This document shows positions 1-64,000 of a stretch of 64,000 bases of DNA, in pieces. Source of the DNA: a virus. Made by a program: the position numbers and the translations under genes. The stretch is from IMG/VR virus record IMGVR_UViG_3300035070_002905, positions 108,111-172,110 of that record, one strand, 5' to 3'. Numbering within the stretch: the first letter of the stretch is position 1; every line of letters begins with the position of its first letter. The notes under the pieces are model-generated. The model was not told the DNA's origin. It did not search any database and saw only the letters and a program-made list of their open reading frames with translations.

Positions 1-915
1 AAGACTGCTCCTGCAGCGATCGGTCCCGCGCTATACCTAGTGGATGGTGATGAGGTTGAGGCTAAGAACCTTGCCCGTCAGAACTTCATCGAGCCTGATA
101 TCGGTCGTAACAAGGCGGTTGTACTAGCTGAGCGCTACGGCCAGGCTATGGACTTCCCTGTACATGCACATCCGCAGTTCGTTACGGACGGCGGTAACAT
201 CGTGGGTGACATTAACCGATCGGCTAGCTCTAACGACTTCCGTCAGCTAGGCCAGATGCGTAAGATCTGGATCCTTGCAGTAGATAGCATCAAGGCTCGT
301 ATGATGGTACTTCAACAGGCCGGTCACAACGATGTAATCATCGATGCCGGTAATGAAGATACATTCGGTCAGGTGAGCATCTACGATAACATCCACCTAG
401 AGTGCCTCCAGGGCGACTCTACGCCGGAGTTAGGTCCCTTCCAAGGGGATTACGCACTGCCGTTCATTCCGTCGCCCCTGACGTCGTACATCGCCGCTGT
501 GATCAATCCTCCGGTTGCTACCGGTTCGTGTGCAGATCTAGATCAGTCTCTAGCGATCAACAATATGATGTCTGCGGGCATCGTTGGTATGCTGCAGAAC
601 CTGATCTACAACAACGAGTTCTATACCTGTACTAACTCGTACGACCTGCACCGCGGTAACCAGTCGACTTCAATGAACCACCTCTGGTTCAACGAGACGA
701 TGGGCCGTCAGCGCTTCGAGAAGCAGGAGTTCGGTCGTCTTGGCGATGATCTACCTAACCGTCTGTACGATCACCTGTCTAGCCACTCTCAGAACTTCCT
801 GATGGCGAAGAACATGGAGACTCGTCGTGGTTCAATGGTACATGAACTGCTTTGCGATATCCGCTCTAAGACTACTGCCGTAGATCCAGCCGTCCTGGCT
901 GCTCTAAAGCTATAA
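1..915 (+). CDS. ThiF/E1-like adenylating enzyme (PRTRC-type ThiF-like), 5'-truncated by window edge
   Basis: Frame is open from base 1 (KTAPAAIGPALYLVDGD...). Motifs DGDxVExKNLxRQNF, GRNKAxVLAERY, AVDS..AR, IIDAGNE..GQV and SC..xQSLxIN are typical of ThiF/MoeB/E1. Confidence 0.85.
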   Translation, partial: KTAPAAIGPALYLVDGDEVEAKNLARQNFIEPDIGRNKAVVLAERYGQAMDFPVHAHPQFVTDGGNIVGDINRSASSNDFRQLGQMRKIWILAVDSIKARMMVLQQAGHNDVIIDAGNEDTFGQVSIYDNIHLECLQGDSTPELGPFQGDYALPFIPSPLTSYIAAVINPPVATGSCADLDQSLAINNMMSAGIVGMLQNLIYNNEFYTCTNSYDLHRGNQSTSMNHLWFNETMGRQRFEKQEFGRLGDDLPNRLYDHLSSHSQNFLMAKNMETRRGSMVHELLCDIRSKTTAVDPAVLAALKL

Positions 916-917
916 CA

Positions 918-948
918 AAAAGGCCAGCTCCGTGAGGGGCTGGCCTTT
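918..948. terminator. Bidirectional intrinsic terminator between convergent genes
   Basis: AAAGGCCAGCTCC-GTGA-GGGGCTGGCCTTT stem-loop flanked by A and T runs. Confidence 0.8.
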
Positions 949-974
949 AGTTCTTCTTATTTTTTCGCTTGTCC

Positions 975-1334
975 CTAGTTCCTAGCCTCCAGACGCGTCA
1001 CCTGCTTTCTTAGTTCCGATAGCTCCCTAGGTACTTCTGATAATGCTTTTAACGTGGCAGATATTTCAGCCATATTAACCTCCGCGGCAGTTGATCGGTT
1101 CTGCGTCTCTCTTAGGCTTATCACTATGCCTTCTATATTTTTAGTATTGGTAGCTGCAATGAACTCCAGCTTATCGATCCTCGATACGCTATCTGCTCGA
1201 TGGTTTATGCTACTCTCTGCTGCATTCAATCTAACTTCAAGCTTCGCAATTGAGTTTTTTACAGTAGTCCATGCACCGAAAAGGGCTGTTATTCCAACGC
1301 CCAGGGGTACTAAATTGGCTATTAACCATTCCAT
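975..1334 (-). CDS. Single-TM coiled-coil membrane protein, possible lysis (holin/antiholin-type) protein
   Basis: N-terminal hydrophobic helix followed by heptad coiled coil; AGGAG RBS; adjacent to a holin-like gene. Confidence 0.5.
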   Translation of the reverse strand: MEWLIANLVPLGVGITALFGAWTTVKNSIAKLEVRLNAAESSINHRADSVSRIDKLEFIAATNTKNIEGIVISLRETQNRSTAAEVNMAEISATLKALSEVPRELSELRKQVTRLEARN

Positions 1335-1343
1335 ATAATTCTC

Positions 1344-1766
1344 CTACTTAAACTTTCCTACCCATTGTTTCACCACTGCTTCTACCAGTGGAATAACGAG
1401 TCGACGATATCCCCATACAGACACTAGCATAAGCCCAAGGGCAATCTGATAGTATTGAGGCATGCTTTCCAGCACTGTGAATCCCGCCTGAATATGTGGT
1501 ACCATCCCAGGAAAGAAAGCAAGAGGCACCGGTAAAAGGAACAGGTAGAAAGAGATATCATCCATCCAACCGGCAGCTGCGCGAGCCCCAGTATCCTGAG
1601 TAATATCTGCAGTCTGTCCTGCTTGTATTGCCTGGATCTTAGACTCCAGGTTGATCTTTTTTAGCTCATCCTTGCGCTCTTTCTGCGCGGCTTTAATCTT
1701 CTGTCCTTCAGTAAAGTAACCTCCGACAGCACTAGCCACCTCACCTACCCATCCGAATCCTAACAT
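1344..1766 (-). CDS. Putative holin (multi-TM membrane protein)
   Basis: AAGGAG RBS before ATG at 1766; amphipathic N-terminus, charged linker, WMDD, then two hydrophobic helices ending WGYRR; lies at end of late block. Confidence 0.55.
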   Translation of the reverse strand: MLGFGWVGEVASAVGGYFTEGQKIKAAQKERKDELKKINLESKIQAIQAGQTADITQDTGARAAAGWMDDISFYLFLLPVPLAFFPGMVPHIQAGFTVLESMPQYYQIALGLMLVSVWGYRRLVIPLVEAVVKQWVGKFK

Positions 1767-1781
1767 AAACACTCCTTAAGA

Positions 1782-1795
1782 GGCCCCGAAGGGCC
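1782..1795 (-). other. UUCG tetraloop hairpin between fibre gene and holin-like gene
   Basis: GGCCC-TTCG-GGGCC on minus strand; lacks a long U-tract. Confidence 0.5.
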
Positions 1796-1800
1796 TATCA

Positions 1801-4800
1801 TTACCAGTACATGCTCACTGACACTGCATCATCCGTTAGAGTACCTGCTGCGTCTTTAACGTCAACGAATACTTCACCTAGAGTGATCGTGTAGTTACAT
1901 GAACGTACTGCACCTGTTGCAGACCTAGCAGTTGCTATAACTGTAGTGGAATCGTCTAGAACCGGTCCAGCAGGAGCTATAGAGTACTGACCTGCCTGAA
2001 CCCGGGTAACAGCGACGGCGTCTGTAAAGTTACCGTGACGACCGTCGATAGCACCTGTATTACTCAGAGTCATGTGCAGTGCATTACCAGTCGAGGTGTT
2101 CTCGTTATGGTTGATGACCGTCTTACCGCCCTCTACGGCCCAGACATTGCCACGAGGTGAGGCAGTCTGCGTGAACGTCATCTCTTTCTGAGGGAATACC
2201 TGCAGAGAAGGCGTACCGCCGAACAGCTGGTTATCACCTACTTCACCCGATACCGTAGCCACTTCAGATGAACCATTCACGATCGTAAACGTATTACCGA
2301 AGTCGTATAGACCTTTAGGTATGCGTACAGTCACCGGAGCGTTAACGTTCGGGATGTTGTAGCGAAGTCCCGTACGGATAGACTGCCTGTCCATCGTCAC
2401 GTCGGTAGATGCCGCAGCAATCGTGTACGTAGTGATAGACTGAATAGACATGTCATTCACGGCGTTACCCGGTGGAGTGTAGAAGAACGTACCGCGGTCA
2501 GTTGTACCACCGCCGGCGTAAGTTACTTCACCTACCTTCACACCATCAACGTGGATGTCACACGTGTCTTCGCCAGGAGAGTTGATCATACTGATCAGAT
2601 ACATTGTATCACGTTCTAGATCGAACGTAGTGTTACCACCAGAGTTGATCATAGTAATCTGTAGCTGACCACTCGATACTGTAACGTTATACTCGAAACG
2701 TCCGTTAGAACCCCAAGAGGTGTTGTTCGGTTCGATATCCACCCAGATCTGACCATCGTGAGCTGCTCCGAACATAGCTCGTAAATCTGTACGGAAGCCG
2801 TTAGCACGACAGGTATCCCAGAATGCCTGAGTATTATTAGGCGCTTGCAGTGTAATTGTACCACCGGTCTGAGTACAGCGGATCACTTCAGGGAATCCTG
2901 CGTGATTCTCTGTATTTACCCAGCGGACGTTGTTACTACCTGTCCAACCCGAGTCGGCTAGGGTATTGCCCTCTGCGAAGAAGAACTGACCTACCGGCTC
3001 ACCTGAAGCGATACGCGTAGTAGTCACGTAAGACCAGTCCGATCCATCGTACCAGATAGGTCGATTATCGGCCAGGCCATTCAACGCCAGAGAACCTGTA
3101 GGATGTCCAGTATTCTGCGGGATGATACGAGGTAGAAGTGTACCACGTAACGGTGAATCCTGCTGTACTACCACATTCTTCTCTAGGTCAGGCTCGTTAA
3201 TGATAACGTGCATGTCGTAGTCGTATAGGTATACTGCTTGGTTAGTACCAGTCGAACGCTTACGTAGTGTAAGAACTGTATCGCCTGCACCGGTAGCGAA
3301 CTCATATTCGAACTCATACGTATCACCTACGTTGTTATTAGCTGCAGGGATCGTTAGCTCAGCTACCTGCGTACCCGTACTATCCACCAGTTCGAAGTCC
3401 TGCGTAGTACCACCTGAAGAAGTACTGATACCGAATCTCAAGTAGATTTTGATACGTTGGAATAGACAGTCGCGGAAAGTGATCTGCGTACCGCCGGAGC
3501 CTGCTGTATTGTATCGAATACCAAAGTGAGTACCGCCACTGACGATAGGCATTAGTTCTCGTACCGAACCACCGGTATCAGCGCCGTTCATAGTGATCGT
3601 CGATGCCGGGTTAAGACTAGTATCGTCGACCTCTGGACGCTTATCTGCTACTAGATCCGTCCAGTAGTTCGTATCGATAGGCCAATCGGTCTTGTTATTA
3701 GCTATCCAAGTACCATATTCACCTGCACTCATACGAGTACCGTGGCTTGCATACTTACCTATGATAACGTCGTCGGCATGGATATCTACCTGTGAATTGG
3801 TAGAGAAGTCGATGTACGCAGTGTTAGGGCCGTGCTCACCGATAGATGAACATGCTATACCTCCAGACGTTCCATCTACTATATCACGATCAGACCACTC
3901 ATCCGTACTAATAGTAGAGACTACTACTTCTGTACCTGTAGGAGTATATAGGGTAGGAGTACCGAATACTACACCTGAGGCGTAAGGCAGTGGAATGATA
4001 CTAGACATCAACCCTTCGTACGTCTTGGATGGGTCTATTCTAATCTGTAATCGTATAGAGTCTACTGTATCGGCAGAATCTCGAATCATTCGGTACTGAG
4101 TACCTCCACCGATATCCCCTGTCTGTACCAGACCTAGGATACGGAAGGTAGTCGTAGACGTTCCATCGGGAACTCCACGTACCATGTTCATGTTAATACG
4201 GTTAGTGATTACTGTATCGCCGCCCGATTGAATGAACAGGATAAAGTCAGCACCTGAAGTGTCTACCGTACCTGCAGTAAGTGCTGGCCAAGTAATCAAG
4301 TCGTACCAACCTATGCCACCTGCACCTAGATCAGTAAACTGTGCATATGCGTGTTGGCTGCCGCCTGCCGGGATGTTCTTAATGAATGACGCGTCTAGAC
4401 GATCATCTGCAGTAAGAGTCTCCAGGGCATCACGTACACCTGCACCGGATGTGTAGATCGTATCGGCTACAAACCCGTATGGATTGTACGTAGTTGTAGG
4501 GTTCAGAGTAACACCTACTGAATCATGGATGATCTCTATATGTGCATCACCGACACCACCTGTATCTAGGAATGTACCAGTTAGATAATCTTCGATGCGC
4601 AGGTAAGATGCTGCGAAGGCACTGTTACCGATTACAATATCACCAGCTACTTGTCCGAAGTTGTAGTGACTACCATTAGATAGTGTTATGTTACCTACCA
4701 GTGCTCCGATGTGCATCTCACAACGTGCAGCTGTGGAGTTACTTACGTTACCTGTAAGTGTAGCGTAAGGCAGTTCGAAGTCTAAGGGCGTAAATGGAGC

Positions 4801-5541
4801 GATGTTCTCTGTAAACGTAGACGCATCTTGACATTTAATAACGCGCTTACTTGTCGTAGGGAACGCAGAAGCTAGAGTAACCGCTTGCGCGATAGTCAGT
4901 ACCGGCTGTTCCGGAGAACGACCATCGGCATTATCATCACCGCTAGCTGATACGTATACCATCTGTGCACTATCGATAAAGTCGATAGCTTCTGCACCTA
5001 GACGATCTGCGTCCGTAAGAGTCTCTAGCTTATCACGGATAGTACTAGCATCATCTTTAACTAGTAGAGAAGAAGGTTCTACCGGTCCGAATACTACCTC
5101 TTCATCTGTCATTGGAGTCCAGACAGTTAAGTTCTCGGGGATGGTAGTTGTATCGCCTGCAGGATTCCTTGCAACTGATAGGTCTACATTCATAGACGAC
5201 AGTGCAGCAGTAGCCTGAACTTGTAGATGTACAGGTGATCGTAGATCATTAGAATCTTCACGTAGAAGACGTACCATATCTACTGCAGGCACATTAGAGT
5301 CTGTTGCGTGCGTTAGGATGCCCCATTTTACAGGTGCGTTACCTAGGTTACCTTGTATTGTGAAATCAAAGTAAGTGAACTCGCCTGCTTTAGACATGTC
5401 CAGCGTTACCCTCTCTGAGAAGCTGCCACTACCGGTGACGGTAGCGATAGTCAGCCAGTCGTTATTCGTTCGGGTCTGTCCTACTAGATTAACGGAGGTG
5501 AACGACTTATCCCCTACTGGGATTATATTTGCTATTGACAT
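1801..5541 (-). CDS. Tail fibre/spike-like receptor-binding protein (1246 aa)
   Basis: Large T/G/S-rich beta protein; YVSASGDDNADGRS.EQP..TI motif typical of beta-helix starts; two IRDxLExLT..RL repeats; located in tail block. Confidence 0.7.
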   Translation of the reverse strand: MSIANIIPVGDKSFTSVNLVGQTRTNNDWLTIATVTGSGSFSERVTLDMSKAGEFTYFDFTIQGNLGNAPVKWGILTHATDSNVPAVDMVRLLREDSNDLRSPVHLQVQATAALSSMNVDLSVARNPAGDTTTIPENLTVWTPMTDEEVVFGPVEPSSLLVKDDASTIRDKLETLTDADRLGAEAIDFIDSAQMVYVSASGDDNADGRSPEQPVLTIAQAVTLASAFPTTSKRVIKCQDASTFTENIAPFTPLDFELPYATLTGNVSNSTAARCEMHIGALVGNITLSNGSHYNFGQVAGDIVIGNSAFAASYLRIEDYLTGTFLDTGGVGDAHIEIIHDSVGVTLNPTTTYNPYGFVADTIYTSGAGVRDALETLTADDRLDASFIKNIPAGGSQHAYAQFTDLGAGGIGWYDLITWPALTAGTVDTSGADFILFIQSGGDTVITNRINMNMVRGVPDGTSTTTFRILGLVQTGDIGGGTQYRMIRDSADTVDSIRLQIRIDPSKTYEGLMSSIIPLPYASGVVFGTPTLYTPTGTEVVVSTISTDEWSDRDIVDGTSGGIACSSIGEHGPNTAYIDFSTNSQVDIHADDVIIGKYASHGTRMSAGEYGTWIANNKTDWPIDTNYWTDLVADKRPEVDDTSLNPASTITMNGADTGGSVRELMPIVSGGTHFGIRYNTAGSGGTQITFRDCLFQRIKIYLRFGISTSSGGTTQDFELVDSTGTQVAELTIPAANNNVGDTYEFEYEFATGAGDTVLTLRKRSTGTNQAVYLYDYDMHVIINEPDLEKNVVVQQDSPLRGTLLPRIIPQNTGHPTGSLALNGLADNRPIWYDGSDWSYVTTTRIASGEPVGQFFFAEGNTLADSGWTGSNNVRWVNTENHAGFPEVIRCTQTGGTITLQAPNNTQAFWDTCRANGFRTDLRAMFGAAHDGQIWVDIEPNNTSWGSNGRFEYNVTVSSGQLQITMINSGGNTTFDLERDTMYLISMINSPGEDTCDIHVDGVKVGEVTYAGGGTTDRGTFFYTPPGNAVNDMSIQSITTYTIAAASTDVTMDRQSIRTGLRYNIPNVNAPVTVRIPKGLYDFGNTFTIVNGSSEVATVSGEVGDNQLFGGTPSLQVFPQKEMTFTQTASPRGNVWAVEGGKTVINHNENTSTGNALHMTLSNTGAIDGRHGNFTDAVAVTRVQAGQYSIAPAGPVLDDSTTVIATARSATGAVRSCNYTITLGEVFVDVKDAAGTLTDDAVSVSMYW

Positions 5542-5579
5542 TTTGTCTCCTAAATAGGGGCCGGAGCCCCCTTTATTTA

Positions 5580-8500
5580 CTAGATAAGATACGGTTGGCC
5601 TATGCCGATAAGAATCGTATCATCATCGATTACCTGGAATACCTCTTGGATCAAACCTGATACAGGCTGAGCCGAAGTAAATGTCCCTGCACTGTTTAGC
5701 CAGTAGTACTGTCCGGTAGTATAGCCGTGTCCGGTAATCGTACAGATTCCGCTAGACTGTACTCGATAGGTACCGATGTCCACTACCTCACATACAAAGC
5801 CGGTAGCCGGAGCCATAGACGATGCATCTGCCGGAGCCCAGTTAGCACCTGCACCTCTAGCTAGCAACTGCTGCTGAGTAAACGGATGGTTAGGGTGGAC
5901 TACTGTAATGATATCAGTTGAAGCACCTTCGATAGCGCTAACGTTTAGACGCTCAGTACCAGTTAATGCCTCTAGCTTATCGCGAATCTGGATTCCAGTA
6001 TCGCTGCCTACCGGCACGTCTGCATGAAACTTAATGTTAGTTACTGCAACTCGAGCGAATACGATGTGTAGATCGTTTGTTACCAGTCCACCAGCTCCTG
6101 GAGTAGTCGAAACAGTCCAGTAAGTGGTGTCCGTATTAGTATGAGCTTCTGTACCAACTACTGGATCTATTTTAGTAGCACCACCACCCACAGGGTTGCC
6201 TTCGTACACGCGGATATCACGATCAGTACCCGATGAGGTCACTTGACCGTATCGAATCTCTAGGACCATGTTATGTGTAAGGGCACCTGCCGGGACTACC
6301 AGCTCACATACATCCGCGGAGGCAGAAGTCTCATCGGCGAATACGTTAGTGAAAAAACCTGCACCGCTACCGAAACCAAGAGGGAAGCTACGTCCTGCAT
6401 CTCTACGGAATGATGCACTTACACCAAGGCCTTCGACCATGTCATCTGCTAGAGTGTTCAGTGGAATGCCGTTAGTAACTCCGAAATCCTCGAAGATCTT
6501 AAGGGCCGCACTACCGAATCCACTACCGCGGATATCAGATGCCATAAACGGAGCGTTAGATACTACCTGTAGATCGTAAACGCCTTGACGCTGTACTACT
6601 ACGTGGTAATCATCGGTTGCAACCAGCGCACTATCTAGGTTCCAAACTACAGTCTGTAGAGCACCGTATACGTTAGACTCTTGACCGTATACCGGATCAA
6701 CTACTACACCGCCTGATGTAGGATCACCTCGGTATACCCTGAAGTGCCTATCACCGGTAGCAGATCCACGTGCGAATCGCGCCTGTAAGACCTTGCCTCG
6801 AGCTTCCTGTGCTGGAATTATGAATTCCGCTACTGCACCGTCTCCCGTTTCATCTACCGAGCTGTTAAGCCAGAACCACCACGAGCCTGCCGTTAATGAG
6901 GCAAACGGCATGATACGAGAGTTAGTATCTCTCCATGCAGTCCCTGGGACTAGAGTACGTTCAAGTAGCTCATCGCCCTGTGCCTTAGTAAGCGTAGTAC
7001 CGGTAGGAATAGCATCACGTACCGCAATCTCACGAAATACGTTCTGGAACGTACCTGTACCATCTATATTCAAGTTCTGAATAGCAGATGAATCCAGGCG
7101 ATCTGTACCTGTTAATGCCTCTAGTTCATCCCGAATCTGTGTACCAGTAGACTGGCCAAGAGATGTATGGAACTCTACGTCAAGTAGAATCTGACGTCCT
7201 AGGTATACGTAGATGTCAGCTGAGTTAGCTGGGACCTGGTAAGTTACCGCATGAGCAGTAGCACCGCTGTTCGTACCGACTACCGGTAGAATCTCTGTAC
7301 CTGAAGCTGTAGCATCACCGTTGAATACACGTAGTTCACGAGTCAGACCTGACACGATATCACTTATGAAGAACGTGATGTATGAACCGCCAGTTAGATC
7401 TTTACCAGTGAAGATTACCTCGCTGTACGCGTGACCTGCATCTGTAGGATCTTGTCCACCCGATGGTGCATATACACCCCACGAGTCAGCATCGTCGTAG
7501 TATGCTAGTGCAGTACGAGCTGTAGTAACACCTACACCAAATGTGCGTAGGATCTCTGTAGACTGTGCTACCGATAGAGCCTCATCATCTGCAATAGAGT
7601 CACGGTCTGCGATCGTCTTAGCATGCTTAGCGTACTTACTGAATACATTCTGTACCGCCCAAGATTCTAGGCGATTAGCCTCTGCCACCGATTCGATATC
7701 ATCGATAAGCTCTAGTGGAGTAAACCCTAGACGATTGTTGATCGCCTGAAGAGATAGCTCTTCCCAGTCTGCCGCGTTGAATGCACCTGCAGTAACCGTA
7801 GCGATAGCCACGTAGTCACGTCCAAGGTGAGATACATAGGCGCCGATCGCATAGTTGTTCGCGATGTTAAACACGTTGTAAGCTGCCGCACCACGTAGGG
7901 ATACGATGTCACCTTCAACTGCTTCGATTCGGTTTTCGTTAGTGATTGCACTGACGATCTGCCACTCCGCAACATCCCATGCACCTGCTGCCACGCCTGT
8001 ACGTGCTTTGTACAATCTGCTTAGGTAGATTACGTAGGTACCTGCAGTATACGTTGCAGTAGAATCAAAGTCTGCCGGACGAGCTGCCCCGCGTAACGCC
8101 TCGATGTCTACTTCAGCTGTATCGATACGACCTTCGTTATCTACAATCGAGATGACCTGCCATTCCGATGCGTCGAAGTTACCTGGAAGTACTGCTGCAA
8201 TAGCATGGTATAGACGGTTGCCGAATACACAGCTATCGTCGATTGCGTAAGTAGCCGTAGAGTCAAAGTCTGCCGCTACTGCCTGGCCGCGTAGCTGTTC
8301 GTGCGCATCGCTGATACCTACTGAAGTCTCTAGGACTAGCGCTGCGTTACTTAGAGTAGACGCTTCGTACCAGTTAGCTGCATCCCACGGTCCTGCCGTA
8401 AGATCTTCACGAGCGATGAACGTACGGTTATCTGCTGTACGATATACCGAGTCACCTGCAGAGTATGCCTGAGTAGCGCTGAATTCTGTCGGGCGGGCTC

Positions 8501-10247
8501 CGCCACGTAGTTCCAGACGTTCCGGCGCACCGGTATCGCTAGATAGCGGTAGGTTAGTGTGCACTGCGATGTTGTTAACTGTTACTCGAGAGAAAACGAT
8601 ATGCAAATCAGTAGTTACTGCGCCATCATTCTCTGGAGTAGTCGAAACATTCCAGTAGGTCGTAGCCGCACCTGTATGCGCTTCAGTACCCTCTATAGGT
8701 GTCAACTTGGTTACGCCAGTCGTAGGATCTCCTGGGTATACACGAACATCACGTTCTGTACCGCCAGTAGTAACTTGACCATAGGTAACTTCTAAGACTT
8801 GGTTATGTGAAAGTCGGCTCGCAGGAATCACTAGTTCACATACGTCTGCCGTAGCTGCAGTCTCATCGCCGAACGAAGCCGAGAATAGACCGGCACCATT
8901 GCCGAACATCCTAGGGTATTGACGTCCTGCGGTAGTACGGAATTCCGCACCGATACCCATACCTTGAACTATATCGTTAGCGTGAGTACCTAGTAGCTCT
9001 CCGTTGACTAGACCTGTTTGTTGGTTAACTAGCGCAGCAGCTTCTGAAAAGGATGCACCCTTAAGAGCGGCCATGTGATATGCTGAGTTATCCACTAGTT
9101 GTAGATCGAAGATACCTTGACGCTGTACGATGATATGGATATCGCCAGCAACGCCGTCCGGGCGCTCTAGATCCCATACTGTAGTAGCCTGGCTACCGCG
9201 AAGAACGAACTCGTTACCTAGAATAGGGTCGATTTCCACACCTAGGTTAACCGGGTTGCCGTCGTATACGCGGAACATTCGAGTTCCAATAGTTGACGAA
9301 CGAGTGAACCTAGCAGTTAACGCCTTGCCACGTACTGATTCTGCAGGAAGTACTAATTCTATACACGCTCCGGCACCAGTCTCATCTATCTCACTGTTTC
9401 TCCACAGCATGAAGCTGTTATTAGACTGAGATACGATCGGCATGATACGTGAGTTATCAGTAGCCCAGAACGCATCGATACCTAGAGTACGTCGAACAAT
9501 CTCATCGGCTTGTGCTTTAGTTAACGTAGCACCTGAGGTAAGACCATCACGTACGAAGATCTCTTCTACTACCGGCTGGAATGCAGCATCGCCGTCGAGA
9601 TTAAGATTCTGGATAGCTGATGCATCTAAGCGAGCAGTACCAGTAAGTTCTTCCAGACGATCACGGATTGTAGTACCGCGTGCGTTGTTACGTACAGACA
9701 GTTCCTGCCATCGTGCCGTATTGAAGGCTTCCGGCGTAGTTACTGGATCGATACACAGGTATTCACGGGCAGACGTAGTCTCCCATACCGTAGCACCGAG
9801 TACGTACGTAGATGAAGCACTGTAGTCTGCCGAACGAGCTGCGCCGCGTAGCGCTACGATCTCTTCCGGTAGAACGCTAAGTGCTTCTACTCGAGTGTTA
9901 ATAGACTCTAGCGATAGATCCTGCCATTTAGCCGAGTCGAATGCTTCTGCCACGGTAACCGCAGTAGTACAGACATAGTGTACTGAGTTAAAGGTTACTA
10001 GATCATCTAGTGCGTATGTTGCGGTGGCATCATACAGTGAAGCAGAGTTGCTCCCGATGACGCTGTGTACGGTTGATTGTAGGAATCGTCCGTTAGAGAG
10101 AGTGATCTCGCCACCCGTACCATTACATAGGTACGATAGACCGGTCTCAGTGATAAACGTGAATTCGCCTAGCCTAATCGGTAGGGCAATCGCTGCCGCT
10201 ACAGTATCTGCCTGTAGACGTCTCACTTGTTGTTGGTTATAGCTCAC
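5580..10247 (-). CDS. Tail fibre/appendage protein with CBM5/12-like repeats and internal duplication (1555 aa)
   Basis: GTG start with AGGAG RBS; six (Y/F)xxxxxYxxG/DxxV..W repeats; one ~380-aa module present twice. Confidence 0.75.
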   Translation of the reverse strand: MSYNQQQVRRLQADTVAAAIALPIRLGEFTFITETGLSYLCNGTGGEITLSNGRFLQSTVHSVIGSNSASLYDATATYALDDLVTFNSVHYVCTTAVTVAEAFDSAKWQDLSLESINTRVEALSVLPEEIVALRGAARSADYSASSTYVLGATVWETTSAREYLCIDPVTTPEAFNTARWQELSVRNNARGTTIRDRLEELTGTARLDASAIQNLNLDGDAAFQPVVEEIFVRDGLTSGATLTKAQADEIVRRTLGIDAFWATDNSRIMPIVSQSNNSFMLWRNSEIDETGAGACIELVLPAESVRGKALTARFTRSSTIGTRMFRVYDGNPVNLGVEIDPILGNEFVLRGSQATTVWDLERPDGVAGDIHIIVQRQGIFDLQLVDNSAYHMAALKGASFSEAAALVNQQTGLVNGELLGTHANDIVQGMGIGAEFRTTAGRQYPRMFGNGAGLFSASFGDETAATADVCELVIPASRLSHNQVLEVTYGQVTTGGTERDVRVYPGDPTTGVTKLTPIEGTEAHTGAATTYWNVSTTPENDGAVTTDLHIVFSRVTVNNIAVHTNLPLSSDTGAPERLELRGGARPTEFSATQAYSAGDSVYRTADNRTFIAREDLTAGPWDAANWYEASTLSNAALVLETSVGISDAHEQLRGQAVAADFDSTATYAIDDSCVFGNRLYHAIAAVLPGNFDASEWQVISIVDNEGRIDTAEVDIEALRGAARPADFDSTATYTAGTYVIYLSRLYKARTGVAAGAWDVAEWQIVSAITNENRIEAVEGDIVSLRGAAAYNVFNIANNYAIGAYVSHLGRDYVAIATVTAGAFNAADWEELSLQAINNRLGFTPLELIDDIESVAEANRLESWAVQNVFSKYAKHAKTIADRDSIADDEALSVAQSTEILRTFGVGVTTARTALAYYDDADSWGVYAPSGGQDPTDAGHAYSEVIFTGKDLTGGSYITFFISDIVSGLTRELRVFNGDATASGTEILPVVGTNSGATAHAVTYQVPANSADIYVYLGRQILLDVEFHTSLGQSTGTQIRDELEALTGTDRLDSSAIQNLNIDGTGTFQNVFREIAVRDAIPTGTTLTKAQGDELLERTLVPGTAWRDTNSRIMPFASLTAGSWWFWLNSSVDETGDGAVAEFIIPAQEARGKVLQARFARGSATGDRHFRVYRGDPTSGGVVVDPVYGQESNVYGALQTVVWNLDSALVATDDYHVVVQRQGVYDLQVVSNAPFMASDIRGSGFGSAALKIFEDFGVTNGIPLNTLADDMVEGLGVSASFRRDAGRSFPLGFGSGAGFFTNVFADETSASADVCELVVPAGALTHNMVLEIRYGQVTSSGTDRDIRVYEGNPVGGGATKIDPVVGTEAHTNTDTTYWTVSTTPGAGGLVTNDLHIVFARVAVTNIKFHADVPVGSDTGIQIRDKLEALTGTERLNVSAIEGASTDIITVVHPNHPFTQQQLLARGAGANWAPADASSMAPATGFVCEVVDIGTYRVQSSGICTITGHGYTTGQYYWLNSAGTFTSAQPVSGLIQEVFQVIDDDTILIGIGQPYLI

Positions 10248-10298
10248 AGTAATCTCCTATCTATGGTACGCATGCGCGCTAATTAATGTGCTTACGTA

Positions 10299-10305
10299 TA
10301 TTTTA
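10299..10305 (-). promoter_or_regulatory. Putative late promoter TAAAATA
   Basis: Directly downstream of a terminator and upstream of the 1555-aa gene; motif recurs in equivalent positions elsewhere. Confidence 0.6.
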
Positions 10306-10308
10306 GAC

Positions 10309-10334
10309 AAAAAGAAAGGGCCCGAAGGCCCTTC
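10309..10334 (-). terminator. Intrinsic terminator
   Basis: GAAGGGCC-TTCG-GGCCCTTTCTTTTT on minus strand. Confidence 0.8.
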
Positions 10335-10335
10335 A

Positions 10336-13300
10336 TTAGGTTGGTCTGATGACGTCGAGGAAATCCTCGTTAGCCACTGAATCGTATACAATACGAATCG
10401 CCGTGTCTGACACTCGGAATACTTCAGTGCCGTGTCGCAGGTGCGCTCCGTTGAACTGGAACCCTGCACGAGTATACTCGTCTGCAGTCATGTTAGGGAT
10501 CGCCCAGCTAGCTCCTGCCGCTACCGTAGCTGTGTACTCGGTAGAAATATCGAAGTTAACTGTAGGGACATCGCCGTTACGCTGTACTACCGTATAGATT
10601 CCACTGCCTGTATGGACAACCTTACCTACGATGTACGAGTCACGTGGTACCGGAAGATCCTCTACGATGTACGCCTGCATCTGCTCTGAAGTCATCGGCT
10701 CACCGATATACTTCATCAACGCGATGTTAGGACTATCGGAGCGAGCGATCAGAGTATCCACTACGTACGAGTTAGCCGGTACAGTCGCCAGGGCATCATC
10801 CGATGCATCCCAGTACTGGTTACCTGTAGCGGAGCCGCCTGGACCCCACTGGTAATCCGTAACGAAGGTACGAGCCAGCTCTGCGAAGCTAGTTCCGGCT
10901 ACTGGAATCAGAACCTCCAGATCTACCGTAGCGTCTGCCGCCGTGTTGTACTGACGTAGAGACTCTGCAATCACTCGACCGGTACGAACTGATAGGTTCT
11001 GTACGTTACGTGCAATGCTTCGGCCTACGACGACCGGAAGTCGTGTTAGATACTCGTTAAGAGTACCATCACCGAAGAACGGTCCGATTACGTTAGTAGT
11101 CAGAGTAGATCCCGCTATGCGAATCTCACCTACTAGTACGATCTGCGCTAGCTCTGCATCTGTGAATAGTCGTTCCTCGCCCAGTAGGAAGTTAGAACGT
11201 TTAATCACGATGTCGATGCTAGGAGAAGTAGTAGAATTAACTACTGTGTATCGTCCGGTGGGTGCTGTAAATGTACCTACTGGACATATACCGACTACTG
11301 CGTGCTGATCTGTAGCGACCATTCCATGAGCAATACCCGTCTCACCTGCGTACGATAGGTCTGTAGCGAATAGCTTAGCCTCGATCGCCGACATAGCGAA
11401 TGTCGTAATAGGACTCTCCAGCGTAATCGTCACTGCTCGATCATAACGTAGGCCGTAGTCTCCTACCGGAGTAACCTCCGTCTGAATCTTAGCGTTCAGC
11501 TCTGTCACCGCCGCCTGTAGCTCAGTCGCTACGATAGGGTTAGGTGAAGTATCCTGTGCAGGATCGTAACTAACATCTGCCGCCGTAATAGGAGGAAGAC
11601 TAATAGCACCTGAACCCGCAGCCGTAATATCGATCACCGCGTAGCTCACTACATCGGTATCGTCTACGTTGTGCGGAATGACCTGTAGTACAGTACTCCC
11701 GTCGAACGTACCCGTTACACTAGCACCACCGTTGATTAGCGATAGGACATCGGTAGGGTTACGTCGGATTATGTAGCTACCCTCGCCGAGTAACTTAACT
11801 GTAACCGTTGCAGAGTCAGGGACGTCTGCTTCTGTTACCGCGTTAAGGATAGGCGTTTCGAATACCCAGTCACGTACACCATCTGCGATGAAGATCGTAT
11901 TCTGAACGATATCCTCAATGGTAACATACACTGTCGGTAACGATGTGAACACCGTGAACAACCAGTCTGACAGGTAGACATTCGATAGGTTGGCTACTTC
12001 GCCTGTATCGAAACGGTTCTCTGAGACTGAACCGGTATACGGTTGGACCCAATTAGATACTATAGCCGACTGAGCATCTGCTGCAGTAGGAGGAGTTACT
12101 GTAAGGGTCATTACACCCCAGTTATTACCAGCCTTAGGAGCGATCTCTACTCGGACATCAAAGTAATCTACTACACCGGTGAAGGTGAATACCGTAGAAC
12201 CCATGGTGAATACAGTATCGCTGCCGACAACCTCTACGTCGATCAGTAGCTGACCTGCCGTATTAGGTACCGGAGAGTCTACTGCCGTCCAGCAAGACTG
12301 AAGACGAGCTTTACCTGATGCTAACTTGAAGTTATAGTCGATCACGTTACCGTTATCGAATACTACCGCCAGATTCTCCAGTGACATCGGACGGGTTAGA
12401 CCTGTCTGAGCAGTCGCTGAGGTATCTTCACATTGTAGTACGTTGCGTCCTGACTCGACTACCAGAGAAGGAGTACCTACCTCGGTCCAGCCTTGCAGTG
12501 TTGCATCACCGTTATACAGGTTAGTATTGTACGTTACGCGTGCCGTAAGGTTACGAGAAGTATGGAACTGAGTCTGAGACGTCAGGTCTTCAAGTAGATC
12601 CGGTACGATTACCACTAGCTCGCTGCTACTAGTAAGTTCGTGCTCGTTAGAGACTGCTGCGTATGTCGTATCCCCACCTTTCTGTACTAGCGCCGCTGCA
12701 AGTCGGTATCCGTTTCTACCTGAAGTAGGTAGAGATAGGATAGGAATACCTGCGGATAGCTCTGAGGCCGTGTACAGGGTGTCGCCCTTAGTAAGCAGTA
12801 GATCTCGAGATGAACCAGGCTTCTGGTAAATCCACAGGTAATCTACTGAGAACATACCTTCCGGGATCAGAGCATGCTGTGCGTTCGTTTCGTCTGAGTC
12901 TGGTACAGTACCTAGGATGTTATAGTAACGCCCATCGGCCTGCAGAACCTCATCACGGTTATCATCATCCGGCCATAGTGCACGCACGGTAGGTGACGTA
13001 GCGCCTAGATAAGGTACGACCTGTCCATACGTAGTACGGATGAATCCCGAGGTGATGTTGTAAGTAACACCTGCACCTGGGATTACGTTAATACCGCTAA
13101 GGATCTCCGAGATTGTACCTTCTTTAATCTCCTCTGAACCGTTATCTGCAAGCCATATACTCTCGGTAATAGTATTAATATTACCTGAGTCCGCTAGTAC
13201 GTGTGCGAAGTCCATCGCCCAGGGTTCGTTACTAGTGAATGAAGGGTTCTCACCTTCATCGCCTGTAAGTACAACGATATCATAGCCAGAGTTATTGATG

Positions 13301-14382
13301 TTAACTATGTTATAAGCGTTAGTGAACGTAGAGATATCATATTGTTCACGGTTGCTTACGATAAATAAGTTCTGTACTTCAAAATCTCTCAGTTGAATCG
13401 TAGGGATCGCAGGGATTACGTGATGTTGTCCACGGTATGTATAGCTAAGCGTGTTAACTAGACTTACTGTCAACGGGCCGGTCTGAGCCATATATCCAGT
13501 AGGTCGTTGGTTATCGCCATTCGTATCGAAACCATAACCGCCTTCTACTGGAACAATCTGGTATGGATTCCATGAGTTAGCGGCAGTGCCTGCAGTAGAG
13601 AAGATCGTACCGGCAGCTACATAGGTCTTAGGGAATGGATACCCGACTAAACCTGCACTGTTGAACTGTACGCGCGTACCTGCAGCTACAAGCGGCTGAT
13701 CGAAAGTAAAACGATAAACCCTATAGCCTACACCGTCTGGGTAGCCTGTCTGCTGATTGAAGATCGAACGGTTAAGAATGATCGTACCAGCTGAAGGCAT
13801 AGTATCCACGATGAACGTGTTATTAGTACTTACCGGAAAGCTACCGTCTGCCGGCACTGTAGCCGAGACGTACAGCGCATCGCCTTCATTAAGCGTAATG
13901 CCTGGAATAGCAGAGTATTCTAGTTTGTAAGTACCGTTAACGTTACCATCAGTAGCAATCTGTAGGAAGCCCAAGTCTTCGTACGCAAAGTTCTCACCTA
14001 GGAACGACGGGTTGTACGGAGCGTAGTTCTCTGCATCTACCGTCGCCAGTAGACGGGTACCATCGTTAGCCTGCATTAGACTCTGCAGGATAGTCTCTAC
14101 GCTATCGTCAAATGGTACGTAGGGATCTGGCACTTCGCCACTATACGTGATGTTAGCCGCATCGCCGGGAGCACCGCCACCGGTGCCCGTAGAGATGTCA
14201 AATAGGAAGTTCCCATTGTCCAACTCAATATCCGCCACGTTAGTACGCGTAGTACGACAGATATACGGAGTGCTAGTATCCTGAAGGATAGCTAGTTCAC
14301 CTGCCTGTACATCTGTTAGTATGGCTGTGGCTGCATCAGCCAGCTGTAACCTACGCAGCTGGTCTTGATTAATTGTCTTCAT
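10336..14382 (-). CDS. Large virion tail/appendage protein (1348 aa)
   Basis: Acidic, T/V/G-rich; N-terminal ~60 aa similar to the N-terminus of the 1555-aa protein; located in tail block. Confidence 0.65.
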   Translation of the reverse strand: MKTINQDQLRRLQLADAATAILTDVQAGELAILQDTSTPYICRTTRTNVADIELDNGNFLFDISTGTGGGAPGDAANITYSGEVPDPYVPFDDSVETILQSLMQANDGTRLLATVDAENYAPYNPSFLGENFAYEDLGFLQIATDGNVNGTYKLEYSAIPGITLNEGDALYVSATVPADGSFPVSTNNTFIVDTMPSAGTIILNRSIFNQQTGYPDGVGYRVYRFTFDQPLVAAGTRVQFNSAGLVGYPFPKTYVAAGTIFSTAGTAANSWNPYQIVPVEGGYGFDTNGDNQRPTGYMAQTGPLTVSLVNTLSYTYRGQHHVIPAIPTIQLRDFEVQNLFIVSNREQYDISTFTNAYNIVNINNSGYDIVVLTGDEGENPSFTSNEPWAMDFAHVLADSGNINTITESIWLADNGSEEIKEGTISEILSGINVIPGAGVTYNITSGFIRTTYGQVVPYLGATSPTVRALWPDDDNRDEVLQADGRYYNILGTVPDSDETNAQHALIPEGMFSVDYLWIYQKPGSSRDLLLTKGDTLYTASELSAGIPILSLPTSGRNGYRLAAALVQKGGDTTYAAVSNEHELTSSSELVVIVPDLLEDLTSQTQFHTSRNLTARVTYNTNLYNGDATLQGWTEVGTPSLVVESGRNVLQCEDTSATAQTGLTRPMSLENLAVVFDNGNVIDYNFKLASGKARLQSCWTAVDSPVPNTAGQLLIDVEVVGSDTVFTMGSTVFTFTGVVDYFDVRVEIAPKAGNNWGVMTLTVTPPTAADAQSAIVSNWVQPYTGSVSENRFDTGEVANLSNVYLSDWLFTVFTSLPTVYVTIEDIVQNTIFIADGVRDWVFETPILNAVTEADVPDSATVTVKLLGEGSYIIRRNPTDVLSLINGGASVTGTFDGSTVLQVIPHNVDDTDVVSYAVIDITAAGSGAISLPPITAADVSYDPAQDTSPNPIVATELQAAVTELNAKIQTEVTPVGDYGLRYDRAVTITLESPITTFAMSAIEAKLFATDLSYAGETGIAHGMVATDQHAVVGICPVGTFTAPTGRYTVVNSTTSPSIDIVIKRSNFLLGEERLFTDAELAQIVLVGEIRIAGSTLTTNVIGPFFGDGTLNEYLTRLPVVVGRSIARNVQNLSVRTGRVIAESLRQYNTAADATVDLEVLIPVAGTSFAELARTFVTDYQWGPGGSATGNQYWDASDDALATVPANSYVVDTLIARSDSPNIALMKYIGEPMTSEQMQAYIVEDLPVPRDSYIVGKVVHTGSGIYTVVQRNGDVPTVNFDISTEYTATVAAGASWAIPNMTADEYTRAGFQFNGAHLRHGTEVFRVSDTAIRIVYDSVANEDFLDVIRPT

Positions 14383-14385
14383 GTA

Positions 14386-14850
14386 TTACACCTCTAAATC
14401 TTGACGTCTCTCACGAGAAGCATTAGCATCGGTATCTTCCACGTTGAACTTGAACTTAGATACGCCGTTCTGATCGTACATAGTAAGCAGGTTCGTACGC
14501 TTATCCCAATACCAACTACCCATTGTAGCAGTCTTGATATCGTTAAGTTCATCAATAATCTGCGCATAGATTGGATCTATGATAGCAGTCGGAGAATAAT
14601 CAGTCATAATCTCCAGGACGTCATCACCGTCAGGTACGCCGTTAGGGTACTGTGTAAGATCTAGGGTTACTCGATGATAATTATTTGGATCGTTCGGGTC
14701 TGTATTACTAACTGTATAGTCGGTAATGCGAACCAGTTTGATCCCGTTAAGATAGATCGTTTCTGCGTCTTTAGAAAACGGGTTGACATCGAAGGCGTTC
14801 TTACCTACTGCATCATCTCCCGTAAAGACTTCTGAATATCCGTAAGCCAT
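14386..14850 (-). CDS. Small virion structural protein
   Basis: IYLNGIKL...DYTV motif shared with other virion proteins in this window; coupled to upstream ORF (TAATG). Confidence 0.55.
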   Translation of the reverse strand: MAYGYSEVFTGDDAVGKNAFDVNPFSKDAETIYLNGIKLVRITDYTVSNTDPNDPNNYHRVTLDLTQYPNGVPDGDDVLEIMTDYSPTAIIDPIYAQIIDELNDIKTATMGSWYWDKRTNLLTMYDQNGVSKFKFNVEDTDANASRERRQDLEV

Positions 14851-15335
14851 TACGCGGTACCTCCCGTCTTGTACATAGCCCTGATGTATAGGTCTGCAGC
14901 CTTAGTCCTTTGGTTCGTAACGAATGGACGACCTGCGTACTCGCTAAGACATGTATGGAATGCCTCGCCGTGCCCCTCATTATCTAGGACGTAGCCAGTT
15001 ACTTCACGTAGCATATCATTCTGAGGTACATTCGCTTTACCGAGGATCTTCCATGCTTCCTGAAAGGCGAACGCCAGCTCTAGTGAAGTAGGGATATCAG
15101 TATAGTGAGCGTCGGGGGTGTTGTTATTAGCCACCTCTACGAAGCGCAGGAAGTACTCTGCATCACCTAGGACTAAGTCAGGGTGTTCCTGTAGTGCCTT
15201 GAGCATTACAATCTGAACTACCGATAGCTCGTCGAAGCGAGCACCTAACTCTAGGCTAATTGTTTCTAACTCTAAAAAGTGCCAGTCAGGACCGAGTGTC
15301 TTGTCTAGCGATTCATCTAATTTACTTAATAGCAT
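14850..15335 (-). CDS. Hypothetical late protein
   Basis: AGGAG RBS; co-oriented, tightly packed ORF. Confidence 0.6.
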   Translation of the reverse strand: MLLSKLDESLDKTLGPDWHFLELETISLELGARFDELSVVQIVMLKALQEHPDLVLGDAEYFLRFVEVANNNTPDAHYTDIPTSLELAFAFQEAWKILGKANVPQNDMLREVTGYVLDNEGHGEAFHTCLSEYAGRPFVTNQRTKAADLYIRAMYKTGGTA

Positions 15336-15344
15336 CGTATTCTC

Positions 15345-16196
15345 CTATACCAGACTCTCTAGTACCTGTAGCTCTCCTAGAGGTAGTGCCTCGATGGCGT
15401 CCTTCATTTGGTGGGCTTCTTTAAGTAGCTGGCCGATATCATCACCTAGTGCAGCGCCTGCAGCCTCTGCGACTTTGATTAAGCTCTCAGCCGGTACGCT
15501 CTTCTTGTGTAGCTTAATAGAGCATGCTGCCTGCTTAACCATGAAGCAATCTTTATAGAATGACGGGCCGAAATAGTTAGCCGACTTCTCTAGTCCGCGG
15601 ATGGTATTGTAAATGGCACGGTTATCTTCTACGCTAAGCTTCTCGGGATCGGTAGATGCAACTACCTGAGCGATCTTAGTGAACTCATCCTCGCCGGTAA
15701 TATCTGCACGATGCTTGAGTGCTTCTACTGCAGCGATCTTACTCATAGTACCTGCGCCCGCGAAGATCTTGATGATATCTGAATCGACCATGCTAGAGTA
15801 GTTATCCACTAGACTCTCACACGCCGATGCGATCTTATCCATATCAGGTCGTACCTGGGCTAGCTGAGTATGAATGAACCCCTCTGCCTGTGCAACCTTA
15901 TCGCCTAGCTCTTGGACGCCTGCCTGACGTACCTGAGCGGCTTTAATCATCTTGCTAGTCATATCGGCTACAACACCGCGTACTTCGTATAGGTCTACTG
16001 CTTTATCAACTCGAGGGATTGCATCATAATCACCTGGACGGTGTGCGATCTTCTCAAGGTATGCCAGCTCTAGTGCGCTGACGATCGTGTGGTCTTTGCT
16101 GTCTGTCTCATAGTTACCTTCCAGTGCGGCCTGTTTGACCATCTCATTAACTTCTGGAAGAAGCTCTGCTACTTGACGAATAGTATGTAAAGGCAT
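15345..16196 (-). CDS. Putative internal head protein with multiple KxA motifs
   Basis: MVKQAA, LEKIAH, MIKAAQ, MDKIAS, FTKIAQ, LEKSAN; AAGGAG RBS. Confidence 0.6.
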   Translation of the reverse strand: MPLHTIRQVAELLPEVNEMVKQAALEGNYETDSKDHTIVSALELAYLEKIAHRPGDYDAIPRVDKAVDLYEVRGVVADMTSKMIKAAQVRQAGVQELGDKVAQAEGFIHTQLAQVRPDMDKIASACESLVDNYSSMVDSDIIKIFAGAGTMSKIAAVEALKHRADITGEDEFTKIAQVVASTDPEKLSVEDNRAIYNTIRGLEKSANYFGPSFYKDCFMVKQAACSIKLHKKSVPAESLIKVAEAAGAALGDDIGQLLKEAHQMKDAIEALPLGELQVLESLV

Positions 16197-16207
16197 ATAA
16201 TGCTCCT

Positions 16208-16720
16208 TTAAACGGGTAGGCCGGCCATTTGGCGGGCTCTTTGTAAAATTGTTGGGTCTTCAACTGGATCACTTGGAATACCCTGTAGCATCAGCATATC
16301 AGCTGCAATCTCAGGTTCCGTATGCGAGGCTACTCGATTTATTCGAGAGGTTACATCCAGTGCGTGTTTTTGTTTAGATCTGTCAGCAATGATTTTAGCG
16401 ATTGTCGCACCAGCACCTACGATACCGCCTGCTATGGCCATAGTCTTGTTGCTTGCTGATGTCCCCTTGGCTGCTGCCATAACGTTGGTCATTAGCGCTG
16501 CGCCTACAGCACCTTTAGCTCCAGCGCCTAGTGCGCCTCGGGCTTTATCTGCCAGACTGGTCTCGGGTACCGAGAGCTTTCCGCTGGCGTCCATAATAGT
16601 TTCTCGTTGACCTTGCTGATCCATGCTACGAAAGTACGGGCTGTTTAACTGAACTGCCGGCGATACTCCACGCGATGTATTTGCGATAAGTGCACGAGAT
16701 ACATTTGCAAGTTTTTCCAT
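16208..16720 (-). CDS. Putative internal/ejection protein with Gly-Ala hydrophobic segments
   Basis: Starts MEKLA; GAGAKGAVGAALM and AIAGGIVGAGATIA segments; GAGGAG RBS; TAAAATA upstream. Confidence 0.55.
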   Translation of the reverse strand: MEKLANVSRALIANTSRGVSPAVQLNSPYFRSMDQQGQRETIMDASGKLSVPETSLADKARGALGAGAKGAVGAALMTNVMAAAKGTSASNKTMAIAGGIVGAGATIAKIIADRSKQKHALDVTSRINRVASHTEPEIAADMLMLQGIPSDPVEDPTILQRARQMAGLPV

Positions 16721-16742
16721 AATGATCTCCTCTGTCTTTCAA

Positions 16743-16749
16743 TATTTTA
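16743..16749 (-). promoter_or_regulatory. Putative late promoter TAAAATA
   Basis: Sits where minus-strand transcription must restart after the + strand island. Confidence 0.65.
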
Positions 16750-16757
16750 GGGTATTG

Positions 16758-16778
16758 GGTTATAAGAGAAGTATAGGA
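16758..16778 (+). promoter_or_regulatory. Putative early promoter (GGTTATAAG variant)
   Basis: Matches the TGTTATAAG-N6-7-(T)GTAGG motif seen ahead of other early operons. Confidence 0.55.
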
Positions 16779-16801
16779 CAATCATTTTACCGGAGAACGA
16801 A

Positions 16802-16921
16802 ATGAACTCATTCATCGCACGACTAAAGAATCTTAACCTGCCGCAATTCCTGTTAGTAGTCTACCTGGCTGCTACGACAGTTATTGGGTCAGTATTTGCA
16901 ATCGGCACCTTCAAGGAGTAA
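16802..16921 (+). CDS. Small membrane peptide (39 aa, not in ORF track)
   Basis: GGAG RBS; MNSFIARLKNLNLPQFLLVVYLAATTVIGSVFAIGTFKE. Confidence 0.6.
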   Translation: MNSFIARLKNLNLPQFLLVVYLAATTVIGSVFAIGTFKE

Positions 16922-16924
16922 CAC

Positions 16925-17305
16925 ATGAAACTACCAGCACTAACGGAACTAGTGTTCAAAGATGTATATGCAGCGGGATTATCTGCACACAAAGCAATTA
17001 GTAAGTTCAACTCGGTTAACTGCCGTGCTAACTTCTCAACGACCGTGCCTAAGTCTATTCGTGAAATGGAATCTGAGTATACCGTGGGCGCGCACATTAT
17101 CAAGAACCACCGCGACCGCTATAAGTGGATGCCGCTAGAAGTGGAGTATGAAGGCGCAGAGTATCGCATCGTCGGTAAGCCTGAGATCTTCTTCCCGGGC
17201 TACGTAGCGATCGGTGACGACTACTACGCGGTGACTGCACAGGATCTTCTACGTGGTTACATTGAAGAGAGCATGCAGATCAGCAAGGACGAACTAGAAT
17301 GTTAG
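16925..17305 (+). CDS. Hypothetical protein
   Basis: AAGGAG RBS; operon packing. Confidence 0.65.
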   Translation: MKLPALTELVFKDVYAAGLSAHKAISKFNSVNCRANFSTTVPKSIREMESEYTVGAHIIKNHRDRYKWMPLEVEYEGAEYRIVGKPEIFFPGYVAIGDDYYAVTAQDLLRGYIEESMQISKDELEC

Positions 17306-17487
17306 ACATCGATGACTATGATCGCGAAGAAATTCGTGACATAGTATGCGAGAGTGACGAGCTCGTGCAGGCTATCAAGTATGAGATCTTAAATAATCTA
17401 GAGATCACAATGACAAATCCGTCAGAGCCAGGCGCTACTCCGCGTATCGCCCTGACCTACGACGGTGAGGTAATCAGTTCAATCTAG
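17299..17487 (+). CDS. Hypothetical acidic protein
   Basis: Overlaps previous stop; operon packing. Confidence 0.55.
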   Translation: MLDIDDYDREEIRDIVCESDELVQAIKYEILNNLEITMTNPSEPGATPRIALTYDGEVISSI

Positions 17488-17495
17488 GAGGCAAT

Positions 17496-17693
17496 ATGGC
17501 CAGAGGAATGGCAATTCTTGGTGTATCAGTTCGAGACGAGTACATCACACCTTACCTATTTGAAACCATGGAAGAAGCGAACGACTGGGAGGCTCAGGCC
17601 GACGGTTGCTACCGCGAAGTCCATACTGGAGAAGTGAAGATTGTTAACGGCCGCCTGCAATGGATGCGCGGCTTTGATAGACCGGAGGAATAA
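17496..17693 (+). CDS. Hypothetical protein
   Basis: AGGAGG RBS. Confidence 0.65.
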   Translation: MARGMAILGVSVRDEYITPYLFETMEEANDWEAQADGCYREVHTGEVKIVNGRLQWMRGFDRPEE

Positions 17694-18169
17694 TGCCGAT
17701 TAATGAAGTAGTACAGGGCGACTTGATCGCCCTAGCTAAGAACTATGAGTACGAAGCGATTGCGCATGGCTGTAACTGCCTGTGTACAATGGGGTCTGGA
17801 ATCGCACCGATGATTCGTCAGGCATTTCCTGCAGCATGGGAGGCAGATCAATTTACCGTGAAGGGAGATCGAGATAAGCTCGGTAGCTACTCAGTAGGAT
17901 ATGATGAAGGGCATGATATGTTCGTCTTCAATCTGTACACTCAGTACGATTACTTTGGTCGTAAGCAAGGCCGTCGAGACGTGGACTACAACGCCGTAAC
18001 CTCAGCATTCGCCGCCATGAATGAATGGTGTCGTGACAATGGTATTAGTGTTATAGGCATCCCTAAGATTGGCGCCGGCTTAGCTGGCGGTGACTGGGAG
18101 ACGATCAAGGAGCGTATCAATGCGGTTACTCCCGACTTAGATATTGAGTTAGTGGAGTATAATCGATGA
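17693..18169 (+). CDS. Macro domain protein (ADP-ribose binding/hydrolase)
   Basis: GDL, IAHGCNC..TMGSGIA, NLYTQY and IPKIGAGLAGGDW are phage macrodomain motifs. Confidence 0.9.
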   Translation: MPINEVVQGDLIALAKNYEYEAIAHGCNCLCTMGSGIAPMIRQAFPAAWEADQFTVKGDRDKLGSYSVGYDEGHDMFVFNLYTQYDYFGRKQGRRDVDYNAVTSAFAAMNEWCRDNGISVIGIPKIGAGLAGGDWETIKERINAVTPDLDIELVEYNR

Positions 18170-18729
18170 AACTGTTTATAGTCGCTCTTATCTTCGCATC
18201 GATAGCGATAACCTTCCTGACTAAGTCCGTGGCGATATTCGTTATCGCCGGTCTGGGTATTACCGTGGGAGTTATCCTATGGACTCAGTTCGTAGACAAG
18301 AAGGCTAAGGAGAAGTACTCTCCGCCTCCCCGCAAGAAGCGTGTAGTAGATCCATACGCTCCGCAGTACGTATACGTGATCATGAACCCTGCCTTTCGCC
18401 CAGGTATCTTCAAGGTCGGTATGACTACCGTGAGTATCATGGATCGAATCAAGCAGCTGTTCACTACCGGAGTTCCAGTACCATTCGCTACGGTACTTAA
18501 GTTCCAGGTAGATAACGGTAAAGAATACGAGAAGGCGTTGCACGTTAAGTTCGCCGATAAGCGTATCAACCGTCGCAGAGAGTTCTTCCAGCTAACGGAA
18601 GAGGACGTCCTAGAGATGGCTCTCCTTCCGGAATGCCAGGAACAAGATCCAGAGGCCCTTAGACGAGCTCTGAGCAAGGAAATGGACCTCACGTGGACAT
18701 TGCCTCAAGTGAAACGCAAAGAGGCTTAG
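18166..18729 (+). CDS. T5orf172/MUG113-type GIY-YIG protein with N-terminal TM segments
   Basis: YVYVIMNPA..G.FKVGMT, R..QL.TTGVP.PF, EKALH, R.REFF; hydrophobic residues 1-40. Confidence 0.85.
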   Translation: MKLFIVALIFASIAITFLTKSVAIFVIAGLGITVGVILWTQFVDKKAKEKYSPPPRKKRVVDPYAPQYVYVIMNPAFRPGIFKVGMTTVSIMDRIKQLFTTGVPVPFATVLKFQVDNGKEYEKALHVKFADKRINRRREFFQLTEEDVLEMALLPECQEQDPEALRRALSKEMDLTWTLPQVKRKEA

Positions 18730-18749
18730 AATAGCCTACAGGAGCATCT

Positions 18750-19148
18750 ATGCGATACCTAGTCTTCGCCGGACCGGAGTACTATCCCTCCGGCGGGGTT
18801 TATGATTTAAAGTTCCAAACGGACGACATCCAAGAAGTCTTAGACTTTATCGAGAACCCGATAGATGATAGCAGCCGGTGGCGTGAGAGATTCGATTGGG
18901 TCCACGCGCTGGATACTAAATGGGCACTTAAGATCGACCGCTATTTCCTAGGGCGTGCCAAACGTCTGGTATCCCTTATGGAGGACGGTCAGATAAAGTG
19001 TGAGAATGACTGGAAGCTTAAATCGATATGTGATGACCTAGTTATCGCAGGACTAGCTACAGAGGAACCTGACGGCCATTACGATATACTAGACGAAACT
19101 CTAGAAGGGATTATGAGGGAATATGGATGGAATGGTCTGACTTCCTAG
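18750..19148 (+). CDS. Hypothetical protein
   Basis: AGGAG RBS; N-terminus YLVFAG..YYPSGG..D. Confidence 0.65.
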   Translation: MRYLVFAGPEYYPSGGVYDLKFQTDDIQEVLDFIENPIDDSSRWRERFDWVHALDTKWALKIDRYFLGRAKRLVSLMEDGQIKCENDWKLKSICDDLVIAGLATEEPDGHYDILDETLEGIMREYGWNGLTS

Positions 19149-19351
19149 AACAAATGGGTATCACGGATGATACTACTATCGATGAACTAAAACAGATGCT
19201 GTACGAATCTCACTTCGAGAATATACAGTTAGCCGACCGATACGAAGCAGAAATCCGTGAACTGAAGACTAATAGTAAGGGTACTCTTAAAGAGGCCCTT
19301 AAAGTTAAATCAGAAATGGAATGCTTATGTCGAAAACTCCAATCTACTTAA
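19127..19351 (+). CDS. Hypothetical coiled-coil protein
   Basis: Overlapping operon packing. Confidence 0.5.
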   Translation: MEWSDFLEQMGITDDTTIDELKQMLYESHFENIQLADRYEAEIRELKTNSKGTLKEALKVKSEMECLCRKLQST

Positions 19352-19530
19352 AAGATGTACAACAGGCTGCGGAAGGCTTATGCCTAGAAGTAGTATCCGC
19401 TAACGATATCATGCTTGAATGTCGGACTCATATACTCTACGAAGATATCATCGAGTGTATGCAGTATTTGGAATCACAGGGGCAGGCTCAACGACACCGC
19501 TTAGGCTGGGATAGTTGGACTCTCCTATAA
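19321..19530 (+). CDS. Hypothetical protein
   Basis: Last ORF before bidirectional terminator; start may be 19327. Confidence 0.5.
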   Translation: MLMSKTPIYLKDVQQAAEGLCLEVVSANDIMLECRTHILYEDIIECMQYLESQGQAQRHRLGWDSWTLL

Positions 19531-19531
19531 C

Positions 19532-19559
19532 AAAGAAGGAGCCTCTAGGGCTCCTTTTT
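19532..19559. terminator. Bidirectional terminator
   Basis: AAGGAGCC-TCTAG-GGCTCCTTTTT between convergent ORFs. Confidence 0.8.
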
Positions 19560-19562
19560 AGC

Positions 19563-19859
19563 TTATCCAGCAATGACTGTACCTGCGCCTGCAGATACTA
19601 CAGAGCCACATGCCGTGGCATCTCCTACTCGTGCCGCCGGTTGACCGTTGATCAGTACGGTACCAGAGCCTGCAGAGATTACCACGCCGTGTGGGCCTGG
19701 AGGGTTAGGGCAGATCCAGCTATGTGGAGTACCCGAGTCTCCCACTCGTGCAGCAGGAGAACCTTCGATGATTACATCAGGAGATCCACTGGTTATTACA
19801 CCGCCAGACCAACATCCGTGCGGGGCGATTGCATCCCCGACTCTAGCTACACTGGGCAT
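19563..19859 (-). CDS. PAAR spike-tip protein
   Basis: VARVGD and two PAARVGD repeats with His/Cys metal ligands. Confidence 0.95.
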   Translation of the reverse strand: MPSVARVGDAIAPHGCWSGGVITSGSPDVIIEGSPAARVGDSGTPHSWICPNPPGPHGVVISAGSGTVLINGQPAARVGDATACGSVVSAGAGTVIAG

Positions 19860-20380
19860 TATGGGTAGTACCTCTTGAATTCGGCTACGTTAGTATCCGT
19901 ATCGTAGTTAACCACCTGAGTGGCCGTGAATGTACCCGTCTTCGGGGTTACTACTGGAAGTAGCGGATCGGTAGAGTCGGTCTCCGTCCAGGAAGCCTGG
20001 ATGGTATACGTAACCGTCACCGTCATGATGCCCGGAGGACTGTACTCGTAGAGGAACCAGATGCCTGGATCTCCTGGATCTGGAACGTCTGCCCAGGTAG
20101 TAGTCGTTACTGACTCCGGTGCCGTGTAGGCATCTACCTGAGGCTTATTGAAGCTAATGGTATGAGCGAACTGTTCTTCGTATCGACCTGACAGACCGAG
20201 TGCGGTAGGATTAGACACGAAGTCTAGGACCATTCCGCTATCTGCAGGAGACATACTAGCTCCTGTCACTACATACATCGACTCGACGACCGTAGCCGTA
20301 TCATCGGGAACCAATGCGATAGTCCCCGTATTATCCCCCAGCTCTAAGACTGGAGGTAGACTCGTTACACTTAAATGCAT
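19859..20380 (-). CDS. Baseplate-associated hypothetical protein
   Basis: Lies between spike and PAAR genes; GGAGG RBS. Confidence 0.5.
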   Translation of the reverse strand: MHLSVTSLPPVLELGDNTGTIALVPDDTATVVESMYVVTGASMSPADSGMVLDFVSNPTALGLSGRYEEQFAHTISFNKPQVDAYTAPESVTTTTWADVPDPGDPGIWFLYEYSPPGIMTVTVTYTIQASWTETDSTDPLLPVVTPKTGTFTATQVVNYDTDTNVAEFKRYYP

Positions 20381-20388
20381 TACGCCTC

Positions 20389-21660
20389 CTAGTTAAGCTG
20401 GATGGTCGGTGCGCTCACTACGAAGTTACCACCGCAGTTAAACGTACAAGTACCCGTGTTGAACGTAGTATCCGCTATATCGAATGTGGTATTCGCAGCT
20501 GATACGTTGAGAGTTCCAGTAGTATCAATCTGAGTATTGCCGGTATTGGTCACGGTAAGATTACCATCAGCCGAGCAGTTGATTACAACCTGTCCGTCCA
20601 CGTTAATGACTACGCCGTCTGCGTTACCGTTAATGAATACCTTACCTTCGTTGACATCCCAGTGGAAGTCAGTCTCGTTCATCCAGTAGTTAGTTTGTGC
20701 ACCGCCGTGGATCTCCTTGCGGATCTCCTGTGCAGTATCCTGTTGATACGATTCAGATTCTCCGGTTGTAATCAACTCGTCGTACTGAAGTGAAGTCTCT
20801 TTTTTAGTACTGGTAGAGCTATCATCGCCTTCTACTACCTGACGGTAGGTATAACCGGTGATCTCCTGAGTGTACGTAGAGGTAATCTTATCCTCATCGT
20901 TATACGTATACTCCTTGACTACCATATTGACATCTTCTGGTATCAAAGGGTCAGCCGGGAAGTCTTCTGAAGTGTACGCCGCGTATCCCTTACCGATCGT
21001 CTCGGCCATAGCCACGTCGCCTTCATAGCGTATAAGACTAGGCTGTTCTCCTCGAGAACGTTCAGGCGTGCGGAATACTTCTCGGAGAGAATATAGTTTA
21101 TTACGAATAGATACTTTGTACGTACTATCCATATCAGTGAAGTGTTCGAAGTTTCGCGTGATCAGACGACCTAGATCGCCGAAGCGACTCAGTACCATCT
21201 GTGCAAGAGGGGAGGATTTAGCTATGAAAGTACCACCACGTAATAGGCCGAATAGCCCTGACTCACCAGTAGTTATCTGGTCGCCTACGCGTTGATCTTT
21301 AGGAGTGCCAGGTCCACACACGAAATTCTGTGAGCCTGTTCCCGTAGTATAGTCTGCCTCACCGCCTGCGACCTCTCCCTGTTTGGAGATAGCCATACGA
21401 GGAACTGGGTTCGTGTTAGGACTTAGCAGAGTACCTACGATAATAGGAGAACCCGTGGACGTATCCACGAGTACTCTATTATTTTCTTGAGGGTGTCCGT
21501 CGGCTCCAATGCCGTCAGAGCCTCCGGTAGGTACAGTCCACGTAACATCCGTGTAATACTCGCCTTGATCGCCGAGACACTTACATGTCCCGCCCTGAAG
21601 GTCAACCGCGACGACCGTAGCCACGCGGGAACTATTATTTGAACTGTACTGATTAATCAT
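20389..21660 (-). CDS. Baseplate central spike (gp5/gpV/VgrG-like)
   Basis: N-terminal OB-like ATVVAVD...P....VLV...P.IVG; C-terminal short beta-strand repeats ending TIQLN; upstream of PAAR. Confidence 0.75.
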   Translation of the reverse strand: MINQYSSNNSSRVATVVAVDLQGGTCKCLGDQGEYYTDVTWTVPTGGSDGIGADGHPQENNRVLVDTSTGSPIIVGTLLSPNTNPVPRMAISKQGEVAGGEADYTTGTGSQNFVCGPGTPKDQRVGDQITTGESGLFGLLRGGTFIAKSSPLAQMVLSRFGDLGRLITRNFEHFTDMDSTYKVSIRNKLYSLREVFRTPERSRGEQPSLIRYEGDVAMAETIGKGYAAYTSEDFPADPLIPEDVNMVVKEYTYNDEDKITSTYTQEITGYTYRQVVEGDDSSTSTKKETSLQYDELITTGESESYQQDTAQEIRKEIHGGAQTNYWMNETDFHWDVNEGKVFINGNADGVVINVDGQVVINCSADGNLTVTNTGNTQIDTTGTLNVSAANTTFDIADTTFNTGTCTFNCGGNFVVSAPTIQLN

Positions 21661-22349
21661 TAACCCACCGCCACTGGTACTGCACGGTCGAACATAATGC
21701 CGACGTTTTCAGAGATTACCGGTGCTTGTGCTGATACCTGGAACTGGAAGTTAGACAGGTGGCAGTTTTCAAGATATACCGCACCCATAATGTTACCGTT
21801 CAAGCTATCTGAACCAGTCTGACCTTTAGTCTTAAACGTCATGAGGATACCGAAAGGTACGCTCAGCGCTTCAGAGTCTAGGTTAAACCATAGGTTGCCT
21901 ACGCCCGGAGACTTAGTACCTGCAGTGTTAACGTAAAGGTCTGCCGAGCCAGTATCGTTTACTTGACCAGTCTCTGCGTTATAAGATTCCTGAGTAAGGG
22001 CATTCATTAGAGACGCATGGTCTGCTAACATAGCACCTACTTGAATCGAGTTCTGACTCTTACCGCGCGTGAAGAATGTACGGTTAGAACCGATCTCCCA
22101 TAGAGGCTGAAGGCTGTTCTGTGTTTGGTAGCTGAAAGAATCAACTAGACCTAGTGGGTGGAGACGGTTAGTTACGTCACTATCGCTGAAGCGAGCAGGG
22201 CCCGCAAACAGGATAGTAGTATCAGGAGTCAGAGACCCCTGAGAGAAACGTTCAAGACCGTCACCAGATGCCAGGCGATCTACGTATTCACCTTTCCAGT
22301 CCCAACCAGCTGCAAAGCCTTGCGTGTCGGAAGTTACACCTAATGCCAT
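21660..22349 (-). CDS. Tail tube protein
   Basis: Directly follows sheath; LG.VDSF...Q..LQPLWEIGS and YLENC...F......ISENV pattern. Confidence 0.7.
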   Translation of the reverse strand: MALGVTSDTQGFAAGWDWKGEYVDRLASGDGLERFSQGSLTPDTTILFAGPARFSDSDVTNRLHPLGLVDSFSYQTQNSLQPLWEIGSNRTFFTRGKSQNSIQVGAMLADHASLMNALTQESYNAETGQVNDTGSADLYVNTAGTKSPGVGNLWFNLDSEALSVPFGILMTFKTKGQTGSDSLNGNIMGAVYLENCHLSNFQFQVSAQAPVISENVGIMFDRAVPVAVG

Positions 22350-22360
22350 GTGTTATCTCC

Positions 22361-24421
22361 TTAGATTACTAGATAAACGTTAGTATAGTTATTCGGGCTA
22401 ACGATTGCGATATTCATTCGAACATCCAGAGCATCAGCGCTTGTTGCGTTCTGTGTCACCGTTAAGCCACTGTACGATAGCATCGGAGGACCTACCTTCG
22501 GTAGTTTCTGAACTAGCAATCGTTCTGCAGCAGAGATGATAGTCTGCTCGATCGTACGAATAGTATCAGGAGTAATGTTCCACGTACCGATAAACGGTTC
22601 TAGGATACTCTTGAAGTAGTACGATAGGTAATCCCAGTTCTTAACCTTAAGGATCTCACGGTATTCTAGCACCGATACATCGGTAGTAATAGCGTGACGG
22701 TTATAAGGTGTAGTACCTTGAGATTCTTGAACGTATAGTACCGTACCGAACTCTGCCATCAAGTCAAGCTGAGCCTGGCTGAAGTAGAAGTTCGAGTGGA
22801 CTAGGTTGCTGATACCTGCAATGGTTACATTCGTAAAGCCTGTCTGAGCCGGGAAGCCTGAGCCCTGTCCTGCTAGACCACACATTAGGAAGTAGCCTGG
22901 AACCTGAGTATCTAGACCGTCTACTGGAACGAATACATCACCCGGGAAGTTCATCACACGGTTATGCGCCCAAGTTGTACCTTGGTCTGCAACGTTCTGA
23001 GCCTGATCCTGCTTAGTAGCAGTACGACCTACGTAGAAATCTACTACAGTACCCTGAGTAAGAGCGCCGCCAGCATCTTCAACGATGATCAGGAAGCCGC
23101 CTGCATCTGATACTACATAGTCTACATACGGGCTATCTGCCACGTATACATGTAGATTATCACCAGAGGTAACAGTACCTACTTGGCTGCCATCTGTAAT
23201 CGTAATAGTCGCCAGAGCGCCTGCTGCAGTTACAGTACCTTGGATTAGACCGTCAGGGATCTGATCTGCATCTGAACCGTCAGCCGTACCAGGAACACCC
23301 AAGATGTTAATCTCAGAGAGGATCGCTTGGTTTAGTAGAGTTACACGCCATTGACCAGAAGCCGGTAGGCTCATAGCTCGTACGTGAGAATCCCAGATAG
23401 CTTGAACTGCCGGAGCGGTAGTTAGAGGTACCATCCAGTATAGGTTCTGACCTTCTGCAAGCTGAGCTGCAACTGAGTGAGCTGCTACTTCGTCTAGGCC
23501 TTGGTCGGTAGCGATCGCGTAGATCGGTGCACCGCCAGAGTTAGCTAGAGCAATGCTTACGCCGAATGCTAGAGGGTTATCCGGATGGATGGTACCTAGT
23601 AGATTCTGTAAGTCAGTCGTGTCGTTGATCGTCAGGATAGTGTTGATCGTATCTTGACGTGCAGCCGTGTAGCCGATGTAGATATCTAGATCGTCACCTG
23701 AACCGCGGATCTCTTGCTCTACTGCGTACTGGTACTGTTCACCAGTAACTGTAGTGTAAGGGAACGTACCGTTACTATGAGTAGTAGCTGAACCGATAAC
23801 TAGAGCGTTAAGGGTAGAATCCCAGCCGACAGCTGCAGGAGTATGTTGAGAGTACTTATGGTACACCTCTACTTCCCAGTCTGTTTGGTCTGAAACTGTT
23901 TGATCTGCTACTGCGAATGTATTAACTGTACCGCCTACTTCTACATCTGTTACGAATGTACGAATAGTAAGGCTAGCCGCTGCTGAAGTAAGAACTACTG
24001 CATCACCTAGGTTAATATGGTTAGCTGTAGTGTCGTACGGCAGTGAGTCGTTGTACGCGTTAATTCCACTAGTACCGATTAGGTTCGTAGTGATAGTAAT
24101 TACGCCGCCTGCAGATGTAACGCCTGCTTCAGAGTAGTTGTGGATCAGACAATTACCCATAATGGCAGTTACAGAAGTATCCGTAATGACCTGGCCCGGG
24201 AAGTCTGTGTCAGAGTTAACTGATACATTCGACGTGGTTGGCCAAGTTGTAATTGTGCTAGCTAGGCTGCCGGCAAGGGCTACTGAGTCATTAAAGTCAA
24301 TGCTAATGATGTTATTCAGTTCTCCGATGATGCAAGCTGGTAGATCGGGACTGATCGCTGCTGCTCCACCAGGATTAGCCAGCTCTTGATAAACCTGTAC
24401 CATAGGTTTAGTATAAGCCAT
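22361..24421 (-). CDS. Contractile tail sheath protein
   Basis: MAYTKPMV.VYQE N-terminus; C-terminal PGY...LAG, QLD.M...G, RHAITTD, REI..VKN.DY, FIG.WNIT, SPNNY..V.L. Confidence 0.85.
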   Translation of the reverse strand: MAYTKPMVQVYQELANPGGAAAISPDLPACIIGELNNIISIDFNDSVALAGSLASTITTWPTTSNVSVNSDTDFPGQVITDTSVTAIMGNCLIHNYSEAGVTSAGGVITITTNLIGTSGINAYNDSLPYDTTANHINLGDAVVLTSAAASLTIRTFVTDVEVGGTVNTFAVADQTVSDQTDWEVEVYHKYSQHTPAAVGWDSTLNALVIGSATTHSNGTFPYTTVTGEQYQYAVEQEIRGSGDDLDIYIGYTAARQDTINTILTINDTTDLQNLLGTIHPDNPLAFGVSIALANSGGAPIYAIATDQGLDEVAAHSVAAQLAEGQNLYWMVPLTTAPAVQAIWDSHVRAMSLPASGQWRVTLLNQAILSEINILGVPGTADGSDADQIPDGLIQGTVTAAGALATITITDGSQVGTVTSGDNLHVYVADSPYVDYVVSDAGGFLIIVEDAGGALTQGTVVDFYVGRTATKQDQAQNVADQGTTWAHNRVMNFPGDVFVPVDGLDTQVPGYFLMCGLAGQGSGFPAQTGFTNVTIAGISNLVHSNFYFSQAQLDLMAEFGTVLYVQESQGTTPYNRHAITTDVSVLEYREILKVKNWDYLSYYFKSILEPFIGTWNITPDTIRTIEQTIISAAERLLVQKLPKVGPPMLSYSGLTVTQNATSADALDVRMNIAIVSPNNYTNVYLVI

Positions 24422-24453
24422 ATATGCTCCTATTTAATTATCCCGTAGCGATG

Positions 24454-25038
24454 CTACGAAGTCTGATTTAATTCCTGGAAGATATGATTAAGACGAGTAA
24501 GATTACCCGTTATTCTCCATCTATCTTCTACAATGTAAGGAATGCTAATATTGATTTTAAACTTTTCAGTATCCTCAGTATCCATGTTGCATTCCGATAC
24601 GTTGATCTGCTTGCCAAAAGCCTGGAAACCAAATTGTGATTCGATGTACGGCTTACACCAACAGAGGAACTTACGGACGATCTCCGCGACTTCCTCGCAG
24701 GAACCCTCTTGACGGGTCTCGATGATGATGTTAATCATACCTTGGATATCTTGACGATATTCCTCTTGACCGCCGGGGCGCTGTAGACCGCCACCAATAG
24801 TGTTCTGATGGTTATTGTTAATGAACTGACTACCCATCTGGCAGCCGCCTCTCTGAATGAGGATGCGCGGAGACATCTGAGTTCGAGCGTCATCGTGCAC
24901 GTCGTTAACCGTACCTACACGTATTTTAGACGCCTTCGGGTCGGGGTCCCACGCGTACTTGCTCCCGCCATACTCAAAGAACATAGCCTGGAACATGTCT
25001 CGGATATAAGATACTAGGTATAGCGGATTATATTCCAT
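24454..25038 (-). CDS. Putative tail terminator/completion protein
   Basis: Immediately upstream of sheath; PRILIQRG motif; typical size. Call rests mainly on synteny. Confidence 0.5.
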   Translation of the reverse strand: MEYNPLYLVSYIRDMFQAMFFEYGGSKYAWDPDPKASKIRVGTVNDVHDDARTQMSPRILIQRGGCQMGSQFINNNHQNTIGGGLQRPGGQEEYRQDIQGMINIIIETRQEGSCEEVAEIVRKFLCWCKPYIESQFGFQAFGKQINVSECNMDTEDTEKFKINISIPYIVEDRWRITGNLTRLNHIFQELNQTS

Positions 25039-25538
25039 TACTTAGCCTTAGGCTTAGCCGCGTCGGCCATCTTAGCCTTCTCTTGATTATCTTTATACTT
25101 ACTACGAGCCTTCATCGCCAGGCCGGCTGCTGCCAGACCACCACCGACTAGTCCTACTTTCTTACGTAGGGACATGCCTGCAGTATTCCCCAGGGCGCCT
25201 GTATGTGCACGCTGTAAGGGTTTAGGTGTAGGAGTAGGAGTGAAATTCCCGCCGGACACAACCTTTTTCTTCTTAAGAGCAGGCTGCTTCTTAGCTGGAG
25301 TGCTCGGCTTGAAGTTCTTATCCTTATATACTTTCTGTGGCTTAGGGCCACCTGAAGTTGCCTTACCGGTTTTCTTATCGGTAGTCATCTTCTTTTTAGT
25401 TTCGACTTGCATTACCGCTACATCTTTAGGCTTACGCTTAGGACGTGTACCGCCCTTCACCTTGCCAGTCTCGACCTTACTCTTGTCGGTCTTCATAGCG
25501 ATTGCAACTTTTTCCATAATCTCTAGGCGATCCATCAT
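25038..25538 (-). CDS. Lysine-rich basic protein with Gly-rich hydrophobic segment
   Basis: MEKVA near N-terminus; very K-rich; GLVGGGLAAAGLA. Confidence 0.55.
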   Translation of the reverse strand: MMDRLEIMEKVAIAMKTDKSKVETGKVKGGTRPKRKPKDVAVMQVETKKKMTTDKKTGKATSGGPKPQKVYKDKNFKPSTPAKKQPALKKKKVVSGGNFTPTPTPKPLQRAHTGALGNTAGMSLRKKVGLVGGGLAAAGLAMKARSKYKDNQEKAKMADAAKPKAK

Positions 25539-25544
25539 ATCTCC

Positions 25545-26453
25545 TTACTGATGAACGTGCGGCTGACGTAGAGGAATATCCTGTACATCCGTACGATTGA
25601 ATAGCTGATACTCAATGGCATCTCGGTTTAGTTCTTTGATAATAACGTTCTGTCTCTGCATGTTGATACCGAACTCGGTAGAACCCTGGTGTCCTTCTAT
25701 CCGGAAAGCCCTGCGGTCAGCCTCTCGTAAGAGGATTGCGTGTGGGTTCAGTAGAGGGAACGCGATGGTCCATGCGGATATAGTGGTAGGTTCAAACTCA
25801 CCGAAGTACGTGTAGGTCATTTGCGGATCGATAGATCCATAAGCGATCTTAGTGCGCATTCCTGTATTGTAGCCACCTTCATATCCAGTGCCGTAACAGG
25901 TCTCGCATTGATCGTCCATAACCTTCTTGTATACAGGGTCCCAGCATACCTTACAGCGCTCACCCCAGATCTTAGGAGTGCATACTACGGTACTCATACC
26001 TACCGCGAACTTATCCAGTAGAATAGCCTCGCGACGCATTATGTCTAAGTGCTGCTTATTCTGTATGCGTCCCATCTTAGTATCAGGGAACATATATCCT
26101 GCAGTCTGCGGGTAACTCTTTACGGATACCTTATCGGGCCAGATGACCTCTATGGTAAAGTACTCTTCGTAAGTCTTACGGTCTTGGTTCGTGTAGCTAG
26201 TAGTGTAGAATGGATCGAGGATCGGCTCTGCAGTTACCGTGCGGAATGGACCTAACTCTGAATCCGAGGAGTATACCATGAACATCGGATCTCCAGGATC
26301 TACACCGCTAGGGTGAGTAGGAGGAATCCACTCAAGGTATACACTACGCTTCCAATCGGGAACTACCCGTACACTCATTCGGACAAACTCTGCGGCATCG
26401 GGAGTACGCTCCTGATGCCTCATCTTGCCCCATGTGACATTCATTAAGTCCAT
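25545..26453 (-). CDS. Putative neck/head-closure protein with CxxC zinc ribbon
   Basis: RCKVC...QCETCYGTG.EGGY; between adaptor and tail terminator. Confidence 0.55.
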   Translation of the reverse strand: MDLMNVTWGKMRHQERTPDAAEFVRMSVRVVPDWKRSVYLEWIPPTHPSGVDPGDPMFMVYSSDSELGPFRTVTAEPILDPFYTTSYTNQDRKTYEEYFTIEVIWPDKVSVKSYPQTAGYMFPDTKMGRIQNKQHLDIMRREAILLDKFAVGMSTVVCTPKIWGERCKVCWDPVYKKVMDDQCETCYGTGYEGGYNTGMRTKIAYGSIDPQMTYTYFGEFEPTTISAWTIAFPLLNPHAILLREADRRAFRIEGHQGSTEFGINMQRQNVIIKELNRDAIEYQLFNRTDVQDIPLRQPHVHQ

Positions 26454-26461
26454 GGTACTCC

Positions 26462-26890
26462 TTACCAGATCGGGAACGTAACGTAATCCGACTGGACATT
26501 ACCCCAACCAGAGTTAAGGTTGACGTTAATCTTGTAGTCCTTAGCAGCCTGACGGAAGGTAGTCTCGTACTGTCCGGCTAACTGGATATAGAACTGGTAA
26601 CGCTCTTCGATTGGAACGGTAAGTCCGCCATCTGAATAACTCATCTGGTTACGTGCAGCTAAAGCTGATTGGCCGATGTATAGTTGCCAGAGGATCCCGT
26701 ACAATAGGATTGCGTTAGGGATATTAGCATCTGTTACATCGCTGATCGGGGGCATTACGTTATACATACTGACTGCCATATCGGTAGCCAGTTCGATGCG
26801 CATATCGGTGAACTCCAACCCGTCTAACAGGTGGTTGTTATCCTCACTGTCCGCCACGAAACGACGGACATAGTCTGCTGATACTGCCAT
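26462..26890 (-). CDS. Putative head-tail adaptor
   Basis: VRRFVAD..NNHLLD..EF.D N-terminus; helical; YSDGG; synteny. Confidence 0.6.
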   Translation of the reverse strand: MAVSADYVRRFVADSEDNNHLLDGLEFTDMRIELATDMAVSMYNVMPPISDVTDANIPNAILLYGILWQLYIGQSALAARNQMSYSDGGLTVPIEERYQFYIQLAGQYETTFRQAAKDYKINVNLNSGWGNVQSDYVTFPIW

Positions 26891-26899
26891 TAGATCTCC

Positions 26900-27772
26900 T
26901 TAGATTTGGCTTAGAGTCCAGAAAGGACGGCCGCCGAAACCTACCAGTGAAGCATTATTGCTACCTACGGTATCAGGAATTACGCTAGTAGTTGGAATCG
27001 TATCTGCCTCTACCACTGTATCATACGCATGACTTCCGGTACCGCCGGTAAAGCTTAGATCTGCAATGTTACCGTTTAGGAACGTATCACTAGCAGACGA
27101 AGGGCCTTCTCCTATCCAGCGTACGCCGGTGTTACCATTCGCAGTCATCTCAAGATCATATACTACACCGAACTCCAGTGGAGTGGTATTAGTAGGAGCG
27201 TCTACTCCGTTAATCTTACCGCTAGCCCAGCGGACTGTGTCCCACTCGAGCATGCCAGAAGATCCATTACGACGTACGTGACTGTATAGTGCACCCGAGT
27301 CATCACAGAATATCATCTGGTCATTACCGCTAGCATCATCGAAGAATACTACCTTGCAAGTAACTACACCACCTGCACCACCCCAAGTATTAATGCCCAT
27401 ACGAGCATTCTCTGCGCCGAAGTTAATAGCCCAACGATAGGGAATCTCGGTATACTTACCGCCGCCCTGGCCGAAGCCTGACTTGCGGACTGCCTCATGG
27501 ATAAACGTACGGCTGGCTCGAGGGATATTATCCCACTCAGTATCCTGGACGAGAGCAGGTACGCTGACGCCGTGATACTTAAACTTATCTCCGCGATGCT
27601 CTAGGTCACCGATCAGAGGTACTGATAGTAGCGGAACGTTAGCTGTATAAAGTCCTTCAGGATCACCCGGCTCTTTACTTACTAGAGGTAGCGACTTAAC
27701 GCCGTCTCCGTAATCGTAACGCCATAGGTTAGACTGACGGATGAACTTTTCTAGTACTTCCTTCTTTCTCAT
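26900..27772 (-). CDS. Virion accessory protein with beta-sandwich (LamG-like) C-terminus
   Basis: C-terminal IG......F.NG.IADL...Y......IPD.VG.NNA.L pattern; N-terminal domain resembles neighbouring 182-aa protein. Confidence 0.5.
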   Translation of the reverse strand: MRKKEVLEKFIRQSNLWRYDYGDGVKSLPLVSKEPGDPEGLYTANVPLLSVPLIGDLEHRGDKFKYHGVSVPALVQDTEWDNIPRASRTFIHEAVRKSGFGQGGGKYTEIPYRWAINFGAENARMGINTWGGAGGVVTCKVVFFDDASGNDQMIFCDDSGALYSHVRRNGSSGMLEWDTVRWASGKINGVDAPTNTTPLEFGVVYDLEMTANGNTGVRWIGEGPSSASDTFLNGNIADLSFTGGTGSHAYDTVVEADTIPTTSVIPDTVGSNNASLVGFGGRPFWTLSQI

Positions 27773-27781
27773 AGGAATCCC

Positions 27782-28330
27782 TTACTTAGCTAGTTCAGCT
27801 TCTACGAACTCGATCATATCAGTTTTAGATAGTCGACCGTCTACTTCGATGCCCTGCTCGGCAGCCCAAGTGTCAATCTGCTTCTTAGTCATAGCTGAGA
27901 AGTCGGGTGTTTCTACTGGAGCCTCTGCTTCTACTGGCGCCGGCTCAGGCTCAGGCTCTTTAACGGCAACTTTAGCGGCAACTTTAGCGGCAACTTTAGC
28001 GGCAACTTTAGGTTCGACCATGCTGATCTCTGCTTGGCCGTGTAGATCGCCTGCCAGTACTTTAAGTAGAGCGGCATCGTTAACATCCCAAGTAGGTTTA
28101 GTAGCTGAGATAGCTGTAGTAATGCCAATGAACTTGAACCGTTCGCCTTTACCTGCAGCTCGTGCTGCCGGAGTACGACCCTTCTGACCTTTGTAGATCT
28201 CCCCGGTAATAGGGTTGTGTACTTCAGGTGCGTACGCTTCGTATAGGCCCGTACCAACCTGGTAGATTAGTGGAGTTGCGTGAGTTGACGCAGCCGTTAG
28301 CCACGCTTCGATATCTGTTTTACGACTCAT
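27782..28330 (-). CDS. Protein with KVAA/EP linker and C-terminal HeH/LEM-like domain
   Basis: DFSAMTKKQIDTWAAEQGIEVDGRLSKTDMI is helix-extension-helix-like; TAAAATA upstream. Confidence 0.6.
   Translation of the reverse strand: MSRKTDIEAWLTAASTHATPLIYQVGTGLYEAYAPEVHNPITGEIYKGQKGRTPAARAAGKGERFKFIGITTAISATKPTWDVNDAALLKVLAGDLHGQAEISMVEPKVAAKVAAKVAAKVAVKEPEPEPAPVEAEAPVETPDFSAMTKKQIDTWAAEQGIEVDGRLSKTDMIEFVEAELAK
27965..28010. repeat. 12-bp tandem repeat (GGCAACTTTAGC, about 3.8 copies) encoding KVAA
   Basis: Directly visible tandem repeat. Confidence 0.95.
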
Positions 28331-28358
28331 GTTAGTTTCCTTCTGTAGTTGTCTACTA

Positions 28359-28365
28359 TATTTTA
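28359..28365 (-). promoter_or_regulatory. Putative late promoter TAAAATA
   Basis: Overlaps upstream stop codon, about 30 bp before the next ATG. Confidence 0.55.
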
Positions 28366-29352
28366 CTCGTGGAACTGGGTCAGGCCGAGCTCTTTGTCGA
28401 CACCGCGCTTGTATTTCTTGTAGCGATACTCTGGAAGAATCCAGGCGTTCTTGAGTTTAGTCTTCTTATTGATGATCTCTTGCTTGCGATCATCGCTTAA
28501 TTCGTCACGTAGTTTACGTACATGAGCCGCCAGGTCAGATGACTTGCCGCCGTGTACCAGAGCCACATCTACATCACGCGTATCGTCTTTATAAGAGTAA
28601 ACCTTATAGCCGTCACGCTTACGTGCATTGTATGGACTCTCTTTAAGCCCGAAGCCTTGGTCGTTCAACTTGCTGACCAGACGATTATATCCTTCGCGTG
28701 TCTTATACGGTACCAGGATATCTCGATCAGATGCACCGGCGATGTTAATACCGATACCTTCAGATCCTACGATCGTAGCATTAGGAGATAGAAGACGGTG
28801 AATCTCCTTCTCGCTGCCCGAGTATAGTGTGTCGATACTAGCAGACTTCATCAGCTTCTGGCCGAGAGTACGTGCAGTATCTACTAGATTAGCTTTGCGT
28901 GCATTCATCTCGCTATGCCCCCTGAAGAGAATGTCTTTATGTTTCTCGCGTAGGCCTTCCAGTTCTTCGTCCGGTGCATACACGGTTGCGTTACTCTTCA
29001 AGCTTAACGCACGAGGAGTTATATATTCGTTGGCGATTAGATTCATCTTAGGGTTAAGCGTAGGAGATCTCATCTTCTTCTCTACGATGTACTTACCGTA
29101 GCTATCAGAAGACAGCGTGTCCTTCGTCAAGAACACATTATCTACATCCTTAACGCCCTGCATCTTGGTGTAGGCGTCCTGGGCGCGCAACTTCTCGCGT
29201 GCTGATACTAGTCCACCGAGGTTCCTACCGCCCGCCCCTGACTCAACCTCTAGTTCTAGGTCTGGATTATCCCGAGCGAGATGCTTCAGAGCCTTGATCC
29301 TTCCAGAAGCAAGTGCTGCCAGGTTATTCGTTCGATGATAAAAGGTATCCAT
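28363..29352 (-). CDS. Two-domain protein: putative ADP-ribosyltransferase-fold domain + Pol-beta-type nucleotidyltransferase
   Basis: N-half FYHRT...VFLT...YG.Y...NEYI; C-half IVGS-x10-DRDILV...DVDVAL; LMKSAS between the halves. Confidence 0.6.
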   Translation of the reverse strand: MDTFYHRTNNLAALASGRIKALKHLARDNPDLELEVESGAGGRNLGGLVSAREKLRAQDAYTKMQGVKDVDNVFLTKDTLSSDSYGKYIVEKKMRSPTLNPKMNLIANEYITPRALSLKSNATVYAPDEELEGLREKHKDILFRGHSEMNARKANLVDTARTLGQKLMKSASIDTLYSGSEKEIHRLLSPNATIVGSEGIGINIAGASDRDILVPYKTREGYNRLVSKLNDQGFGLKESPYNARKRDGYKVYSYKDDTRDVDVALVHGGKSSDLAAHVRKLRDELSDDRKQEIINKKTKLKNAWILPEYRYKKYKRGVDKELGLTQFHE

Positions 29353-29368
29353 CTTTGCTCCTTAAACG

Positions 29369-29398
29369 AAAAAAAGGAGCCCCCATAGGGACTCCTTT
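29369..29398 (-). terminator. Intrinsic terminator after major capsid gene
   Basis: AAAGGAGTCCC-TATG-GGGGCTCCTTTTTTT on minus strand. Confidence 0.85.
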
Positions 29399-29416
29399 AG
29401 AGGTAGCCTTAAGCCA

Positions 29417-30391
29417 TTATAGGCGAGGACTGATTTGACCAAGCACGAATGCCTTCGTATTACCGATGCCAACACCTACTGCTTCGTAAGTCTTGAACGA
29501 GATCATATCTGCTTCAGACTTCAGGTATACAGTTGGCTCTTGTAGAGAGTAGAACTGACCGAAGTAAGCTTCAGGAGCGAATACTACTACTAAATCACCT
29601 TTAGCTGCAGTTTGTTCTGCATCTGTTCCGGCGTCAAGCCAAGCTGTATTCAAGATATCAGACTTGTTAGAAGTTACGATTTCGAAACCGTAGAAACCTT
29701 CCATTGAACCTGTGTCGAAGTGACGAGAAGCCACTGCGTCACCTAGCTGAGTAGCTGGTTCACGTAGAATCGCAAGGTAAAGCTGATGAGACATCAGGAT
29801 CTTGCCAGGTTTTTGGAAGTCATCAACCATGAACTGTACTAGCTGCATAAGCTTGTCAGTAACAGTTACGCCAGTCAACTCAGTATCGTTGTAGTAACGA
29901 CGACCAGACAAGCCACGAGTATCACTAAAGATCTGAGCTAGAGAAGTAATGAAGTTACTATCTTCTTGCTTCTGGATGTCTTTCACTGAGTTCTCTTGCA
30001 AGATGTGACGGATGTCAGTCTTGTAAGTAGCTAGCTCAAATTTAGACTTTTCGAATTCCGCAGATTCAATCTTGTGGAATGCTACTTGGTAACGTGAACC
30101 TTTGAAGTAACGAGTCTCAGACTTACCGTTCAATGCGATTGTAGCCGCTACTGAATCAGGTTCTTTCTCGATGATCACACGTGGTGTGTCGTCTAGGTCA
30201 CGGTCAAGGTCACTTGCTGTAACCATTTGTGGAGTAAGGATCTTACGAGTAAATCCGTCTTCACGTAGTTTTTGTCGAACGAACGTAGACATTGCTGCGC
30301 CCGCTTCTTTCGTCATGCCCTGCTCAATCTTATCTAGGAAAGCGTTGTTCAGGAACTGAACGTTCAGTGTTTCAGTTGCATATTCAGACAT
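29417..30391 (-). CDS. Major capsid protein
   Basis: 324 aa; follows protease/scaffold/decoration genes; followed by strong terminator; LREDGFTRKIL.P and IQKQED..F patterns. Confidence 0.8.
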   Translation of the reverse strand: MSEYATETLNVQFLNNAFLDKIEQGMTKEAGAAMSTFVRQKLREDGFTRKILTPQMVTASDLDRDLDDTPRVIIEKEPDSVAATIALNGKSETRYFKGSRYQVAFHKIESAEFEKSKFELATYKTDIRHILQENSVKDIQKQEDSNFITSLAQIFSDTRGLSGRRYYNDTELTGVTVTDKLMQLVQFMVDDFQKPGKILMSHQLYLAILREPATQLGDAVASRHFDTGSMEGFYGFEIVTSNKSDILNTAWLDAGTDAEQTAAKGDLVVVFAPEAYFGQFYSLQEPTVYLKSEADMISFKTYEAVGVGIGNTKAFVLGQISPRL

Positions 30392-30403
30392 TAGTCTCTC
30401 CTA

Positions 30404-30907
30404 TTACTTCAAGATGATTACACGAGTCGGTGCAGTAACACCAGTATCGTCAACAGCGTTGTTGTTAAGTTCTAGACAGTAAGCGCCTGGAACCGCATCA
30501 GTAACCGAACCTGAAATTGCACACCAGCAAGGGCGGTTTGTATTAGCATTGATGCCGATACCTACAGCAGCACCTGGAACTGGAGCAACGTCGTTAGTAC
30601 CGCCAGAACCAATCTCAGTAGTCTCTAACACAGCATTACCGAATAGTACGATGTTAGGCCATACTTGACCGCCTGTACCAGTAGTCTGTGAAAGGAAGTC
30701 GGCAGCACCACGAACGACTACGCCGATAGTACTCGTATCATTAGCAGTAGCAGCTTCAATTACTCCGCCTGCAGCAGTTACTTTAACAATATTTCCGTTA
30801 CCAAAAGTAGCAGAACCTGAACCGTAGTTCATCTCTGCAGTTGGTTCGGCCATAGGCCAGCCACGTAGGAAGTTCGCGGCATACTCAACAGTATTTAATC
30901 GAGCCAT
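30404..30907 (-). CDS. Putative capsid decoration/cement protein
   Basis: Small G/T/A-rich beta protein immediately upstream of MCP. Confidence 0.6.
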   Translation of the reverse strand: MARLNTVEYAANFLRGWPMAEPTAEMNYGSGSATFGNGNIVKVTAAGGVIEAATANDTSTIGVVVRGAADFLSQTTGTGGQVWPNIVLFGNAVLETTEIGSGGTNDVAPVPGAAVGIGINANTNRPCWCAISGSVTDAVPGAYCLELNNNAVDDTGVTAPTRVIILK

Positions 30908-30921
30908 CTATTTGTCTCCAA

Positions 30922-31449
30922 TTATGATAGTAAGAATTCGGTAAAGCTATCAACACCCGTCGCTAGACGATCTGATGGCCCACCCATATTCATTGGCGTG
31001 TTATTGACTTGATAAGCTACTTTCTGCAGGGTAGAATCATCTAGCATGCTTAGAGCATTTAGATCCTCACCTGAAAACACGCCAGTGTCAGATAGTGCTT
31101 CAACCGAAGGCGCCTTAACTGCATCTTCTGCAGCCTTTTCCATATTGGAAAGATCGGCCTCTCTGTTATCTAGTTTAACCTCTAAATCAGCAATATAACC
31201 AGCAGTCTTCTCAAAGATTGTCGCGAAGTGCTTAAGTTCCTTTGCTTTCTCGAGGTCTTGATCACGATTTGGATAAGCGCGCTCTGCTAATTTCTCAAGA
31301 AGACCTTCGGCGTCTGCCTGGTCGACGCCCTGTGTAGACAGGGCCTCAACTGTACTCTTCTTAATGTCGCCCCAGGTATTCTCAAGGGCGGAAGCTTGCT
31401 TCTCCAGATTTCTAGCCTGCGTGAATAGCAGGTCTGTAATCTCGGACAT
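30922..31449 (-). CDS. Acidic coiled-coil scaffold/core protein
   Basis: LEKQAS, FEKTAG, MEKAAE, LQKVAY; C-terminal DSFTEFLLS. Confidence 0.55.
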   Translation of the reverse strand: MSEITDLLFTQARNLEKQASALENTWGDIKKSTVEALSTQGVDQADAEGLLEKLAERAYPNRDQDLEKAKELKHFATIFEKTAGYIADLEVKLDNREADLSNMEKAAEDAVKAPSVEALSDTGVFSGEDLNALSMLDDSTLQKVAYQVNNTPMNMGGPSDRLATGVDSFTEFLLS

Positions 31450-31458
31450 GCTTACTCC

Positions 31459-31935
31459 TTATTTATTAGCAGCGCGTTCTTGCTTGCGGAGATCCTTGCG
31501 GATATCCTTATGCTGTTGCTTGGCGGATGCCTTACCGTGAGATGCACCTACTGCCGCGCCTGCCGCAAGACCATAAGTCTCTCGGTTACGCTTAACATGT
31601 GCGCCAGTCTTACCGGCTACGTCCTTTGCCTTACCGGCAAGTTTCTTAGCTTTCTTCTTGGCTTGCTGAGTACCTGCAGCTGCTAGCAAAGCTGTGTTCA
31701 GACCGGCAGTCTTATTCATCTTCGCGTCGCGAGTCTTCTTGGCTTGCTTCTGGGTCTTCTTCATCTCTTTAGAATCGCCAACTGCTACACCAGCACCTAG
31801 GCCTAGAGCCATACCAGTACCGACTGCGCCTGCTGTACCACTTTGTGCACCTTCTTTAAAGGCCTTTACACCTTTACGAGTAGCTTTACCCGCCGAACCA
31901 TCTTTGACTTTGCCGATGGCTTTCTTAGCCTTCAT
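31459..31935 (-). CDS. Lysine-rich basic ORF; probably the -1 frameshift extension of the upstream scaffold
   Basis: No clear RBS; reading frame is open back to the GGGAAAG site at 31962-31968. Confidence 0.65.
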   Translation of the reverse strand: MKAKKAIGKVKDGSAGKATRKGVKAFKEGAQSGTAGAVGTGMALGLGAGVAVGDSKEMKKTQKQAKKTRDAKMNKTAGLNTALLAAAGTQQAKKKAKKLAGKAKDVAGKTGAHVKRNRETYGLAAGAAVGASHGKASAKQQHKDIRKDLRKQERAANK

Positions 31936-31958
31936 TCGCCCAAGACGTCCGACGGCTT

Positions 31959-32702
31959 TTACTTTCCCGCTAAAGCGGCTTCCTTCACTAGCTCAACTGC
32001 AGAGGCGAAATCCATGCCGTCTTCAGTCATAAGCTCTTGAACAGCAGCTGCTTTTTCTAAATCTGAATAATCTTCTGATTGATCGCATGCTTGCTTAACA
32101 AGCTCAACTGCGTCTTCAAAAGAGTGACCTTCTTCTAGCAAGATGCCTACAGCAGCAGCTTTCTCAAGCTCGTCGCCTTCAGACTCAAGCTCTTCAGAAG
32201 CTTGCTTAACTAGTGCGATAGCATCTTCGAAGTCAACACCGTCAGCCATTAGCTCGTCTAGAGCAGCTTTCTTATCGATGTCGGAAGGTTTAGCTGGTAC
32301 GTTAGAAGGCTCATTACCTTCAGATGCCATTACGTCATCTTTGTGTTCGCCACCTGCAACGCCACGCTCTTGAAGTGCTTTAGCTACCTGAGTAACTGTT
32401 TTGCCTTCGCGAGGAGTCAGCTCATCACGAGCATCATCTGAAGCAACCATTGTATCGATTTCTGCGATAACTTTGTTTTCAGCAGCTTTCTCGTGACCAT
32501 CAAGCATTGCTAGGATGCTGTTTGCGATTTCTTGACCTGTAGCCATAGTGTTTGTATCTCCCATATCTGATGCAGATTTTTCTAAAGTTTCTTTAAGTTC
32601 GTCAGCAGCAGAAGTTTCTGATGCTACCTTCTCGATCTCAGCCGAGCCGTCTTCAGCCTCAAGACTTTGAAGCAGGCTGTCTAGAGTAAATTCGTTAGAC
32701 AT
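31959..32702 (-). CDS. Prohead scaffold/core protein
   Basis: GGAG RBS before MSNEF (32702); very acidic; three (E/K)KAA...LM/L.xG.xF..A..LVKxA repeats; directly after protease. Confidence 0.7.
   Translation of the reverse strand: MSNEFTLDSLLQSLEAEDGSAEIEKVASETSAADELKETLEKSASDMGDTNTMATGQEIANSILAMLDGHEKAAENKVIAEIDTMVASDDARDELTPREGKTVTQVAKALQERGVAGGEHKDDVMASEGNEPSNVPAKPSDIDKKAALDELMADGVDFEDAIALVKQASEELESEGDELEKAAAVGILLEEGHSFEDAVELVKQACDQSEDYSDLEKAAAVQELMTEDGMDFASAVELVKEAALAGK
31962..31968 (-). other. Programmed -1 ribosomal frameshift slippery site G GGA AAG
   Basis: GCG GGA AAG TAA; the -1 frame reads VKAVGRLGR-MKAKK... into the downstream ORF. Confidence 0.75.
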
Positions 32703-34137
32703 TGTATTCTCCAAGTTCATTACGAATCGCTAGATCCATAAGTTTCATTGTCAGGGCCGATTGCTCGACTCCACTATTTGATTTTACCTCACTGGCAGTC
32801 TTGTTCATCCCGCCTGCGATGGTACTAATCATTATTTTAGCGATTATCGCACCGCCAACCAGTTTTAGCAGCGTATTTGTGTTACCGGTAGTAGGCCTAC
32901 TATTAGTTTGTGTGAGGTTTCGCGCGTATTCAGGACGAATATCTGCACCCCCACGGCCTTCCTGCCAGTTAAGCGCTGCTCGTTTCTCTACGTAATCTCG
33001 CTGATAGCTAGATGTCTCCATATACTTATACAAGATGTTGATAAGCTTAGGATTCGGTAGAGTATCTTCCATATCAGGGATCAGTTCGTCGGCGTCAAGA
33101 GGGATACTCTCTACTCCGTTTTCCTGAAGTGCCTTCATGGCTAACATAGCGATCTCGCCTTCACGAGAGCCTACATACTTACTTGCTAATATTTTAACCA
33201 AAAACTCAACAGACGGATTAATTCCAAGGTGAGCAAGGGTAGAAATGATATCCGTAAGAGGGTACGGCTTGAGTACATCTACTACATCCATATCGGGATC
33301 GCGAACCTTCTCTAGGATCTGTAATAGACTTCCACTAGCCTCTACCTCGCCAGGAATTTCCTTAACGATATCAGCAGCTTTAGCTAAAGCGGCCTTCTTA
33401 ATGCTAGCTCGTTTCTCTGTACCGTAGGATACGCCTTCTGCGTCCGCAGCCTCTGCCGAACCGATAGTAACCTCGTCACCTGCAACTTTCTGGAGTACAG
33501 AACTAGTTACATCTGCGGGACGAATTACGATCGAAATGTCAAAGAATTTTAGCGGACCGACGTTGATCGCCATTACGCGACGGCCGTCAGGCATAATCTT
33601 ATTGAGTTGGGTAGTAAGATGCGAACAGTATTCTGCACGGCTATGCGCCTTATTATTACAGATACTACATACATCGTACGGGGTGTTACACGCCATAGAC
33701 GTCATAGGGAATTGGCCATCTTCGATAGCTGCAAGTTCCATAGCTCCCAGCTGCTTATCGACTTCGGCTACTAATTCTACTCGGTGCATACGTGGATTGT
33801 AGTACGAGTAGATTACCTTACCGATCGCTCGAGCGGGATCTTTATTGACGTGATGACGGAATACATGAGCGGGACTAGTCTCGAAAGTCTTGTACCACTG
33901 TAGCAGGTTATCCTCAGGGAAGTAGTCCCCGTTACGGTTAGAGCCGTAGTATTCGCCTGCACCCATAGCGTTGATGTGTAAGTAGAACTTGCCTTCTTCG
34001 GGAGTAATCTCCCCGACAAACTCCGTGACCTCATCTGCGGCCGCGGCTTTCTCAAGTCCACTAGAAGGAGACTCTAGGTCTAGTAGAGTCACCTCCCAAT
34101 CTTCAGAGAAGGACACAGCATCAATTAGCTTGTCCAT
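32695..34137 (-). CDS. Prohead (maturation) protease
   Basis: NRNGDYF, FRHH.NK, TSM.C..PYDVCSIC, YCSHL and FFDISIV.RPAD fit an HK97/herpes-fold head protease; head-module synteny. Confidence 0.75.
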   Translation of the reverse strand: MDKLIDAVSFSEDWEVTLLDLESPSSGLEKAAAADEVTEFVGEITPEEGKFYLHINAMGAGEYYGSNRNGDYFPEDNLLQWYKTFETSPAHVFRHHVNKDPARAIGKVIYSYYNPRMHRVELVAEVDKQLGAMELAAIEDGQFPMTSMACNTPYDVCSICNNKAHSRAEYCSHLTTQLNKIMPDGRRVMAINVGPLKFFDISIVIRPADVTSSVLQKVAGDEVTIGSAEAADAEGVSYGTEKRASIKKAALAKAADIVKEIPGEVEASGSLLQILEKVRDPDMDVVDVLKPYPLTDIISTLAHLGINPSVEFLVKILASKYVGSREGEIAMLAMKALQENGVESIPLDADELIPDMEDTLPNPKLINILYKYMETSSYQRDYVEKRAALNWQEGRGGADIRPEYARNLTQTNSRPTTGNTNTLLKLVGGAIIAKIMISTIAGGMNKTASEVKSNSGVEQSALTMKLMDLAIRNELGEYNV

Positions 34138-34145
34138 ATAGACTC

Positions 34146-34670
34146 CTATCGAGCCTGCTTGGCTAGCTTCTCTTCAAGTTCAGTTACTGCGCGAACAGTC
34201 TGAAGGTCTAGGCTCTCGCCGTGCACTGCGTTAGTCAGTACGTTAGCAAGTACGTTAGCATCGCCTGCTACTGTAGGAGCGAACGCGAAGATAGAATCTC
34301 CAAGACGCTTAGCTTTCATCGGGTTATCTGCAAGGATCTCAGACATCTTAATAGCCTGTTGAAGTGCCGCTTGATAGCGTTGCTTCTGACCAGATGCGCC
34401 CATAGAACCTACAGCTTTACTGAATGCCATTGCGCCTAGAGTACCCAGTGCAGTAGCGCCCATACCTAGAGCTGCCTTACCTACATTCTCGCCACCGAAA
34501 GCGCCTGCAAAGTCAGAACCCCAAGCAGCTTCCTTATCCATACCAGTAGTAAGCATCAGGCGTTCAAGTTCCTCTGCAGTCTTCTCGACTAGCTCTGCCT
34601 TATCGTACTCGCATGCCACTTTCTCAAGGCCTTCTGTTAGAGCCTCTTTAAATTCTTGAATTACGTCCAT
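34146..34670 (-). CDS. Putative internal head/ejection protein
   Basis: GAGGA RBS before MDVIQ (34670); LEKVA, VEKTA, MDKEA, then a Gly-Ala hydrophobic helix. Confidence 0.55.
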   Translation of the reverse strand: MDVIQEFKEALTEGLEKVACEYDKAELVEKTAEELERLMLTTGMDKEAAWGSDFAGAFGGENVGKAALGMGATALGTLGAMAFSKAVGSMGASGQKQRYQAALQQAIKMSEILADNPMKAKRLGDSIFAFAPTVAGDANVLANVLTNAVHGESLDLQTVRAVTELEEKLAKQAR

Positions 34671-34671
34671 A

Positions 34672-35676
34672 TTATCCTCGTAGAGATTTCCAAGCATCAT
34701 GCTTGCGGTTAGTTTTACGCGATACTTCAGCAGCTGAATCCGCTACCGACCACGTATTGTATGCCTTCTTAGCCTTACTGGCTGCCGGGCTTTGCTTAGC
34801 TGCGGCTGCTCGTGACTTACCAGACTTAATGGTATTCTGAGCAGTTACTTTAGCTGCATTAAGGAATGGCGCCAGCGCCTCCTTGATGAATCCCTCGGCT
34901 TGTACAACCTTAGGTTCCAGCTCTGACAGCTCAGCTTGTGCTGCCTTTACCATAGTAAGTGTTTCTGATAGATATTTTACGTCGCTCAGTGCACTATCGG
35001 TAAATACTGTACGGCTTTCCTGAGGTTTAGCAGGAGTGAACTCGTTACGAATACTTGCAGCTTTCTCTAGTCCCATAGGAACATCGAGGATATCACCGTC
35101 GAAATGCTGAGACTTAATACCGTCAGGGTAGATCAGTTTGCATAGTTCATCGGCGTTATCAAAATGAGCAACCTTCTCTAGTACTTTAGGATCTCCGAAT
35201 ACTACATCACGTGCAGCGGCTAGCTTGCATAGGTTGTCATGGCTAGCTTCCTTCAGATGATCTACTCGACGACGGCCGTGTTCTGACTGACGCTTAAGCA
35301 TCTTGATCTTATCTGTACGGCCCCACTTCTCGAGGTCTGCCTCTTTCTCAGTGGCTACCTTCTCCATAGGCTCGGCGAAGATGTCTGTGATGCTAGAGAG
35401 AACGTCGGGAGTATCCTGTACGCTCGCCTGCTTGGTAAACATACCAGACATTACATCATCGTATTTAGCTACGTCAAACTCAAAGGTACGATCAGCCGAC
35501 TTCTCTAGTTGAGAAAGGTAGGCGACTTGGTTAGTCGCCTCCACTAGTCGTTGAATCTGATCGGGGTTGAGTTCGTTATCCATAGCCTGCTTAGTAATGG
35601 CTCCCGTTAAGTTACCATCCTGAGCATCGACGACACAGCGTGCCGCCATCGTTTTTAAGGCTTCTGGTGTGAACAT
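34672..35676 (-). CDS. Putative prohead core protein with many KxA motifs
   Basis: ITKQAM, LEKSAD, FTKQAS, MEKVAT, LEKVAH, LEKAAS, MVKAAQ, FIKEAL; LNPDQIQRLVE..N. Confidence 0.6.
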   Translation of the reverse strand: MFTPEALKTMAARCVVDAQDGNLTGAITKQAMDNELNPDQIQRLVEATNQVAYLSQLEKSADRTFEFDVAKYDDVMSGMFTKQASVQDTPDVLSSITDIFAEPMEKVATEKEADLEKWGRTDKIKMLKRQSEHGRRRVDHLKEASHDNLCKLAAARDVVFGDPKVLEKVAHFDNADELCKLIYPDGIKSQHFDGDILDVPMGLEKAASIRNEFTPAKPQESRTVFTDSALSDVKYLSETLTMVKAAQAELSELEPKVVQAEGFIKEALAPFLNAAKVTAQNTIKSGKSRAAAAKQSPAASKAKKAYNTWSVADSAAEVSRKTNRKHDAWKSLRG

Positions 35677-35677
35677 A

Positions 35678-37804
35678 TTATCCCTCGTGTGCGATTAAGT
35701 TTTGCAGCTCTACGTAGTTCTCTCCGAGATTACGGAAGGTGTTACGAGTAGCTGTCATCAGTGAGTTAAGTGCATCGGCATCGATCTGCTCTGCCAGCTT
35801 AGCACTGTTAAGGCGCATAAGGAACAGTGAACGTCCCAGCTTGTCGATTGCATCCTTGATATCAGGTAGATACTCTTGGATTGCTCCGTGCATATCCGGG
35901 TTATGGAGCATCTCGGTAATCAGAGTAGCCTCCATAGCCTGACGGTCAGCCGAAGCTGCAGCATTCTCTACCTTACCTGGCATGCCCTCGTTACGTTGGC
36001 GTGCGGTACCGGTAATCTGCTTATCATTAGGAAGTTTCTCACCGTACTCAACCATAGGAGAGCGCATTGTAGCACCGCCACCAGTGGAAGGACGACCGCC
36101 GCCTCGAGCTGCCTCTTTATTCATACCGAAGAACGCGTCCATCTCCTTAGCGGCTGCATCTTTCAGCATACCTACTGCGCGATCTTCTGCGGTACCCGTC
36201 AGCTGCTCGGTCTGACCCTTCCCGCGGACTGCGGTATGAGTAGCTCCTAGAGCTGAAGCGGATGTAGGTGCAGGGATGTTTCCGTAACGTGGGAATGGCG
36301 CCGGTTTAGCGTTACGAGAATCCTGACCACCTGAACCGGTACGTGCGTTGGCTTGCTTGCTCATACGGATATTAACCGTACCCTGCTCTTCAGCCTTCTT
36401 AACGAAAGTCTCAACGGTCGGTACGTCCATCGACCAGGTTACCAGGCCGTGTGTGATCATCTGAGGTTTACCGCCTACTACCTGACCGTCTACTGCATAT
36501 TGACCATCACGGTGCTGTAGAGTAGATGCGTAAGGGAGTGCGCGTGCCTCGTTGATCTCATGGATCATCTGTGCCTTATTGATATCAGTCATGATTTCAA
36601 CAGGTGCTTCAGATAGTGGAACGAATGTAGCATCCTCTGGAATAAGGTGCATACCTTTAGACTTGCAGTAGCGCTTGATAGATGGATGAGTCTTGAAGTA
36701 AGTACAACCACCATCGCCTAGTACCTTGAAGCAAGTCCAATCGCCTTCTTTGTATACTTCAGCCACTGTACCGGCCTCTGCATATCCTTCAGGAGTAGCG
36801 AACATACCATAGTCTTTCTGCTTGACGGCTACTAGAGCCTTGGCGCCAAGCTCTTCGAGTGCCGATTCATAGCTGACCGGACGCTCGTATACTACAGGCT
36901 TCTGCTTACACGTCATGCTAACCATCTGGCCTTTAGTAGTAACTACCAGAGGACCTTCGCCGATAGGAGCATTCGTACCGCGACCCAGTCGCTTATTAAG
37001 TAGAAGGGCATCGCCGTCCTGATTAGACTCAAGACGCTTAAGACATACCACGCTGATATCTTGTCCGGCCATAGTAAGACCGTTGTAGGCCTCGCCAGGT
37101 TGCAGGGAGTTAGCCTGAACGAATGCGTCTACACCACCGGCTTCTACAGCTACGATGGTTGACTTAGGTGCGTTCTTAACGGTGTAGCCTTTACTTAGTA
37201 CTTCCTGAACCTGCTCTTCGCTAAGTCCACCGGCCTGAGTGACAACCTCTGGCATTGGACCTACCGGTGCACGGTATTCAGGCTTCGGACGATTAATCGC
37301 CTCGATTAGAACCTCTACATCCATTACTGGATTGATGTGGTTAGCGCACTTCTGAATCATCGCCGCCATACCTTCACGCAACTCGTTAGGAAGCTGAGCT
37401 GCAAGTTCATGTACACGGGACTCGCCTGCGTATACGTACTTACCAGTCTTAGGTGGAACGATGGCATCATATAGATCAGGATCTCGAGCCACGTGGCCTG
37501 GAACCTTCTCGCCCTGACCGAGGAACGGGTCCTTCTCCATCAGCCATTCGACTGACTTCTTGGTTAGCGGGATGAATACCTTAGCTTCGGCGTCGAAGAT
37601 CGACTCCATAGGCTGTACGGTATCACCCTTAGCAATAACAGGTACGTAGTAGTACTTGTTATTCATATCGATAATGAACATACCGATCTGAATGCCATTG
37701 TTTTCAGGCAACTCCTCGGTCATGTCCTTGAAAGCTGCGACGTAGCGTCCCAGTTCCGGGGCTTGACGTTGAAGCTGGTTCATCGCCTGCTTAGAATAGT
37801 CCAT
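35678..37804 (-). CDS. Large putative internal head protein (708 aa)
   Basis: YSKQA, FVKKA, MSKQA, MNKEA motifs; located in head module. Confidence 0.55.
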   Translation of the reverse strand: MDYSKQAMNQLQRQAPELGRYVAAFKDMTEELPENNGIQIGMFIIDMNNKYYYVPVIAKGDTVQPMESIFDAEAKVFIPLTKKSVEWLMEKDPFLGQGEKVPGHVARDPDLYDAIVPPKTGKYVYAGESRVHELAAQLPNELREGMAAMIQKCANHINPVMDVEVLIEAINRPKPEYRAPVGPMPEVVTQAGGLSEEQVQEVLSKGYTVKNAPKSTIVAVEAGGVDAFVQANSLQPGEAYNGLTMAGQDISVVCLKRLESNQDGDALLLNKRLGRGTNAPIGEGPLVVTTKGQMVSMTCKQKPVVYERPVSYESALEELGAKALVAVKQKDYGMFATPEGYAEAGTVAEVYKEGDWTCFKVLGDGGCTYFKTHPSIKRYCKSKGMHLIPEDATFVPLSEAPVEIMTDINKAQMIHEINEARALPYASTLQHRDGQYAVDGQVVGGKPQMITHGLVTWSMDVPTVETFVKKAEEQGTVNIRMSKQANARTGSGGQDSRNAKPAPFPRYGNIPAPTSASALGATHTAVRGKGQTEQLTGTAEDRAVGMLKDAAAKEMDAFFGMNKEAARGGGRPSTGGGATMRSPMVEYGEKLPNDKQITGTARQRNEGMPGKVENAAASADRQAMEATLITEMLHNPDMHGAIQEYLPDIKDAIDKLGRSLFLMRLNSAKLAEQIDADALNSLMTATRNTFRNLGENYVELQNLIAHEG

Positions 37805-37815
37805 TTATATACTCC

Positions 37816-39645
37816 TTAATATCTGCCGCCTTTGCCATCGCCGAAGTTTCCGCCCATGACGTATGCTGCAATTGGATCAGTAGATGAGATTTCAGATTCG
37901 CGGCCCATGACTACAGATTCTTTCAGGTTACGTACCTGATTACCAGTAGCAAGACGAGAGATCCAGTTTTCATCTAGATGTTTAACTGAGTTTAGACCAG
38001 GTACGAGAGGCTTAACGGATAGATTAGTCTTACTGACTTTAACCTTATCAACGCCTTTAAGCTCTAGCTCGTCTATGTGGTTTTGATCTAGCACAGTACC
38101 AGGAGTCATATATAAGACACCGTGTGATAGCATGCGACCTAGCGCAGCACTCAACGGTAGCTCTTCGACGTCCTCTTGAAGTTCTTTTTGTAGAACGTTA
38201 ACGTTAACCTTCTGGCCTGGCAGGTATCCAGTATCTCCTGGATTCTCTACTAGGACATGCTTAACCATGTTCTTAGCGATCAGATCATAGTGACGCGTGT
38301 CGAGTTTATTACCTGCACCCTCGTAGATTTCACGTAGGGTATTAGTAATGTGCTTACGACCGGCGCCGGTTCCGCGTAGTTCTACTAGTTCACGAGGGTT
38401 AATCGTACCGGTAGATAGAGCGTCGCCTTGCTTGACCTGTTGACCCATCTTAACTAGAACTTCCTGCTCACGAGGAACGAAGTGTTCTTGGCCGTTGATA
38501 TAGATCTTGTGTGCATTCAGAGAGGTACGCAGAATCTCATCTACCTTACCGTTAAGGCTAGCGATGGTCGCCTTCTCTTTGAATGTACTAGGGTTAGCTA
38601 GTAGGTTACTTACTTGATCGAATGGGCTGGCACGTTTACCGGCTTTCGAGTCATGCTTCGTAGATAGGATCATCTGGGTCAATACCTCAGATGCCGATTG
38701 AGCTGCCAGTACGCCTACGTTCTCGCCTACATCTGGAACCTTAGCACGTGAATCCATGCCGTAACACTTCTGGCATACTCCGTCAGGAGCCTCACAGGTC
38801 AGCGTAGAGCGGACGGTGATGTTAGTCTTACCAGAGCTCTTAAGTTCCTTCCAGTACTCCTCGTCGATTAGATGATTAGTACCCGCCTCATAGCGGTGCA
38901 TGATCTTACCCTTGTCGCTAACCTTAGCAGAGTCACCGTTCTTAGTCCCGCAGTCGGGCTCGGTGATTACTTCATGGTATACGTTAGGAGTGATCTGCTT
39001 AAACATCGCACCAGGTTTACTAGTAGATAGCTGTGCAGATACCGTGTTACCACGACCCCAATATGACATCGCTAGTTGCTCTGCAGGACTAAGGCCCTCA
39101 GCGTACGAGCTAGTAATGGCTACAGGGATTGGCGTGCCGTCGATTCTCTTAGAGATCAGCGGTGAGCTTGTCGCCTGTTGTAATTGGTTCGGGTTACCAC
39201 GAGCCTTGGTCTTAGCCATGATCGCCGCGGTAGAGTTACGGTCTACTAGGTAGTTAAGGTTTTGATCAACCATCTTAGGCTGATACTTGTTTGTCATGTC
39301 GTTGATCATATCGTTCTTCTGCTGCTGACTTAAGTCGCCGCGAAGGTTGATCTGATCGATCTTACCTTTGAACTCTTGAAGCATCGTCTTGCGATCTTCC
39401 GAGTCATTGTAGTAATCTGCTAGTGGAGTAGAATAGCCATTAGCTGTAGCCTGACCGAAGAACTCGTTACTAAGATTAGTAATAGTATCTCCAGCTTCGC
39501 TGCCGCCGTAGGTAATAACCTTATGCATAAGGTCGTTTACTCCGCCTTTATCCAAGTGTCGAGTCACATCGTAATGCTCTTTGACGCCACTAGGAAGCAT
39601 CTTTTTTATTTTCAGCGCTCCCGCTGCGAAGACTGGTTCCGTCAC
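37816..39645 (-). CDS. rpoC: DNA-directed RNA polymerase beta-prime C-terminal half (RpoC2-like)
   Basis: ARGNPNQLQQ, SY.EGL, VITEPDCGT, RSTLTC...GVCQKCYG, GENVGVLAAQS.SE.LTQM.L.TKH (trigger loop). Confidence 0.92.
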   Translation of the reverse strand: MTEPVFAAGALKIKKMLPSGVKEHYDVTRHLDKGGVNDLMHKVITYGGSEAGDTITNLSNEFFGQATANGYSTPLADYYNDSEDRKTMLQEFKGKIDQINLRGDLSQQQKNDMINDMTNKYQPKMVDQNLNYLVDRNSTAAIMAKTKARGNPNQLQQATSSPLISKRIDGTPIPVAITSSYAEGLSPAEQLAMSYWGRGNTVSAQLSTSKPGAMFKQITPNVYHEVITEPDCGTKNGDSAKVSDKGKIMHRYEAGTNHLIDEEYWKELKSSGKTNITVRSTLTCEAPDGVCQKCYGMDSRAKVPDVGENVGVLAAQSASEVLTQMILSTKHDSKAGKRASPFDQVSNLLANPSTFKEKATIASLNGKVDEILRTSLNAHKIYINGQEHFVPREQEVLVKMGQQVKQGDALSTGTINPRELVELRGTGAGRKHITNTLREIYEGAGNKLDTRHYDLIAKNMVKHVLVENPGDTGYLPGQKVNVNVLQKELQEDVEELPLSAALGRMLSHGVLYMTPGTVLDQNHIDELELKGVDKVKVSKTNLSVKPLVPGLNSVKHLDENWISRLATGNQVRNLKESVVMGRESEISSTDPIAAYVMGGNFGDGKGGRY

Positions 39646-39871
39646 GCTTGCTCCTTATATCTCTGCCGATCTCTGCTAGTGTAGCCGAGCGCGGTGCTTT
39701 GATAGGTTCATAAGAAATTGGTTTGCCATCCCTGGCTACATAGGCCCTAGAGTCACCTTTCTTCGTATCCACAGAGTTCTGGCTCTGCTTCATAGGCATC
39801 TGGGCTGGGGTTTTAACTTTAGGTGTTTGGACTTTTGGGTTGCCCGCCCGCACCTTCTGTACTAGATCCAC
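39590..39871 (-). CDS. Small basic hypothetical protein
   Basis: AAGGAG + GTG start; overlaps both neighbours. Confidence 0.45.
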   Translation of the reverse strand: MDLVQKVRAGNPKVQTPKVKTPAQMPMKQSQNSVDTKKGDSRAYVARDGKPISYEPIKAPRSATLAEIGRDIRSKRDGTSLRSGSAENKKDAS

Positions 39872-40058
39872 TCTTCAGCTCCTTAGCCTTACGGTATAGT
39901 TTCGTCTTCAGGTATCTCTTCAAGCCTCGTTTGGTAGCTCCTTCAGAACCGATGGCTCTAATGGCTGCCTTAGGGACATCAACTGTCATCTTAGGAGGAT
40001 CGATGGTGACTTCCTCTGCCTGCTTAAACAGTCTAGCCTGCTCGGTAAGTGTACACAT
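39819..40058 (-). CDS. Small basic hypothetical protein with LFKQA motif
   Basis: GGGAG RBS; first gene after TAAAATA. Confidence 0.55.
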   Translation of the reverse strand: MCTLTEQARLFKQAEEVTIDPPKMTVDVPKAAIRAIGSEGATKRGLKRYLKTKLYRKAKELKSGSSTEGAGGQPKSPNT

Positions 40059-40085
40059 TTAATTTCTCCCATAGTTTACTAAGTA

Positions 40086-40092
40086 TATTTTA
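40086..40092 (-). promoter_or_regulatory. Putative late promoter TAAAATA
   Basis: Immediately downstream of a terminator. Confidence 0.65.
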
Positions 40093-40124
40093 AAGAAAAG
40101 GCGCCCCGAAGGACGCCTCTTTTT
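40092..40124. terminator. Intrinsic terminator (UUCG loop on minus strand)
   Basis: AGGCGTCC-TTCG-GGGCGCCTTTTCTTT. Confidence 0.8.
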
Positions 40125-40263
40125 ATCTACGTGCTGTCTGTGCCTTATCTACCGGAGTCTCACGCTCTGGTATAATAGGACTCTTTGACTTGGCCTTACC
40201 GATATTATTAGCGGCATTAGTAGAGGCGATAGCCCTCGCCTCCTCTACTAGTGGTCTCTTCAC
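40123..40263 (-). CDS. Possible 46-aa peptide coupled to RNAP stop (not in ORF track)
   Basis: GTGA start/stop overlap; frame fills the gap exactly up to the terminator; weak RBS. Confidence 0.35.
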   Translation of the reverse strand: MKRPLVEEARAIASTNAANNIGKAKSKSPIIPERETPVDKAQTARR

Positions 40264-43200
40264 TTCTTACGGATTCGGATAGGAGTGTTCTCTGAGATCT
40301 GTCCAGATTCCAGTGCAGCCATAGCCGCCTGTTCACTGTCGAAACTCATAGTCTCCTGCTCCATGTCCGGACTAGTCAAGTAAGATGATCCTAAGATCGC
40401 CTCGTGACCCGGTGCGTACATCGGAGAGCCATGCCCCATACGAGCATCGTGTAGATGGTTCTCAGGGAGTAGCTTATCCTTAGCCTCTTGAATTGCTTCA
40501 GGAGTCACCGGAGCGAACATCGACATTGCATCACCATCGTAATCGGCCGCGAAGCCAGGTAGATGGAGGATGTTCATACCGATTGTCTTACCGCTTGTCG
40601 GTACCGCTTTAAGCGCTAGGATATTCGTCTTCATCAATGTAGGTGCACGGTTGAGAATCACCGGTACTTCCTGACACATCTTGTTGAACGAAGCGCCTGC
40701 CGCCTGGTTGCGAGTCTCGTAAGCCTCTTTAGCCGATGCTGCATCGTAACCCTTCTGAGCCAGGTCACGCTTGATGTGCATCTCGTACATAGTCCATAGC
40801 TGCTCTTTAGGGATCTTAGCCTCGTTGAAGCCTACATCCGGAGCTGCGTAGATCGTACCACGACCAGAGATGTCCTGCTTCTTACTCAGAAGCTTGCTCT
40901 GGAAGAGACCGGTCTTAGGACCGCCTTCACCACCAATCTGCTTAAGCAAACCTTTAAGGCCCTGCTGCTTATGCTTATAGTTAGCCGGATCGCCTGCCGC
41001 CATGATAGCCTTAAGACCCTGATAGGTCTCAGAACGAACATCCTGCAGTGGCTGATACTCAGGTGTAACGATGTCTTTCAACTCGCCAACCTTCTCGTTA
41101 CTGATGAACGCATCTTTATACAGAGAGTTAACGTCTGCTACCGAAGCACGTCCACCCGTTACCGATACTGGACGCATCACTGGTGGAATGATCGGAATGT
41201 TACGTAGCATTACCGCTTTAGAGGGATCGTCGTAACCCTGCTTGTTAAGACCGTGTAGGTACTTCAACTTCTTAATCGCCTGGTCTTTCTTACTACGTGA
41301 AGTAATAGAGTGTACCTGACCTTTAAGATAGTCTACCTCGGCAGTCGTATCGATGTCCGCTAGCATTTGACTGAATGCCTCGCCGCCTACGATCATCTCA
41401 CCGTTCTCAGCCTGCTTAGTGAAGTCAGGGATAGAGCTAACGTTTACCTGACGAACAACCTCTTCGCTATCAGAATCGATCAAGTCGAATATACCAGTAG
41501 CCTTGCGCTTAACGCCAAACTTACCAGAGATCAGACCGTCGTATTCCTTCTGCTTAAGATCGAGCATTGAACGTACAGGATCCTCGAAGACTGGGTTAAC
41601 TGTAGGCTCTGCCAGCTTCATATGAGACCACTTCTGACCGTCAGGTCCACCGGTGATACTCGTATCGAATAGGCCGCCCTTCTCAGGACGTGCATCCTTA
41701 CCGTAAACCATCTTAGCATTCTGGATCTCTCCGTTAGAACGTTTAAGGATTGACTCATCGGTCAGAGGAGAAAGACTAAGCTTACCGTTACGGTGACTCA
41801 CGTCGATGCCTGAACCTACTAGGTAATCGAAGAACTTGTTCGTAGCGAATGTAGTCTTAGGCTTCGGAAGCGGTAGACCTCGTACGTACTTGTCCCAGTA
41901 TTCATTCTGATCTGTTAGCGCGCCACCTTCAGATTTAATGGTACCGATTTCCTTCAGGTTCTTACGAGCGTTCGAGCCTAGTAAGCCTAGGAACTCCATG
42001 TAACCTACTGATTTAGCACCTTCTTCACCACCTTTAGTTGGCTGACCGACGTTATCGTAGCCGCCTACCGAACGAGCCGAGTAGTTAGCGTCAACCGTCT
42101 TGTCTAGCTTAAGGATGTACTGTGGTCCAGCTAGTACGTTAGCACCGATAGTCTTACCGGTCTGCGGATCGTAGATCTCCTCGGTATCGCTCAGGCCATG
42201 CTTGGCAAGGTCATCACGAATCTTCGCAAGGTTATCCTTCTCACCGTAGTTCTGTACCATGTACGGCTGTCCGGTCTTCTTAGCGATCTTACTAGCTGCA
42301 GTCTCAAGGACCTGGCCTAGGTTGATACGCGAAGTTACCGACGCAGGGTTAAGTAGAAGGTCTACTGCTTTACCAGTCTCCTTACTATGTGGCATCTCGT
42401 GATCGTCTAGGATCAGCGATACAACACCCTTGTTGCCGTGCAGTCCAGTAATCTTATCACCCATCTCAAGGTTCTTCTCAGAACGAATGATTACGCGGAT
42501 ATTCTTACCAGAGTGGTCTACATCTACAATCTCTCCAGCCTCGTGGTGATCCCATACAATCGAAGCATCACGATACGGACTTACCAGAGTCTTATGCAGA
42601 CGTCCCAGTACTTTATCCGTATCAGACTGTTGGCGCTCCTCCATGATAGGCCAGATTAGATCGCCATGACTTAGCTTACGGCCTTTAGTAGGCTTGCCGT
42701 CCATTGCGAATCCATTAAGCTGTTCAGGCTTGTACTTACGACCGAAGTTCGCACGGAACTTAGCGGCATCTAGTACTGTTTCTTTACCGGTCTGGTAGTC
42801 AAACTTATAGCAGTGGTTACTGGTCATAGACTCGGCAGCCGACTTACTGATGATGATACCATCCTCGTGGTTAAAGCCTTTGTACGGGATGTATGCTGCG
42901 TGCAGGTTCTTACCTAGAGCAAGACTTCCGTCTTTAGTATAGTTATTATCTGCTACTACATCGCCAGGTTTAACTCGATCGCCGATCTGTAGATGACTCT
43001 CAGAGTCATCGTGGAAGCCCTTCATGTTAAACGGCATGTTATCTACCAGCTTAATCGTATGGTCTTCCTTAGTACCATCCTCGCGGATTGTAATCGACTT
43101 AGGAGTCTTACCGACTACCGTGCCTTCTACTGGGCTCTGACTTGAGAATACTCCAGCCATACGAGTGCCGTAAGAAGTACCAGTATGATCGACCGTCTGT

Positions 43201-44822
43201 ACTAGCGGCTGCTCACGTTCCTTCAGGCTTAGAGACTGAGGGATTGCCTTACCTGCCATCGTTAGACGACCGGGGTGGTTACTGTTAAAGAACGGCACAA
43301 GGTTAGTCGTTACCGTGTACATATCAGAACCTGCTGGAATCCAGTAGTCTACCTGTGCACGAGGCACCTCGGCGAACTTACCGTTACGCTGGGCCTGTAC
43401 TGTAGGAGCATCAGACTTAAGGCCGTCCGAGAAGCCTACCGTAGAGTTCATCATCTCGTTAGACGATAGGTAGTGTTCGACACCCTTACTATCTAGTACA
43501 CGAGCGTACATGTTACCCTCTTCATCACGACGTGAAGTCATGGTGAAACGCTGGTCGATACCAGCCATGCCAGATTCCGGTGTACGTGATGGATCAAGGA
43601 TACCTAGATGCGAAGGATCGACGTTACGAGCCTCGTCTGGAACACCTTGAGCCGATGCGATACCGCCGTAGCCCTGACCTAGGATTGTAGCCTTACCAAC
43701 GTTCTCAATGCTCTCTACCGGGTTTGTTTCCGTCGGTGTTGATGCCAGTGAGCTGTTGATGATGAAATTAGTGTATACCTTGTTAAAAGGCTTGGCTCCA
43801 AGTACTCCTCGAATCTTAGGGTTATTCTTGTCCACGCGGCCAAGAGCACGCTGTACATTCTTGAGGGTACCTGTAACATTCGCATTACCTTTACTGAAGT
43901 GGCTGCCGATGAAGTCCGGAAGGTTCTGCACCTTCTTGAACTGCAGGCTATCACGGTTATCTTCCTGACGTTCACCACGGCTGATATCAACCAGGTTCTT
44001 ACAGGCACGCATGATGGTCTCTGCCTCTACATGGCCGAACGACTTACCTAGGGTAGTCTCGGTAGTAGATGCATCAAGGCTAGAGCTCTCTAAGGCCTCG
44101 CGAAGGATACGAGCCTTCTCGTCGACCGGTAGACTCTTATCCTGCAGACGCTTGTTAACCATCTTACCGTATAGGTTAGTGATTACCTTGTTCTCCATAC
44201 CCTTAGATGCTTTGATGTTAACTGTAAGCAGGTCCTGAGGAATGAAGCGCGACATGTCTGCAAGGTTCATCTTGAAGACTTCAGTCAGTACTGGGATTAG
44301 CGGTACGCCGGCAGACTTAGCGCCACCTGCACGTACGTTGAAGACCTCTGTTTCAGGGTCTAGAACGATACTAAAATTCGCACCCGAGCCGGTGTTAAAG
44401 GAGGATTCCAGTTCGTCGTTATCGCGAGAGCGAGTATATACTCCAGGCTTAAGCACAATGAGGTTAGCGACATTGTAGTTGTTCCCTCTATAGATTGCAG
44501 TATGCTTACCCGTCATAGAGTAAGTGTCTGCTAGTTGAAAGTTCTTCACGGTATCGACGAGATCGCCGGTCTTCTTATCGTACATCTTAACGGTACCCTT
44601 AACCGGGTACGTTAGAGATTTACCTTTAAGAATTGCCTGCTTCTCATCCTCGTGGTCGAAGTGCTTCTTGTCTGCGTAGACATCTTCCACTTCGATTCGG
44701 TAATTGTTATCCTCAATAGGAAACGTTGAAGAAATCCCTTTGATCATCGCGTTGTCAGTCTTCTCATTGATATCATGAGGGGATGTAAACAGCGGGATTA
44801 GTTCATCAGCCTTCTTTGGCAT
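40260..44822 (-). CDS. rpoBC: DNA-directed RNA polymerase: beta fused to N-terminal half of beta-prime (1520 aa)
   Basis: Beta motifs TPES, GFNHEDG, GDK..GLHGNKGV, LNP..V.SRINLGQ, YILKL; beta-prime motifs GLF, IPP.MRP, SGR, LNRAPTL and catalytic ADYDGD. Confidence 0.93.
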   Translation of the reverse strand: MPKKADELIPLFTSPHDINEKTDNAMIKGISSTFPIEDNNYRIEVEDVYADKKHFDHEDEKQAILKGKSLTYPVKGTVKMYDKKTGDLVDTVKNFQLADTYSMTGKHTAIYRGNNYNVANLIVLKPGVYTRSRDNDELESSFNTGSGANFSIVLDPETEVFNVRAGGAKSAGVPLIPVLTEVFKMNLADMSRFIPQDLLTVNIKASKGMENKVITNLYGKMVNKRLQDKSLPVDEKARILREALESSSLDASTTETTLGKSFGHVEAETIMRACKNLVDISRGERQEDNRDSLQFKKVQNLPDFIGSHFSKGNANVTGTLKNVQRALGRVDKNNPKIRGVLGAKPFNKVYTNFIINSSLASTPTETNPVESIENVGKATILGQGYGGIASAQGVPDEARNVDPSHLGILDPSRTPESGMAGIDQRFTMTSRRDEEGNMYARVLDSKGVEHYLSSNEMMNSTVGFSDGLKSDAPTVQAQRNGKFAEVPRAQVDYWIPAGSDMYTVTTNLVPFFNSNHPGRLTMAGKAIPQSLSLKEREQPLVQTVDHTGTSYGTRMAGVFSSQSPVEGTVVGKTPKSITIREDGTKEDHTIKLVDNMPFNMKGFHDDSESHLQIGDRVKPGDVVADNNYTKDGSLALGKNLHAAYIPYKGFNHEDGIIISKSAAESMTSNHCYKFDYQTGKETVLDAAKFRANFGRKYKPEQLNGFAMDGKPTKGRKLSHGDLIWPIMEERQQSDTDKVLGRLHKTLVSPYRDASIVWDHHEAGEIVDVDHSGKNIRVIIRSEKNLEMGDKITGLHGNKGVVSLILDDHEMPHSKETGKAVDLLLNPASVTSRINLGQVLETAASKIAKKTGQPYMVQNYGEKDNLAKIRDDLAKHGLSDTEEIYDPQTGKTIGANVLAGPQYILKLDKTVDANYSARSVGGYDNVGQPTKGGEEGAKSVGYMEFLGLLGSNARKNLKEIGTIKSEGGALTDQNEYWDKYVRGLPLPKPKTTFATNKFFDYLVGSGIDVSHRNGKLSLSPLTDESILKRSNGEIQNAKMVYGKDARPEKGGLFDTSITGGPDGQKWSHMKLAEPTVNPVFEDPVRSMLDLKQKEYDGLISGKFGVKRKATGIFDLIDSDSEEVVRQVNVSSIPDFTKQAENGEMIVGGEAFSQMLADIDTTAEVDYLKGQVHSITSRSKKDQAIKKLKYLHGLNKQGYDDPSKAVMLRNIPIIPPVMRPVSVTGGRASVADVNSLYKDAFISNEKVGELKDIVTPEYQPLQDVRSETYQGLKAIMAAGDPANYKHKQQGLKGLLKQIGGEGGPKTGLFQSKLLSKKQDISGRGTIYAAPDVGFNEAKIPKEQLWTMYEMHIKRDLAQKGYDAASAKEAYETRNQAAGASFNKMCQEVPVILNRAPTLMKTNILALKAVPTSGKTIGMNILHLPGFAADYDGDAMSMFAPVTPEAIQEAKDKLLPENHLHDARMGHGSPMYAPGHEAILGSSYLTSPDMEQETMSFDSEQAAMAALESGQISENTPIRIRKK

Positions 44823-44823
44823 C

Positions 44824-45123
44824 TTACTCTCCTTGACGTTCTAAATATGTAACTACTACTGTATAAACTCCAGTCGCCGTACTAATAGAATCCTTACGCT
44901 CCAAGATCATTACCTCCTGGTCTGCACTGACCGAGCGGTTAAGCAGGGTCTCGTACGCAGTGATATCGTCGCTTCCCTCGGCACTGTTAGACAGCGTGAA
45001 GAAACCGATACGATATCGGTAGTTAGTCAGGTCTGGACCGCCTTGATTATTAGCCGGCAGCATCTCTGGAGATGCAGGCCCTTGGTTTTTCTCATTAAAC
45101 AGATCCATTACGTGACTCCTCAA
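44824..45123 (-). CDS. Hypothetical protein between portal and RNAP
   Basis: Co-oriented and tightly packed; start may be the MDLF ATG at 45108. Confidence 0.55.
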   Translation of the reverse strand: MRSHVMDLFNEKNQGPASPEMLPANNQGGPDLTNYRYRIGFFTLSNSAEGSDDITAYETLLNRSVSADQEVMILERKDSISTATGVYTVVVTYLERQGE

Positions 45124-46918
45124 AGATTCTCTGTTGTGCCGTACGTGAGCGACGGCGTGTTGGTTTTGGTTTCGGTGCTACCGATGCGGCCTTCTGCATA
45201 CCGGCCTGAGGATCTTCCTCTACCTCGTCTGCTCCGCCCATGTATTGCTGGATGATAGTCATAACGTGGTCGTACTTCGCCTCGTCTTCGGCCTGTAGGG
45301 CCATAACCATTTCCATACGTTTCTGTTCGTCAGGCTCTTGAAGAATCGCCTGCGCTTTAGTCATGACATCTTGACGGTAATCGTTATAGCCGGACTCGTC
45401 CTCGCCATCAGATACCTCGTCTTTGTGAGCCATGTAGACTGCCTGTTCCATCTTGTACTTCATGCGTACTGATTCTTCAGCCTTATCGATCTGCTCTTGG
45501 ACAATCTTCTCGCTCTCCTTCTCGGGATCGATGTCGCATGTCTCGAGCAGGGTCTTGCCGCTGATTAGGCTAGCCTGATGTAGCTGTAGGTACATGTTCT
45601 TCAGTGCATCGTTATCGGTCAACTGGTATGGCACCAGGCTAACATCGGCTTCTTCTAGGCCTAGGTAGTTAGCGATCTGATCGACGATCCAAGTAAGATA
45701 GCGTTTAATCTTACGGTTGTACTGGTTCATGTTGTTCTCTAGTAGACGTAGGCCTACCGTAGAGCTCGTCCAGTTAGTCGTACCGCTCAATAGCTCACGG
45801 CTCACGCCCATTGCCATTAGCAGCTGCTCTTCAGCGAATTGCAGTTCCTGTGTAACCAGTAGAGATTTACCCTGACCGCCTACGTAAGCTGTACCGATCG
45901 GCACTGGACTTAGTAGTACATGGTTAGGATCCTGCTTGAATCGCTGCAGGCTTGACTTCACGTTAGTCGTGAAGTTATTCATACTCATCATCGATACCGG
46001 GTCGCCGGCAGAAGAACTCTGTTGCGGGTACAATACGCGCATCGGGTTCATATGCTCCAGGGCAATCGCCTCGTTAGCCTTCTTCAGACACTGCATGTAG
46101 AATACAGTCGAGTAGTGAGATAGTAGCGGCGGAACACCGAATCCCTCGATGAAGTCACCCATTGTAAGGCTCTTCATGTGGTGGATGGCGCCAGGCGCAA
46201 ACTTAAATTCTTTCTGTGTGCGTACAGCCTCTACGAATTCCCATGGTACAGTCGTCAGGAAGTGCGGGTCACCGATTAGGATCTTACGCTTGACGTCGCC
46301 AGGGATGTTGTAGAAGTACTCTGTATCGCCGGTAATAGGGTTATCATTGATGGAGATGTTATCCGGCTTCCACTTAATGATATTGATACGGTTTACATCT
46401 TTACTCTTCGTATCGATGCGCTTGTATATTACCTTCTGTGAACATCCAGGACATTCTCCACTGAACTGAAACTTCTTCCAGATCGCGTACTTGCCGTCCA
46501 GCGCCTTGCGGCTGTTGTAGCTAGTCTTACACGAAGGGCACTCTAGCATACGATCGATAGGAAAGTAGATAGAGGTGAAGCTGTTTCCGTAAGCATGGTA
46601 ATCGAAGCCACCGTCTGACATCTTCTCGATTAGCTTAACCGATTCGAATATCTCTTCGTACTTCTCACGGAGTTGTTTCTTCGGAGAACTCACGGTTACT
46701 TCAGTGATCGGATAGGTCGCTAGCTTACGTAGTACCTCAGCACTAGTAGGAGACTTAACGATGATGAATCGCGTCCACTTAAGAAGGTCGTGAAAACTAC
46801 GCGGGAGGAACTGACTGGATACGTCGTACGCAGGGTTCGCGTAAGTACCTAAGTCATATCGTCCGTAGTAGCCACCAGGTGTAATTGTTGGGCTAGTCCC
46901 AATCTGACCAATAGCCAT
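45095..46918 (-). CDS. Portal protein (with CxxC...CxxC insertion)
   Basis: 607 aa; first gene of head operon; DY..YGNSF, HH.K......FGVPPL, GVSRELL.G pattern; acidic C-terminus. Confidence 0.7.
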   Translation of the reverse strand: MAIGQIGTSPTITPGGYYGRYDLGTYANPAYDVSSQFLPRSFHDLLKWTRFIIVKSPTSAEVLRKLATYPITEVTVSSPKKQLREKYEEIFESVKLIEKMSDGGFDYHAYGNSFTSIYFPIDRMLECPSCKTSYNSRKALDGKYAIWKKFQFSGECPGCSQKVIYKRIDTKSKDVNRINIIKWKPDNISINDNPITGDTEYFYNIPGDVKRKILIGDPHFLTTVPWEFVEAVRTQKEFKFAPGAIHHMKSLTMGDFIEGFGVPPLLSHYSTVFYMQCLKKANEAIALEHMNPMRVLYPQQSSSAGDPVSMMSMNNFTTNVKSSLQRFKQDPNHVLLSPVPIGTAYVGGQGKSLLVTQELQFAEEQLLMAMGVSRELLSGTTNWTSSTVGLRLLENNMNQYNRKIKRYLTWIVDQIANYLGLEEADVSLVPYQLTDNDALKNMYLQLHQASLISGKTLLETCDIDPEKESEKIVQEQIDKAEESVRMKYKMEQAVYMAHKDEVSDGEDESGYNDYRQDVMTKAQAILQEPDEQKRMEMVMALQAEDEAKYDHVMTIIQQYMGGADEVEEDPQAGMQKAASVAPKPKPTRRRSRTAQQRIFEESRNGSV

Positions 46919-46963
46919 GTAAGTTCCTCTTTGATTTGTTATGATGATTTTAGCTCGTAATAG

Positions 46964-46970
46964 TATTTTA
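46964..46970 (-). promoter_or_regulatory. Putative late promoter TAAAATA for portal/RNAP operon
   Basis: At the divergence point, about 45 bp upstream of the portal ATG. Confidence 0.65.
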
Positions 46971-46998
46971 CGATTTGTTCAACAATAGCCTGCCGATT

Positions 46999-47033
46999 TG
47001 TTATAAGTAATACGTAGGGATATACACTCTACG
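46999..47033 (+). promoter_or_regulatory. Putative early promoter TGTTATAAG + downstream hairpin
   Basis: TGTTATAAGTAATA-CGTAGGG-ATATACA-CTCTACG. Confidence 0.7.
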
Positions 47034-47056
47034 CTTTAAATATATAGTGTTCATCT

Positions 47057-47090
47057 TGTTATAAGTAAGATGTACAGGAGAATACTCTCC
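47057..47090 (+). promoter_or_regulatory. Second tandem early promoter + hairpin
   Basis: TGTTATAAGTAAGATGTACA-GGAG-AATACT-CTCC. Confidence 0.7.
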
Positions 47091-47119
47091 GTCCTAACAA
47101 AAATTATTGAGGTTACACC

Positions 47120-47377
47120 ATGCGCATTATCGATAACAACAACGCTCGTCTTGACATCACTGCTCCAACTGGTACTATCGCTGAGAACGGCGTAGTAGAA
47201 ATCGCTGCTCCAAAACGTACAATCACTGGCCTGCTTAGCGCCGCTGCTCTTTCAGTAGTAAGCAAGCTAGATCTTAAAGTTACACTTAACGGTATGGTCG
47301 GCAAGGCTCATAAAGTTGAGTTCAGCAGCGACGTATCTGAAGCAGATATCCGCACAGCACTAAACCTCGTCAACTAG
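47120..47377 (+). CDS. Hypothetical early protein
   Basis: GAGGT RBS; first gene after tandem promoters. Confidence 0.7.
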   Translation: MRIIDNNNARLDITAPTGTIAENGVVEIAAPKRTITGLLSAAALSVVSKLDLKVTLNGMVGKAHKVEFSSDVSEADIRTALNLVN

Positions 47378-47378
47378 C

Positions 47379-47612
47379 ATGATGACGGCTAAGGTGGCTG
47401 AAGCTGTACGTGCACTGGCCGGCACGACACACAAGTACAATACTTTCCGTAAGACTTGCCGCCAGGTAGGTCTTAACGGGGAGCACATTAGTAACTCCGA
47501 ACTGCGTGAGACTTTTGAGATGTGCAAGCGAAAGCAACCGCGCAAACGTATCGCTAACGTTAACCGATACGATATTAACAATTATGGTTCAAGAGGAATG
47601 ATCAAATGCTAA
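47379..47612 (+). CDS. Hypothetical basic protein
   Basis: Follows previous stop by 1 bp. Confidence 0.5.
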   Translation: MMTAKVAEAVRALAGTTHKYNTFRKTCRQVGLNGEHISNSELRETFEMCKRKQPRKRIANVNRYDINNYGSRGMIKC

Positions 47613-47734
47613 GAGCTACTTACCTCGTCTGCATTACAGTAATATGTCTCCTACCAGACGATGTCCAAGGGCTCTTAGCCGTATCTACATCGCTAGGTAT
47701 GCTGTACCAGTATAAACGTTCAACATTCGCATAA
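47606..47734 (+). CDS. Small hydrophobic peptide (42 aa, not in ORF track)
   Basis: GAGGA upstream; MLRATYLVCITVICLLPDDVQGLLAVSTSLGMLYQYKRSTFA. Confidence 0.4.
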   Translation: MLRATYLVCITVICLLPDDVQGLLAVSTSLGMLYQYKRSTFA

Positions 47735-47739
47735 CTTTA

Positions 47740-47773
47740 TGCTATAAGTAATGTGTACCGAGGATTACTCCTC
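47740..47773 (+). promoter_or_regulatory. Putative early promoter (TGCTATAAG) + hairpin
   Basis: TGCTATAAGTAATGTGTACC-GAGG-ATTACT-CCTC. Confidence 0.6.
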
Positions 47774-47830
47774 ACATTAAACCTATGGGTTGCCGGTCCC
47801 TCCACCGGTATCTTAAAGAAGGAAAGACTC

Positions 47831-48088
47831 ATGTCTCAGAAAACAGCAATGACTAACGAACAACTTACTGTAGCAATCCAACAGCTTCAGGAAGGTCAGC
47901 AACAAATCGCTGATGCCCTTACTCAGGGCGCGCCGGCTACTCGTAAAGTAGCAAGCTTCTTCGGAAAGCACAAGACGAAAATCCTTGCAGCCATTGGTGT
48001 GGTTGCAGCGGGCGGTCTAGGCTATGCCGGTTACAATCAGGTTTCTAACAAATCTGAAACTCCTCTTCTTGAGGATGTAGCCGAGTAG
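47831..48088 (+). CDS. Small single-TM protein
   Basis: AAGGA RBS before MSQKT; ILAAIGVVAAGGLGYAGY TM segment. Confidence 0.65.
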   Translation: MSQKTAMTNEQLTVAIQQLQEGQQQIADALTQGAPATRKVASFFGKHKTKILAAIGVVAAGGLGYAGYNQVSNKSETPLLEDVAE

Positions 48089-48103
48089 AGTCTGGGCTGC
48101 CCT

Positions 48104-48126
48104 GGGCCTCCGGGCCCTTTTTCTTT
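48104..48126 (+). terminator. Intrinsic terminator
   Basis: GGGCC-TCCG-GGCCC-TTTTTCTTT. Confidence 0.75.
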
Positions 48127-48152
48127 CGCTATACCTTTATTGGAGTACTACC

Positions 48153-48677
48153 ATGGAATTAGCATTAAAACAAGCACGTCGCTTAGACATCGCTCTACGT
48201 AACTTGACTATCGAAGGTCAGACTGCGGAAGTTCGTAAGTACGACCGCCAGACTATCGTCGGTGATCTTGATGCAGGTGGTGAAAGCCTGTCCCGTAACA
48301 TCCTAGATGTAATGATCTTAAACGATATCCGTTATCAGATCCGTCATCTAATCAACTACGCTAACATGGAGACCGGCGTAAGCGAACTTCTTAACGAACG
48401 TGACCGTCTGACTCGTGACCTAGAGATCTACAGCAAGCTAGGCCGCGTCGATAGCACGGAAGATCAGCTTCGCTTCGTAGGCTCTAACTTCGATACTAAT
48501 ACCGTGCGCCTAAGCGTTGTACGCCAGGAGCATCGTACTAATGTCGACAAGGAAGTGGCTACCGCTAAGCACCGTCTAGAAGAAATCTCTGCAGAGCTTA
48601 ACCAGCTTAACGAGACGGCAGTAATCGAGCTAGACGATGATGATGTAGCTATGTTAAAACACTACAACTATCTATAG
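48153..48677 (+). CDS. Hypothetical coiled-coil protein
   Basis: GGAG RBS; helical heptad pattern. Confidence 0.7.
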   Translation: MELALKQARRLDIALRNLTIEGQTAEVRKYDRQTIVGDLDAGGESLSRNILDVMILNDIRYQIRHLINYANMETGVSELLNERDRLTRDLEIYSKLGRVDSTEDQLRFVGSNFDTNTVRLSVVRQEHRTNVDKEVATAKHRLEEISAELNQLNETAVIELDDDDVAMLKHYNYL

Positions 48678-48684
48678 GTCCCCT

Positions 48685-48819
48685 ATGAAGAAGATACGAA
48701 ACTGGCTGGCGATCCTACTCGCCGCCTGGGTCGTACTGATGTACATTAGCTGGCACGTCTGGCCTTATGTACTAGGTACAGTAATTGCGTACGTAATCTA
48801 TAAACTTTGGAGTAAATAA
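48685..48819 (+). CDS. Small membrane peptide (44 aa, not in ORF track)
   Basis: MKKIRNWLAILLAAWVVLMYISWHVWPYVLGTVIAYVIYKLWSK; stop lies 2 bp before next ATG. Confidence 0.55.
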   Translation: MKKIRNWLAILLAAWVVLMYISWHVWPYVLGTVIAYVIYKLWSK

Positions 48820-48821
48820 AT

Positions 48822-49268
48822 ATGTTCGATCTATTCGGATTCTGGTTTGGTGTAACCGTATTATCAGCACCTATGCTAATTCTTGGCTTGATCCTATCGC
48901 TGGCTCTAGCCGATCTATTGGTTAAAGACATGAGCCGTGGTCGTATGGACGGCTGCAGTCATCTGTTCCCGGGCAGCAGTACTCTGCAGGCTATCCTGAA
49001 GGACTTCGGTAAAGGTGCCAAAGGCTTCTTCGAGATCCTGGTACTATTCGTAAGTGCGTTCTTCTGGGTGATGTGGTTATTCGCATGGATTAAGCATGAT
49101 ATTACCATGGTTAAATTCGTAAGCCGAGCTGCAGAAGGCCTAGCGCCATACCTAGGTTGGGTTGGTGCAGTAGTAGTTCCTGTGTTCTTGATTCGCGTAG
49201 TTGGTCGTAAGATGTTCGATGCGTACTACAAAGTTGAAACAATCCTGGCTGATAAGGAAGGTAAATAA
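48822..49268 (+). CDS. MFDLxGFW-family membrane protein, copy 1
   Basis: 3-4 hydrophobic helices; shared N-terminus and ExLAPxxxWxG motif. Confidence 0.8.
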   Translation: MFDLFGFWFGVTVLSAPMLILGLILSLALADLLVKDMSRGRMDGCSHLFPGSSTLQAILKDFGKGAKGFFEILVLFVSAFFWVMWLFAWIKHDITMVKFVSRAAEGLAPYLGWVGAVVVPVFLIRVVGRKMFDAYYKVETILADKEGK

Positions 49269-49690
49269 TGTTAGATCTATTAGGTTTCTGGACTGCGGTA
49301 ACTGTCTTCACCCTACCGGTGCTGTTCCTATTCAGTATCGTTATGATTATCGTAACTAACTGTACGGTACATTGGGCTACTCGTGGTCGCTGTCAAGACT
49401 TCTGCTGCAAGGTTCCAGTTCTAAACAAAGTGATCGCCTGGATCGAAGCGAGTAACGACGGCCTATTCACGCTGGTCTTCTGCCTAGGTGTAGCAGAAGT
49501 AATCATGGGGCTGGTCATTTCAGTAGATAATGGTATCTCTGTAGTGCAGCTAGTGGCTGTCCTATCAGAAGCTACTGCTCCGTTCTTCTCGTGGATCGGT
49601 ATCCTAGCTCTATTCGTCATTGCTATTCGTGTAGTCTCAGATGCATACTACAAGATTGCAGATAAGCTTGAAAAGTTGGAGAGTAAGTAA
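49268..49690 (+). CDS. MFDLxGFW-family membrane protein, copy 2
   Basis: TAATG coupling; paralogous motifs. Confidence 0.8.
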   Translation: MLDLLGFWTAVTVFTLPVLFLFSIVMIIVTNCTVHWATRGRCQDFCCKVPVLNKVIAWIEASNDGLFTLVFCLGVAEVIMGLVISVDNGISVVQLVAVLSEATAPFFSWIGILALFVIAIRVVSDAYYKIADKLEKLESK

Positions 49691-50112
49691 TGTTTGATCT
49701 ATTAGGTTTCTGGACTGCGGTAACTCTACTTACTGGTCCTACTCTAATCATATCTATGGCACTCCTAGCGCTTGCTCTTAACGGAGCAGGTGGCTGGATT
49801 ACCCGTGGTCGCTGCGAGAATCTAGGTGAGAGCCTGCCTATCCTAAAGCAGTTCTGTAAGGGGTTAGATGATGCGCCAGAGCCGCTAGGCATGGCTATAA
49901 TCATAGTAGGCGTGGTCTTCGGGCTTGTCCTCGGGCTTGTCGCTGTAAATGCTGGCCTCAGTCTAGTGCACATCGTGTCTACTCTAGCGGAAGCTCTGGC
50001 TCCGTACTTCGGATGGATCGGTGTGGTTATCCTAGTATCGTTCGGTGCACGTGCCGTGTCTGATGCTTACTACAAAATCGCTACTAAACTTGAAAACTTG
50101 GAGAATAAATAA
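49690..50112 (+). CDS. MFDLxGFW-family membrane protein, copy 3
   Basis: TAATG coupling; paralogous motifs. Confidence 0.8.
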   Translation: MFDLLGFWTAVTLLTGPTLIISMALLALALNGAGGWITRGRCENLGESLPILKQFCKGLDDAPEPLGMAIIIVGVVFGLVLGLVAVNAGLSLVHIVSTLAEALAPYFGWIGVVILVSFGARAVSDAYYKIATKLENLENK

Positions 50113-50534
50113 TGTTAGATCTATTTGCATTCTGGACAAACACTACAATCATGATTATCCCGGTACTAATCTGCTGGAGCGTAATCGTAGTATCCTTCTT
50201 CGACTGGCGCATCGACTGCATTACCGACGGTAAGCACAAGAAGTTCCTGTACAACCGTATCCCTGGTATGAAGTCGGCTGACCAATGGATGTGTCAGAAC
50301 GACGGCCTAGGCTTCATCGTATTCCTGATCTGTGTTGCAGCAGGCTTCGGTCTACCGGTCTCGGCGTTCATGCTAGATACTTCAATGGTGCATATCATTG
50401 CTACTCTAGCCGAGTGGTCTGCACCGTACACTGCATGGGTTGACATCGTGTTAGTGGCATGGTTTAGTGTTGAAGTTGTACTTAAGCGACTAATCTCGCT
50501 TATCGATCGTATCGAAAACTTGGAGAATAAGTAA
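50112..50534 (+). CDS. MFDLxGFW-family membrane protein, copy 4
   Basis: TAATG coupling; paralogous motifs. Confidence 0.8.
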   Translation: MLDLFAFWTNTTIMIIPVLICWSVIVVSFFDWRIDCITDGKHKKFLYNRIPGMKSADQWMCQNDGLGFIVFLICVAAGFGLPVSAFMLDTSMVHIIATLAEWSAPYTAWVDIVLVAWFSVEVVLKRLISLIDRIENLENK

Positions 50535-50959
50535 TGTTTGATCTATTAGGTTTCTGGACTACTCTAACTCTACTAGTTGCACCTGTATTCTGGGTGGCAG
50601 GCGCGATCGTCGTAAGTCTGGTCGACTGGGAAGTGGGTCGTATCTCTAACGGTAAGACTACTAACTTCACCGATCGATTCGACTTCCTAGATATCTTCAA
50701 GCATAACCTGTTCCTGCTTCCGATACAGCGTGGTTTTCCGCTAGTACTCTGGACAGCTGCGTCGCTGGTCATGCTTCTGGTCTCTGTTATTGCATACCTG
50801 GAAGACGGTTACTACATCGTCCATATGTATGCAGGTCTATCAGAGCTACTGGCTCCGGTATTCGGCTGGGTCGGTCTACTGCTAGGTGGCTACTTCCTAG
50901 TGCACTTCGTGCTTAAGAAGATGTACACGTTGAGCGAAAAGATTGATCGCTTAAGCTAG
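50534..50959 (+). CDS. MFDLxGFW-family membrane protein, copy 5
   Basis: TAATG coupling; paralogous motifs. Confidence 0.8.
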   Translation: MFDLLGFWTTLTLLVAPVFWVAGAIVVSLVDWEVGRISNGKTTNFTDRFDFLDIFKHNLFLLPIQRGFPLVLWTAASLVMLLVSVIAYLEDGYYIVHMYAGLSELLAPVFGWVGLLLGGYFLVHFVLKKMYTLSEKIDRLS

Positions 50960-50998
50960 TCCTTCGGGACTAGCAAAGAGTCCTTCGGGGCTCTTTTT
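50955..50998 (+). terminator. Tandem UUCG hairpins; the second is an intrinsic terminator
   Basis: GCTAGTCC-TTCG-GGACTAGC then AAAGAGTCC-TTCG-GGGCTCTTTTT. Confidence 0.85.
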
Positions 50999-51001
50999 AG
51001 C

Positions 51002-51008
51002 TAAAATA
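51002..51008 (+). promoter_or_regulatory. Putative late promoter TAAAATA
   Basis: 3 bp after terminator U-tract; upstream of 61-aa ORF. Confidence 0.55.
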
Positions 51009-51039
51009 GAAGGGTATACTTAGAGAAATCGGAGGAAGG

Positions 51040-51225
51040 ATGAAGTATAGTGAACTGGCGCAGACGGCGCTTAAGCATGCAGAACACAGAAAGATATTCG
51101 TTGCAGAGGTATCATCACTGCAGGAAATTAACCGTGCGATTAAGAAGGGAGTTACAAAAGAAAAACGCCAGGCTCTCGAGGAGGCTGGCGTTAGATATGC
51201 TAAGGCTATCTTAGCGAAAGGGTAG
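51040..51225 (+). CDS. Small basic hypothetical protein
   Basis: GGAGGAAGG RBS. Confidence 0.55.
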   Translation: MKYSELAQTALKHAEHRKIFVAEVSSLQEINRAIKKGVTKEKRQALEEAGVRYAKAILAKG

Positions 51226-52123
51226 CTTGTCGGATGCGTACAGCGGCTTGGCTATCGCCGGTACTGACTACTTCAGATAGAGTAATCGATCCGGCTGCTG
51301 CATCTGCCGTCCAGTCAAACTGGTTGACACCTTGCAGGAATACTTCGATACTACCTGGATCGGTAAGATCGATAGGGTCTGCTCCGCCACCTACTTGGAT
51401 TGGCACGTTGCTAGAGCCTGCAGGTACGGTAACGATCTGCGTATTGTACTTCACGGTAGACTGTCCGATATCAGCAGCCTGAACGGTAGTCTTCATGTTA
51501 TACAGAGCGATGGTCGCATCGTCTAGGCTAGCCGCACCGAAAGGTACAGTTACCGCCATAAGGATGATCGTATTGCCATCTAGCGCAGGTGGAATCGGTG
51601 GAGTGCCTACTGCATGATATGTAGCCTGACTAGCAATCTCTGCAACCCATACCGGCGAGTTAGCCGTAGGTACGAAGTCAGATGCTGTAGGTGCACGGCG
51701 TGTAGCTAGTACGAAGTACGTAGCATCCTGTGCGTTACTCGGAGGCGGAATCATTTGGAATGTATCTGCCTGATCGTGTACTGCCAGATTAGGTACATCG
51801 ATACCGCGGGCGCCGTCTAGGATCAACCAAGTACCGAAGCCGTAAGCATGAGTCAGCGAGAAGCCTACGTAAGAGTAGTCGCCGATGTACGAACCAGGAC
51901 CGTATAGAGAGTTGCCTGCACCGGTAAGTGCGTAACCTGCAGAAGCAGCTGCCAGAGCAGAACGGTTTGCACCGCCGGTAAAATCATCTACTGCCTGTGC
52001 GACTAACTGTACGTTATTGTCTAGGTTTTGTAGAGGACGGTTATCAACCGTATAGTAGTAAGGGTCCAGAGCGGTGTAGTATTCTACAGCCTCTAGATCC
52101 TCAAAAACTTTTGTATTTGCCAT
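51206..52123 (-). CDS. Virion structural protein (isolated late gene)
   Basis: AAAGGA RBS before MANTK; YYTVDNRPL.NL..N N-terminus; C-terminal VFLQGV.Q..W...GSITL module; TAAAATA upstream. Confidence 0.6.
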   Translation of the reverse strand: MANTKVFEDLEAVEYYTALDPYYYTVDNRPLQNLDNNVQLVAQAVDDFTGGANRSALAAASAGYALTGAGNSLYGPGSYIGDYSYVGFSLTHAYGFGTWLILDGARGIDVPNLAVHDQADTFQMIPPPSNAQDATYFVLATRRAPTASDFVPTANSPVWVAEIASQATYHAVGTPPIPPALDGNTIILMAVTVPFGAASLDDATIALYNMKTTVQAADIGQSTVKYNTQIVTVPAGSSNVPIQVGGGADPIDLTDPGSIEVFLQGVNQFDWTADAAAGSITLSEVVSTGDSQAAVRIRQATLSLR

Positions 52124-52156
52124 TAGGAATTTTCCTTTTGTGTGAACGTTCAAGGA

Positions 52157-52163
52157 TATTTTA
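52157..52163 (-). promoter_or_regulatory. Putative late promoter TAAAATA
   Basis: About 34 bp upstream of the MANTK start. Confidence 0.6.
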
Positions 52164-52164
52164 C

Positions 52165-54018
52165 ATGGAAATAAAAGGATTTAACGAGGACTACTTCAGT
52201 ATAGTCCCAGAGGGAGCTACCGAAAGTAACGCTTTAAAGCGATTCCCAGGCTTCCTACGTTCCAGAGGAAACTTCTTATTCCCCAAGAAGCCTACTCAGG
52301 TACGTAATATTATAGAGCGTCTGAAGAGATCTTATAAGAAGCCGATCGATTGTACCAAAGAGTTAGTCGATTGCATGCGCACCGAAGAAAAGCTAAAAGA
52401 AATCCCCGAGGGTTTTCCATGGATAAACAAACCGTATCCACACCAGGAGCTGGCACTCAGGTTCCTCTATACCCACGGCTCTGCCGGATTGCTTCTAGAG
52501 CCTGGGCTCGGTAAGACGTTCGTAGTACTGAACTACATCTACCTGATGAAGTTCAAGAAGAGCATCATCGTGTGTCCTAAGGCTCTCTGCTTTGTATGGG
52601 AGGATGAGGTAGCCGAGCACCGTCCGGAACTCTCGGTACACGTAATGGAGTCGACGACATGGGAGAGTAAGATAGCGAATGCCGAGGCACGTGCCGTTAA
52701 GTGGCGTGAGAAGCTCGCTGAGGCCGAGGAAGGCACTAAGGCATACAATCAGGCGCGTACAAATGTACGTTCGGCAGAGCGCGATCTAGAGCGTCTCCCG
52801 GGCATGCGTGATGCTGATTACGAGAAGGCCGATGCTGCAGATGTAGTCGTAATGAATTACGAGAAGGCAGTACCGGGATTGGATTGGGCGCTTAAGCAGA
52901 AGTTTGATTTCATTGCAGTTGACGAGGGACTGATAAAAGATCCTTCTACTAAGCGTACTAAAGCCATCGAGAAACTCGGTCAGTCTATTCCACACCGTAC
53001 GATCATGTCGGGTACCCTCATTAACAATAGTCCGTTAGACATCTTTGCACCGGTACGATTCCTCGCCCCGGCTCTGGTTAGTACGGCCTACGGTAGGTTC
53101 GAACACTACTACGCTAAGATGGCTAAGCTACGTGATGGACGTCAGTTCGTCGCCGGAGTCAGCCGGGTTAACACCGATGAGATCCGTGATATACTAGCGG
53201 CGTGCTCTATCGTGATGACTAAGGATGAGTGGCTGGACCTACCCGAGAAGAATTTCCATACGATTCAAGTACCTATGACCGAACCTCAACGTAATATCTA
53301 CGAGGACCTGGCGGCTAACTTAATCGCTAAGGTCGGAGATGACTTCATCGAGGTAGACAGTCCGCTGACCCTGGCCGGTAAACTGAACCAGATCAGTAAT
53401 GGCTTTGCCTATATGTACGAGCAAGAGGAAGACGATTGGTTCGCCATGGCGGTTCCCGAGAGTAAGGGTACTCGTGAGACGGTCTGGATTGATAGCAATA
53501 AGAAGGATGCATTGAAGAGCCTGCTAGAGGACGATTGTAAGGGCAAGAAGTTAATCCTCTGGTACAATCTTACAGCCGAGTACAATCAGATTGTAGATGC
53601 ACTCGAGGAGATGGGTATAGAATACCTAGCTATTAAAGGAGGTAGTAAGGATACCGGCGGTACAGTCCGTAAGTTCAACGGCTCGGGTACTCATCAGGTC
53701 TTAGTCTGTCAGAGTCAGGCGGTTAACTATGGTATCACGGTACTAGGTAAGGATCCGGACTCACTGGATAAAGACGTTCCGCTCCTGCCTGACTTCGATA
53801 CTCGATGTCATACGCAGATCTTCTGGTCTATCTCGTGGTCGCTGGAGAGATTCCTACAGCAGCAGGACAGGATACATCGTATCGGTCAGCAGGAAGACTG
53901 TGACTACTATGTGCTACTTACTGAGGGTAGTATAGAGGAGGGGATTTACGAGCGGCTAGGCGAAAAGAAAGAGATCAATGAAGCTATCCTGGTTGATATC
54001 ATAAAGTCAATTTCGTAG
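52165..54018 (+). CDS. SNF2/SF2-family helicase
   Basis: PYPHQ, LEPGLGKT, IIVCPK, AVDEG, MSGT, GIT, QQQDRIHRIGQ; AAGGA RBS before ATG 52165. Confidence 0.9.
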   Translation: MEIKGFNEDYFSIVPEGATESNALKRFPGFLRSRGNFLFPKKPTQVRNIIERLKRSYKKPIDCTKELVDCMRTEEKLKEIPEGFPWINKPYPHQELALRFLYTHGSAGLLLEPGLGKTFVVLNYIYLMKFKKSIIVCPKALCFVWEDEVAEHRPELSVHVMESTTWESKIANAEARAVKWREKLAEAEEGTKAYNQARTNVRSAERDLERLPGMRDADYEKADAADVVVMNYEKAVPGLDWALKQKFDFIAVDEGLIKDPSTKRTKAIEKLGQSIPHRTIMSGTLINNSPLDIFAPVRFLAPALVSTAYGRFEHYYAKMAKLRDGRQFVAGVSRVNTDEIRDILAACSIVMTKDEWLDLPEKNFHTIQVPMTEPQRNIYEDLAANLIAKVGDDFIEVDSPLTLAGKLNQISNGFAYMYEQEEDDWFAMAVPESKGTRETVWIDSNKKDALKSLLEDDCKGKKLILWYNLTAEYNQIVDALEEMGIEYLAIKGGSKDTGGTVRKFNGSGTHQVLVCQSQAVNYGITVLGKDPDSLDKDVPLLPDFDTRCHTQIFWSISWSLERFLQQQDRIHRIGQQEDCDYYVLLTEGSIEEGIYERLGEKKEINEAILVDIIKSIS

Positions 54019-54026
54019 CGGAGAAT

Positions 54027-54063
54027 TGTTATAAGTAAGTTGTAGGGAGATATACTGTCTCCC
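54027..54063 (+). promoter_or_regulatory. Putative early promoter + hairpin
   Basis: TGTTATAAGTAAGTTGTA-GGGAGA-TATACTG-TCTCCC. Confidence 0.7.
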
Positions 54064-54083
54064 ATAACTTAAAGGTAATAATT

Positions 54084-54527
54084 ATGTTTGATCTATTCGG
54101 TTTCTGGTCTGCTGTTTCTATGATGACTGTAGCTCCTATGCTACTGTGCTATTATGGGATAGTTCAGTTCGTTCGACTGGAATGTATGCTGATTACTAAA
54201 GGTGAGCGTGACGATTGGCATAGTAAGATGTGGATGGGTAAACAGATAGAGCAGGGTATCGACGACTTTCTGTTCAACCTACCGTACGCATCGTATGCAA
54301 TAGTAGTTCCGTCGGCTATGCTAAACATACTAGTAGTAATGGGCTGGTTATTTAGTGATATCGATATGACATGGGTACAATGTGTTGCTAAACTATCTGA
54401 AGATCTAGCTCCACTATTCGGTTGGGTATTCGCAGTAGCTGGTCCAGTGATCCTGTTCCACATTGTAGCTCAGAAGATGTACGCCCTATCTAAAAAAGTG
54501 GACAAAGCTCTTGAAGCTAAAAATTAA
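54084..54527 (+). CDS. MFDLxGFW-family membrane protein, copy 6 (stand-alone)
   Basis: MFDLFGFW start; LSEDLAPLFGW; has its own promoter. Confidence 0.8.
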   Translation: MFDLFGFWSAVSMMTVAPMLLCYYGIVQFVRLECMLITKGERDDWHSKMWMGKQIEQGIDDFLFNLPYASYAIVVPSAMLNILVVMGWLFSDIDMTWVQCVAKLSEDLAPLFGWVFAVAGPVILFHIVAQKMYALSKKVDKALEAKN

Positions 54528-54538
54528 TTGGAACTGGG

Positions 54539-54565
54539 GTGGCTTCCCCAATGGAGGGAAGCCAC
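54539..54565. terminator. Stem-loop between convergent genes
   Basis: GTGGCTTCCC-N7-GGGAAGCCAC. Confidence 0.6.
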
Positions 54566-54571
54566 GTTCTA

Positions 54572-55342
54572 CTAAACCAGTTCGTCCTGTAAGACCTCGA
54601 ACGCACGATCTTTAAGATCCTTCAAGTATTGGCGAGTAAGCTCCGGCTTCTCGTCAATAATTTGAGCGTAAGATTTCTTTTTTCCATCATCCGTAAGACC
54701 GTAGAGATCCTTAATGATTTCTGCCTCATCTCCAAAGGTATCTACTACATCGTACATACGATCAAGTAGAATCTCATAGTCAGCCTGACCCATCCCATCG
54801 ATGACCGGAATGTCATCCTCGTTTACACAGTCAAGGTAGAACGTTAGGAATGCCGTTTGACTCAGTTCGTTAAGATCCTTCTTGCTAGCATCCGGAAACT
54901 CTGCCTGTAGTTGAGCCATCGTAGGCTCGCGACCTAACTCCTCTTTGAACTTACGGATCTTAACAGATAGCTGCTGCTTCTGTGTCGGTAGGGCTACCAG
55001 ACGGAATTCACTCATAGCTTTCATCTGGCGCTGGTACACCCACCAGCCTGCGTACGTTAGGAAGCGCATGCCGGTAGAGTTATCAAACTTGTCCAGGCCT
55101 ACTAGAAGTCCCTCGTTACCTGCAGAGATCAGTTCGATGAACTGTTCGATATCACCGTTGCTCAATTTTTTAGCCTGCTTAAAGACGAAGCGTAGGTTGC
55201 TCGCGATTAACTGGCTCTTGGCACGTGCTCGATCGATCGACGGTGCGTCCTCATCGAAAAAGATATCTAAGAGTGCAGCCTCTTCTTCTTTCGATAGGAT
55301 TGGATGCTCGCAGATCTCAGAGTAGTACTTGCTTAGGTCCAT
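54572..55342 (-). CDS. Sigma70-family RNA polymerase sigma factor
   Basis: Region 1.2 (Y..EI...PILS.EEE); region 2 (LI.SNLRFV...AKK, LI..GN.GL...DKFD...G.RF.TYA.WW); region 3 (LGREPT); divergent region 4. Confidence 0.92.
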   Translation of the reverse strand: MDLSKYYSEICEHPILSKEEEAALLDIFFDEDAPSIDRARAKSQLIASNLRFVFKQAKKLSNGDIEQFIELISAGNEGLLVGLDKFDNSTGMRFLTYAGWWVYQRQMKAMSEFRLVALPTQKQQLSVKIRKFKEELGREPTMAQLQAEFPDASKKDLNELSQTAFLTFYLDCVNEDDIPVIDGMGQADYEILLDRMYDVVDTFGDEAEIIKDLYGLTDDGKKKSYAQIIDEKPELTRQYLKDLKDRAFEVLQDELV

Positions 55343-55366
55343 GTGTTCTCCTTTGTGTTAAAATGT

Positions 55367-55388
55367 CCCCTTCATTTAGATTATAACA
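55367..55388 (-). promoter_or_regulatory. Putative early-type promoter of sigma gene (TGTTATAAT)
   Basis: Minus strand reads TGTTATAATCTAAATGAAGGGG. Confidence 0.6.
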
Positions 55389-55428
55389 TAGCGAGAAATC
55401 TTATTGAAGAGGGGGTACCCCTATTGAT

Positions 55429-55464
55429 TATTTTAAGCGGGCACTGGGAAAATCGAGTAAAATA
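55429..55464. promoter_or_regulatory. Divergent TAAAATA motifs (55429-55435 minus; 55458-55464 plus)
   Basis: One faces the sigma gene, the other the 60-aa ORF. Confidence 0.5.
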
Positions 55465-55493
55465 TAATTATACAGACAGGATAAGGAGATAAC

Positions 55494-55676
55494 ATGATCA
55501 AGGTTGAACTACTAGAGTTAGACAAGACTTTTCGCATTCAGTTCACTTCGAACGACATTAAATCGGACCAAGATACTATGGATCAGATCGGTGCACTACT
55601 ACTAGGCAGTCAACCGAAACGTGGTAGCTGGGCTCCTGGTGATTTACAACATATTGATATTCTTAAGGAAGAGTGA
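55494..55676 (+). CDS. Hypothetical protein
   Basis: TAAGGAG RBS. Confidence 0.65.
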   Translation: MIKVELLELDKTFRIQFTSNDIKSDQDTMDQIGALLLGSQPKRGSWAPGDLQHIDILKEE

Positions 55677-55798
55677 TGGAAAAGAGTTCAGAGATTCACT
55701 TGACAGAGGGTGAGAAAGCACAAGTACGCGCCGGTAGTTTACCGGAGAGGTTCGACGGGTGGTATACACTCGAAGAGTTGCAAGAGATGATTCAATAA
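55676..55798 (+). CDS. Hypothetical 40-aa peptide (not in ORF track)
   Basis: TGATG coupling; AAGGA upstream. Confidence 0.5.
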   Translation: MEKSSEIHLTEGEKAQVRAGSLPERFDGWYTLEELQEMIQ

Positions 55799-55810
55799 AA
55801 CAGACAAACC

Positions 55811-55847
55811 TGTTATAATTAAAGTGTAGGGAATGGATTACTCTACA
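55811..55847 (+). promoter_or_regulatory. Putative early promoter + hairpin
   Basis: TGTTATAATTAAAG-TGTAGGG-AATGGATTA-CTCTACA. Confidence 0.7.
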
Positions 55848-55874
55848 TCGGACATAATACTAAAGGAGCAACAC

Positions 55875-56522
55875 ATGCTAGACTACACTATCGACGCGCA
55901 AGGTAATGTTAAATTTGACAAAGGTCTATTCGTAACATCGGAATTCGGTGCATTCGAATGGGCTCACCTGATTGAACCTGATACTAAGTTCAACGATATG
56001 GGTGACTTCAAAGTTAACGTAGCCGTGAAAGCCGATGCTGCAGAAGCTCTCGTTAAACAAGTTACTGACCTGAAGGAATGGGCAGTAGGCGTTTATAAAG
56101 AAGCTGCTGAGCAAAGCAAGAAGCCTGGCAAGAAAGCTAAAGTCGTTAAGGTGAGCGACATCGACCCGTTCGAGGAACTAGAGAGCGGTGACATTCAGTT
56201 CAAGCCTAAGCGTAAAGCTGGCTATGTGAAGGATAATGGTGAGATCGAGAAGTTTGAAGTTAATCTCTTCGACGCTCGTGGTAAAGCAATTGAAGGTGAT
56301 CCGAATATCGGTAACGGTACGATCGGTCGCTTCCGTGCAACTCTGCTGCCATACAATATGGCGACTTCGGGTGTAGGCATTCAGATGCGTCTATTCGATG
56401 TGCAGATTAAAGAACTTGTCAAGTACGATGGTGGTGGCACAGGCTACGACGATGTATCTGGTGATGAAGGTCAACCTGGTGTAGGCGGTTACGACGACGC
56501 TGGTGCAGGTTACCAAGTATAA
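55875..56522 (+). CDS. ssb: Single-stranded DNA-binding protein, T7 gp2.5-like
   Basis: G.FEWAHL.EPDTKF...G.FKV, LFDA.GK, IGNGT, GV...L..VQI.EL..Y; acidic aromatic C-terminal tail; AAGGAG RBS. Confidence 0.85.
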   Translation: MLDYTIDAQGNVKFDKGLFVTSEFGAFEWAHLIEPDTKFNDMGDFKVNVAVKADAAEALVKQVTDLKEWAVGVYKEAAEQSKKPGKKAKVVKVSDIDPFEELESGDIQFKPKRKAGYVKDNGEIEKFEVNLFDARGKAIEGDPNIGNGTIGRFRATLLPYNMATSGVGIQMRLFDVQIKELVKYDGGGTGYDDVSGDEGQPGVGGYDDAGAGYQV

Positions 56523-56541
56523 TCCCTTAGGGGAATCTAAC

Positions 56542-56569
56542 AGGCAGCCTTCGGGCTGCCTATTTTTTT
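56542..56569 (+). terminator. Intrinsic terminator
   Basis: AGGCAGCC-TTCG-GGCTGCCT-ATTTTTTT. Confidence 0.9.
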
Positions 56570-56584
56570 AGCTGGGAGAAAGAC

Positions 56585-57001
56585 ATGAAAGTAAAAAGCA
56601 CAAGTTGGCACTACCGTTTTAACGTTTGGATGAAAGGCTCTTGGGATACTAAGCACAAGAAAGACCTATGTTCGTACTTCTGGTTTACTGTACGTAACGT
56701 ACTAGCGGCCTTGATCATGGCAACACTAGGCGTAGCCATGGCGGTAATGGGTCCATACGCGCTAGGTGCAATCCCTATGGAGATCATGGGCTTCACTCCT
56801 GAAGGCTGGGCAGCTCTAGGTGCATGGGGTATCGGTGCGGTATTCGTCTTCATCATCGGTGGTGCTACTGTCGGCTGTGCCATCCTACATGATATGTGGG
56901 TATCTCGTGATCGTCCGCAGAAAGCGCCGGGTCTAGTTAAGTCTTACTACCAGGCTAACGTGAAAGAAAAAGTATGTCCGTTCATTGAGTTCGAGGATTA
57001 A
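56585..57001 (+). CDS. Hypothetical membrane protein
   Basis: SWHYR...LC.YFW, two TM segments, C-terminal KEKVCP.IEF. Confidence 0.7.
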   Translation: MKVKSTSWHYRFNVWMKGSWDTKHKKDLCSYFWFTVRNVLAALIMATLGVAMAVMGPYALGAIPMEIMGFTPEGWAALGAWGIGAVFVFIIGGATVGCAILHDMWVSRDRPQKAPGLVKSYYQANVKEKVCPFIEFED

Positions 57002-57003
57002 TT

Positions 57004-57177
57004 ATGGGTACAGACGAGATTCTACGCCAAGCGATGCTGGATGATGTGAACCCGCTGGCTATTCTACTGATACTGGAAGTACTAAGAACACTGGATAGCT
57101 CAACGGATCTCGCTCTTCTCACCCGTGGTATTCCTTCAGAGTATCTGGAGCAGGCACTTGAACATAACTATTACTGA
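57004..57177 (+). CDS. Hypothetical 57-aa protein (not in ORF track)
   Basis: GAGGA RBS; fills the intergenic gap. Confidence 0.55.
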   Translation: MGTDEILRQAMLDDVNPLAILLILEVLRTLDSSTDLALLTRGIPSEYLEQALEHNYY

Positions 57178-57415
57178 TTCCCATTGGGATCCGGAAGACC
57201 TACTTACTCTCTACGAAGATGAGCCGGTAGAATTCTTTCCAAATCAAGACCTTAGTCAACTGATGGTTGCTATAGGTGCGTATCCTTCTACTAGTAAGGC
57301 AAGGAATGCCGGACGAGTAGGAGATATTCCTCCAGGGTGGACGGAGTATAAAGCTAACAAAATCATAGGGATAGTATACATATGGAATCCAACGGAGCCA
57401 AGGACTGGCATGTAA
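57158..57415 (+). CDS. Small protein with S4-like motif
   Basis: GGAG + TTG start; LSQLMVAIGAYPSTSKAR resembles S4-type L..LL...G...S.S.AR. Confidence 0.45.
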   Translation: MNITITDSHWDPEDLLTLYEDEPVEFFPNQDLSQLMVAIGAYPSTSKARNAGRVGDIPPGWTEYKANKIIGIVYIWNPTEPRTGM

Positions 57416-58224
57416 CACCATGGTCGACTAGTAAGTTAAAGATGCTGGACAAATGTCCACTGCAATGGTACTTACAGTATCACCTTAAGTTAGATCACGA
57501 GGATAAGAACGATACGGTTGCACGAGATCAGGGTACTACTCTTCACGCTATATTCGAATGGATGATGGAAGGTTATACCATCCAGGAAGCCTATGATAAA
57601 GCGGAAGATTTCTACCTTGATATCGTGAAGCCGGAGAACTGGGATCTTGTCCGAGATAACTTAAAGAACGTCCATAAGTTCAACCGTATGATGCACGACC
57701 GTGAAGAGGCAACGCCTATGCGTTACGTCGTCCCGGAGATGAAGCTGGCTATTAACCGTGACTACGAGCCGGTAGACTTCTTCGCCGATGATGCTTACTT
57801 CCGAGGGGTAGTGGATTATACTCAACGAACCGTGGACAATAAGTCTGTAGTGATTGACTATAAGAAGGGCGGTGCAGGTTTCCTAACGAGATACCACACT
57901 CCACAGCTTAATGGTTACTTGGTACTAGACTACTTTGCGAATGAACCATTTGACTTCGGTAGTAGTTACATCTACTATGTCGAAGCAGGTGAGTTAAGCC
58001 GAGGCCCGCAGATCGGCGGCGATATGATTGAGTCTCATACTCGTCCATGGTTAGACAACTCGATTCAGACTACGATTGACACCGTATTCGATGACGGTCT
58101 GTTTAAACATAAGCGTGGCAACCACTGTAAATACTGCAAATACGCAGATCTCTGTAAAGGTGGCAAGCGCGGCACTGCCGGTGAACTTGTCAAATATGCT
58201 GAAGAATCAAAGGAACTACTATAA
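57382..58224 (+). CDS. PD-(D/E)XK Cas4/RecB-like exonuclease
   Basis: WS.S.L.....CP, GT.LH, E.KL, RGVVD, VIDYK, QL..Y, C..C.Y...C (4-Cys cluster). Confidence 0.88.
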   Translation: MESNGAKDWHVTPWSTSKLKMLDKCPLQWYLQYHLKLDHEDKNDTVARDQGTTLHAIFEWMMEGYTIQEAYDKAEDFYLDIVKPENWDLVRDNLKNVHKFNRMMHDREEATPMRYVVPEMKLAINRDYEPVDFFADDAYFRGVVDYTQRTVDNKSVVIDYKKGGAGFLTRYHTPQLNGYLVLDYFANEPFDFGSSYIYYVEAGELSRGPQIGGDMIESHTRPWLDNSIQTTIDTVFDDGLFKHKRGNHCKYCKYADLCKGGKRGTAGELVKYAEESKELL

Positions 58225-58952
58225 TGCGCAATGAATACAGCTTCTACCTAAACGCTAACGGCCTACTAGAACTTAAGAACCCAGTGTTCGACGATGTATC
58301 TGGTTTCCTTGCGGTAAGCACCTCTGGTCTGAAATCGCTATTCACAAAACGTCAACGTGAATACAATGGCCTTGATCGTGAACTAGACGATGGCAGCACC
58401 TACGTGTTCACACGTGGTAACGAAGTGTACCTATCTAACCCTAGCCTAGGCGACTACATCCCAGAAGGCTGTGAGTTCGTCAGTAAGTCTGTAGACCAGC
58501 TACTACAGCGTTACTCTGGTCGTAAGGTAGTACAGAAGGCTACTCTGGTATCACTGAATCCAGATAACATCTTCGTGAACGAGAAGTTCCAACACGCTAC
58601 ATCACGTAGTTCTCTATACCGCGGCAGCATCCTCAAGTCTTGCCCGGGCTGGGATATAGCTCACCGCAATGAAGATGAGCACTACGTATCGATCGACTTC
58701 GAAGACGGCATCAAGACCGTTCAAGAGAATACCGTAATCATGGCCAGCCAGACTATCCCAGCGGTAGTTATTAAAGGTGCTACTAAGTTCACCGTAGAAG
58801 CGGAAGGTGCCGTAGCGGTAGCCGTAGGCGAAACTCTACTACAGCTAGAAGACGGTAAGTACATCTGGGAAGGCGAAGAGCTTCCAGGTGAAGTAACTCT
58901 AACTATTGCTGTAGGTAACACTCCAGTACGCGAGGTAAAAATGTATGTATGA
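58224..58952 (+). CDS. Hypothetical protein in replication cluster
   Basis: TAATG coupling; AAGGA RBS. Confidence 0.65.
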   Translation: MRNEYSFYLNANGLLELKNPVFDDVSGFLAVSTSGLKSLFTKRQREYNGLDRELDDGSTYVFTRGNEVYLSNPSLGDYIPEGCEFVSKSVDQLLQRYSGRKVVQKATLVSLNPDNIFVNEKFQHATSRSSLYRGSILKSCPGWDIAHRNEDEHYVSIDFEDGIKTVQENTVIMASQTIPAVVIKGATKFTVEAEGAVAVAVGETLLQLEDGKYIWEGEELPGEVTLTIAVGNTPVREVKMYV

Positions 58953-59397
58953 GATTGGAACTGATGGATCATGCGTTCCGAACCCTGGTGCCGGTGGCTG
59001 GGGTGTATCAATCTTCAAGGACGGAGTAGAAGTAGGAGGCCTTAAAGGAGGTCTCCCTGAGACAACCAATAACCGTATGGAGCTTACTGCTTTTATACGT
59101 GCTCTACAGATCATCGAAGAGAACGATATCGAACCCGAGGTAGTCTGGCTTGACAGTCAGTACGTCCTTAACGGTTGCCAGAGTCATCTCCGCTCGTGGA
59201 TCATCAACAACTGGAAGACCTCTGCAAAGAAACCCGTTAAGAATCAAGACCTTTGGGAGGTAGTCGCCCAGCATCGTCATGTATGGCGTGACTTAAATAT
59301 GCAATGGACTAAGGGTCATGAGACTCATGAAGTCAACATTGCAGCCGATCGTCTGGCTACCGAAGGACGTGAGGATGCAATACTAGGAGATTGGTAA
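58945..59397 (+). CDS. rnhA: Ribonuclease HI
   Basis: TDGSC..NPG.GGWG, TTNNRMEL.A, DSQYV, VKNQDLW, WTKGH, N..ADRLA. Confidence 0.95.
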   Translation: MYEIGTDGSCVPNPGAGGWGVSIFKDGVEVGGLKGGLPETTNNRMELTAFIRALQIIEENDIEPEVVWLDSQYVLNGCQSHLRSWIINNWKTSAKKPVKNQDLWEVVAQHRHVWRDLNMQWTKGHETHEVNIAADRLATEGREDAILGDW

Positions 59398-62204
59398 TGT
59401 CGATATATCAACTGGTCAAGGAAAAGACCGTCTTTCTCGATGTGCTTGAGCACTACATCGGGCCACTTGAGAAGTGTGGTGATTACACCTATACCACCGA
59501 GGAAGACGAGTGTCCACTTCACGGTGGGCATGGATGCTTCCGTATTAAGGATGACGGTGAGGAGCAGTTCGTTAACTGCTTCGGTAACTGTGAGTTCGAT
59601 GAGTGGCCTTGTGATATCATCGAGTTTGTTCGTCGCTACAAAGAACTGGAGACTCCCCGTGAAGCCGTAGAGTTAATCGCTAAGGACTTCAATGTAGATC
59701 TACCAAAACCTAATCCCGTACAGCTTATAATGAACTTCGCAGCAGGGTACTATCATCGTATCTATGAGATGGACATTAGTAAGCACGTTCGATTGGGTAA
59801 ACGTTCACCTGCAGAATTCCAGGTTGAAGTACGTGATCATCATCCCGATTCACTTAAAGCGATGCGAGTGGGTTGGTCTGATGGTCGACTATGGGAAGCC
59901 CTTGATTCTGAAGGGTTTACTAAGGAAGAGGTCCTGGCGTCGGGTCTGGTCTCAGAGGATAAGCGTAACGGCAATCTACGTGACTTCCTACCGGACGGCT
60001 CGTTCATCTACCCGCACTACTGGGAGGGACGAGTAAGTCGATTCACCTTTAAGCATATGCCTGAAGGTAATCGCAAGCGTCTGGAATTCCAGATGAAGAA
60101 GATGAACTGGATCAACGGAGTCGAATGGCTTATCGTAGGTTCAGGTGCACCGTATGCGATTGTTGAGGGTGAGAATGATCTAGCCAGTATCCTAGATACA
60201 GACTGGCCGGGCACTGTACTATGCTGTAACGGTAGTATCAGTCGCGGTCAGATCGAATGGCTGGTAGATAACATCCCTAACGAAGAGATCCATACGTTCT
60301 TCGATGCCGATCCTGCCGGTGAGAAGTATACAGACAAGCTCTGGAAGCCTTTCATTACCGGTAAGCTGACGAACCTTCACCAGTGGGCTCTGCCGGAAGG
60401 CGATGTAGATGCCTGGCTGTGTGGCGGTAAGACGCTGGAAGATCTACGTGAGCTACAGCCGCCTGAGCGTGAGGCGGTGATCGATGTAGTAGAGCGTGCC
60501 CAGGCAGATATCGTCGAAGAGACTGGTGTGTACAAGATCATTAAGATCAGTAAGGACGGGGAGACTGAGACCCGCGTACCGATCTCTGACTTTACCATCA
60601 AGCTTCTATACGTTAAGGTCCTGGACGATGAACGCTGTCGTGTCATCAAGATCCGTCGTCGTGACGGCCGCTGGTCTAAGCCGGTAGTCGTTAACTCAGA
60701 GGCAAAGGTTAGCCTGCGCCACTGGAAGATCCTGGTAGCTAATGCTGTAGATGCATCCTTTATCGGTAACGAGGGAGATCTAGCTGCCATGTGGGACTAC
60801 GTCTATGCCAATCAACGTGAGGCAGAGGTAGAGGTTCCAGGATACGTAGGCGATATCGGTAACGGCTGGCTGTTCGGTGATACCTACGTCTCGCACGATG
60901 GTGACATTGAAGGTGATGAAGATAACATCATGTGGCTTAACGAGAAGAAGACCAAGGGCATCTCGCCTAAGAGTCTGACTAGCTCGCTGGGTTCTACTAA
61001 CGCGGCTGCGGATATCCCTAAGGTATTCAAAGGTCGTGAGATGGCTAGCTTCCAATCTTCTGTATGTCACTCGCTGGCGGATATCTTTAAGAGTCCAGGT
61101 CACGCCCTTATGATCATGGGTTGGCTACGCAGCTGTGCGTATTCAATGCCGATGTTCTACGAGGCTGGCGTCAAGCACTTTCCGTTTCTACTCCTCTGGG
61201 GTCGTCATGGTAAAGGTAAGTCGACCGTCGTGAACTGGGGTCTGTCGATGTACGACATGGCTGATAAAGGTACAACTACTGTAGGGCAGCTACGCTCCGG
61301 CGTAGGTATCGAGCGTAAGCTTGCATACTACCGCGGCCTTCCGTATTGTATCGATGAGCTGCGTGCCGATCGACAGGCGATGGAGTATTCTCGTACATGG
61401 CGTGGTTGGTATAACCGCATCAGTCGTGTTAAAGGTACCCGTAAATCTGAAGAGATCATCCAGGTTCCACTTAATGCATGCCTATTCTTCTCCGGTCAGG
61501 ATACCTTTACGGATCCGGCCATGCGTTCACGTTGTATCGGTATTAAGTTCCCGAAGAATGCAGGTGATGATGCGGCTTATACATGGATGGAAGATAACAC
61601 CGAGTATCTACCTACCCTAGGCTATGAGTGGATCCGAGAGGCGATGGAGTCCGACATCGAAGAGATCAAGGATAACATCGACGAGCTTAAGGGTACGCTG
61701 CGCTCACAGACTCCTCCCGGTATCTCATCCCGTCACATTGCTAATACAGCCATGAGCGGATACTTCGCTATGGAAATGGCCGAGGCTTACTTCCCTGAAT
61801 ACGACTTTGTCGAGTTCATGTTGGATATGCTAGCCGAGGAACATGTAGAAGCTAATGAGGCTGACATGACGAATACCTTCTGGGAGAGTATCGCAGGTCT
61901 ACAGGTCGGTGATCGTCCGCCGCTTAACGGTAACCACCTCCAGGTTAAAGATGGTAATCTACACATCTGGTATCCCGAGGTATTCCGTGTCGTACTGGGC
62001 TCTGCCCGTGGCGATATGCGAGAGGGCTTCTCTAAAGGCGCCGTCCAGGATGCTCTAAAGGAAGAACCGTACTACGTCGGTATGCGCCAGCTCCGCCTGG
62101 GTGCTACCAACACACCACGTCGTTGCCTGACTTTCCGAGTCGATGGTGATGATGTACCTGATGCAATTAAAGAAGTCGCCGAGACTTCAAGGAATGTATA
62201 CTAA
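59397..62204 (+). CDS. Primase-helicase fusion (Zn finger + TOPRIM + C-terminal P-loop ATPase)
   Basis: CPLH...CFGNC; IVEGEND, FFDADPAG; WGRHGKGKST, CIDE, FSGQ, SRCI; AGGAG RBS before ATG 59397. Confidence 0.88.
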   Translation: MSIYQLVKEKTVFLDVLEHYIGPLEKCGDYTYTTEEDECPLHGGHGCFRIKDDGEEQFVNCFGNCEFDEWPCDIIEFVRRYKELETPREAVELIAKDFNVDLPKPNPVQLIMNFAAGYYHRIYEMDISKHVRLGKRSPAEFQVEVRDHHPDSLKAMRVGWSDGRLWEALDSEGFTKEEVLASGLVSEDKRNGNLRDFLPDGSFIYPHYWEGRVSRFTFKHMPEGNRKRLEFQMKKMNWINGVEWLIVGSGAPYAIVEGENDLASILDTDWPGTVLCCNGSISRGQIEWLVDNIPNEEIHTFFDADPAGEKYTDKLWKPFITGKLTNLHQWALPEGDVDAWLCGGKTLEDLRELQPPEREAVIDVVERAQADIVEETGVYKIIKISKDGETETRVPISDFTIKLLYVKVLDDERCRVIKIRRRDGRWSKPVVVNSEAKVSLRHWKILVANAVDASFIGNEGDLAAMWDYVYANQREAEVEVPGYVGDIGNGWLFGDTYVSHDGDIEGDEDNIMWLNEKKTKGISPKSLTSSLGSTNAAADIPKVFKGREMASFQSSVCHSLADIFKSPGHALMIMGWLRSCAYSMPMFYEAGVKHFPFLLLWGRHGKGKSTVVNWGLSMYDMADKGTTTVGQLRSGVGIERKLAYYRGLPYCIDELRADRQAMEYSRTWRGWYNRISRVKGTRKSEEIIQVPLNACLFFSGQDTFTDPAMRSRCIGIKFPKNAGDDAAYTWMEDNTEYLPTLGYEWIREAMESDIEEIKDNIDELKGTLRSQTPPGISSRHIANTAMSGYFAMEMAEAYFPEYDFVEFMLDMLAEEHVEANEADMTNTFWESIAGLQVGDRPPLNGNHLQVKDGNLHIWYPEVFRVVLGSARGDMREGFSKGAVQDALKEEPYYVGMRQLRLGATNTPRRCLTFRVDGDDVPDAIKEVAETSRNVY

Positions 62205-62797
62205 TGGCAATCTCTGATAAAGAGGTTATGGTGGACATTGAGGCCCTCGGGGCCTCTGATGCTTTCAACATAACGCAAACCGATTGTGTGATCATCTCGA
62301 TCGGCGCAAAGATCTTCAAGCAGAATGGTGATGTAGAGAAGGACGATCTCCCTGAGATGCAAGTCTTCCTCGAGCTCGACCAGCCTGATCGTAAGTCCTA
62401 TCCAGACACCGTCGAATGGTGGAAGGAGCAGGACCAGGAGGCGATCGACTCGGCCTTCCGTAAAGAGGGTCGTGTGGATATCGCTAAGGGTCTATGGGCC
62501 CTGCACGATTTCCTAGTCGATCATAAGCCTCGCAAGTTCTGGGCTAACCCGCCGTCGTACGATGAGGAAATCCTCAAGCACGCCTTCCGTCAATACGAGA
62601 TCCCCTGGCCGGTCAACCATTGGAATGTCCATAACAGTCGATCGGTCGAGGCGTTTTTCTACGGGAGAAACACTCGAAAGGTAGGTGAAGTTAACTGGAT
62701 TGACGATGGTTCACCCAAGCATGAAGCTCTGTTTGACTGCAAACTACAGATCAAAATGCTTCAAAACTGTCGTCGAGACCTCCGAGCTACTCGCTAA
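62204..62797 (+). CDS. DEDDh 3'-5' exonuclease
   Basis: VMVDIEALG, IISIGA, WAN.PSYD..IL, HEALFDC..Q. Confidence 0.85.
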   Translation: MAISDKEVMVDIEALGASDAFNITQTDCVIISIGAKIFKQNGDVEKDDLPEMQVFLELDQPDRKSYPDTVEWWKEQDQEAIDSAFRKEGRVDIAKGLWALHDFLVDHKPRKFWANPPSYDEEILKHAFRQYEIPWPVNHWNVHNSRSVEAFFYGRNTRKVGEVNWIDDGSPKHEALFDCKLQIKMLQNCRRDLRATR

Positions 62798-62798
62798 A

Positions 62799-63121
62799 TG
62801 CTACAAAAATACAAAATGATACAAGGTTTGCTACACGATAAACCCAGGCCCCATAAGGGTTTGTGCCATTTTGTAGCATTGTAGCAAAATATTCCGGTTA
62901 TATACACATACTACTGGAGAGAGTAACATTATTATACACAACTATACACTAAACGAGATTTTATTTATTTATATATAAGACCATCTATAAATATCTATTT
63001 CTCCTATAGTGTATATCTAAATCCCCCGCTACATGCTACAATGCTACAAATCGTCCTGAAGCCAATACTGGCGGGGCTTTACCGTGTAGCAAAGCATGTA
63101 GCAACCTGTATCAATGTAGCA
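62799..63121. repeat. Putative replication origin: TGCTACA/TGTAGCA heptamer arrays flanking an AT-rich core
   Basis: About 12 heptamers in two internally inverted clusters around an AT-rich stretch; non-coding; just downstream of primase-helicase. Confidence 0.7.
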
Positions 63122-63133
63122 AAAGGAAATACC

Positions 63134-63274
63134 ATGGAAGAGATGCACCTAGACAAAAACACCGCTCGTAAAACTCGTCGTGAGAAATCAGAGAAGGCTC
63201 GTGCTAAACGTTCGCTCCGTAAGGATGTGAATAAGCGTGAGCATGACAAGGGATATCATGGCCACTACGAGTAA
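63134..63274 (+). CDS. Small basic hypothetical protein
   Basis: AAAGGA RBS before MEEMH. Confidence 0.55.
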   Translation: MEEMHLDKNTARKTRREKSEKARAKRSLRKDVNKREHDKGYHGHYE

Positions 63275-63509
63275 GCTAGAAGCGTTTCGTAAAGCTAAGC
63301 GCGCGGACATGACTGAACCCTGGAAGGCGTTACATAGATTACTAGAACCGATCGAATGGAGTTGGTCGTCTAGTGTGAGCGCCCGACAGAACTTAGTCTA
63401 TAAGCGCAGATCAGAGGTAGCCTTAGTGCTACCTTTTTTAGTGGGTACTATGAGGGAGCTAGCCAGCGAGTGGATGCGGGAGGAGCGCCACTCTGGTCTA
63501 TGGGATTAA
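63258..63509 (+). CDS. Hypothetical protein
   Basis: AGGGA upstream of MATTS; operon packing. Confidence 0.5.
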   Translation: MATTSKLEAFRKAKRADMTEPWKALHRLLEPIEWSWSSSVSARQNLVYKRRSEVALVLPFLVGTMRELASEWMREERHSGLWD

Positions 63510-63518
63510 GGAGGATCC

Positions 63519-64000
63519 ATGGAAACACCAATACTGTATAAGCTAGACAGTAAGAAGAAGGTTCGCCAGTGGCAGGCATGGGTAGAGGAGCATGAGGATG
63601 GCACCGCTACTGTACATACTGCGTCTGGTCTTGAAGGCGGGAAGCTATCGGGAATACCTATCCATGTAACGGTGGGTAAGAACCTAGGGAAGAAGAGTGA
63701 GACTACTCCGGTGCAACAGGCCGAGAAGGAAGTCCGCTCGAAACTCGAGAAGCAGTACAAGAAGGGCTACGTACGAGATATCCGTGAGTTCCGCCAGACC
63801 GGCGTACAGAAAGCTCAGGACTTCCGTAAGTATCACCATCATCTACCCGAGATCATTTACTGTGAGCCTAAGCTAGACGGCCTACGTAGTAAGTTAGATC
63901 GGGCGGGTGCCTGTAGTAAGAATGGAGATCTCTGGGGCTCTTGGGTCCAGGAGACTACCTGGGTGCAGGGTATTCTAGATCTGCTTGACGATGACGAGGA
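63519..64000 (+). CDS. ATP-dependent DNA ligase, 3'-truncated by window edge (not in ORF track)
   Basis: AAGGAGG RBS; METPILYKLDSKKKVRQW...GKNLGK..ETT...QA...KKGY N-domain, then motif I EPKLDGLR. Confidence 0.85.
   Translation, partial: METPILYKLDSKKKVRQWQAWVEEHEDGTATVHTASGLEGGKLSGIPIHVTVGKNLGKKSETTPVQQAEKEVRSKLEKQYKKGYVRDIREFRQTGVQKAQDFRKYHHHLPEIIYCEPKLDGLRSKLDRAGACSKNGDLWGSWVQETTWVQGILDLLDDDE

Follow-up and report, generated by a model that had tools for sequence, protein, structure and literature searches.

Between a gene for a prohead-protease-like protein and the major capsid gene, the phage DNA analyzed here (64,000 nucleotides; "the window" in the following means this whole stretch) encodes an acidic, scaffold-like protein, followed by a lysine-rich basic open reading frame (ORF) in the -1 frame. 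This arrangement raises the question whether all ribosomes leave the acidic gene at its stop codon or whether some of them slip into the -1 frame and attach the basic sequence to the acidic protein. The source of the DNA is an Arash/D69-like phage of ~170-180 kb. Of the phages in GenBank, Vibrio phages D69, D148, and D181 (~187 kb) and Salmonella phage Arash (OQ632216; 181 kb) are the closest to it. The window shares the synteny of the head module with all four of them, and with D69 also the same heptamer, stop codon, and -1 ORF. According to the ORF listing, all genes of the head module lie on the minus strand, with the acidic gene directly downstream of the protease-like gene and three genes upstream of the major capsid gene (Table 1). 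A strong terminator is located 3' of the capsid gene. We found no promoter-like or terminator-like site between the acidic gene and the basic ORF, and no tRNA genes in the 64-kb window.

Table 1. Head-module genes of the window and sequence features around the proposed slip site (positions in the window).
Feature	Position	Strand	Basis or remark
Portal-sized protein, 708 aa	head of module order	-	size
334-aa and 184-aa proteins	between portal-sized protein and protease-like gene	-	ORF listing
Prohead-protease-like gene, 480 aa	32695-34137	-	matches head-maturation-protease PHROG
Acidic scaffold-like gene, 247 aa	31959..32702	-	ATG 32702, SD GGAG
LVKEA, candidate protease site	31977..31991	-	five residues before slip-site Gly-Lys; last of eight motifs in the acidic protein
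Slippery heptamer G GGA AAG (X XXY YYZ), 0 frame	31962..31968	-	Gly-Lys in both frames
0-frame stop TAA, abuts heptamer on its 3' side	31959..31961	-	sequence
-1 extension, 167 codons	31459..31962	-	open from heptamer to stop at 31459
Imperfect stem-loop, candidate frameshift stimulator	31927..31957	-	folding; starts 4 nt after heptamer
Internal ATG, codon 10 of -1 extension	31933..31935	-	start of 158-aa ORF for a gene caller; 21 nt after scaffold stop
Basic ORF, 158 aa as a gene caller would give it	31459-31935	-	ORF listing
Gly/Ala-rich uncharged segment with GxxxGxxxGxxxG zipper	31777..31839	-	tail residues 42-62
MNKTA, candidate second processing site	31705..31719	-	tail residues 82-86
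175-aa and 167-aa proteins	between basic ORF and capsid gene	-	ORF listing
Major capsid gene	29417-30391	-	Pfam Phage_capsid and PHROG major head protein

An earlier note on this DNA had proposed a programmed -1 frameshift at the end of the acidic gene. Inspection of the minus strand confirmed the 3' end of the gene as ...GAA GCC GCT TTA GCG GGA AAG TAA and the -1 frame as GGG AAA GTA AAA GCC GTC GGA CGT CTT GGG CGA ATG AAG..., which stays open to position 31459. On this heptamer, both tRNAs can re-pair after a -1 slip, in agreement with the canonical X XXY YYZ pattern, and the open -1 frame behind it is long. The product sizes that the note had predicted agree with the sequence, with 247 aa for the unshifted and 247+167 = 414 aa for the shifted protein, and translation reproduces the trans-frame junction ...ALAGK-VKAVGR.... 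The note had further equated the heptamer with that of phage lambda, and Table 1 of PMC3296357 does list GGGAAAG as the slippery sequence of lambda G/GT. In lambda, this heptamer supports about 4% shifting and is sensitive to modification of U34 of tRNA-Lys(UUU) (PMC3296357). GGGAAAG has its sole occurrence in the 64 kb, both strands considered, at this position, compared to 4.6 expected occurrences. GGGAAAGTAA occurs once in the window versus 0.04 times expected, and 4 of 100 shuffles had at least one occurrence. The frameshift reading is supported by the association of the heptamer with a -1 ORF, by start-less ORFs in relatives and by in-frame fusions elsewhere. Judged from the sequence of the window and its relatives, we consider it quite probable that the acidic scaffold-like gene ends on a -1 programmed frameshift site of the lambda G/GT type.

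Further loci were collected by scanning IMG/VR and metagenomes with the protease as query. In addition, a protein search with the acidic protein as query yielded 214 matches, and contigs encoding some of them were then looked up. The relatives show four arrangements of the acidic body and the basic tail. The frameshift type comprises ten lineages: the window, D69, L003 (also L014 and L015), L094, L095, L097, L098, L099, L100, and L104. All ten acidic genes end in N-G GGA AAG and a stop codon and are followed by a basic -1 ORF of 119-167 codons. The stop codon directly abuts the heptamer in every case, being TAA in nine lineages and TAG in L104. A stop codon beside a slippery site raises shifting, as known from the older E. 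coli literature. The tail-less type is represented by L096, whose acidic protein ends in Ala-Gly-Lys but encoded as GCT GGC AAG TAA, and by L101, which ends in GCT AAA TAA. In both, the -1 frame remains open for only 20 codons, and a homologue of the 175-aa gene follows directly.

In the fused type, which includes many homologues of 289-367 aa, some of them represented by tens of member sequences, the reading frame runs on past ...LVK(E/Q)A without interruption, adding first a basic stretch, then an uncharged segment rich in Gly and Ala, and finally a basic end. Two of these fusions, P0014 and P0028, were verified on DNA and show the order (protease)-fusion-175 aa-about 160 aa-capsid. Their junction sequences are quite different, and GGGAAAG was found at neither junction. 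The existence of fused relatives shows that a single polypeptide consisting of acidic body and basic tail is a normal, selected product. The split type corresponds to the Arash clade (L002, L017, L018, and L053). Here, a GC hairpin with a T-rich tail lies behind the scaffold stop, and GAGGTG and an ATG come next, so that, unlike in the window, the basic gene has its own Shine-Dalgarno sequence (SD) and start codon behind a hairpin and the heptamer is missing. The frame relation of the two genes varies within this clade, and in L018 they are in frame.

Lack of conservation of the heptamer had been named in advance as a result that would speak against a frameshift. When this comparison was carried out in silico, the heptamer was found in 10/10 lineages with a -1 ORF and was missing in 2/2 lineages without one (L096 and L101), where the lineages with DNA had been picked from proteins ending in Gly-Lys and thus represent a related clade and not independent origins. 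Three third positions are relevant for the heptamer, namely the final G of the codon in front of it and the last letters of GGA and AAG. They are identical in 9/9 tabulated lineages, and L104, the tenth, keeps them too. At each of the remaining eleven third positions within the last twelve codons, 4-7 of the nine lineages agree, and pairwise identity at third positions, taken over the preceding 38 codons, averages 0.41. The codon in front of the heptamer varies between GCG, CTG, TTG, TCG, and ACG and specifies Ala, Leu, Ser, or Thr, with the final G being constant. As L096 encodes the same residues with GCT GGC AAG, an Ala-Gly-Lys protein ending does not need the codons that make up the heptamer.

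Folding of the region downstream of the slip site, suggested in the earlier note as a way to find a stimulator, gave a divided result. Behind the heptamer, a significant stem-loop was predicted for seven of the nine relatives (z between -2.3 and -5.2 versus dinucleotide shuffles); the spacer between heptamer and stem measures 3-6 nt in six of them and 12 nt in L095. In contrast, the stem-loop of the window itself, at -11.3 kcal/mol, is no better than dinucleotide shuffles (z = -0.98) and not significant. L104 has a stem-loop of -17.7 kcal/mol that starts 11 nt after the heptamer and stands outside the seven with significant z values, and in L099 we found no stem-loop after the heptamer. Two heptamer-less controls showed z values near 0 at the same place. 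AAGGAA, located 12 nt before the heptamer, was considered as an upstream SD-like stimulator and dropped, as it is present in some lineages only.

The alternative that survives best, which we regard as unlikely, is that there is no frameshift: the 158-aa protein would be the product of a separate gene translated from ATG 31935, by weak initiation or by termination-reinitiation, and the heptamer would be incidental. This ATG lies only 21 nt behind the scaffold stop and is kept in L104, and coupling of stop and restart needs no strong SD. Moreover, the Arash clade expresses the positional equivalent of the tail in this manner, using its own GAGGTG-ATG, and the -1 ORF of L095 contains an internal GTG with a strong SD, behind TAAGGAGG. 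However, a separate gene leaves unexplained why three third positions of the heptamer are invariant in ten lineages and why the heptamer is lost exactly where the -1 ORF is lost. The earlier note had described its ribosome-binding site as poor, and we calculated an SD of -3.6 kcal/mol, which is at background level (mean -2.7 kcal/mol). The SDs of the neighboring genes range from -5.2 to -8.8 kcal/mol, except for the 184-aa gene (+0.1 kcal/mol), whose ATG is located inside the end of the 334-aa ORF. In addition, ATG 31935 is partly contained in the 3' arm of the predicted stem.

The start codons of the relatives also speak against separate initiation. Apart from L104, none of the other -1 ORF lineages has the ATG at codon 10. 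In L097, the only ATG, GTG, or TTG of the 147-codon -1 ORF is found at codon 120, which leaves 119 codons without any start. The first start codon is codon 45 in L098, codon 28 in L094, and codon 26 in L003, none of them with an SD, so that the first 25-44 codons of these ORFs are start-less, yet the protein is conserved. In the start-less stretch, 33 of 53 aligned residues are identical between D69 and L098, 18 of those via different codons. Similarly, the tails of L097 and L098 share 52 of 116 residues, 31 of them through synonymous differences. By these alignments, the start-less -1 stretches are conserved at the protein level upstream of any start codon. We therefore retain the programmed frameshift as the preferred reading. 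Since the window and L104 have the codon-10 ATG in common, a separately initiated or re-initiated 158-aa protein may accompany the fusion. Such translation from ATG 31935, as an extra route beside frameshifting in the window, is a real possibility, though we would lean against it.

Two further explanations fare worse. That the -1 ORF is a decaying, untranslated remnant of a former fusion tail, with the heptamer kept for another reason, appears very improbable. The complete loss of the tail ORF in L096 and L101 indicates that it is dispensable in some genomes. However, in ten lineages with a third-position identity of about 40%, the ORFs of 119-167 codons have remained open, their amino acid sequences are conserved despite many synonymous changes, and the order of their domains has been maintained. 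Least probable of all is an assembly or sequencing indel, i.e., a one-base error within the G/A run of what would truly be an in-frame scaffold-tail fusion: in-frame fusions exist in relatives and the site is a short homopolymer run, but ten sources assembled separately from one another agree in frame change, heptamer, and stop, among them the isolate genomes D69, D148, and D181 as well as metagenomes from different projects, and the fused relatives have quite different junctions without GGGAAAG.

The acidic 247-aa protein has a net charge of about -42 and carries three C-terminal repeats of about 37 aa each with the pattern EKAAAV...G.DFEDAV.LVKQA. Its AlphaFold2 (AF2) model is all-helical (pLDDT 71.9) and shows three high-confidence helix-turn-helix repeats at residues 141-244. 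Scans against Pfam and PHROG gave no family match, and a Foldseek search of the model against PDB and BFVD returned nothing at E <=0.001, so that neither sequence nor fold links the protein to any described scaffold family in these four collections. The gene resembles a scaffold gene in that it is located between the prohead protease and major capsid genes and its product is acidic and helical. The label "scaffold-like" is thus a description of position, charge, and helicity, without homology to a known scaffold family. Arash gp223, with about 45% identity, is clearly homologous to the acidic protein and was represented by 283 spectra in virion preparations analyzed by mass spectrometry (MS; PMC10585845). 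Since this homologue was found in virion preparations, the acidic protein is perhaps a processed internal head protein and not a fully departing scaffold. The detection of gp223 in virion preparations is equally compatible with a classical scaffold and with an internal protein that is processed.

The -1 extension, in contrast to the negatively charged body, has a net charge of about +33. It is built from a basic helix, a glycine zipper, the MNKTA motif, a basic region, a second Gly/Ala segment, and a basic C-terminus, in this order. The glycine zipper, already pointed out in the earlier note, was confirmed: the sequence of tail residues 50-62 is G-MAL-G-LGA-G-VAV-G, and the consensus of the tail alignment again shows GxxxGxxxG. 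Nine other lineages have homologous -1 ORFs with a conserved order of domains. AF2 models the tail as all-helical but with low confidence (pLDDT 49.6), and this model was left out of the fold searches. No family was found for the tail in Pfam or PHROG scans, and tblastn of the 158-aa ORF against GenBank phages gave no matches.

In Arash, the positional equivalents of both the acidic protein and the tail, gp223 and gp224, were detected in virions by MS (PMC10585845). That analysis searched annotated proteins only (PMC10585845), and Arash itself is devoid of the slip site. We considered gp224 as a homologue of the tail and rejected this, as hhalign profile-profile comparison gave a probability of 1.1% and an E value of 0.047. 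The two proteins share only their position, their charge, and a Gly-zipper-like layout. Because the homology is not significant, the detection of gp224 in virions carries over to the tail by position only.

Both the acidic protein and the tail contain short motifs that may be cut by the prohead protease. The pattern [LMFIV]-x-K-x-A has 8 matches in the acidic protein, compared to 0.7 expected from shuffles. It is strongly enriched across the portal-sized, 334-aa, 184-aa, protease, scaffold-like, and 175-aa proteins (5-9 matches versus about 1 expected). The capsid protein has a single match, close to its N-terminus, and the non-head neighbor genes have none. This enrichment in head-interior proteins makes the motif a candidate recognition site of the prohead protease. 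MNKTA of the tail aligns with LEKSA, FEKKA, MFKSA, and MSKKA of relatives, the conserved form being hydrophobic-x-K-x-A-G. The earlier note had placed the release of the tail at LVKEA. As LVKEA is one instance of the enriched motif, release of the tail by the prohead protease at this position is plausible from the sequence.

In the mechanism that we propose, most ribosomes would read GGA-AAG and stop at TAA, producing the 247-aa acidic protein. A minority would slip back by one base on G GGA AAG, whereupon tRNA-Gly would re-pair with GGG and tRNA-Lys with AAA. This could take place either as a tandem shift or as a slip in the P site while the stop codon occupies the A site. Because the stop abuts the heptamer in 10/10 lineages, a P-site slip of tRNA-Lys from AAG to AAA would yield the same protein. 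The shifted ribosomes would add 167 codons and thereby make a predicted 414-aa protein with an acidic body and a basic glycine-zipper tail. The frameshift would fix a low ratio of tailed to untailed protein, and the acidic body would carry the tail into the prohead. There, the prohead protease would cut hydrophobic-x-K-x-A motifs and leave the basic tail behind as a head-interior protein, either cargo or a shell/DNA anchor. From its composition we infer that the tail is such a low-copy head-interior cargo or anchor, and it is possibly released by the prohead protease.

Among tailed phages, the tail chaperones provide the textbook examples of programmed frameshifts, and a few cases are known from capsid and tail-tube proteins. 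The lambda G/GT frameshift in the tail assembly chaperone was reportedly described by Levin, Hendrix and Casjens in 1993 and by Xu, Hendrix and Duda in 2004. The site described here resembles lambda G/GT in its identical heptamer, in encoding Gly-Lys in both frames, and in having a 0-frame stop just downstream. As in lambda, an abundant short and a rare long product would share a common N-terminal body, and the site is kept among relatives. In contrast to lambda, where the site lies between the tail tube and tape-measure genes, it is located in the head module here, and the proteins are unrelated to gpG and gpT. Furthermore, the stop abuts the heptamer in the present case and most relatives add a stem-loop. 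Membership in the gpG/gpGT chaperone family was ruled out on the basis of the head-module location and the lack of a family match; the recoding signal alone is shared.

A further parallel is provided by head proteins. As cited in PMC5221750, -1 frameshifts in capsid genes are known for T7 10A/10B and for the major head protein of Lactobacillus phage A2. As in these cases, a head structural gene would here be extended by a -1 slip near its stop codon, giving a minor form with a C-terminal extension. Whereas T7 10B and the A2 protein are extended shell proteins, an acidic, scaffold-like protein of the head interior would gain a long basic tail in the window. In lambda C/Nu3 and Mu I/Z, as proposed here, one stretch of mRNA gives rise to two head-assembly polypeptides that share sequence and are made at a fixed ratio. 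The difference is that lambda C/Nu3 and Mu I/Z use in-frame internal initiation (for Mu I/Z, PMC4378225) and obtain a shorter C-terminal product, whereas recoding would produce a longer, C-terminally extended one. In the open-access literature, we found no description of a frameshift in a phage scaffold gene. Matches to phiEf11 and Mu-like phages were set aside, as they concern tail or capsid frameshifts and in-frame internal starts.

The recoding signal of lambda G/GT was already known; in the papers searched, we found no frameshift by which a scaffold-like head protein receives a set dose of a C-terminal domain. More speculatively, and with considerable doubt on our side, the sister lineages might harbor a single module with three interchangeable modes of expression, namely the in-frame fusion, the frameshift-dosed version, and the two genes with an attenuating hairpin between them. 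In the frameshift lineages, the acidic body might then be a capsid-targeting carrier that loads a fixed small number of tails into the prohead, which the protease would release at hydrophobic-x-K-x-A and which might act as DNA-associated or membrane-active ejection proteins. On this reading, the frameshift would represent a recoding-based dosing system for packaged cargo. Because fused, frameshifted, split, and tail-less versions occur in close relatives, the family constitutes a tractable natural experiment. It allows one to ask what selects for a constant proportion of extended to unextended assembly protein and by which route large capsids acquire their cargo.

The comparison also corrects existing annotations, since the basic ORF is overlooked by gene callers or given a wrong start in D69, L094, L097, and L098. 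The D69 annotation lets the basic gene begin at an internal Met and leaves 168 nt unannotated. For L097, the source annotation called no gene in the 450-nt gap that holds the -1 ORF. In one case, a gene caller had invoked a TAG=Q code.

Six proteins of the head module are strongly enriched in the motif [LMFIV]-x-K-x-A, with 5-9 matches per protein versus about one expected. This enrichment extends over the portal-sized protein, the 334-aa and 184-aa proteins, the protease, the acidic scaffold-like protein and the 175-aa protein encoded downstream of the basic ORF, and the instances include LEKAA, LVKQA, MEKVA and MNKEA. The capsid protein contains a single match, at residue 26. Judged from these sequences, the motif is a candidate for the prohead-protease recognition motif of this phage group.

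The C-terminal part of the scaffold-like protein consists of tandem repeats following the pattern EKAAAV - G-DFEDAV - LVKQA, and structure prediction models each repeat confidently as a helix-turn-helix unit. Annotation resemblance of the repeats was limited to weak, sub-threshold similarity to UPF0758_N and YoaH-type domains. The 184-aa protein is a second glycine-zipper-like product at this locus, in addition to the basic extension, and its counterpart in the relative L102 gives a weak Pfam match to Gly-zipper_YMGG.

Coordinates of features in the window and in related loci
Feature	Locus	Position	Strand	Remark
Head module	window	29417-37804	minus	
Tandem repeats	window	31977-32290	minus	three of ~37 aa; scaffold-like protein residues ~138-242
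184-aa gene	window	34146-34700		Gly/Ala-rich, glycine-zipper-like; directly upstream of protease
Counterpart of 184-aa gene	L102	285-614		
Unannotated interval	L001 (Vibrio phage D69, OZ195729)	5325-5491		168 nt
Scaffold gene call	L104	1501-2319		272-aa product
GC-rich hairpin, T-rich tail	L002 (Salmonella phage Arash)	6572-6612		just 3' of scaffold stop
gp225, as annotated	L002	5419-6021		70-nt overlap with gp224
Region of A AAA AAG and scaffold-like stop	L025	6950-6980		
Region of TAAGGAGG and GTG	L095	~2325-2342		

In the GenBank record of D69, the interval between VPHD69_0271 and VPHD69_0272 carries no annotation, and the annotated start of VPHD69_0272 is a Met inside the -1 ORF, so that its annotated product lacks the glycine-zipper portion of this ORF. 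In L104, a frameshift-type lineage, the source gene call reads TAG as Gln; this recoded scaffold call looks like an artefact, since internal TAG codons are absent from all other genes of the locus. The scaffold gene actually ends ACG GGA AAG TAG, with a 167-codon -1 ORF.

Phages of the Arash clade (L002, L017, L018, and L053), in which the basic protein is encoded by a separate gene, carry a GC-rich hairpin of the GCCCTCTTCGGAGGGC type with a T-rich tail between the scaffold stop and the Shine-Dalgarno sequence of the basic gene. This element looks like an attenuator, which would also keep the basic protein at a lower level than the scaffold. Comparison with homologues of the 175-aa protein indicates that Arash gp225 probably starts at a later Met (MNTDL...).

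In the more distant relative L025, A AAA AAG lies nine nt 5' of the scaffold-like stop, and a -1 basic ORF is present whose ATG overlaps this stop (TAATG); this may represent another slippery site of independent origin, or merely a chance occurrence. In the frameshift-type lineage L095, TAAGGAGG (-12.1 kcal/mol) precedes a GTG at codon 17 of the -1 ORF. Here internal initiation may produce the tail alongside frameshifting.

Follow-up and report, generated by a model that had tools for sequence, protein, structure and literature searches.

A two-chain, bacterial-type RNA polymerase with a beta/beta-prime fusion in a phage lineage

The genes at 40260-44822 and 37816-39645 of the window (the whole 64,000-nucleotide stretch analysed, part of a 172-kb phage record that is ~95% complete) encode two polypeptides that together form the catalytic core of a bacterial-type RNA polymerase carried by a phage. 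The polymerase belongs to a large phage lineage that is undescribed in the papers searched, and this lineage probably carries the enzyme inside the virus particle.

Architecture of the polymerase chains

The two chains and their parts are located as follows.

40260-44822, minus strand: fused chain ORF, 1520 aa, complete beta running into beta-prime through AADYDGD
41808..44822, minus strand: beta part of the fused chain, residues 1-1005 (Pfam Rpb2_6, E 5e-56)
40260..41807, minus strand: beta-prime N-terminal part of the fused chain, residues 1006-1520, stop included (Pfam Rpb1_1, Rpb1_2)
40530..40550, minus strand: catalytic Mg-binding motif AADYDGD, residues 1425-1431, within the beta-prime N-terminal part
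37816..39645, minus strand: beta-prime C-terminal chain, 609 aa, with bridge helix, second Zn site and trigger loop (Pfam Rpb1_5)

The original prediction had described a 1520-aa ORF passing from beta into beta-prime without a stop and continuing past DYDGD, with the bridge helix, second Zn site and trigger loop in a separate 609-aa gene. Both ORFs and their motifs were found as claimed, and the beta C-terminus meets the beta-prime N-terminus at residue 1005/1006 (nt 41807, near the proposed ~41790) without a linker. The Pfam domains of the 1520-aa ORF (Rpb2_6 at 627-931, Rpb1_1 at 1014-1254 and Rpb1_2 at 1381-1448) and its motifs bear out the claim that both catalytic barrels lie on one chain. 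The beta part keeps the GDK..GNKG lysines and NHEDG, while its rifampicin-pocket residues are altered. The three Asp of AADYDGD were invariant among 50 homologues; the motif reads NADFDGD in the basal full-fusion relatives. The N-terminal zinc-binding domain of beta-prime (E. coli 68-99) is deleted, and in the alignment the fused chain stops at about E. coli beta-prime 551, past the catalytic barrel.

The 609-aa chain begins at about E. coli beta-prime 571. It carries the bridge helix, a C..C..C..C zinc site and the trigger-loop His, with Rpb1_5 matched at residues 184-474 (E 4e-19), and its gene has a GTG start with AAGGAG just before it. The best PDB sequence matches were bacterial beta (E 6e-59) and bacterial beta-prime (E 1e-39, and 9e-44 for the 609-aa chain), in agreement with the predicted bacterial-like character. 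An AF2 model of fused-chain residues 560-1520 (pLDDT 86.7, pTM 0.73) folded the junction confidently, and its top Foldseek matches were bacterial beta and beta-prime/gamma. These comparisons support a bacterial-like polymerase in which beta is fused collinearly to the N-terminal part of beta-prime, with both double-psi barrels on one chain.

Between the two genes, the predicted terminator, new promoter motif and two small ORFs were all located.

40091..40125, minus strand: intrinsic-terminator-like hairpin and U tract, 3' of the fused gene
40086..40092, minus strand: second TAAAATA motif; the 79-aa ORF, leading to the beta-prime C-terminal gene, begins 28 nt downstream
39819..40058, minus strand: 79-aa ORF, weakly conserved
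39590..39871, minus strand: 93-aa basic ORF overlapping the start of the beta-prime C-terminal gene, conserved in close relatives

The hairpin has a folding energy of -18.2 kcal/mol (z -3.96), and none of 200 shuffled sequences was equally good. The 79-aa ORF had a single weak relative, in locus L008 (E 2e-5). The 93-aa ORF was 72% identical over 46 aa in the Vibrio phages D69 and D181 and 58% identical in L008; family matches sought in Pfam and PHROG gave none.

Reality of the fusion and origin of the split

An assembly artefact at ~41790 had been named as a possible refutation, and none was found: contigs from four public runs span the junction at nt 41807, and together with relatives of the same arrangement they rule this explanation out. 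Relatives of ~92% identity cover 40133-42399 without a break, and the 1-nt indels that they show occur as compensating pairs. The same open frame is kept in more than 200 homologues at identities of 30-72%, the catalytic residues are invariant, and peptides covered 100% of the homologous gp206 of Salmonella phage Arash (PMC10585845). That the fusion arose from assembly or gene calling, or is a decaying pseudogene, is thus exceedingly improbable.

All full-length top homologues have beta fused to beta-prime. The 268 homologues included 119 beta/beta-prime-N forms, 52 full fusions and 48 in which beta is followed by ~120 aa of beta-prime. Among 80 IMG/VR viral loci, 77 were fused (37 full fusions, 36 beta/beta-prime-N and 4 with beta plus ~120 aa of beta-prime) and two had separate ORFs; the remaining one, L028, was left unclassified by the script though its 2009-aa ORF contains beta and beta-prime-N. 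The architecture had been called unusual, and the combination of fusion and split is real, but it is not unique, being one member of a large phage clade. The literature search returned no description of a fused beta/beta-prime-N with a separate beta-prime-C in the papers searched.

The proposed phylogeny placed the enzyme in a monophyletic phage family (100), but with its split derived from a fully fused ancestor. In this tree, a quick LG+G4 search rooted on three bacterial RpoB sequences only, full fusions occupy the basal positions, with the split forms grouped in one nested clade (100). Because single-chain full fusions are basal on the bacterial-rooted tree, the beta-prime split is read, given that root, as a secondary fission of a fully fused gene. 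The break falls in a short linker, which the single-chain relatives retain uninterrupted.

Gene neighbourhood and promoter-like motifs

The polymerase genes are placed between portal and protease-like genes, and the following features surround them.

46964..46970, minus strand: late-type promoter-like TAAAATA at the head of the portal / 99-aa / polymerase block, 46 nt before the portal gene
45095..46918, minus strand: portal-like protein, 607 aa (phrog_16240 portal, E 7e-9), matching in position Arash gp204, 'portal protein'
44824..45123, minus strand: 99-aa ORF separating the portal and polymerase genes, conserved and homologous to Arash gp205 (E 2e-15)
35678..37804, minus strand: conserved 708-aa neighbour, 43% identical to its D69 homologue and also represented in Arash

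In 42 of the 80 IMG/VR loci, many of them full-fusion loci, the polymerase gene is preceded on its own strand by a portal homologue, and the same synteny occurs in Arash, D69, P0007 and P0251; it persists across the polymerase family to ~26% portal identity. The 99-aa ORF is conserved in six loci (L001, L002, L008, L009, L022, L023), had no Pfam or PHROG match, and its homologue gp205 is absent from the Arash virion protein list. Pfam, PHROG and Atlas gave no lead for the 708-aa protein, whose Arash homologue is annotated 'structural protein'; in 6 IMG/VR loci the beta-prime C-terminal gene is followed by a partial homologue of it.

Of 36 genome copies of TAAAATA, 17 are intergenic, against 6.9% of the sequence, and each of these has a gene on the same strand 6-103 nt downstream. 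TAAAATA may represent a late-type promoter class, the classes being motif statistics and not mapped 5' ends. It is the only motif type at the polymerase genes. The early-class motif, TGTTATAA[GT], resembles the host sigma-70 extended -10 element.

Subunits and sigma factors

Only one polymerase set is present in the 172-kb genome. The original prediction had seen no alpha or omega in the window, and this holds more widely: searches for alpha (PF01000, PF01193) and omega (PF01192) found no homologue across the whole genome, while the same searches were positive in 14/14 control genomes. The genome does encode two sigma-70-family genes.

54572..55342, minus strand: sigma-70-family factor, 256 aa (PF04542, E 5e-8; phrog_351, E 3e-20), candidate specificity subunit
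genome positions 78468-79157: second sigma-like gene, homologue of Arash gp10 (E 2e-58), with Sigma70_r3

The 256-aa factor is 48% identical to Arash gp196, and TGTTATAAG lies 38 nt upstream of its gene. Sigma and polymerase homologues occur on equally long contigs, and a sigma gene is near the polymerase in the basal P0023 contig. These occurrences suggest that the phage sigma factors may pair with the phage polymerase rather than with the host core.

Comparison with known polymerases

The same two-chain architecture is found in Arash gp206 and gp216 (OQ632216; PMC10585845) and in Vibrio phages D69, D181 and D148, where portal, small ORF and polymerase also follow one another in this order and where there are likewise two sigma-like genes and only one polymerase set. 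Polymerase identity is 56% to Arash and 73% to D69. The Arash beta-prime C-terminal gene is 4.8 kb away with nine genes between, whereas the gap here is 0.6 kb, and in D181 and D148 the beta part is interrupted by a group I intron that carries a homing endonuclease. The Arash proteins were annotated only 'beta' and 'beta-prime', and the fusion was not noted (PMC10585845).

As here, phiKZ/AR9-type phages have beta/beta-prime homologues without alpha or omega and split beta-prime after the catalytic barrel, and one of their enzymes is packaged in the virion and injected. Their beta, however, is in 2-3 chains and never fused to beta-prime, while here it is whole and fused, so the split differs as predicted; they have two paralogous sets and no sigma-family gene, against one set and two sigma-70-family genes here, and their sequences are far more diverged. 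The mReC polymerases (Weinheimer & Aylward 2020, PMC7481178) share with this one metagenomic tailed phages, readily alignable bacterial-like beta/beta-prime and structural-gene surroundings. They are set apart, by description, by separate beta (~1000-1390 aa) and beta-prime (~900-1050 aa) genes, some in two sets, and the selection used (NADxDGD, at least 800 aa per subunit; PMC7481178) excludes an enzyme with AADYDGD and a 609-aa beta-prime C-terminal chain.

In Helicobacter and Wolbachia rpoBC, too, the beta C-terminus is joined collinearly to the beta-prime N-terminus, these being neighbours in the clamp. Those enzymes are cellular, with full-length beta-prime, alpha2 and omega; unlike them, the present one is viral in context, lacks the beta-prime zinc-binding domain, has beta-prime split again and has no alpha/omega gene. 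Cyanobacterial and plastid RpoC1 (gamma) and RpoC2 likewise divide beta-prime between catalytic barrel and bridge helix. The predicted similarity to this split holds for the approximate site, but the break here (E. coli 551|571; fused chain ending at about gamma residue 558 of 625 in the PDB alignment) is ~45-65 residues upstream in two alignments, and the tree points to an independent origin. YonO, crAss-like gp66 and P23-45 gp96/gp64 also have both barrels in a single polypeptide, and some are virion-delivered; they have diverged strongly and lack collinearity with beta plus beta-prime, whereas the phage family described here aligns end to end with both bacterial subunits.

Virion packaging and alternative readings

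In Arash virion preparations, gp206 accounted for 3516 spectra, the most of all and more than the major capsid protein, against 1210 for gp216 and 467 for the sigma-like gp10 (PMC10585845). Packaging rests on this one proteomic study, of a 56%-identical relative, and the same list includes ribonucleotide reductases and RNA ligases; its authors allow for carry-over of abundant infection proteins (PMC10585845). The polymerase might then be active solely within infected cells, on middle or late genes for instance, with the host polymerase reading early promoters that look like its own extended -10 elements. The many non-structural enzymes listed fit such a reading, but we consider it unlikely: the polymerase genes have only the late-type motif and sit within the head-gene block, late promoters alone could not supply an enzyme needed before late genes, and both the deep portal-polymerase synteny and the gp206 spectra argue for packaging.

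A hybrid core, in which the host alpha dimer (and omega) join the phage chains and the phage sigmas mainly redirect the host polymerase, appears quite unlikely. It would account for the absence of phage alpha or omega from the genome and fits a sequence similarity to bacterial beta and beta-prime that is high for a phage enzyme. Alpha is still used by natural bacterial beta/beta-prime fusions, as in Helicobacter, and by those engineered in E. coli. An injected virion enzyme would, however, need to bring host alpha along; hosts of the clade span Salmonella to Vibrio, with identity to any host enzyme only ~25%; and phiKZ/AR9 show that phage beta/beta-prime homologues function without alpha (PMC7598289).

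Proposed mechanism

Speculatively, the covalent tether of the two large subunits could take over the part that the alpha dimer plays in assembly. A polymerase need not be fused to work without alpha, as the phiKZ/AR9 enzymes do so while split (PMC7598289).

Judged from gene content and the Arash data, the reading we regard as likely is that the polymerase is made late, is packaged in the virion, works without alpha and initiates early transcription together with phage sigma factors. Chain 1 contributes the whole of beta and, directly after it, beta-prime as far as the catalytic double-psi barrel extends; chain 2 contributes the remaining beta-prime, with bridge helix, Zn site, trigger loop and C-terminal clamp parts. 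Expressed late with the head genes, from the portal / 99-aa / polymerase block behind TAAAATA and from the second TAAAATA before the beta-prime C-terminal gene, the enzyme would be packed into the capsid and injected together with the DNA. With the packaged sigma-like factor (the gp10 homologue), it would start host-independent early transcription, and the other, early-expressed sigma (54572-55342) would then shift transcription to the late TAAAATA class.

Architecture of the two polymerase chains

The viral record is 172,110 bp long, with an estimated completeness of 95%, and the window represents its final 64 kb. The multi-subunit RNA polymerase is encoded there by two open reading frames (ORFs):

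40260..44822, minus strand: fused beta/beta-prime-N chain, 1520 aa (ORF and Pfam)
37816..39645, minus strand: beta-prime-C chain, 609 aa (ORF and Pfam Rpb1_5)

Within the 1520-aa ORF, Pfam located the beta domain Rpb2_6 at residues 627-931 (E 5e-56), as well as Rpb1_1 at 1014-1254 and Rpb1_2 at 1381-1448, which represent the N-terminal half of beta-prime. The closest solved structures by sequence were bacterial beta (E 6e-59) and beta-prime (1e-39 and 9e-44). Beta forms a single unbroken segment of ~1005 residues, and alignment with Salmonella RpoB showed that the active-site lysines of its barrel (GDK..GNKG) and the NHEDG (NxEDG) motif were kept, as LEMGDKITGLHGNKG and KGFNHEDG. When aligned with RpoB and RpoC, the beta C-terminus runs into the beta-prime N-terminus without a linker at residue 1005/1006 (nt 41807). 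The junction, ..FFDYLVGSG/IDVSHRNGKLSLSPL.., matches the final residues of RpoB and the initial residues of RpoC, and the fusion is collinear. The catalytic loop AADYDGD occupies residues 1425-1431 and carries the DxDGD Mg triad, whose residues D422, D424 and D426 showed no variation across 50 homologues, while the beta-prime N-terminal zinc-binding domain (E. coli 68-99) is deleted. The bridge helix, four-Cys zinc site and trigger loop were aligned to the 609-aa chain; in the trigger loop, TQMILSTKH, the His is retained and the Arg substituted. The E. coli lineage-specific inserts are missing from the phage chains, and the rifampicin-pocket residues are altered.

An AlphaFold2 model of residues 560-1520, built on a 50-row alignment, had a mean pLDDT of 86.7 and a pTM of 0.73, with junction blocks at 84-93; its top Foldseek matches were bacterial beta and beta-prime/gamma chains. 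The original prediction of beta fused to beta-prime-N, with beta-prime-C as a separate gene, is therefore confirmed by the ORFs, Pfam and alignment. Its view of the enzyme as bacterial-like is likewise borne out by the solved-structure matches and the end-to-end alignment with bacterial beta and beta-prime.

The possibility that the fusion is an assembly artefact was checked at the junction and is ruled out by bridging contigs, related phages and peptides. Position 41807 was bridged by Logan contigs from four public runs, two of which are possibly duplicate deposits of a single data set; none of the public runs listed as carrying the sequence was of RNA. In two runs with ~92%-identical relatives, the sequence was unbroken from 40133 to 42399, with 1-nt indels occurring in compensating pairs. 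The same fused ORF was found in the Salmonella phage Arash (gp206, 56% identity) and in the Vibrio phages D69, D181 and D148 (73%). Peptide coverage of Arash gp206 is 100% (PMC10585845).

The region between the two genes

The fused gene is followed by a hairpin that a consensus terminator/promoter scan missed and that was revealed by folding:

40091-40125: GC-rich hairpin with U tract, after the fused-gene stop (-18.2 kcal/mol, z -3.96)

After the hairpin come the motif TAAAATA, a 79-aa ORF, a 93-aa ORF and the GTG start of beta-prime-C, which is preceded by AAGGAG. The terminator, promoter motif and two small ORFs ahead of beta-prime-C were thus as first noted. In a ~92%-identical metagenomic relative from one public run, 1555 additional nt are inserted at precisely the position of this terminator (window 40092-40133).

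The 99-, 93- and 79-aa ORFs and the 708- and 334-aa neighbours had no Pfam or PHROGs match. An omega-like role was considered for the 99-aa ORF, which is conserved; the virion list of Arash, topped by the polymerase, does not include the homologue gp205, and the idea was set aside. The 708-aa protein (35678-37804, minus strand) lies directly after beta-prime-C and has conserved counterparts in D69 and Arash, the Arash one annotated as 'structural protein'; an Atlas search yielded no usable match, with no family, feature or fold lead.

Distribution and phylogeny of the fused clade

A megablast search of the region against phage records gave no match, and relatives surfaced solely in protein-level searches. 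An exhaustive search without a profile, in which residues 880-1520 served as the query, gave at least 150 representatives of protein clusters at 50% identity, all with E<1e-86, and beta was fused to beta-prime-N in every full-length protein among the matches listed. Pooling these matches with a second search gave at least 268 homologues. Type A, which ends past the barrel as in the window, accounted for 119 of the 268, type B (complete beta/beta-prime fusions of ~2000-2600 aa) for 52, and type C (beta with only ~120 residues of beta-prime) for 48; the remainder were fragments or intein-bearing forms. The only type C neighbourhood inspected, on the P0251 contig, continues with separate 384-aa and then 608-aa genes, with three unknown ORFs in the first gap.

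An independent census of 80 IMG/VR viral contigs (maximum length 219 kb) was performed with an alignment query, as a single-protein query gave one locus. Beta and beta-prime were fused in 77/80 sampled loci. Full fusions were found in 37/80 loci, type A in 36/80, mostly with beta-prime-C 0.7-4 kb downstream, and type C in four (L024, L025, L032, L047). Locus L028, whose class the script left blank, has a 2009-aa ORF containing beta and beta-prime-N. Separate ORFs for beta and beta-prime were confined to two loci (L074, L084).

The beta part (84 rows, 982 columns) was used for a maximum-likelihood tree, obtained by a quick search under LG+G4 with three bacterial RpoB sequences as the root; phiKZ-type sequences were left off because long-branch artefacts were expected. 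The fused clade was monophyletic (support 100). Type B was paraphyletic at its base, the 49 split forms made up a nested clade (support 100), and type C fell inside type A. The window grouped with D69 and the metagenomic relatives P0155 and P0158 (support 100), and it shares the beta/beta-prime fusion, the lost beta-prime zinc-binding domain and the polymerase gene downstream of the portal with the clade. The basal relatives carry the entire beta-prime in a single chain. At the break point, full-fusion relatives read unbroken (..VRVAG-KNT-SAGRAL..), and the window has ..IRIRKK before a stop and, in the second chain, VTEPVFAAGALK... Since the full fusions are basal and continuous at this point, the split of beta-prime is best read, on a quick tree with three outgroups, as a secondary event, in which a single-chain ancestor underwent fission.

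A recent capture of bacterial rpoBC was also considered and rejected: no protein of Helicobacter size (~2900 aa) occurred among the best 150 matches, and in the beta tree a long branch separates the clade from the three bacterial outgroups. The enzyme is a phage-encoded variant of the bacterial-type RNA polymerase, in a clade with cultured members.

Mobile elements in the polymerase genes

LAGLIDADG inteins are common in these genes and account for size classes of ~1800 aa and ~2500 aa. In the relatives P0008, P0048 and P0068, they occupy the beta barrel and the position immediately behind the DxDGD catalytic motif of beta-prime. The beta part is interrupted in D181 (L009 3033-3313), D148 and the IMG/VR relative L008 by a group I intron (Rfam RF00028, 100.7 bits) that carries a homing endonuclease gene, at about codon 515 within the conserved motif HPGRLTMAGK. 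The D181 record annotates the exons parted by the intron as separate hypothetical proteins. Given the inteins, the introns and the 1555-nt insert, an insertion-driven fission of beta-prime is plausible.

Comparison with known polymerases

The fusions of Helicobacter and Wolbachia are cellular enzymes that retain alpha. The collinear passage from the beta C-terminus to the beta-prime N-terminus is common to both; the cellular chains contain a whole beta-prime and act with alpha and omega, whereas the viral chain stops past the barrel and its genome has neither gene. With regard to the cyanobacterial RpoC1/RpoC2 split, two alignments place the break in the same inter-domain region but ~45-65 residues before the rpoC1/rpoC2 site. 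The end of the fused chain matches approximately gamma residue 558 of 625 in a solved structure, and the break corresponds to E. coli 551/571 in the RpoC alignment.

The phiKZ/AR9-type enzymes resemble this polymerase in having no alpha or omega, in a beta-prime split past the barrel and in virion delivery, which is probable here. They differ in having beta in two or three polypeptides rather than whole, two paralogous sets (virion and non-virion) rather than one, and no sigma-family gene, whereas two are present here (PMC7598289, PMC7824862). The split was predicted to be unlike that of the phiKZ type, and the unbroken beta of ~1005 residues and the single polymerase set agree with this. The multi-subunit RNA polymerase-encoding Caudovirales (mReC) have separate beta and beta-prime genes, in contrast to the 1520-aa and 609-aa chains, and their selection by NADxDGD and ≥800 aa per subunit would have left out a phage enzyme with AADYDGD (PMC7481178). 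The mReC gene lengths were taken from supplementary data 2 (PMC7481178), and the enzyme is set apart from them by gene layout and motif. The single-chain viral two-barrel enzymes known so far are not collinear with beta plus beta-prime, unlike the fused clade (PMC10770324). The Arash paper labels the genes beta and beta-prime without comment on fusion (PMC10585845). No description of the fused clade was found in the literature searched, outside which most subscription journals lie.

Subunits and sigma factors

Alpha (PF01000, PF01193) and omega (PF01192) had no match at E<=10 across the 172-kb genome, and 14/14 control genomes were positive; the absence first noted for the window therefore extends to the genome. 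PF00562 and PF00623 had one match each and both PF04998 matches were inside the 609-aa ORF, which indicates a single polymerase set. A phmmer --max search over the genome turned up no significant paralogues for the core chains, just a 236-aa ORF (E 0.002). This ORF (genome 81679-82389, minus strand; L021 3680-4390) lies outside the window in the baseplate region and represents a stand-alone module of the second beta-prime zinc site. Its TExDC ... C..GxCxxC module shares 29% identity over 90 aa with the window's beta-prime-C (pairwise E 1e-6).

Two sigma-like genes were identified:

window 54572..55342: sigma-70-family gene (Sigma70_r2, phrog_351), homologue of Arash gp196
genome 78468..79157, minus strand (L021 469-1158): second sigma-like gene, 229 aa (Sigma70_r3), outside the window in the structural region, homologue of Arash gp10

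A sigma gene also lies close to the most basal full-fusion polymerase examined, and sigma and polymerase homologues occur on same-sized contigs in a large protein collection. A complex prediction of beta-prime-N with the window's sigma, run without controls, scored 0.01, which speaks neither for nor against binding.

An SNF2-family helicase gene (PF00176, phrog_62; 51997-54018, plus strand) lies close to the polymerase genes, and the P0251 contig likewise has an SNF2 gene close to its polymerase. A similar association was reportedly described in jumbo phages by Iyer et al. in 2021. A TubZ-like tubulin gene (L019 2003-3202) lies 7 kb from the single-chain polymerase P0052 on a 159-kb contig, which hints that some clade members organise the infected cell by a cytoskeletal protein.

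Promoter motifs and a proposed packaging and transcription programme

TAAAATA has 36 copies in the genome, 17 of them intergenic (intergenic sequence being 6.9% of the genome), and each of the 17 lies 6-103 nt ahead of a gene that it faces. One stands at the head of the block of portal, 99-aa ORF and polymerase, and another precedes the small ORFs and beta-prime-C. The motif TGTTATAA[GT], which is like an extended -10 element, is intergenic in 9/12 genome copies (window 46999, 47057, 54027, 55388 and 55811, and four elsewhere in the genome), with small genes of the plus strand and the sigma gene of the window following it; the motif may mark a class of early promoters.

The polymerase genes lie between portal-like and prohead-protease-like genes, and a homologue of the window's portal was upstream on the same strand in 42/80 IMG/VR loci, including many with full fusions. 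In Arash particle preparations, gp206 had the most spectra of any protein (3516), gp216, the beta-prime-C counterpart, had 1210 and the sigma-like gp10 had 467, while gp196 and gp205 were missing from the protein list (PMC10585845). The head-module position and portal synteny argue indirectly for virion packaging of the polymerase, as do the Arash proteomics, which are moderate evidence because the preparation also contained non-structural enzymes (PMC10585845).

The most economical model would involve four steps. The core would be produced late, packed, probably together with the gp10-like sigma, and injected to begin early transcription, after which the early-made second sigma would activate the late class, polymerase genes included. 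A rival explanation, that the polymerase is active solely within the infected cell, would accommodate the non-structural enzymes in the particle preparation; the spectra of gp206 and the place of the polymerase genes in the head module favour packaging. Another rival is a hybrid enzyme that borrows host alpha. The alpha dimer is regarded as a required platform for bacterial RNA polymerase assembly, and phiKZ-type enzymes break this rule. Having both catalytic barrels in one chain might, as first suggested, do away with the need for alpha. We consider the made-late, packed, injected and sigma-switched programme to be the more economical account.

Implications of the fused clade

At its widest, the analysis would describe a widespread tailed-phage lineage (at least 150 clusters at 50% identity; 77/80 sampled IMG/VR loci) whose ancestor had a ~2000-residue beta/beta-prime polypeptide, later divided into two or three genes, possibly via mobile-element insertions, and whose enzyme dispenses with alpha and omega, works with sigma-70-family factors and arrives from the capsid. 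We put forward this full combination tentatively, at somewhat under even odds. If true, it would be the simplest self-sufficient sigma-dependent RNA polymerase known.

Comparison of the phiKZ-type with cellular enzymes is hard because the former are so diverged and fragmented. The clade enzymes can be aligned over their whole length to bacterial beta and beta-prime and have kept putative sigma-70-family partners, without alpha, omega or the beta-prime zinc-binding domain. The one-, two- and three-chain forms provide a natural series on the roles of tethering, alpha and the zinc domain, and since Arash (Salmonella) and D69 (Vibrio) are cultured, these questions are directly testable. A sigma-dependent polymerase in a single chain would, in addition, be handy for orthogonal transcription, and the clade appears to capture gene fission as it proceeds, alongside introns and inteins.

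Follow-up and report, generated by a model that had tools for sequence, protein, structure and literature searches.

The window, the whole stretch of 64,000 nucleotides analysed here, comes from the 172-kb genome of an uncultured marine phage that is large and apparently lytic. It contains five back-to-back paralogous genes on the plus strand, which encode proteins of 148, 140, 140, 140 and 141 amino acids. The open reading frames of copies W1 (48822..49268), W2 (49268..49690), W3 (49690..50112), W4 (50112..50534) and W5 (50534..50959) begin exactly where an earlier sequence-only reading of this DNA had placed the starts of five tandem TAATG-coupled paralogues, and the measured start-to-start spacing of 446, 422, 422 and 422 bears out the exact 422-bp spacing that it reported for the last three intervals. 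At all four junctions the stop codon shares one base with the next start in the sequence TAATG; W5, the last copy, has no junction downstream. Directly before W1 lies a gene for a hydrophobic peptide of 44 amino acids (48685..48819, plus strand), whose 3' end (AAACTTTGGAGTAAATAA) resembles the junctions between copies and holds the ribosome site for W1. The first gene of the array unit (48153..48677, plus strand) encodes 174 amino acids without family assignment and is a mosaic block when compared with a four-copy relative, here called R, with a dS of 1.04 and a dN of 0.04. The genome holds eight paralogues in total. The sequence-only reading had counted the five in the array correctly but missed three more: W6 (147 amino acids; 54084..54527, plus strand), which stands alone after an SNF2 helicase gene, and the W7/W8 pair, which lies outside the window at genome positions 9359-9802 and 9799-10329.

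A whole-genome motif scan found two copies of an extended -10-like motif, TGTTATAAGTAA, at 46999..47075, where they head the plus-strand unit containing the array, and a third motif, TG(C)TATAAGTAA, upstream of the array unit at 47740..47760 on the same strand. The TGTTATAAGTAA motif is found upstream of the array unit, of W6 and of the W7/W8 cluster, and a TGTTATAAGTAAG motif with a hairpin (54027..54083, plus strand) lies directly upstream of W6. A GC hairpin with a T-run (48101..48125, plus strand), possibly a partial terminator, separates the 174-amino-acid gene from the small genes that precede it. Two tandem UUCG-loop hairpins after W5, the second followed by U5 (50955..50998, plus strand; -26.7 kcal/mol, z = -4.9), form the intrinsic terminator at the end of the array unit. 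A generic sigma-70 promoter scan overlooked this terminator and gave seven sites against a shuffled mean of 10.6, and thus no excess. A late-type TAAAATA motif precedes the portal gene and the genes for proteins of 315 and 61 amino acids; it was not found upstream of the array, which lies downstream of TGTTATAAG-type motifs common to envelope-related units. These putative promoter motifs suggest that the array proteins would be made before the late genes.

The copies belong to a phage-restricted family without prior description or name. All eight paralogues match the A4 profile with E values from 8e-28 to 3e-35, and the copies combine a full-length profile match with the N-terminal sequence M-x-D-[LIV]-x-G-[FY]-W that marks membership. 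The family has 153 database representatives at E <= 1e-3, all of 128-214 amino acids and nearly all of 130-190, and nearly all of the matches are full-length. Across phages its members occur as single genes or in tandem sets of two to five, and in 101 distant members conservation reaches at least 90% at M1, D3, G6 and W8. Of 20 entries looked up, 18 are named 'hypothetical protein'. When the copies and the genes around them were scanned against Pfam, PHROG and NCBIfam, no usable family emerged, and over the family members Pfam and NCBIfam gave no consistent match. Ten of the 101 members match phrog_36116 (PHROGs v4), which has no assigned function, with a best E value of 1.3e-11; none of the copies in the window matches it at E <= 0.01. 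Pattern scans located one locus in metagenomes, none in IMG/VR and none in bacterial genome contigs. The family was also not found in the related phages D69 and Arash in a search that included a positive control; D69 is, with D148 and D181, one of the Vibrio phages that are closest to this phage among those in culture. In a phage collection, the locus, copy 3 and P0022 had no nucleotide or tblastn match, and the sole match of P0013 and P0019 there was one uncultured oyster-virome phage. No usable feature match came from the ESM Atlas, and a literature search on tandem membrane paralogues in exclusion yielded nothing relevant.

Protein identity among the five array copies is 24-43%. The shared protein motifs named in the sequence-only reading are real, and ten positions are invariant in all five copies (M1, D3, L4, F7, W8, G40, E105, A108, P109 and W113). 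An AlphaFold2 model of W3 has a pLDDT of 95 and helices at residues 2-37, 45-61, 64-88 and 92-138. Over 101 members, lysines and arginines average 5.8 both in loop 1 and in the C-terminal tail, against 0.12 in loop 2 and 0 at the N-terminal tip, and therefore the proteins are predicted to be oriented N-out and C-in. Together, the modelled helices, hydropathy and this charge distribution predict three membrane helices, a periplasmic N-terminus and a basic, cytoplasmic C-terminal helix. The earlier description of membrane products, diverged in their interiors and conserved at their junctions, is supported. A conserved frame would then consist of the N-terminal MxDLxGFW tip with helix 1, helix 3 with its AP..GW motif, and the basic C-terminal helix; the variable core would run from the last part of the cytoplasmic loop through helix 2 into a short periplasmic turn. 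A prepilin-like interpretation, prompted by the G-F in MxDLxGFW, was rejected: there is no basic leader and no Glu at +5, and the N-terminus is predicted to face outward. Searched with the model, Foldseek found no match in the PDB at E <= 0.001, the best Z of a wide VIA-align search (5.8) was at the noise level for helical models, and the only matches in BFVD were three unnamed phage proteins, two of them with adjacent accessions.

Repeats of 61 nt span the junctions W1/W2 (49248..49308), W2/W3 (49670..49730, the reference copy), W3/W4 (50092..50152) and W4/W5 (50514..50574), all on the plus strand, with 61-92% identity in this repeat family; the W4/W5 junction is 92% identical to W2/W3, with a 33-nt exact match. 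The reference repeat covers C-terminal KLExLExK codons with a GGAG, the TAATG overlap and MxDLLGFWT codons. As had been claimed from the sequence, the DNA of the copies is much more similar at the junctions than in the interiors: exact matches between junctions reach 30 nt (2/3), 33 nt (3/5), 20-21 nt (2/4, 2/5) and 17 nt (4/5), compared to at most 9-12 nt between gene interiors, and nucleotide identity between copies, 62-92% for codons 1-13, falls to 35-50% in the interiors. The GGAG ribosome site is located within the last codons of the preceding gene. The three non-array copies W6-W8 have the N-terminal codons of the array copies as well, so that array recombination is not what maintains these codons. 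At the N-terminus, synonymous identity (0.74) exceeds the expected 0.40; in the interiors the observed and expected values are 0.47 and 0.36. The sequence-only reading had held that its cassette proposal would fall if array content were fixed and ribosome-site and protein constraint fully explained the junctions; the family-wide N-terminal motif and the ribosome site explain them mostly, but a modest synonymous excess is left. The repeats would, for the most part, be by-products of a conserved N-terminus and a ribosome site placed in C-terminal codons.

Array content varies by whole genes. The closest relatives have arrays of 5, 5 and 4 copies, and in a podophage lineage unrelated to this phage, sets of 3 and 2 copies are set apart by an indel of exactly one gene, located between units with like ends. 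One-gene differences in copy number are thus seen in two independent lineages, and the fixed array content that would have spoken against the earlier proposal was not found. W2 has no separate counterpart in R. W3 is nearest to the R gene R2, at 58% amino acid identity, and R2, a single gene, combines segments that resemble W2 with others that resemble W3, a mosaic pattern that can also be obtained by region-specific divergence after duplication. In this family, arrays gain or lose genes whole, with breakpoints in like-ended junctions that contain exact repeats of 17-33 nt. A relative with 97-98% nucleotide identity has an identical array, the tree stems of the copies are 1.0-1.8 substitutions per site long, and orthologues are kept in three phages; these observations therefore indicate slow turnover and not a fast accordion. 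The poxvirus K3L accordion is a recent amplification of near-identical copies. The array resembles it in having tandem copies of one gene whose number is altered by recombination between units, but differs in that its copies are 24-43% identical and kept as separate orthologues. Whole-unit variation among close relatives is thus present here and near-identical tandem copies are not, and the recent, accordion-like amplification proposed in the sequence-only reading is contradicted by the age of the copies. Its proposal of recombinational gain, loss and exchange through the junctions fared better, in that whole-gene indels, the R2 mosaic and core divergence at four-fold sites agree with it, but turnover is slow and the repeats mostly reflect constraint.

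Divergence in the core is several times as fast as in the frame and in the genes nearby. Compared with R, 50% of helix 2 is substituted, against 12-24% of the frame. Identity in each gene falls to a trough of 0.60-0.74 in the centre, comprising the second helix and its loops, from 0.90-0.98 at the ends, where divergence from the orthologues is at background level. The hypervariable core of W1 lies at approximately 48935-49114, and the troughs of W4, W5 and W6 at approximately 50302-50391, 50707-50841 and 54262-54396. In the comparison with R, dN is 0.29 in the core and 0.10-0.13 in the frame, dS is 1.1 and 0.37-0.39, respectively, and four-fold sites differ by 0.46 in the core compared to 0.10-0.27 in background genes (Fisher p = 2.6e-4). 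The central hypervariable segment is present in six orthologue pairs with R and in two genes of the independent lineage, the comparison set being three close genomes and one second-lineage pair. In that closer, Zobellviridae-type pair, core dN is 0.24 and 0.12 compared to 0.02 in the ends, an increase of 5- to 10-fold, with dS at or near background. Its codon changes include radical and multi-nucleotide ones (for example V>R, G>F, R>F and D>T). Core omega in this pair is 0.61 and 1.39 against 0.12 and 0.26 in the ends, although the values near 1 come from few sites and fit relaxed constraint too. Overall omega is below 1 (0.16-0.55) and core omega in the best-sampled comparison, 0.26, equals that of the frame; positive selection is therefore not demonstrated. 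Many of the helix-2 changes between W1 and R1 are conservative hydrophobic swaps, and the raised core dS could come from allele import instead of selection. The dN/dS comparison that the earlier reading had proposed as a check thus confirms raised dN in the core relative to the frame, but not positive selection. A diversity-generating retroelement was considered as a mechanism and rejected: the reverse transcriptase family PF00078 was not found in the genome, core segments match only themselves within the genome and so reveal no template repeat, and substitution rates per base (A 0.33, C 0.39, G 0.30, T 0.25) show no adenine bias.

We lean, by a small degree, towards the interpretation that the locus is a terminator-bounded unit of five ancient, translationally coupled, three-helix inner-membrane paralogues with a hypervariable core and whole-gene turnover, which serve as a non-late effector panel. 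Three other readings were weighed against it. The array proteins resemble class I holins such as lambda S105 in being small, with three helices, N-out/C-in topology and a charged cytoplasmic C-terminus, all of these being predicted features, and as holin- or antiholin-like proteins they would form or regulate membrane lesions, with several copies tuning lysis time. Tandem holin and antiholin pairs exist, and a search with four Pfam families turned up no other lysis cassette (PF00959, PF01510, PF01464 and PF08291 have no match anywhere in the genome). This reading is nevertheless the least probable of the three. There are up to eight copies per genome, no endolysin was recognised beside either cluster, lytic-enzyme domains were not found in the array neighbours, and the promoter context is of the non-late, envelope-related type; neither a lysis cassette around the array nor its late expression is indicated. 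In addition, loop 1 is long (about 38 amino acids) and the well-packed bundle of the model is atypical for holins, a fast-evolving helix 2 is unexpected in a self-assembling pore, and holin rows in BFVD are at noise level only.

Alternatively, the paralogues could be subunits of one hetero-oligomeric membrane complex, such as a channel, a scaffold or an envelope-remodelling part, with their ratios fixed by translational coupling. Coupling at four of four junctions is consistent with this, as is the finding that three phages keep a separate orthologue of each paralogue, with the order unchanged and under purifying selection; the array's promoter motif also heads other envelope-related units. 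However, the number of copies per locus varies from one to five among phages, with a one-unit difference between close relatives, and therefore no fixed stoichiometry is required. W6 is a solitary copy preceded by a promoter motif of its own, and a hypervariable core is unusual in obligate subunit interfaces. We regard such a complex as unlikely, if the least unlikely of the three. Ranking between the two, and improbable in our view, is the absence of any cassette mechanism, with the junctions a by-product of constraint, the core a weakly constrained hydrophobic spacer and the indels rare accidents. The position of the GGAG, the family-wide conservation of the N-terminal motif in protein, its codons in W6-W8, the identical array in the relative at 97-98% nucleotide identity, the omega values below 1 and the conservative helix-2 swaps all agree with this. 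It accounts poorly for neutral sites that are more diverged in the core than in frame or background, for core dN raised with radical codon changes at near-background dS in the closer pair, for two independent one-unit indels with breakpoints in like-ended junctions, and for the excess synonymous identity at the N-terminus.

Under the effector interpretation that we favour, the array probably encodes a non-late panel of inner-membrane effectors with specificity set by helix 2. Related effectors would be made before the late genes, and the copies may each use helix 2 to recognise another variant of a partner that is embedded in the membrane or lies close to the periplasm. One candidate partner is the DNA-delivery apparatus of competing phages, in which case the panel would act in superinfection exclusion; another is membrane-acting host defence or toxin proteins, with a role in immunity or anti-defence. 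Pore-forming colicin immunity proteins are small inner-membrane proteins with three to four helices that achieve specificity via intramembrane helix-helix contacts, and the orphan immunity arrays of polymorphic toxin systems are tandem, diversified paralogues with recombinational gain and loss of units. By analogy, the array genes resemble both, as diversified tandem paralogues for small helical inner-membrane proteins, but they are in a lytic-type phage and not beside a toxin gene, and no sequence or fold match between immunity proteins and the array family was found. SieA of phage P22, an inner-membrane protein of 162-164 amino acids with three predicted membrane helices, blocks DNA injection by incoming phages through action on their membrane-embedded ejection proteins (PMC10883804). 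The array proteins are likewise phage-encoded, of similar size, and predicted to have three helices in the inner membrane; the likeness suggests an analogy of function only, and hhalign of A4 did not find homology to P22 SieA (probability 0.3%, E = 0.18, 9 columns). In addition, SieA is a single gene expressed from the prophage of a temperate phage, with no hypervariable helix reported, in contrast to a tandem array with such a helix in a large, apparently lytic phage.

A fast-evolving helix in a fixed frame, combined with whole-gene change of the array, points to an arms-race function, as would be expected between virus and host or between viruses. This evolutionary signature is replicated in a second lineage. 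It is conceivable, although we hold this only tentatively and consider it doubtful, that the family represents a new 'variable-helix' class of phage proteins, in which a conserved three-helix frame carries a diversifying intramembrane helix and periplasmic turn against variable membrane targets, such as the DNA-delivery proteins of competitors or defence and toxin effectors that act on membranes, and panels arise via whole-gene gain and loss together with core exchange through the conserved ends of the genes. The accordion picture is corrected to one of an old, slowly changing array whose junction repeats mostly follow from constraints on protein and translation. Few phage genes are as poorly understood as those for small membrane proteins, and the handful studied so far, Imm, SieA and HK97 gp15, govern viral entry. 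The unnamed family described here is widespread in marine phage metagenomes and may offer an experimental handle on exclusion or anti-defence activities that act inside the membrane.

The array consists of five tandem open reading frames on the plus strand, namely W1 (48822-49268, 148 aa), W2 (49268-49690, 140 aa), W3 (49690-50112, 140 aa), W4 (50112-50534, 140 aa) and W5 (50534-50959, 141 aa), in a 172,110-bp virus record with an estimated completeness of 95%, of which the window covers bases 108111-172110. Neighbors share a one-base stop/start overlap (TAATG) each time, at spacings of 446, 422, 422 and 422 bp, and their proteins are 24-43% identical in pairwise comparisons. The sequence-only reading had described this coupled layout and a set of shared protein motifs, and both are present in W1-W5. 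Three TG(T/C)TATAAGTAA motifs resembling an extended -10 element lie upstream of the array unit (46999, 47057 and 47740), which comprises small genes, a 174-aa gene in head position (48153-48677), a 44-aa hydrophobic peptide (48685-48819) and the five copies, and ends in two UUCG-loop hairpins followed by a U-run (50955-50998; -26.7 kcal/mol, z = -4.9). Compared to R, a relative described below, the 174-aa gene has a dS of 1.04, 0.43 differences at four-fold sites and a dN of 0.04, while dS in its neighbors is 0.07-0.37. Its synonymous divergence is very high, yet purifying selection on it is strong, and it has the look of a mosaic block brought in by recombination.

The genome encodes three further paralogues. 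W6 (54084-54527) has its own copy of the array unit's extended -10-like motif immediately upstream. W7 (147 aa) and W8 (176 aa) are coupled to each other outside the window (genome 9359-9802 and 9799-10329; 1501-2471 of contig L007), with a TGTTATAAGTAA motif upstream at genome position 6806; W8 has a long insertion spanning loop 1 and helix 2, and the pair is kept in the relatives L010 and L011. A late-type TAAAATA motif is found upstream of the portal gene, a 315-aa gene whose homologue in the related Arash record carries a structural-protein annotation, and a 61-aa gene. Such motifs flank the array unit at 51002, 52163 (-), 46970 (-), 55435 (-) and 55458. Because none precedes the array, its expression is likely non-late, as judged from motifs only.

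Two close relatives, S (contig L019) and R (contig L009), were recovered from Logan assemblies. S shares 97-98% nucleotide identity with this phage and has five copies in the same order, with 94-99% protein identity. In S2 (L019 10001-10423), the otherwise invariant Trp of AP..(G/S)W is replaced by Gly (FFSGIG), which may reflect decay of the copy, a shift in its function or an error in assembly. S also has two extra genes missing from this phage, of 189 and 181 aa (L019 14747-15316 and 17076-17621), one of them in the interval that separates the SNF2 helicase gene from the W6 promoter motif; both could be mobile insertions, for instance homing endonucleases. R, at ~90% nucleotide identity, has four copies in the array. 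R1, R3 and R4 are orthologues of W1 (84% aa identity), W4 (86%) and W5 (74%), and R6 is the orthologue of W6 (78%). The remaining gene, R2, shares 58% identity with W3 and 46% with W2. Its upstream flank corresponds to that of W2 and its downstream flank to that of W3, so the two arrays differ by exactly one 422-bp unit. R2 is itself a mosaic, most of which resembles W3 (72 of 107 informative sites) and nt 235-342 of which resemble W2 (27 of 35 sites), with a breakpoint statistic reached in none of 500 permutations. This pattern fits recombination or gene conversion between neighboring copies, although region-specific divergence after duplication could give the same picture. In a second, independent lineage, contig L015 has three coupled copies compared to two in the complete phage PQ867843.1 (93-96% identical). 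The indel is precise (...AAACTATA / ATG...AAGCTTTA / GGGCAG versus ...AAACTATA / GGGCAG) and falls between the similar K-L-stop ends of two units.

The array had been likened to an accordion that gains, loses and exchanges variants. Variable content (5, 5 and 4 copies in one lineage, 3 versus 2 in the other) and signals of exchange are borne out, but the tempo is not, since this is an old array with slow turnover. A maximum-likelihood tree supports each orthologue group at 99-100% and gives it a stem of 1.0-1.8 substitutions per site; the W copies are therefore ancient and individually retained, and not the product of a recent amplification. W2, W3 and R2 cluster in a region that the tree does not resolve.

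As the sequence-only reading proposed, junction DNA is far more alike than the interiors. The junctions form a family of 61-nt repeats that are 61-92% identical, with exact shared stretches of 17-33 nt compared to at most 12 nt between interiors, and nucleotide identity among copies falls from 62-92% over codons 1-13 to 35-50% in the interiors. The cause of this likeness appears to lie mainly elsewhere than had been supposed. The 3' half of the junction encodes the N-terminal motif, which is conserved in protein family-wide. The C-terminal K-L-E-x-L-E-x-K is specified by the 5' half, where TTG GAG supplies a GGAG ribosome site; arrays of other phages have the same ribosome-site-in-C-terminus layout (e.g., ...CTGGAGGAAAAAGAATGA). 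At codon pairs for the same amino acid, with codon usage as the expectation, codon identity was 0.57 (expected 0.45) at the C-terminus, 0.47 (expected 0.36) in the interior and 0.74 (expected 0.40) at the N-terminus, the last value pointing to a modest nucleotide-level excess there. The N-terminal codons GAT/AAT CTA .. GGT TTC TGG are also used by the non-array copies W6, W7 and W8, and codon choice differs in other phages. We conclude that the junction repeats arise mainly as a side effect of constraints on the protein and on translation. Their exact stretches of 17-33 nt are nonetheless long enough to act as recombination substrates.

A new finding of this analysis is a hypervariable core, consisting of helix 2 and its flanking loops, within an otherwise conserved frame. 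An AlphaFold2 model built from a 101-sequence alignment (pLDDT 95.1, pTM 0.79) places helices at residues 2-37, 45-48, 50-61, 64-88 and 92-138. Averaged over the 101 members, K+R counts are 5.8 each for loop 1 and the C-tail but only 0.12 for loop 2 and 0 for the N-tip. Under the positive-inside rule, this predicts that the N-terminus and loop 2 face outward and that loop 1 and the C-tail face inward. Between this phage and R, dN is 0.007-0.06 in flanking genes and 0.08-0.34 in family genes, whose omega is 0.16-0.55. Identity in 90-nt sliding windows drops in the middle of every family gene (to 0.64 in W1, 0.74 in W4, 0.60 in W5 and 0.64 in W6) and stays at the background level of 0.90-0.98 at the gene ends. 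With six orthologue pairs and W3/R2 pooled, 50% of residues are substituted in helix 2, compared to 23% in the N-tip and helix 1, 33% in loop 1, 24% in helix 3 and 12% in the C-tail.

Faster protein change alone does not fit the divergence of the core, because four-fold degenerate sites differ at 0.46 there, compared to 0.25, 0.34 and 0.09 in the frame and 0.10-0.27 in background genes (Fisher p = 2.6e-4), so neutral sites too are older in the core. Pooled over the six orthologue pairs, dN, dS and omega are 0.29, 1.11 and 0.26 in the core and 0.10-0.13, 0.37-0.39 and 0.25-0.36 in the frame. This is consistent with divergent core alleles that were imported or have long persisted, with recombination occurring in the conserved ends. 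The lack of a reverse transcriptase, a template repeat and an adenine bias excludes a retroelement mechanism. The same region stands out in the much closer Zobellviridae-type pair L015/PQ867843.1 (flank dS 0.06-0.12), in which dN is 0.24 in the core and 0.02 in the ends of copy 1 (omega 0.61 and 0.12) and 0.12 and 0.02 in copy 2 (omega 1.39 and 0.26). Codon changes in this pair include the radical and multi-nucleotide GTC>AGA, GGT>TTC, AGG>TTT and GAT>ACA; counts are small, and omega above 1 is not established.

The W copies had no match in Pfam, PHROG or NCBIfam. A profile of the eight paralogues matched 153 representatives among 1.84 billion proteins (E <= 1e-3), nearly all over their full length; all are 128-214 aa, and nearly all 130-190. 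Twenty that were checked all come from metagenomes, 2 labelled "hypothetical protein" and 18 unnamed, and 10 of 101 members match phrog_36116, which has no assigned function. Foldseek found nothing for the model among solved structures at E <= 0.001, the best hit of a VIA search (Z 5.8) is noise for helical models, and the three BFVD matches are all unnamed phage proteins, two with adjacent accessions. Gene contexts are phage-like (DnaB, PolA, baseplate genes, tail fibers, an amidoligase/GATase cluster), the family is present in a complete Zobellviridae genome (49.7 kb) from an oyster virome, and sampled loci hold 1, 1, 1, 2, 2, 3, 4 and 5 copies. In four Zobellviridae-like contigs (L015 7297-13229, L016 9032-14576, L024 2687-7488 and L020 5735-10429), the family gene or genes lie just upstream of a conserved ~295-aa gene and a GATase, COOH-NH2 ligase and amidoligase cluster, with one small gene intervening in two. 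In two others (L022 5541-6008, L013 7555-8001), a different three-TM protein of ~150 aa precedes and couples to a single member; it has a similar charged C-terminal coil without the MxDLxGFW tip, and may be a very distant relative (family profile E = 0.015-0.036). No relative turned up in a pattern scan of 185,579 prokaryote genomes or in a profile search of the whole records of the related phages D69 and Arash, whose portals are 68% and 49% identical to that of this phage; as a positive control, the same profile recovered all eight copies here. The family is thus an accessory one. D69 has homologues of both the 174-aa gene and the 61-aa gene, side by side.

A role in exclusion, immunity or anti-defense is the reading we favor, tentatively and at somewhat less than even odds. 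The nearest functional analogue checked is SieA of P22, an inner-membrane protein of 162-164 aa with three predicted helices that blocks DNA delivery through the ejection proteins gp16 and gp20 (PMC10883804). The likeness is one of analogy only, as direct comparison found no homology. Other possible analogues are the immunity proteins of pore-forming colicins and, in polymorphic toxin systems, the arrays of immunity genes. Assembly of the paralogues into a single hetero-oligomeric complex seems unlikely, and it is slightly less probable still that these are simply weakly constrained membrane proteins with nothing more special about them. We give a holin-like role the lowest probability. A search of the whole genome for endolysins (Pfam Phage_lysozyme, Amidase_2, SLT and Peptidase_M15_3) found none.

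In these phages, helix 2 and the periplasmic turn diverge fast within a conserved frame of three helices, with helices and topology predicted. The arrays change by whole genes, and family genes are placed outside late-type units. We infer that each copy recognizes its own variant of a partner that lies within or at the inner membrane.
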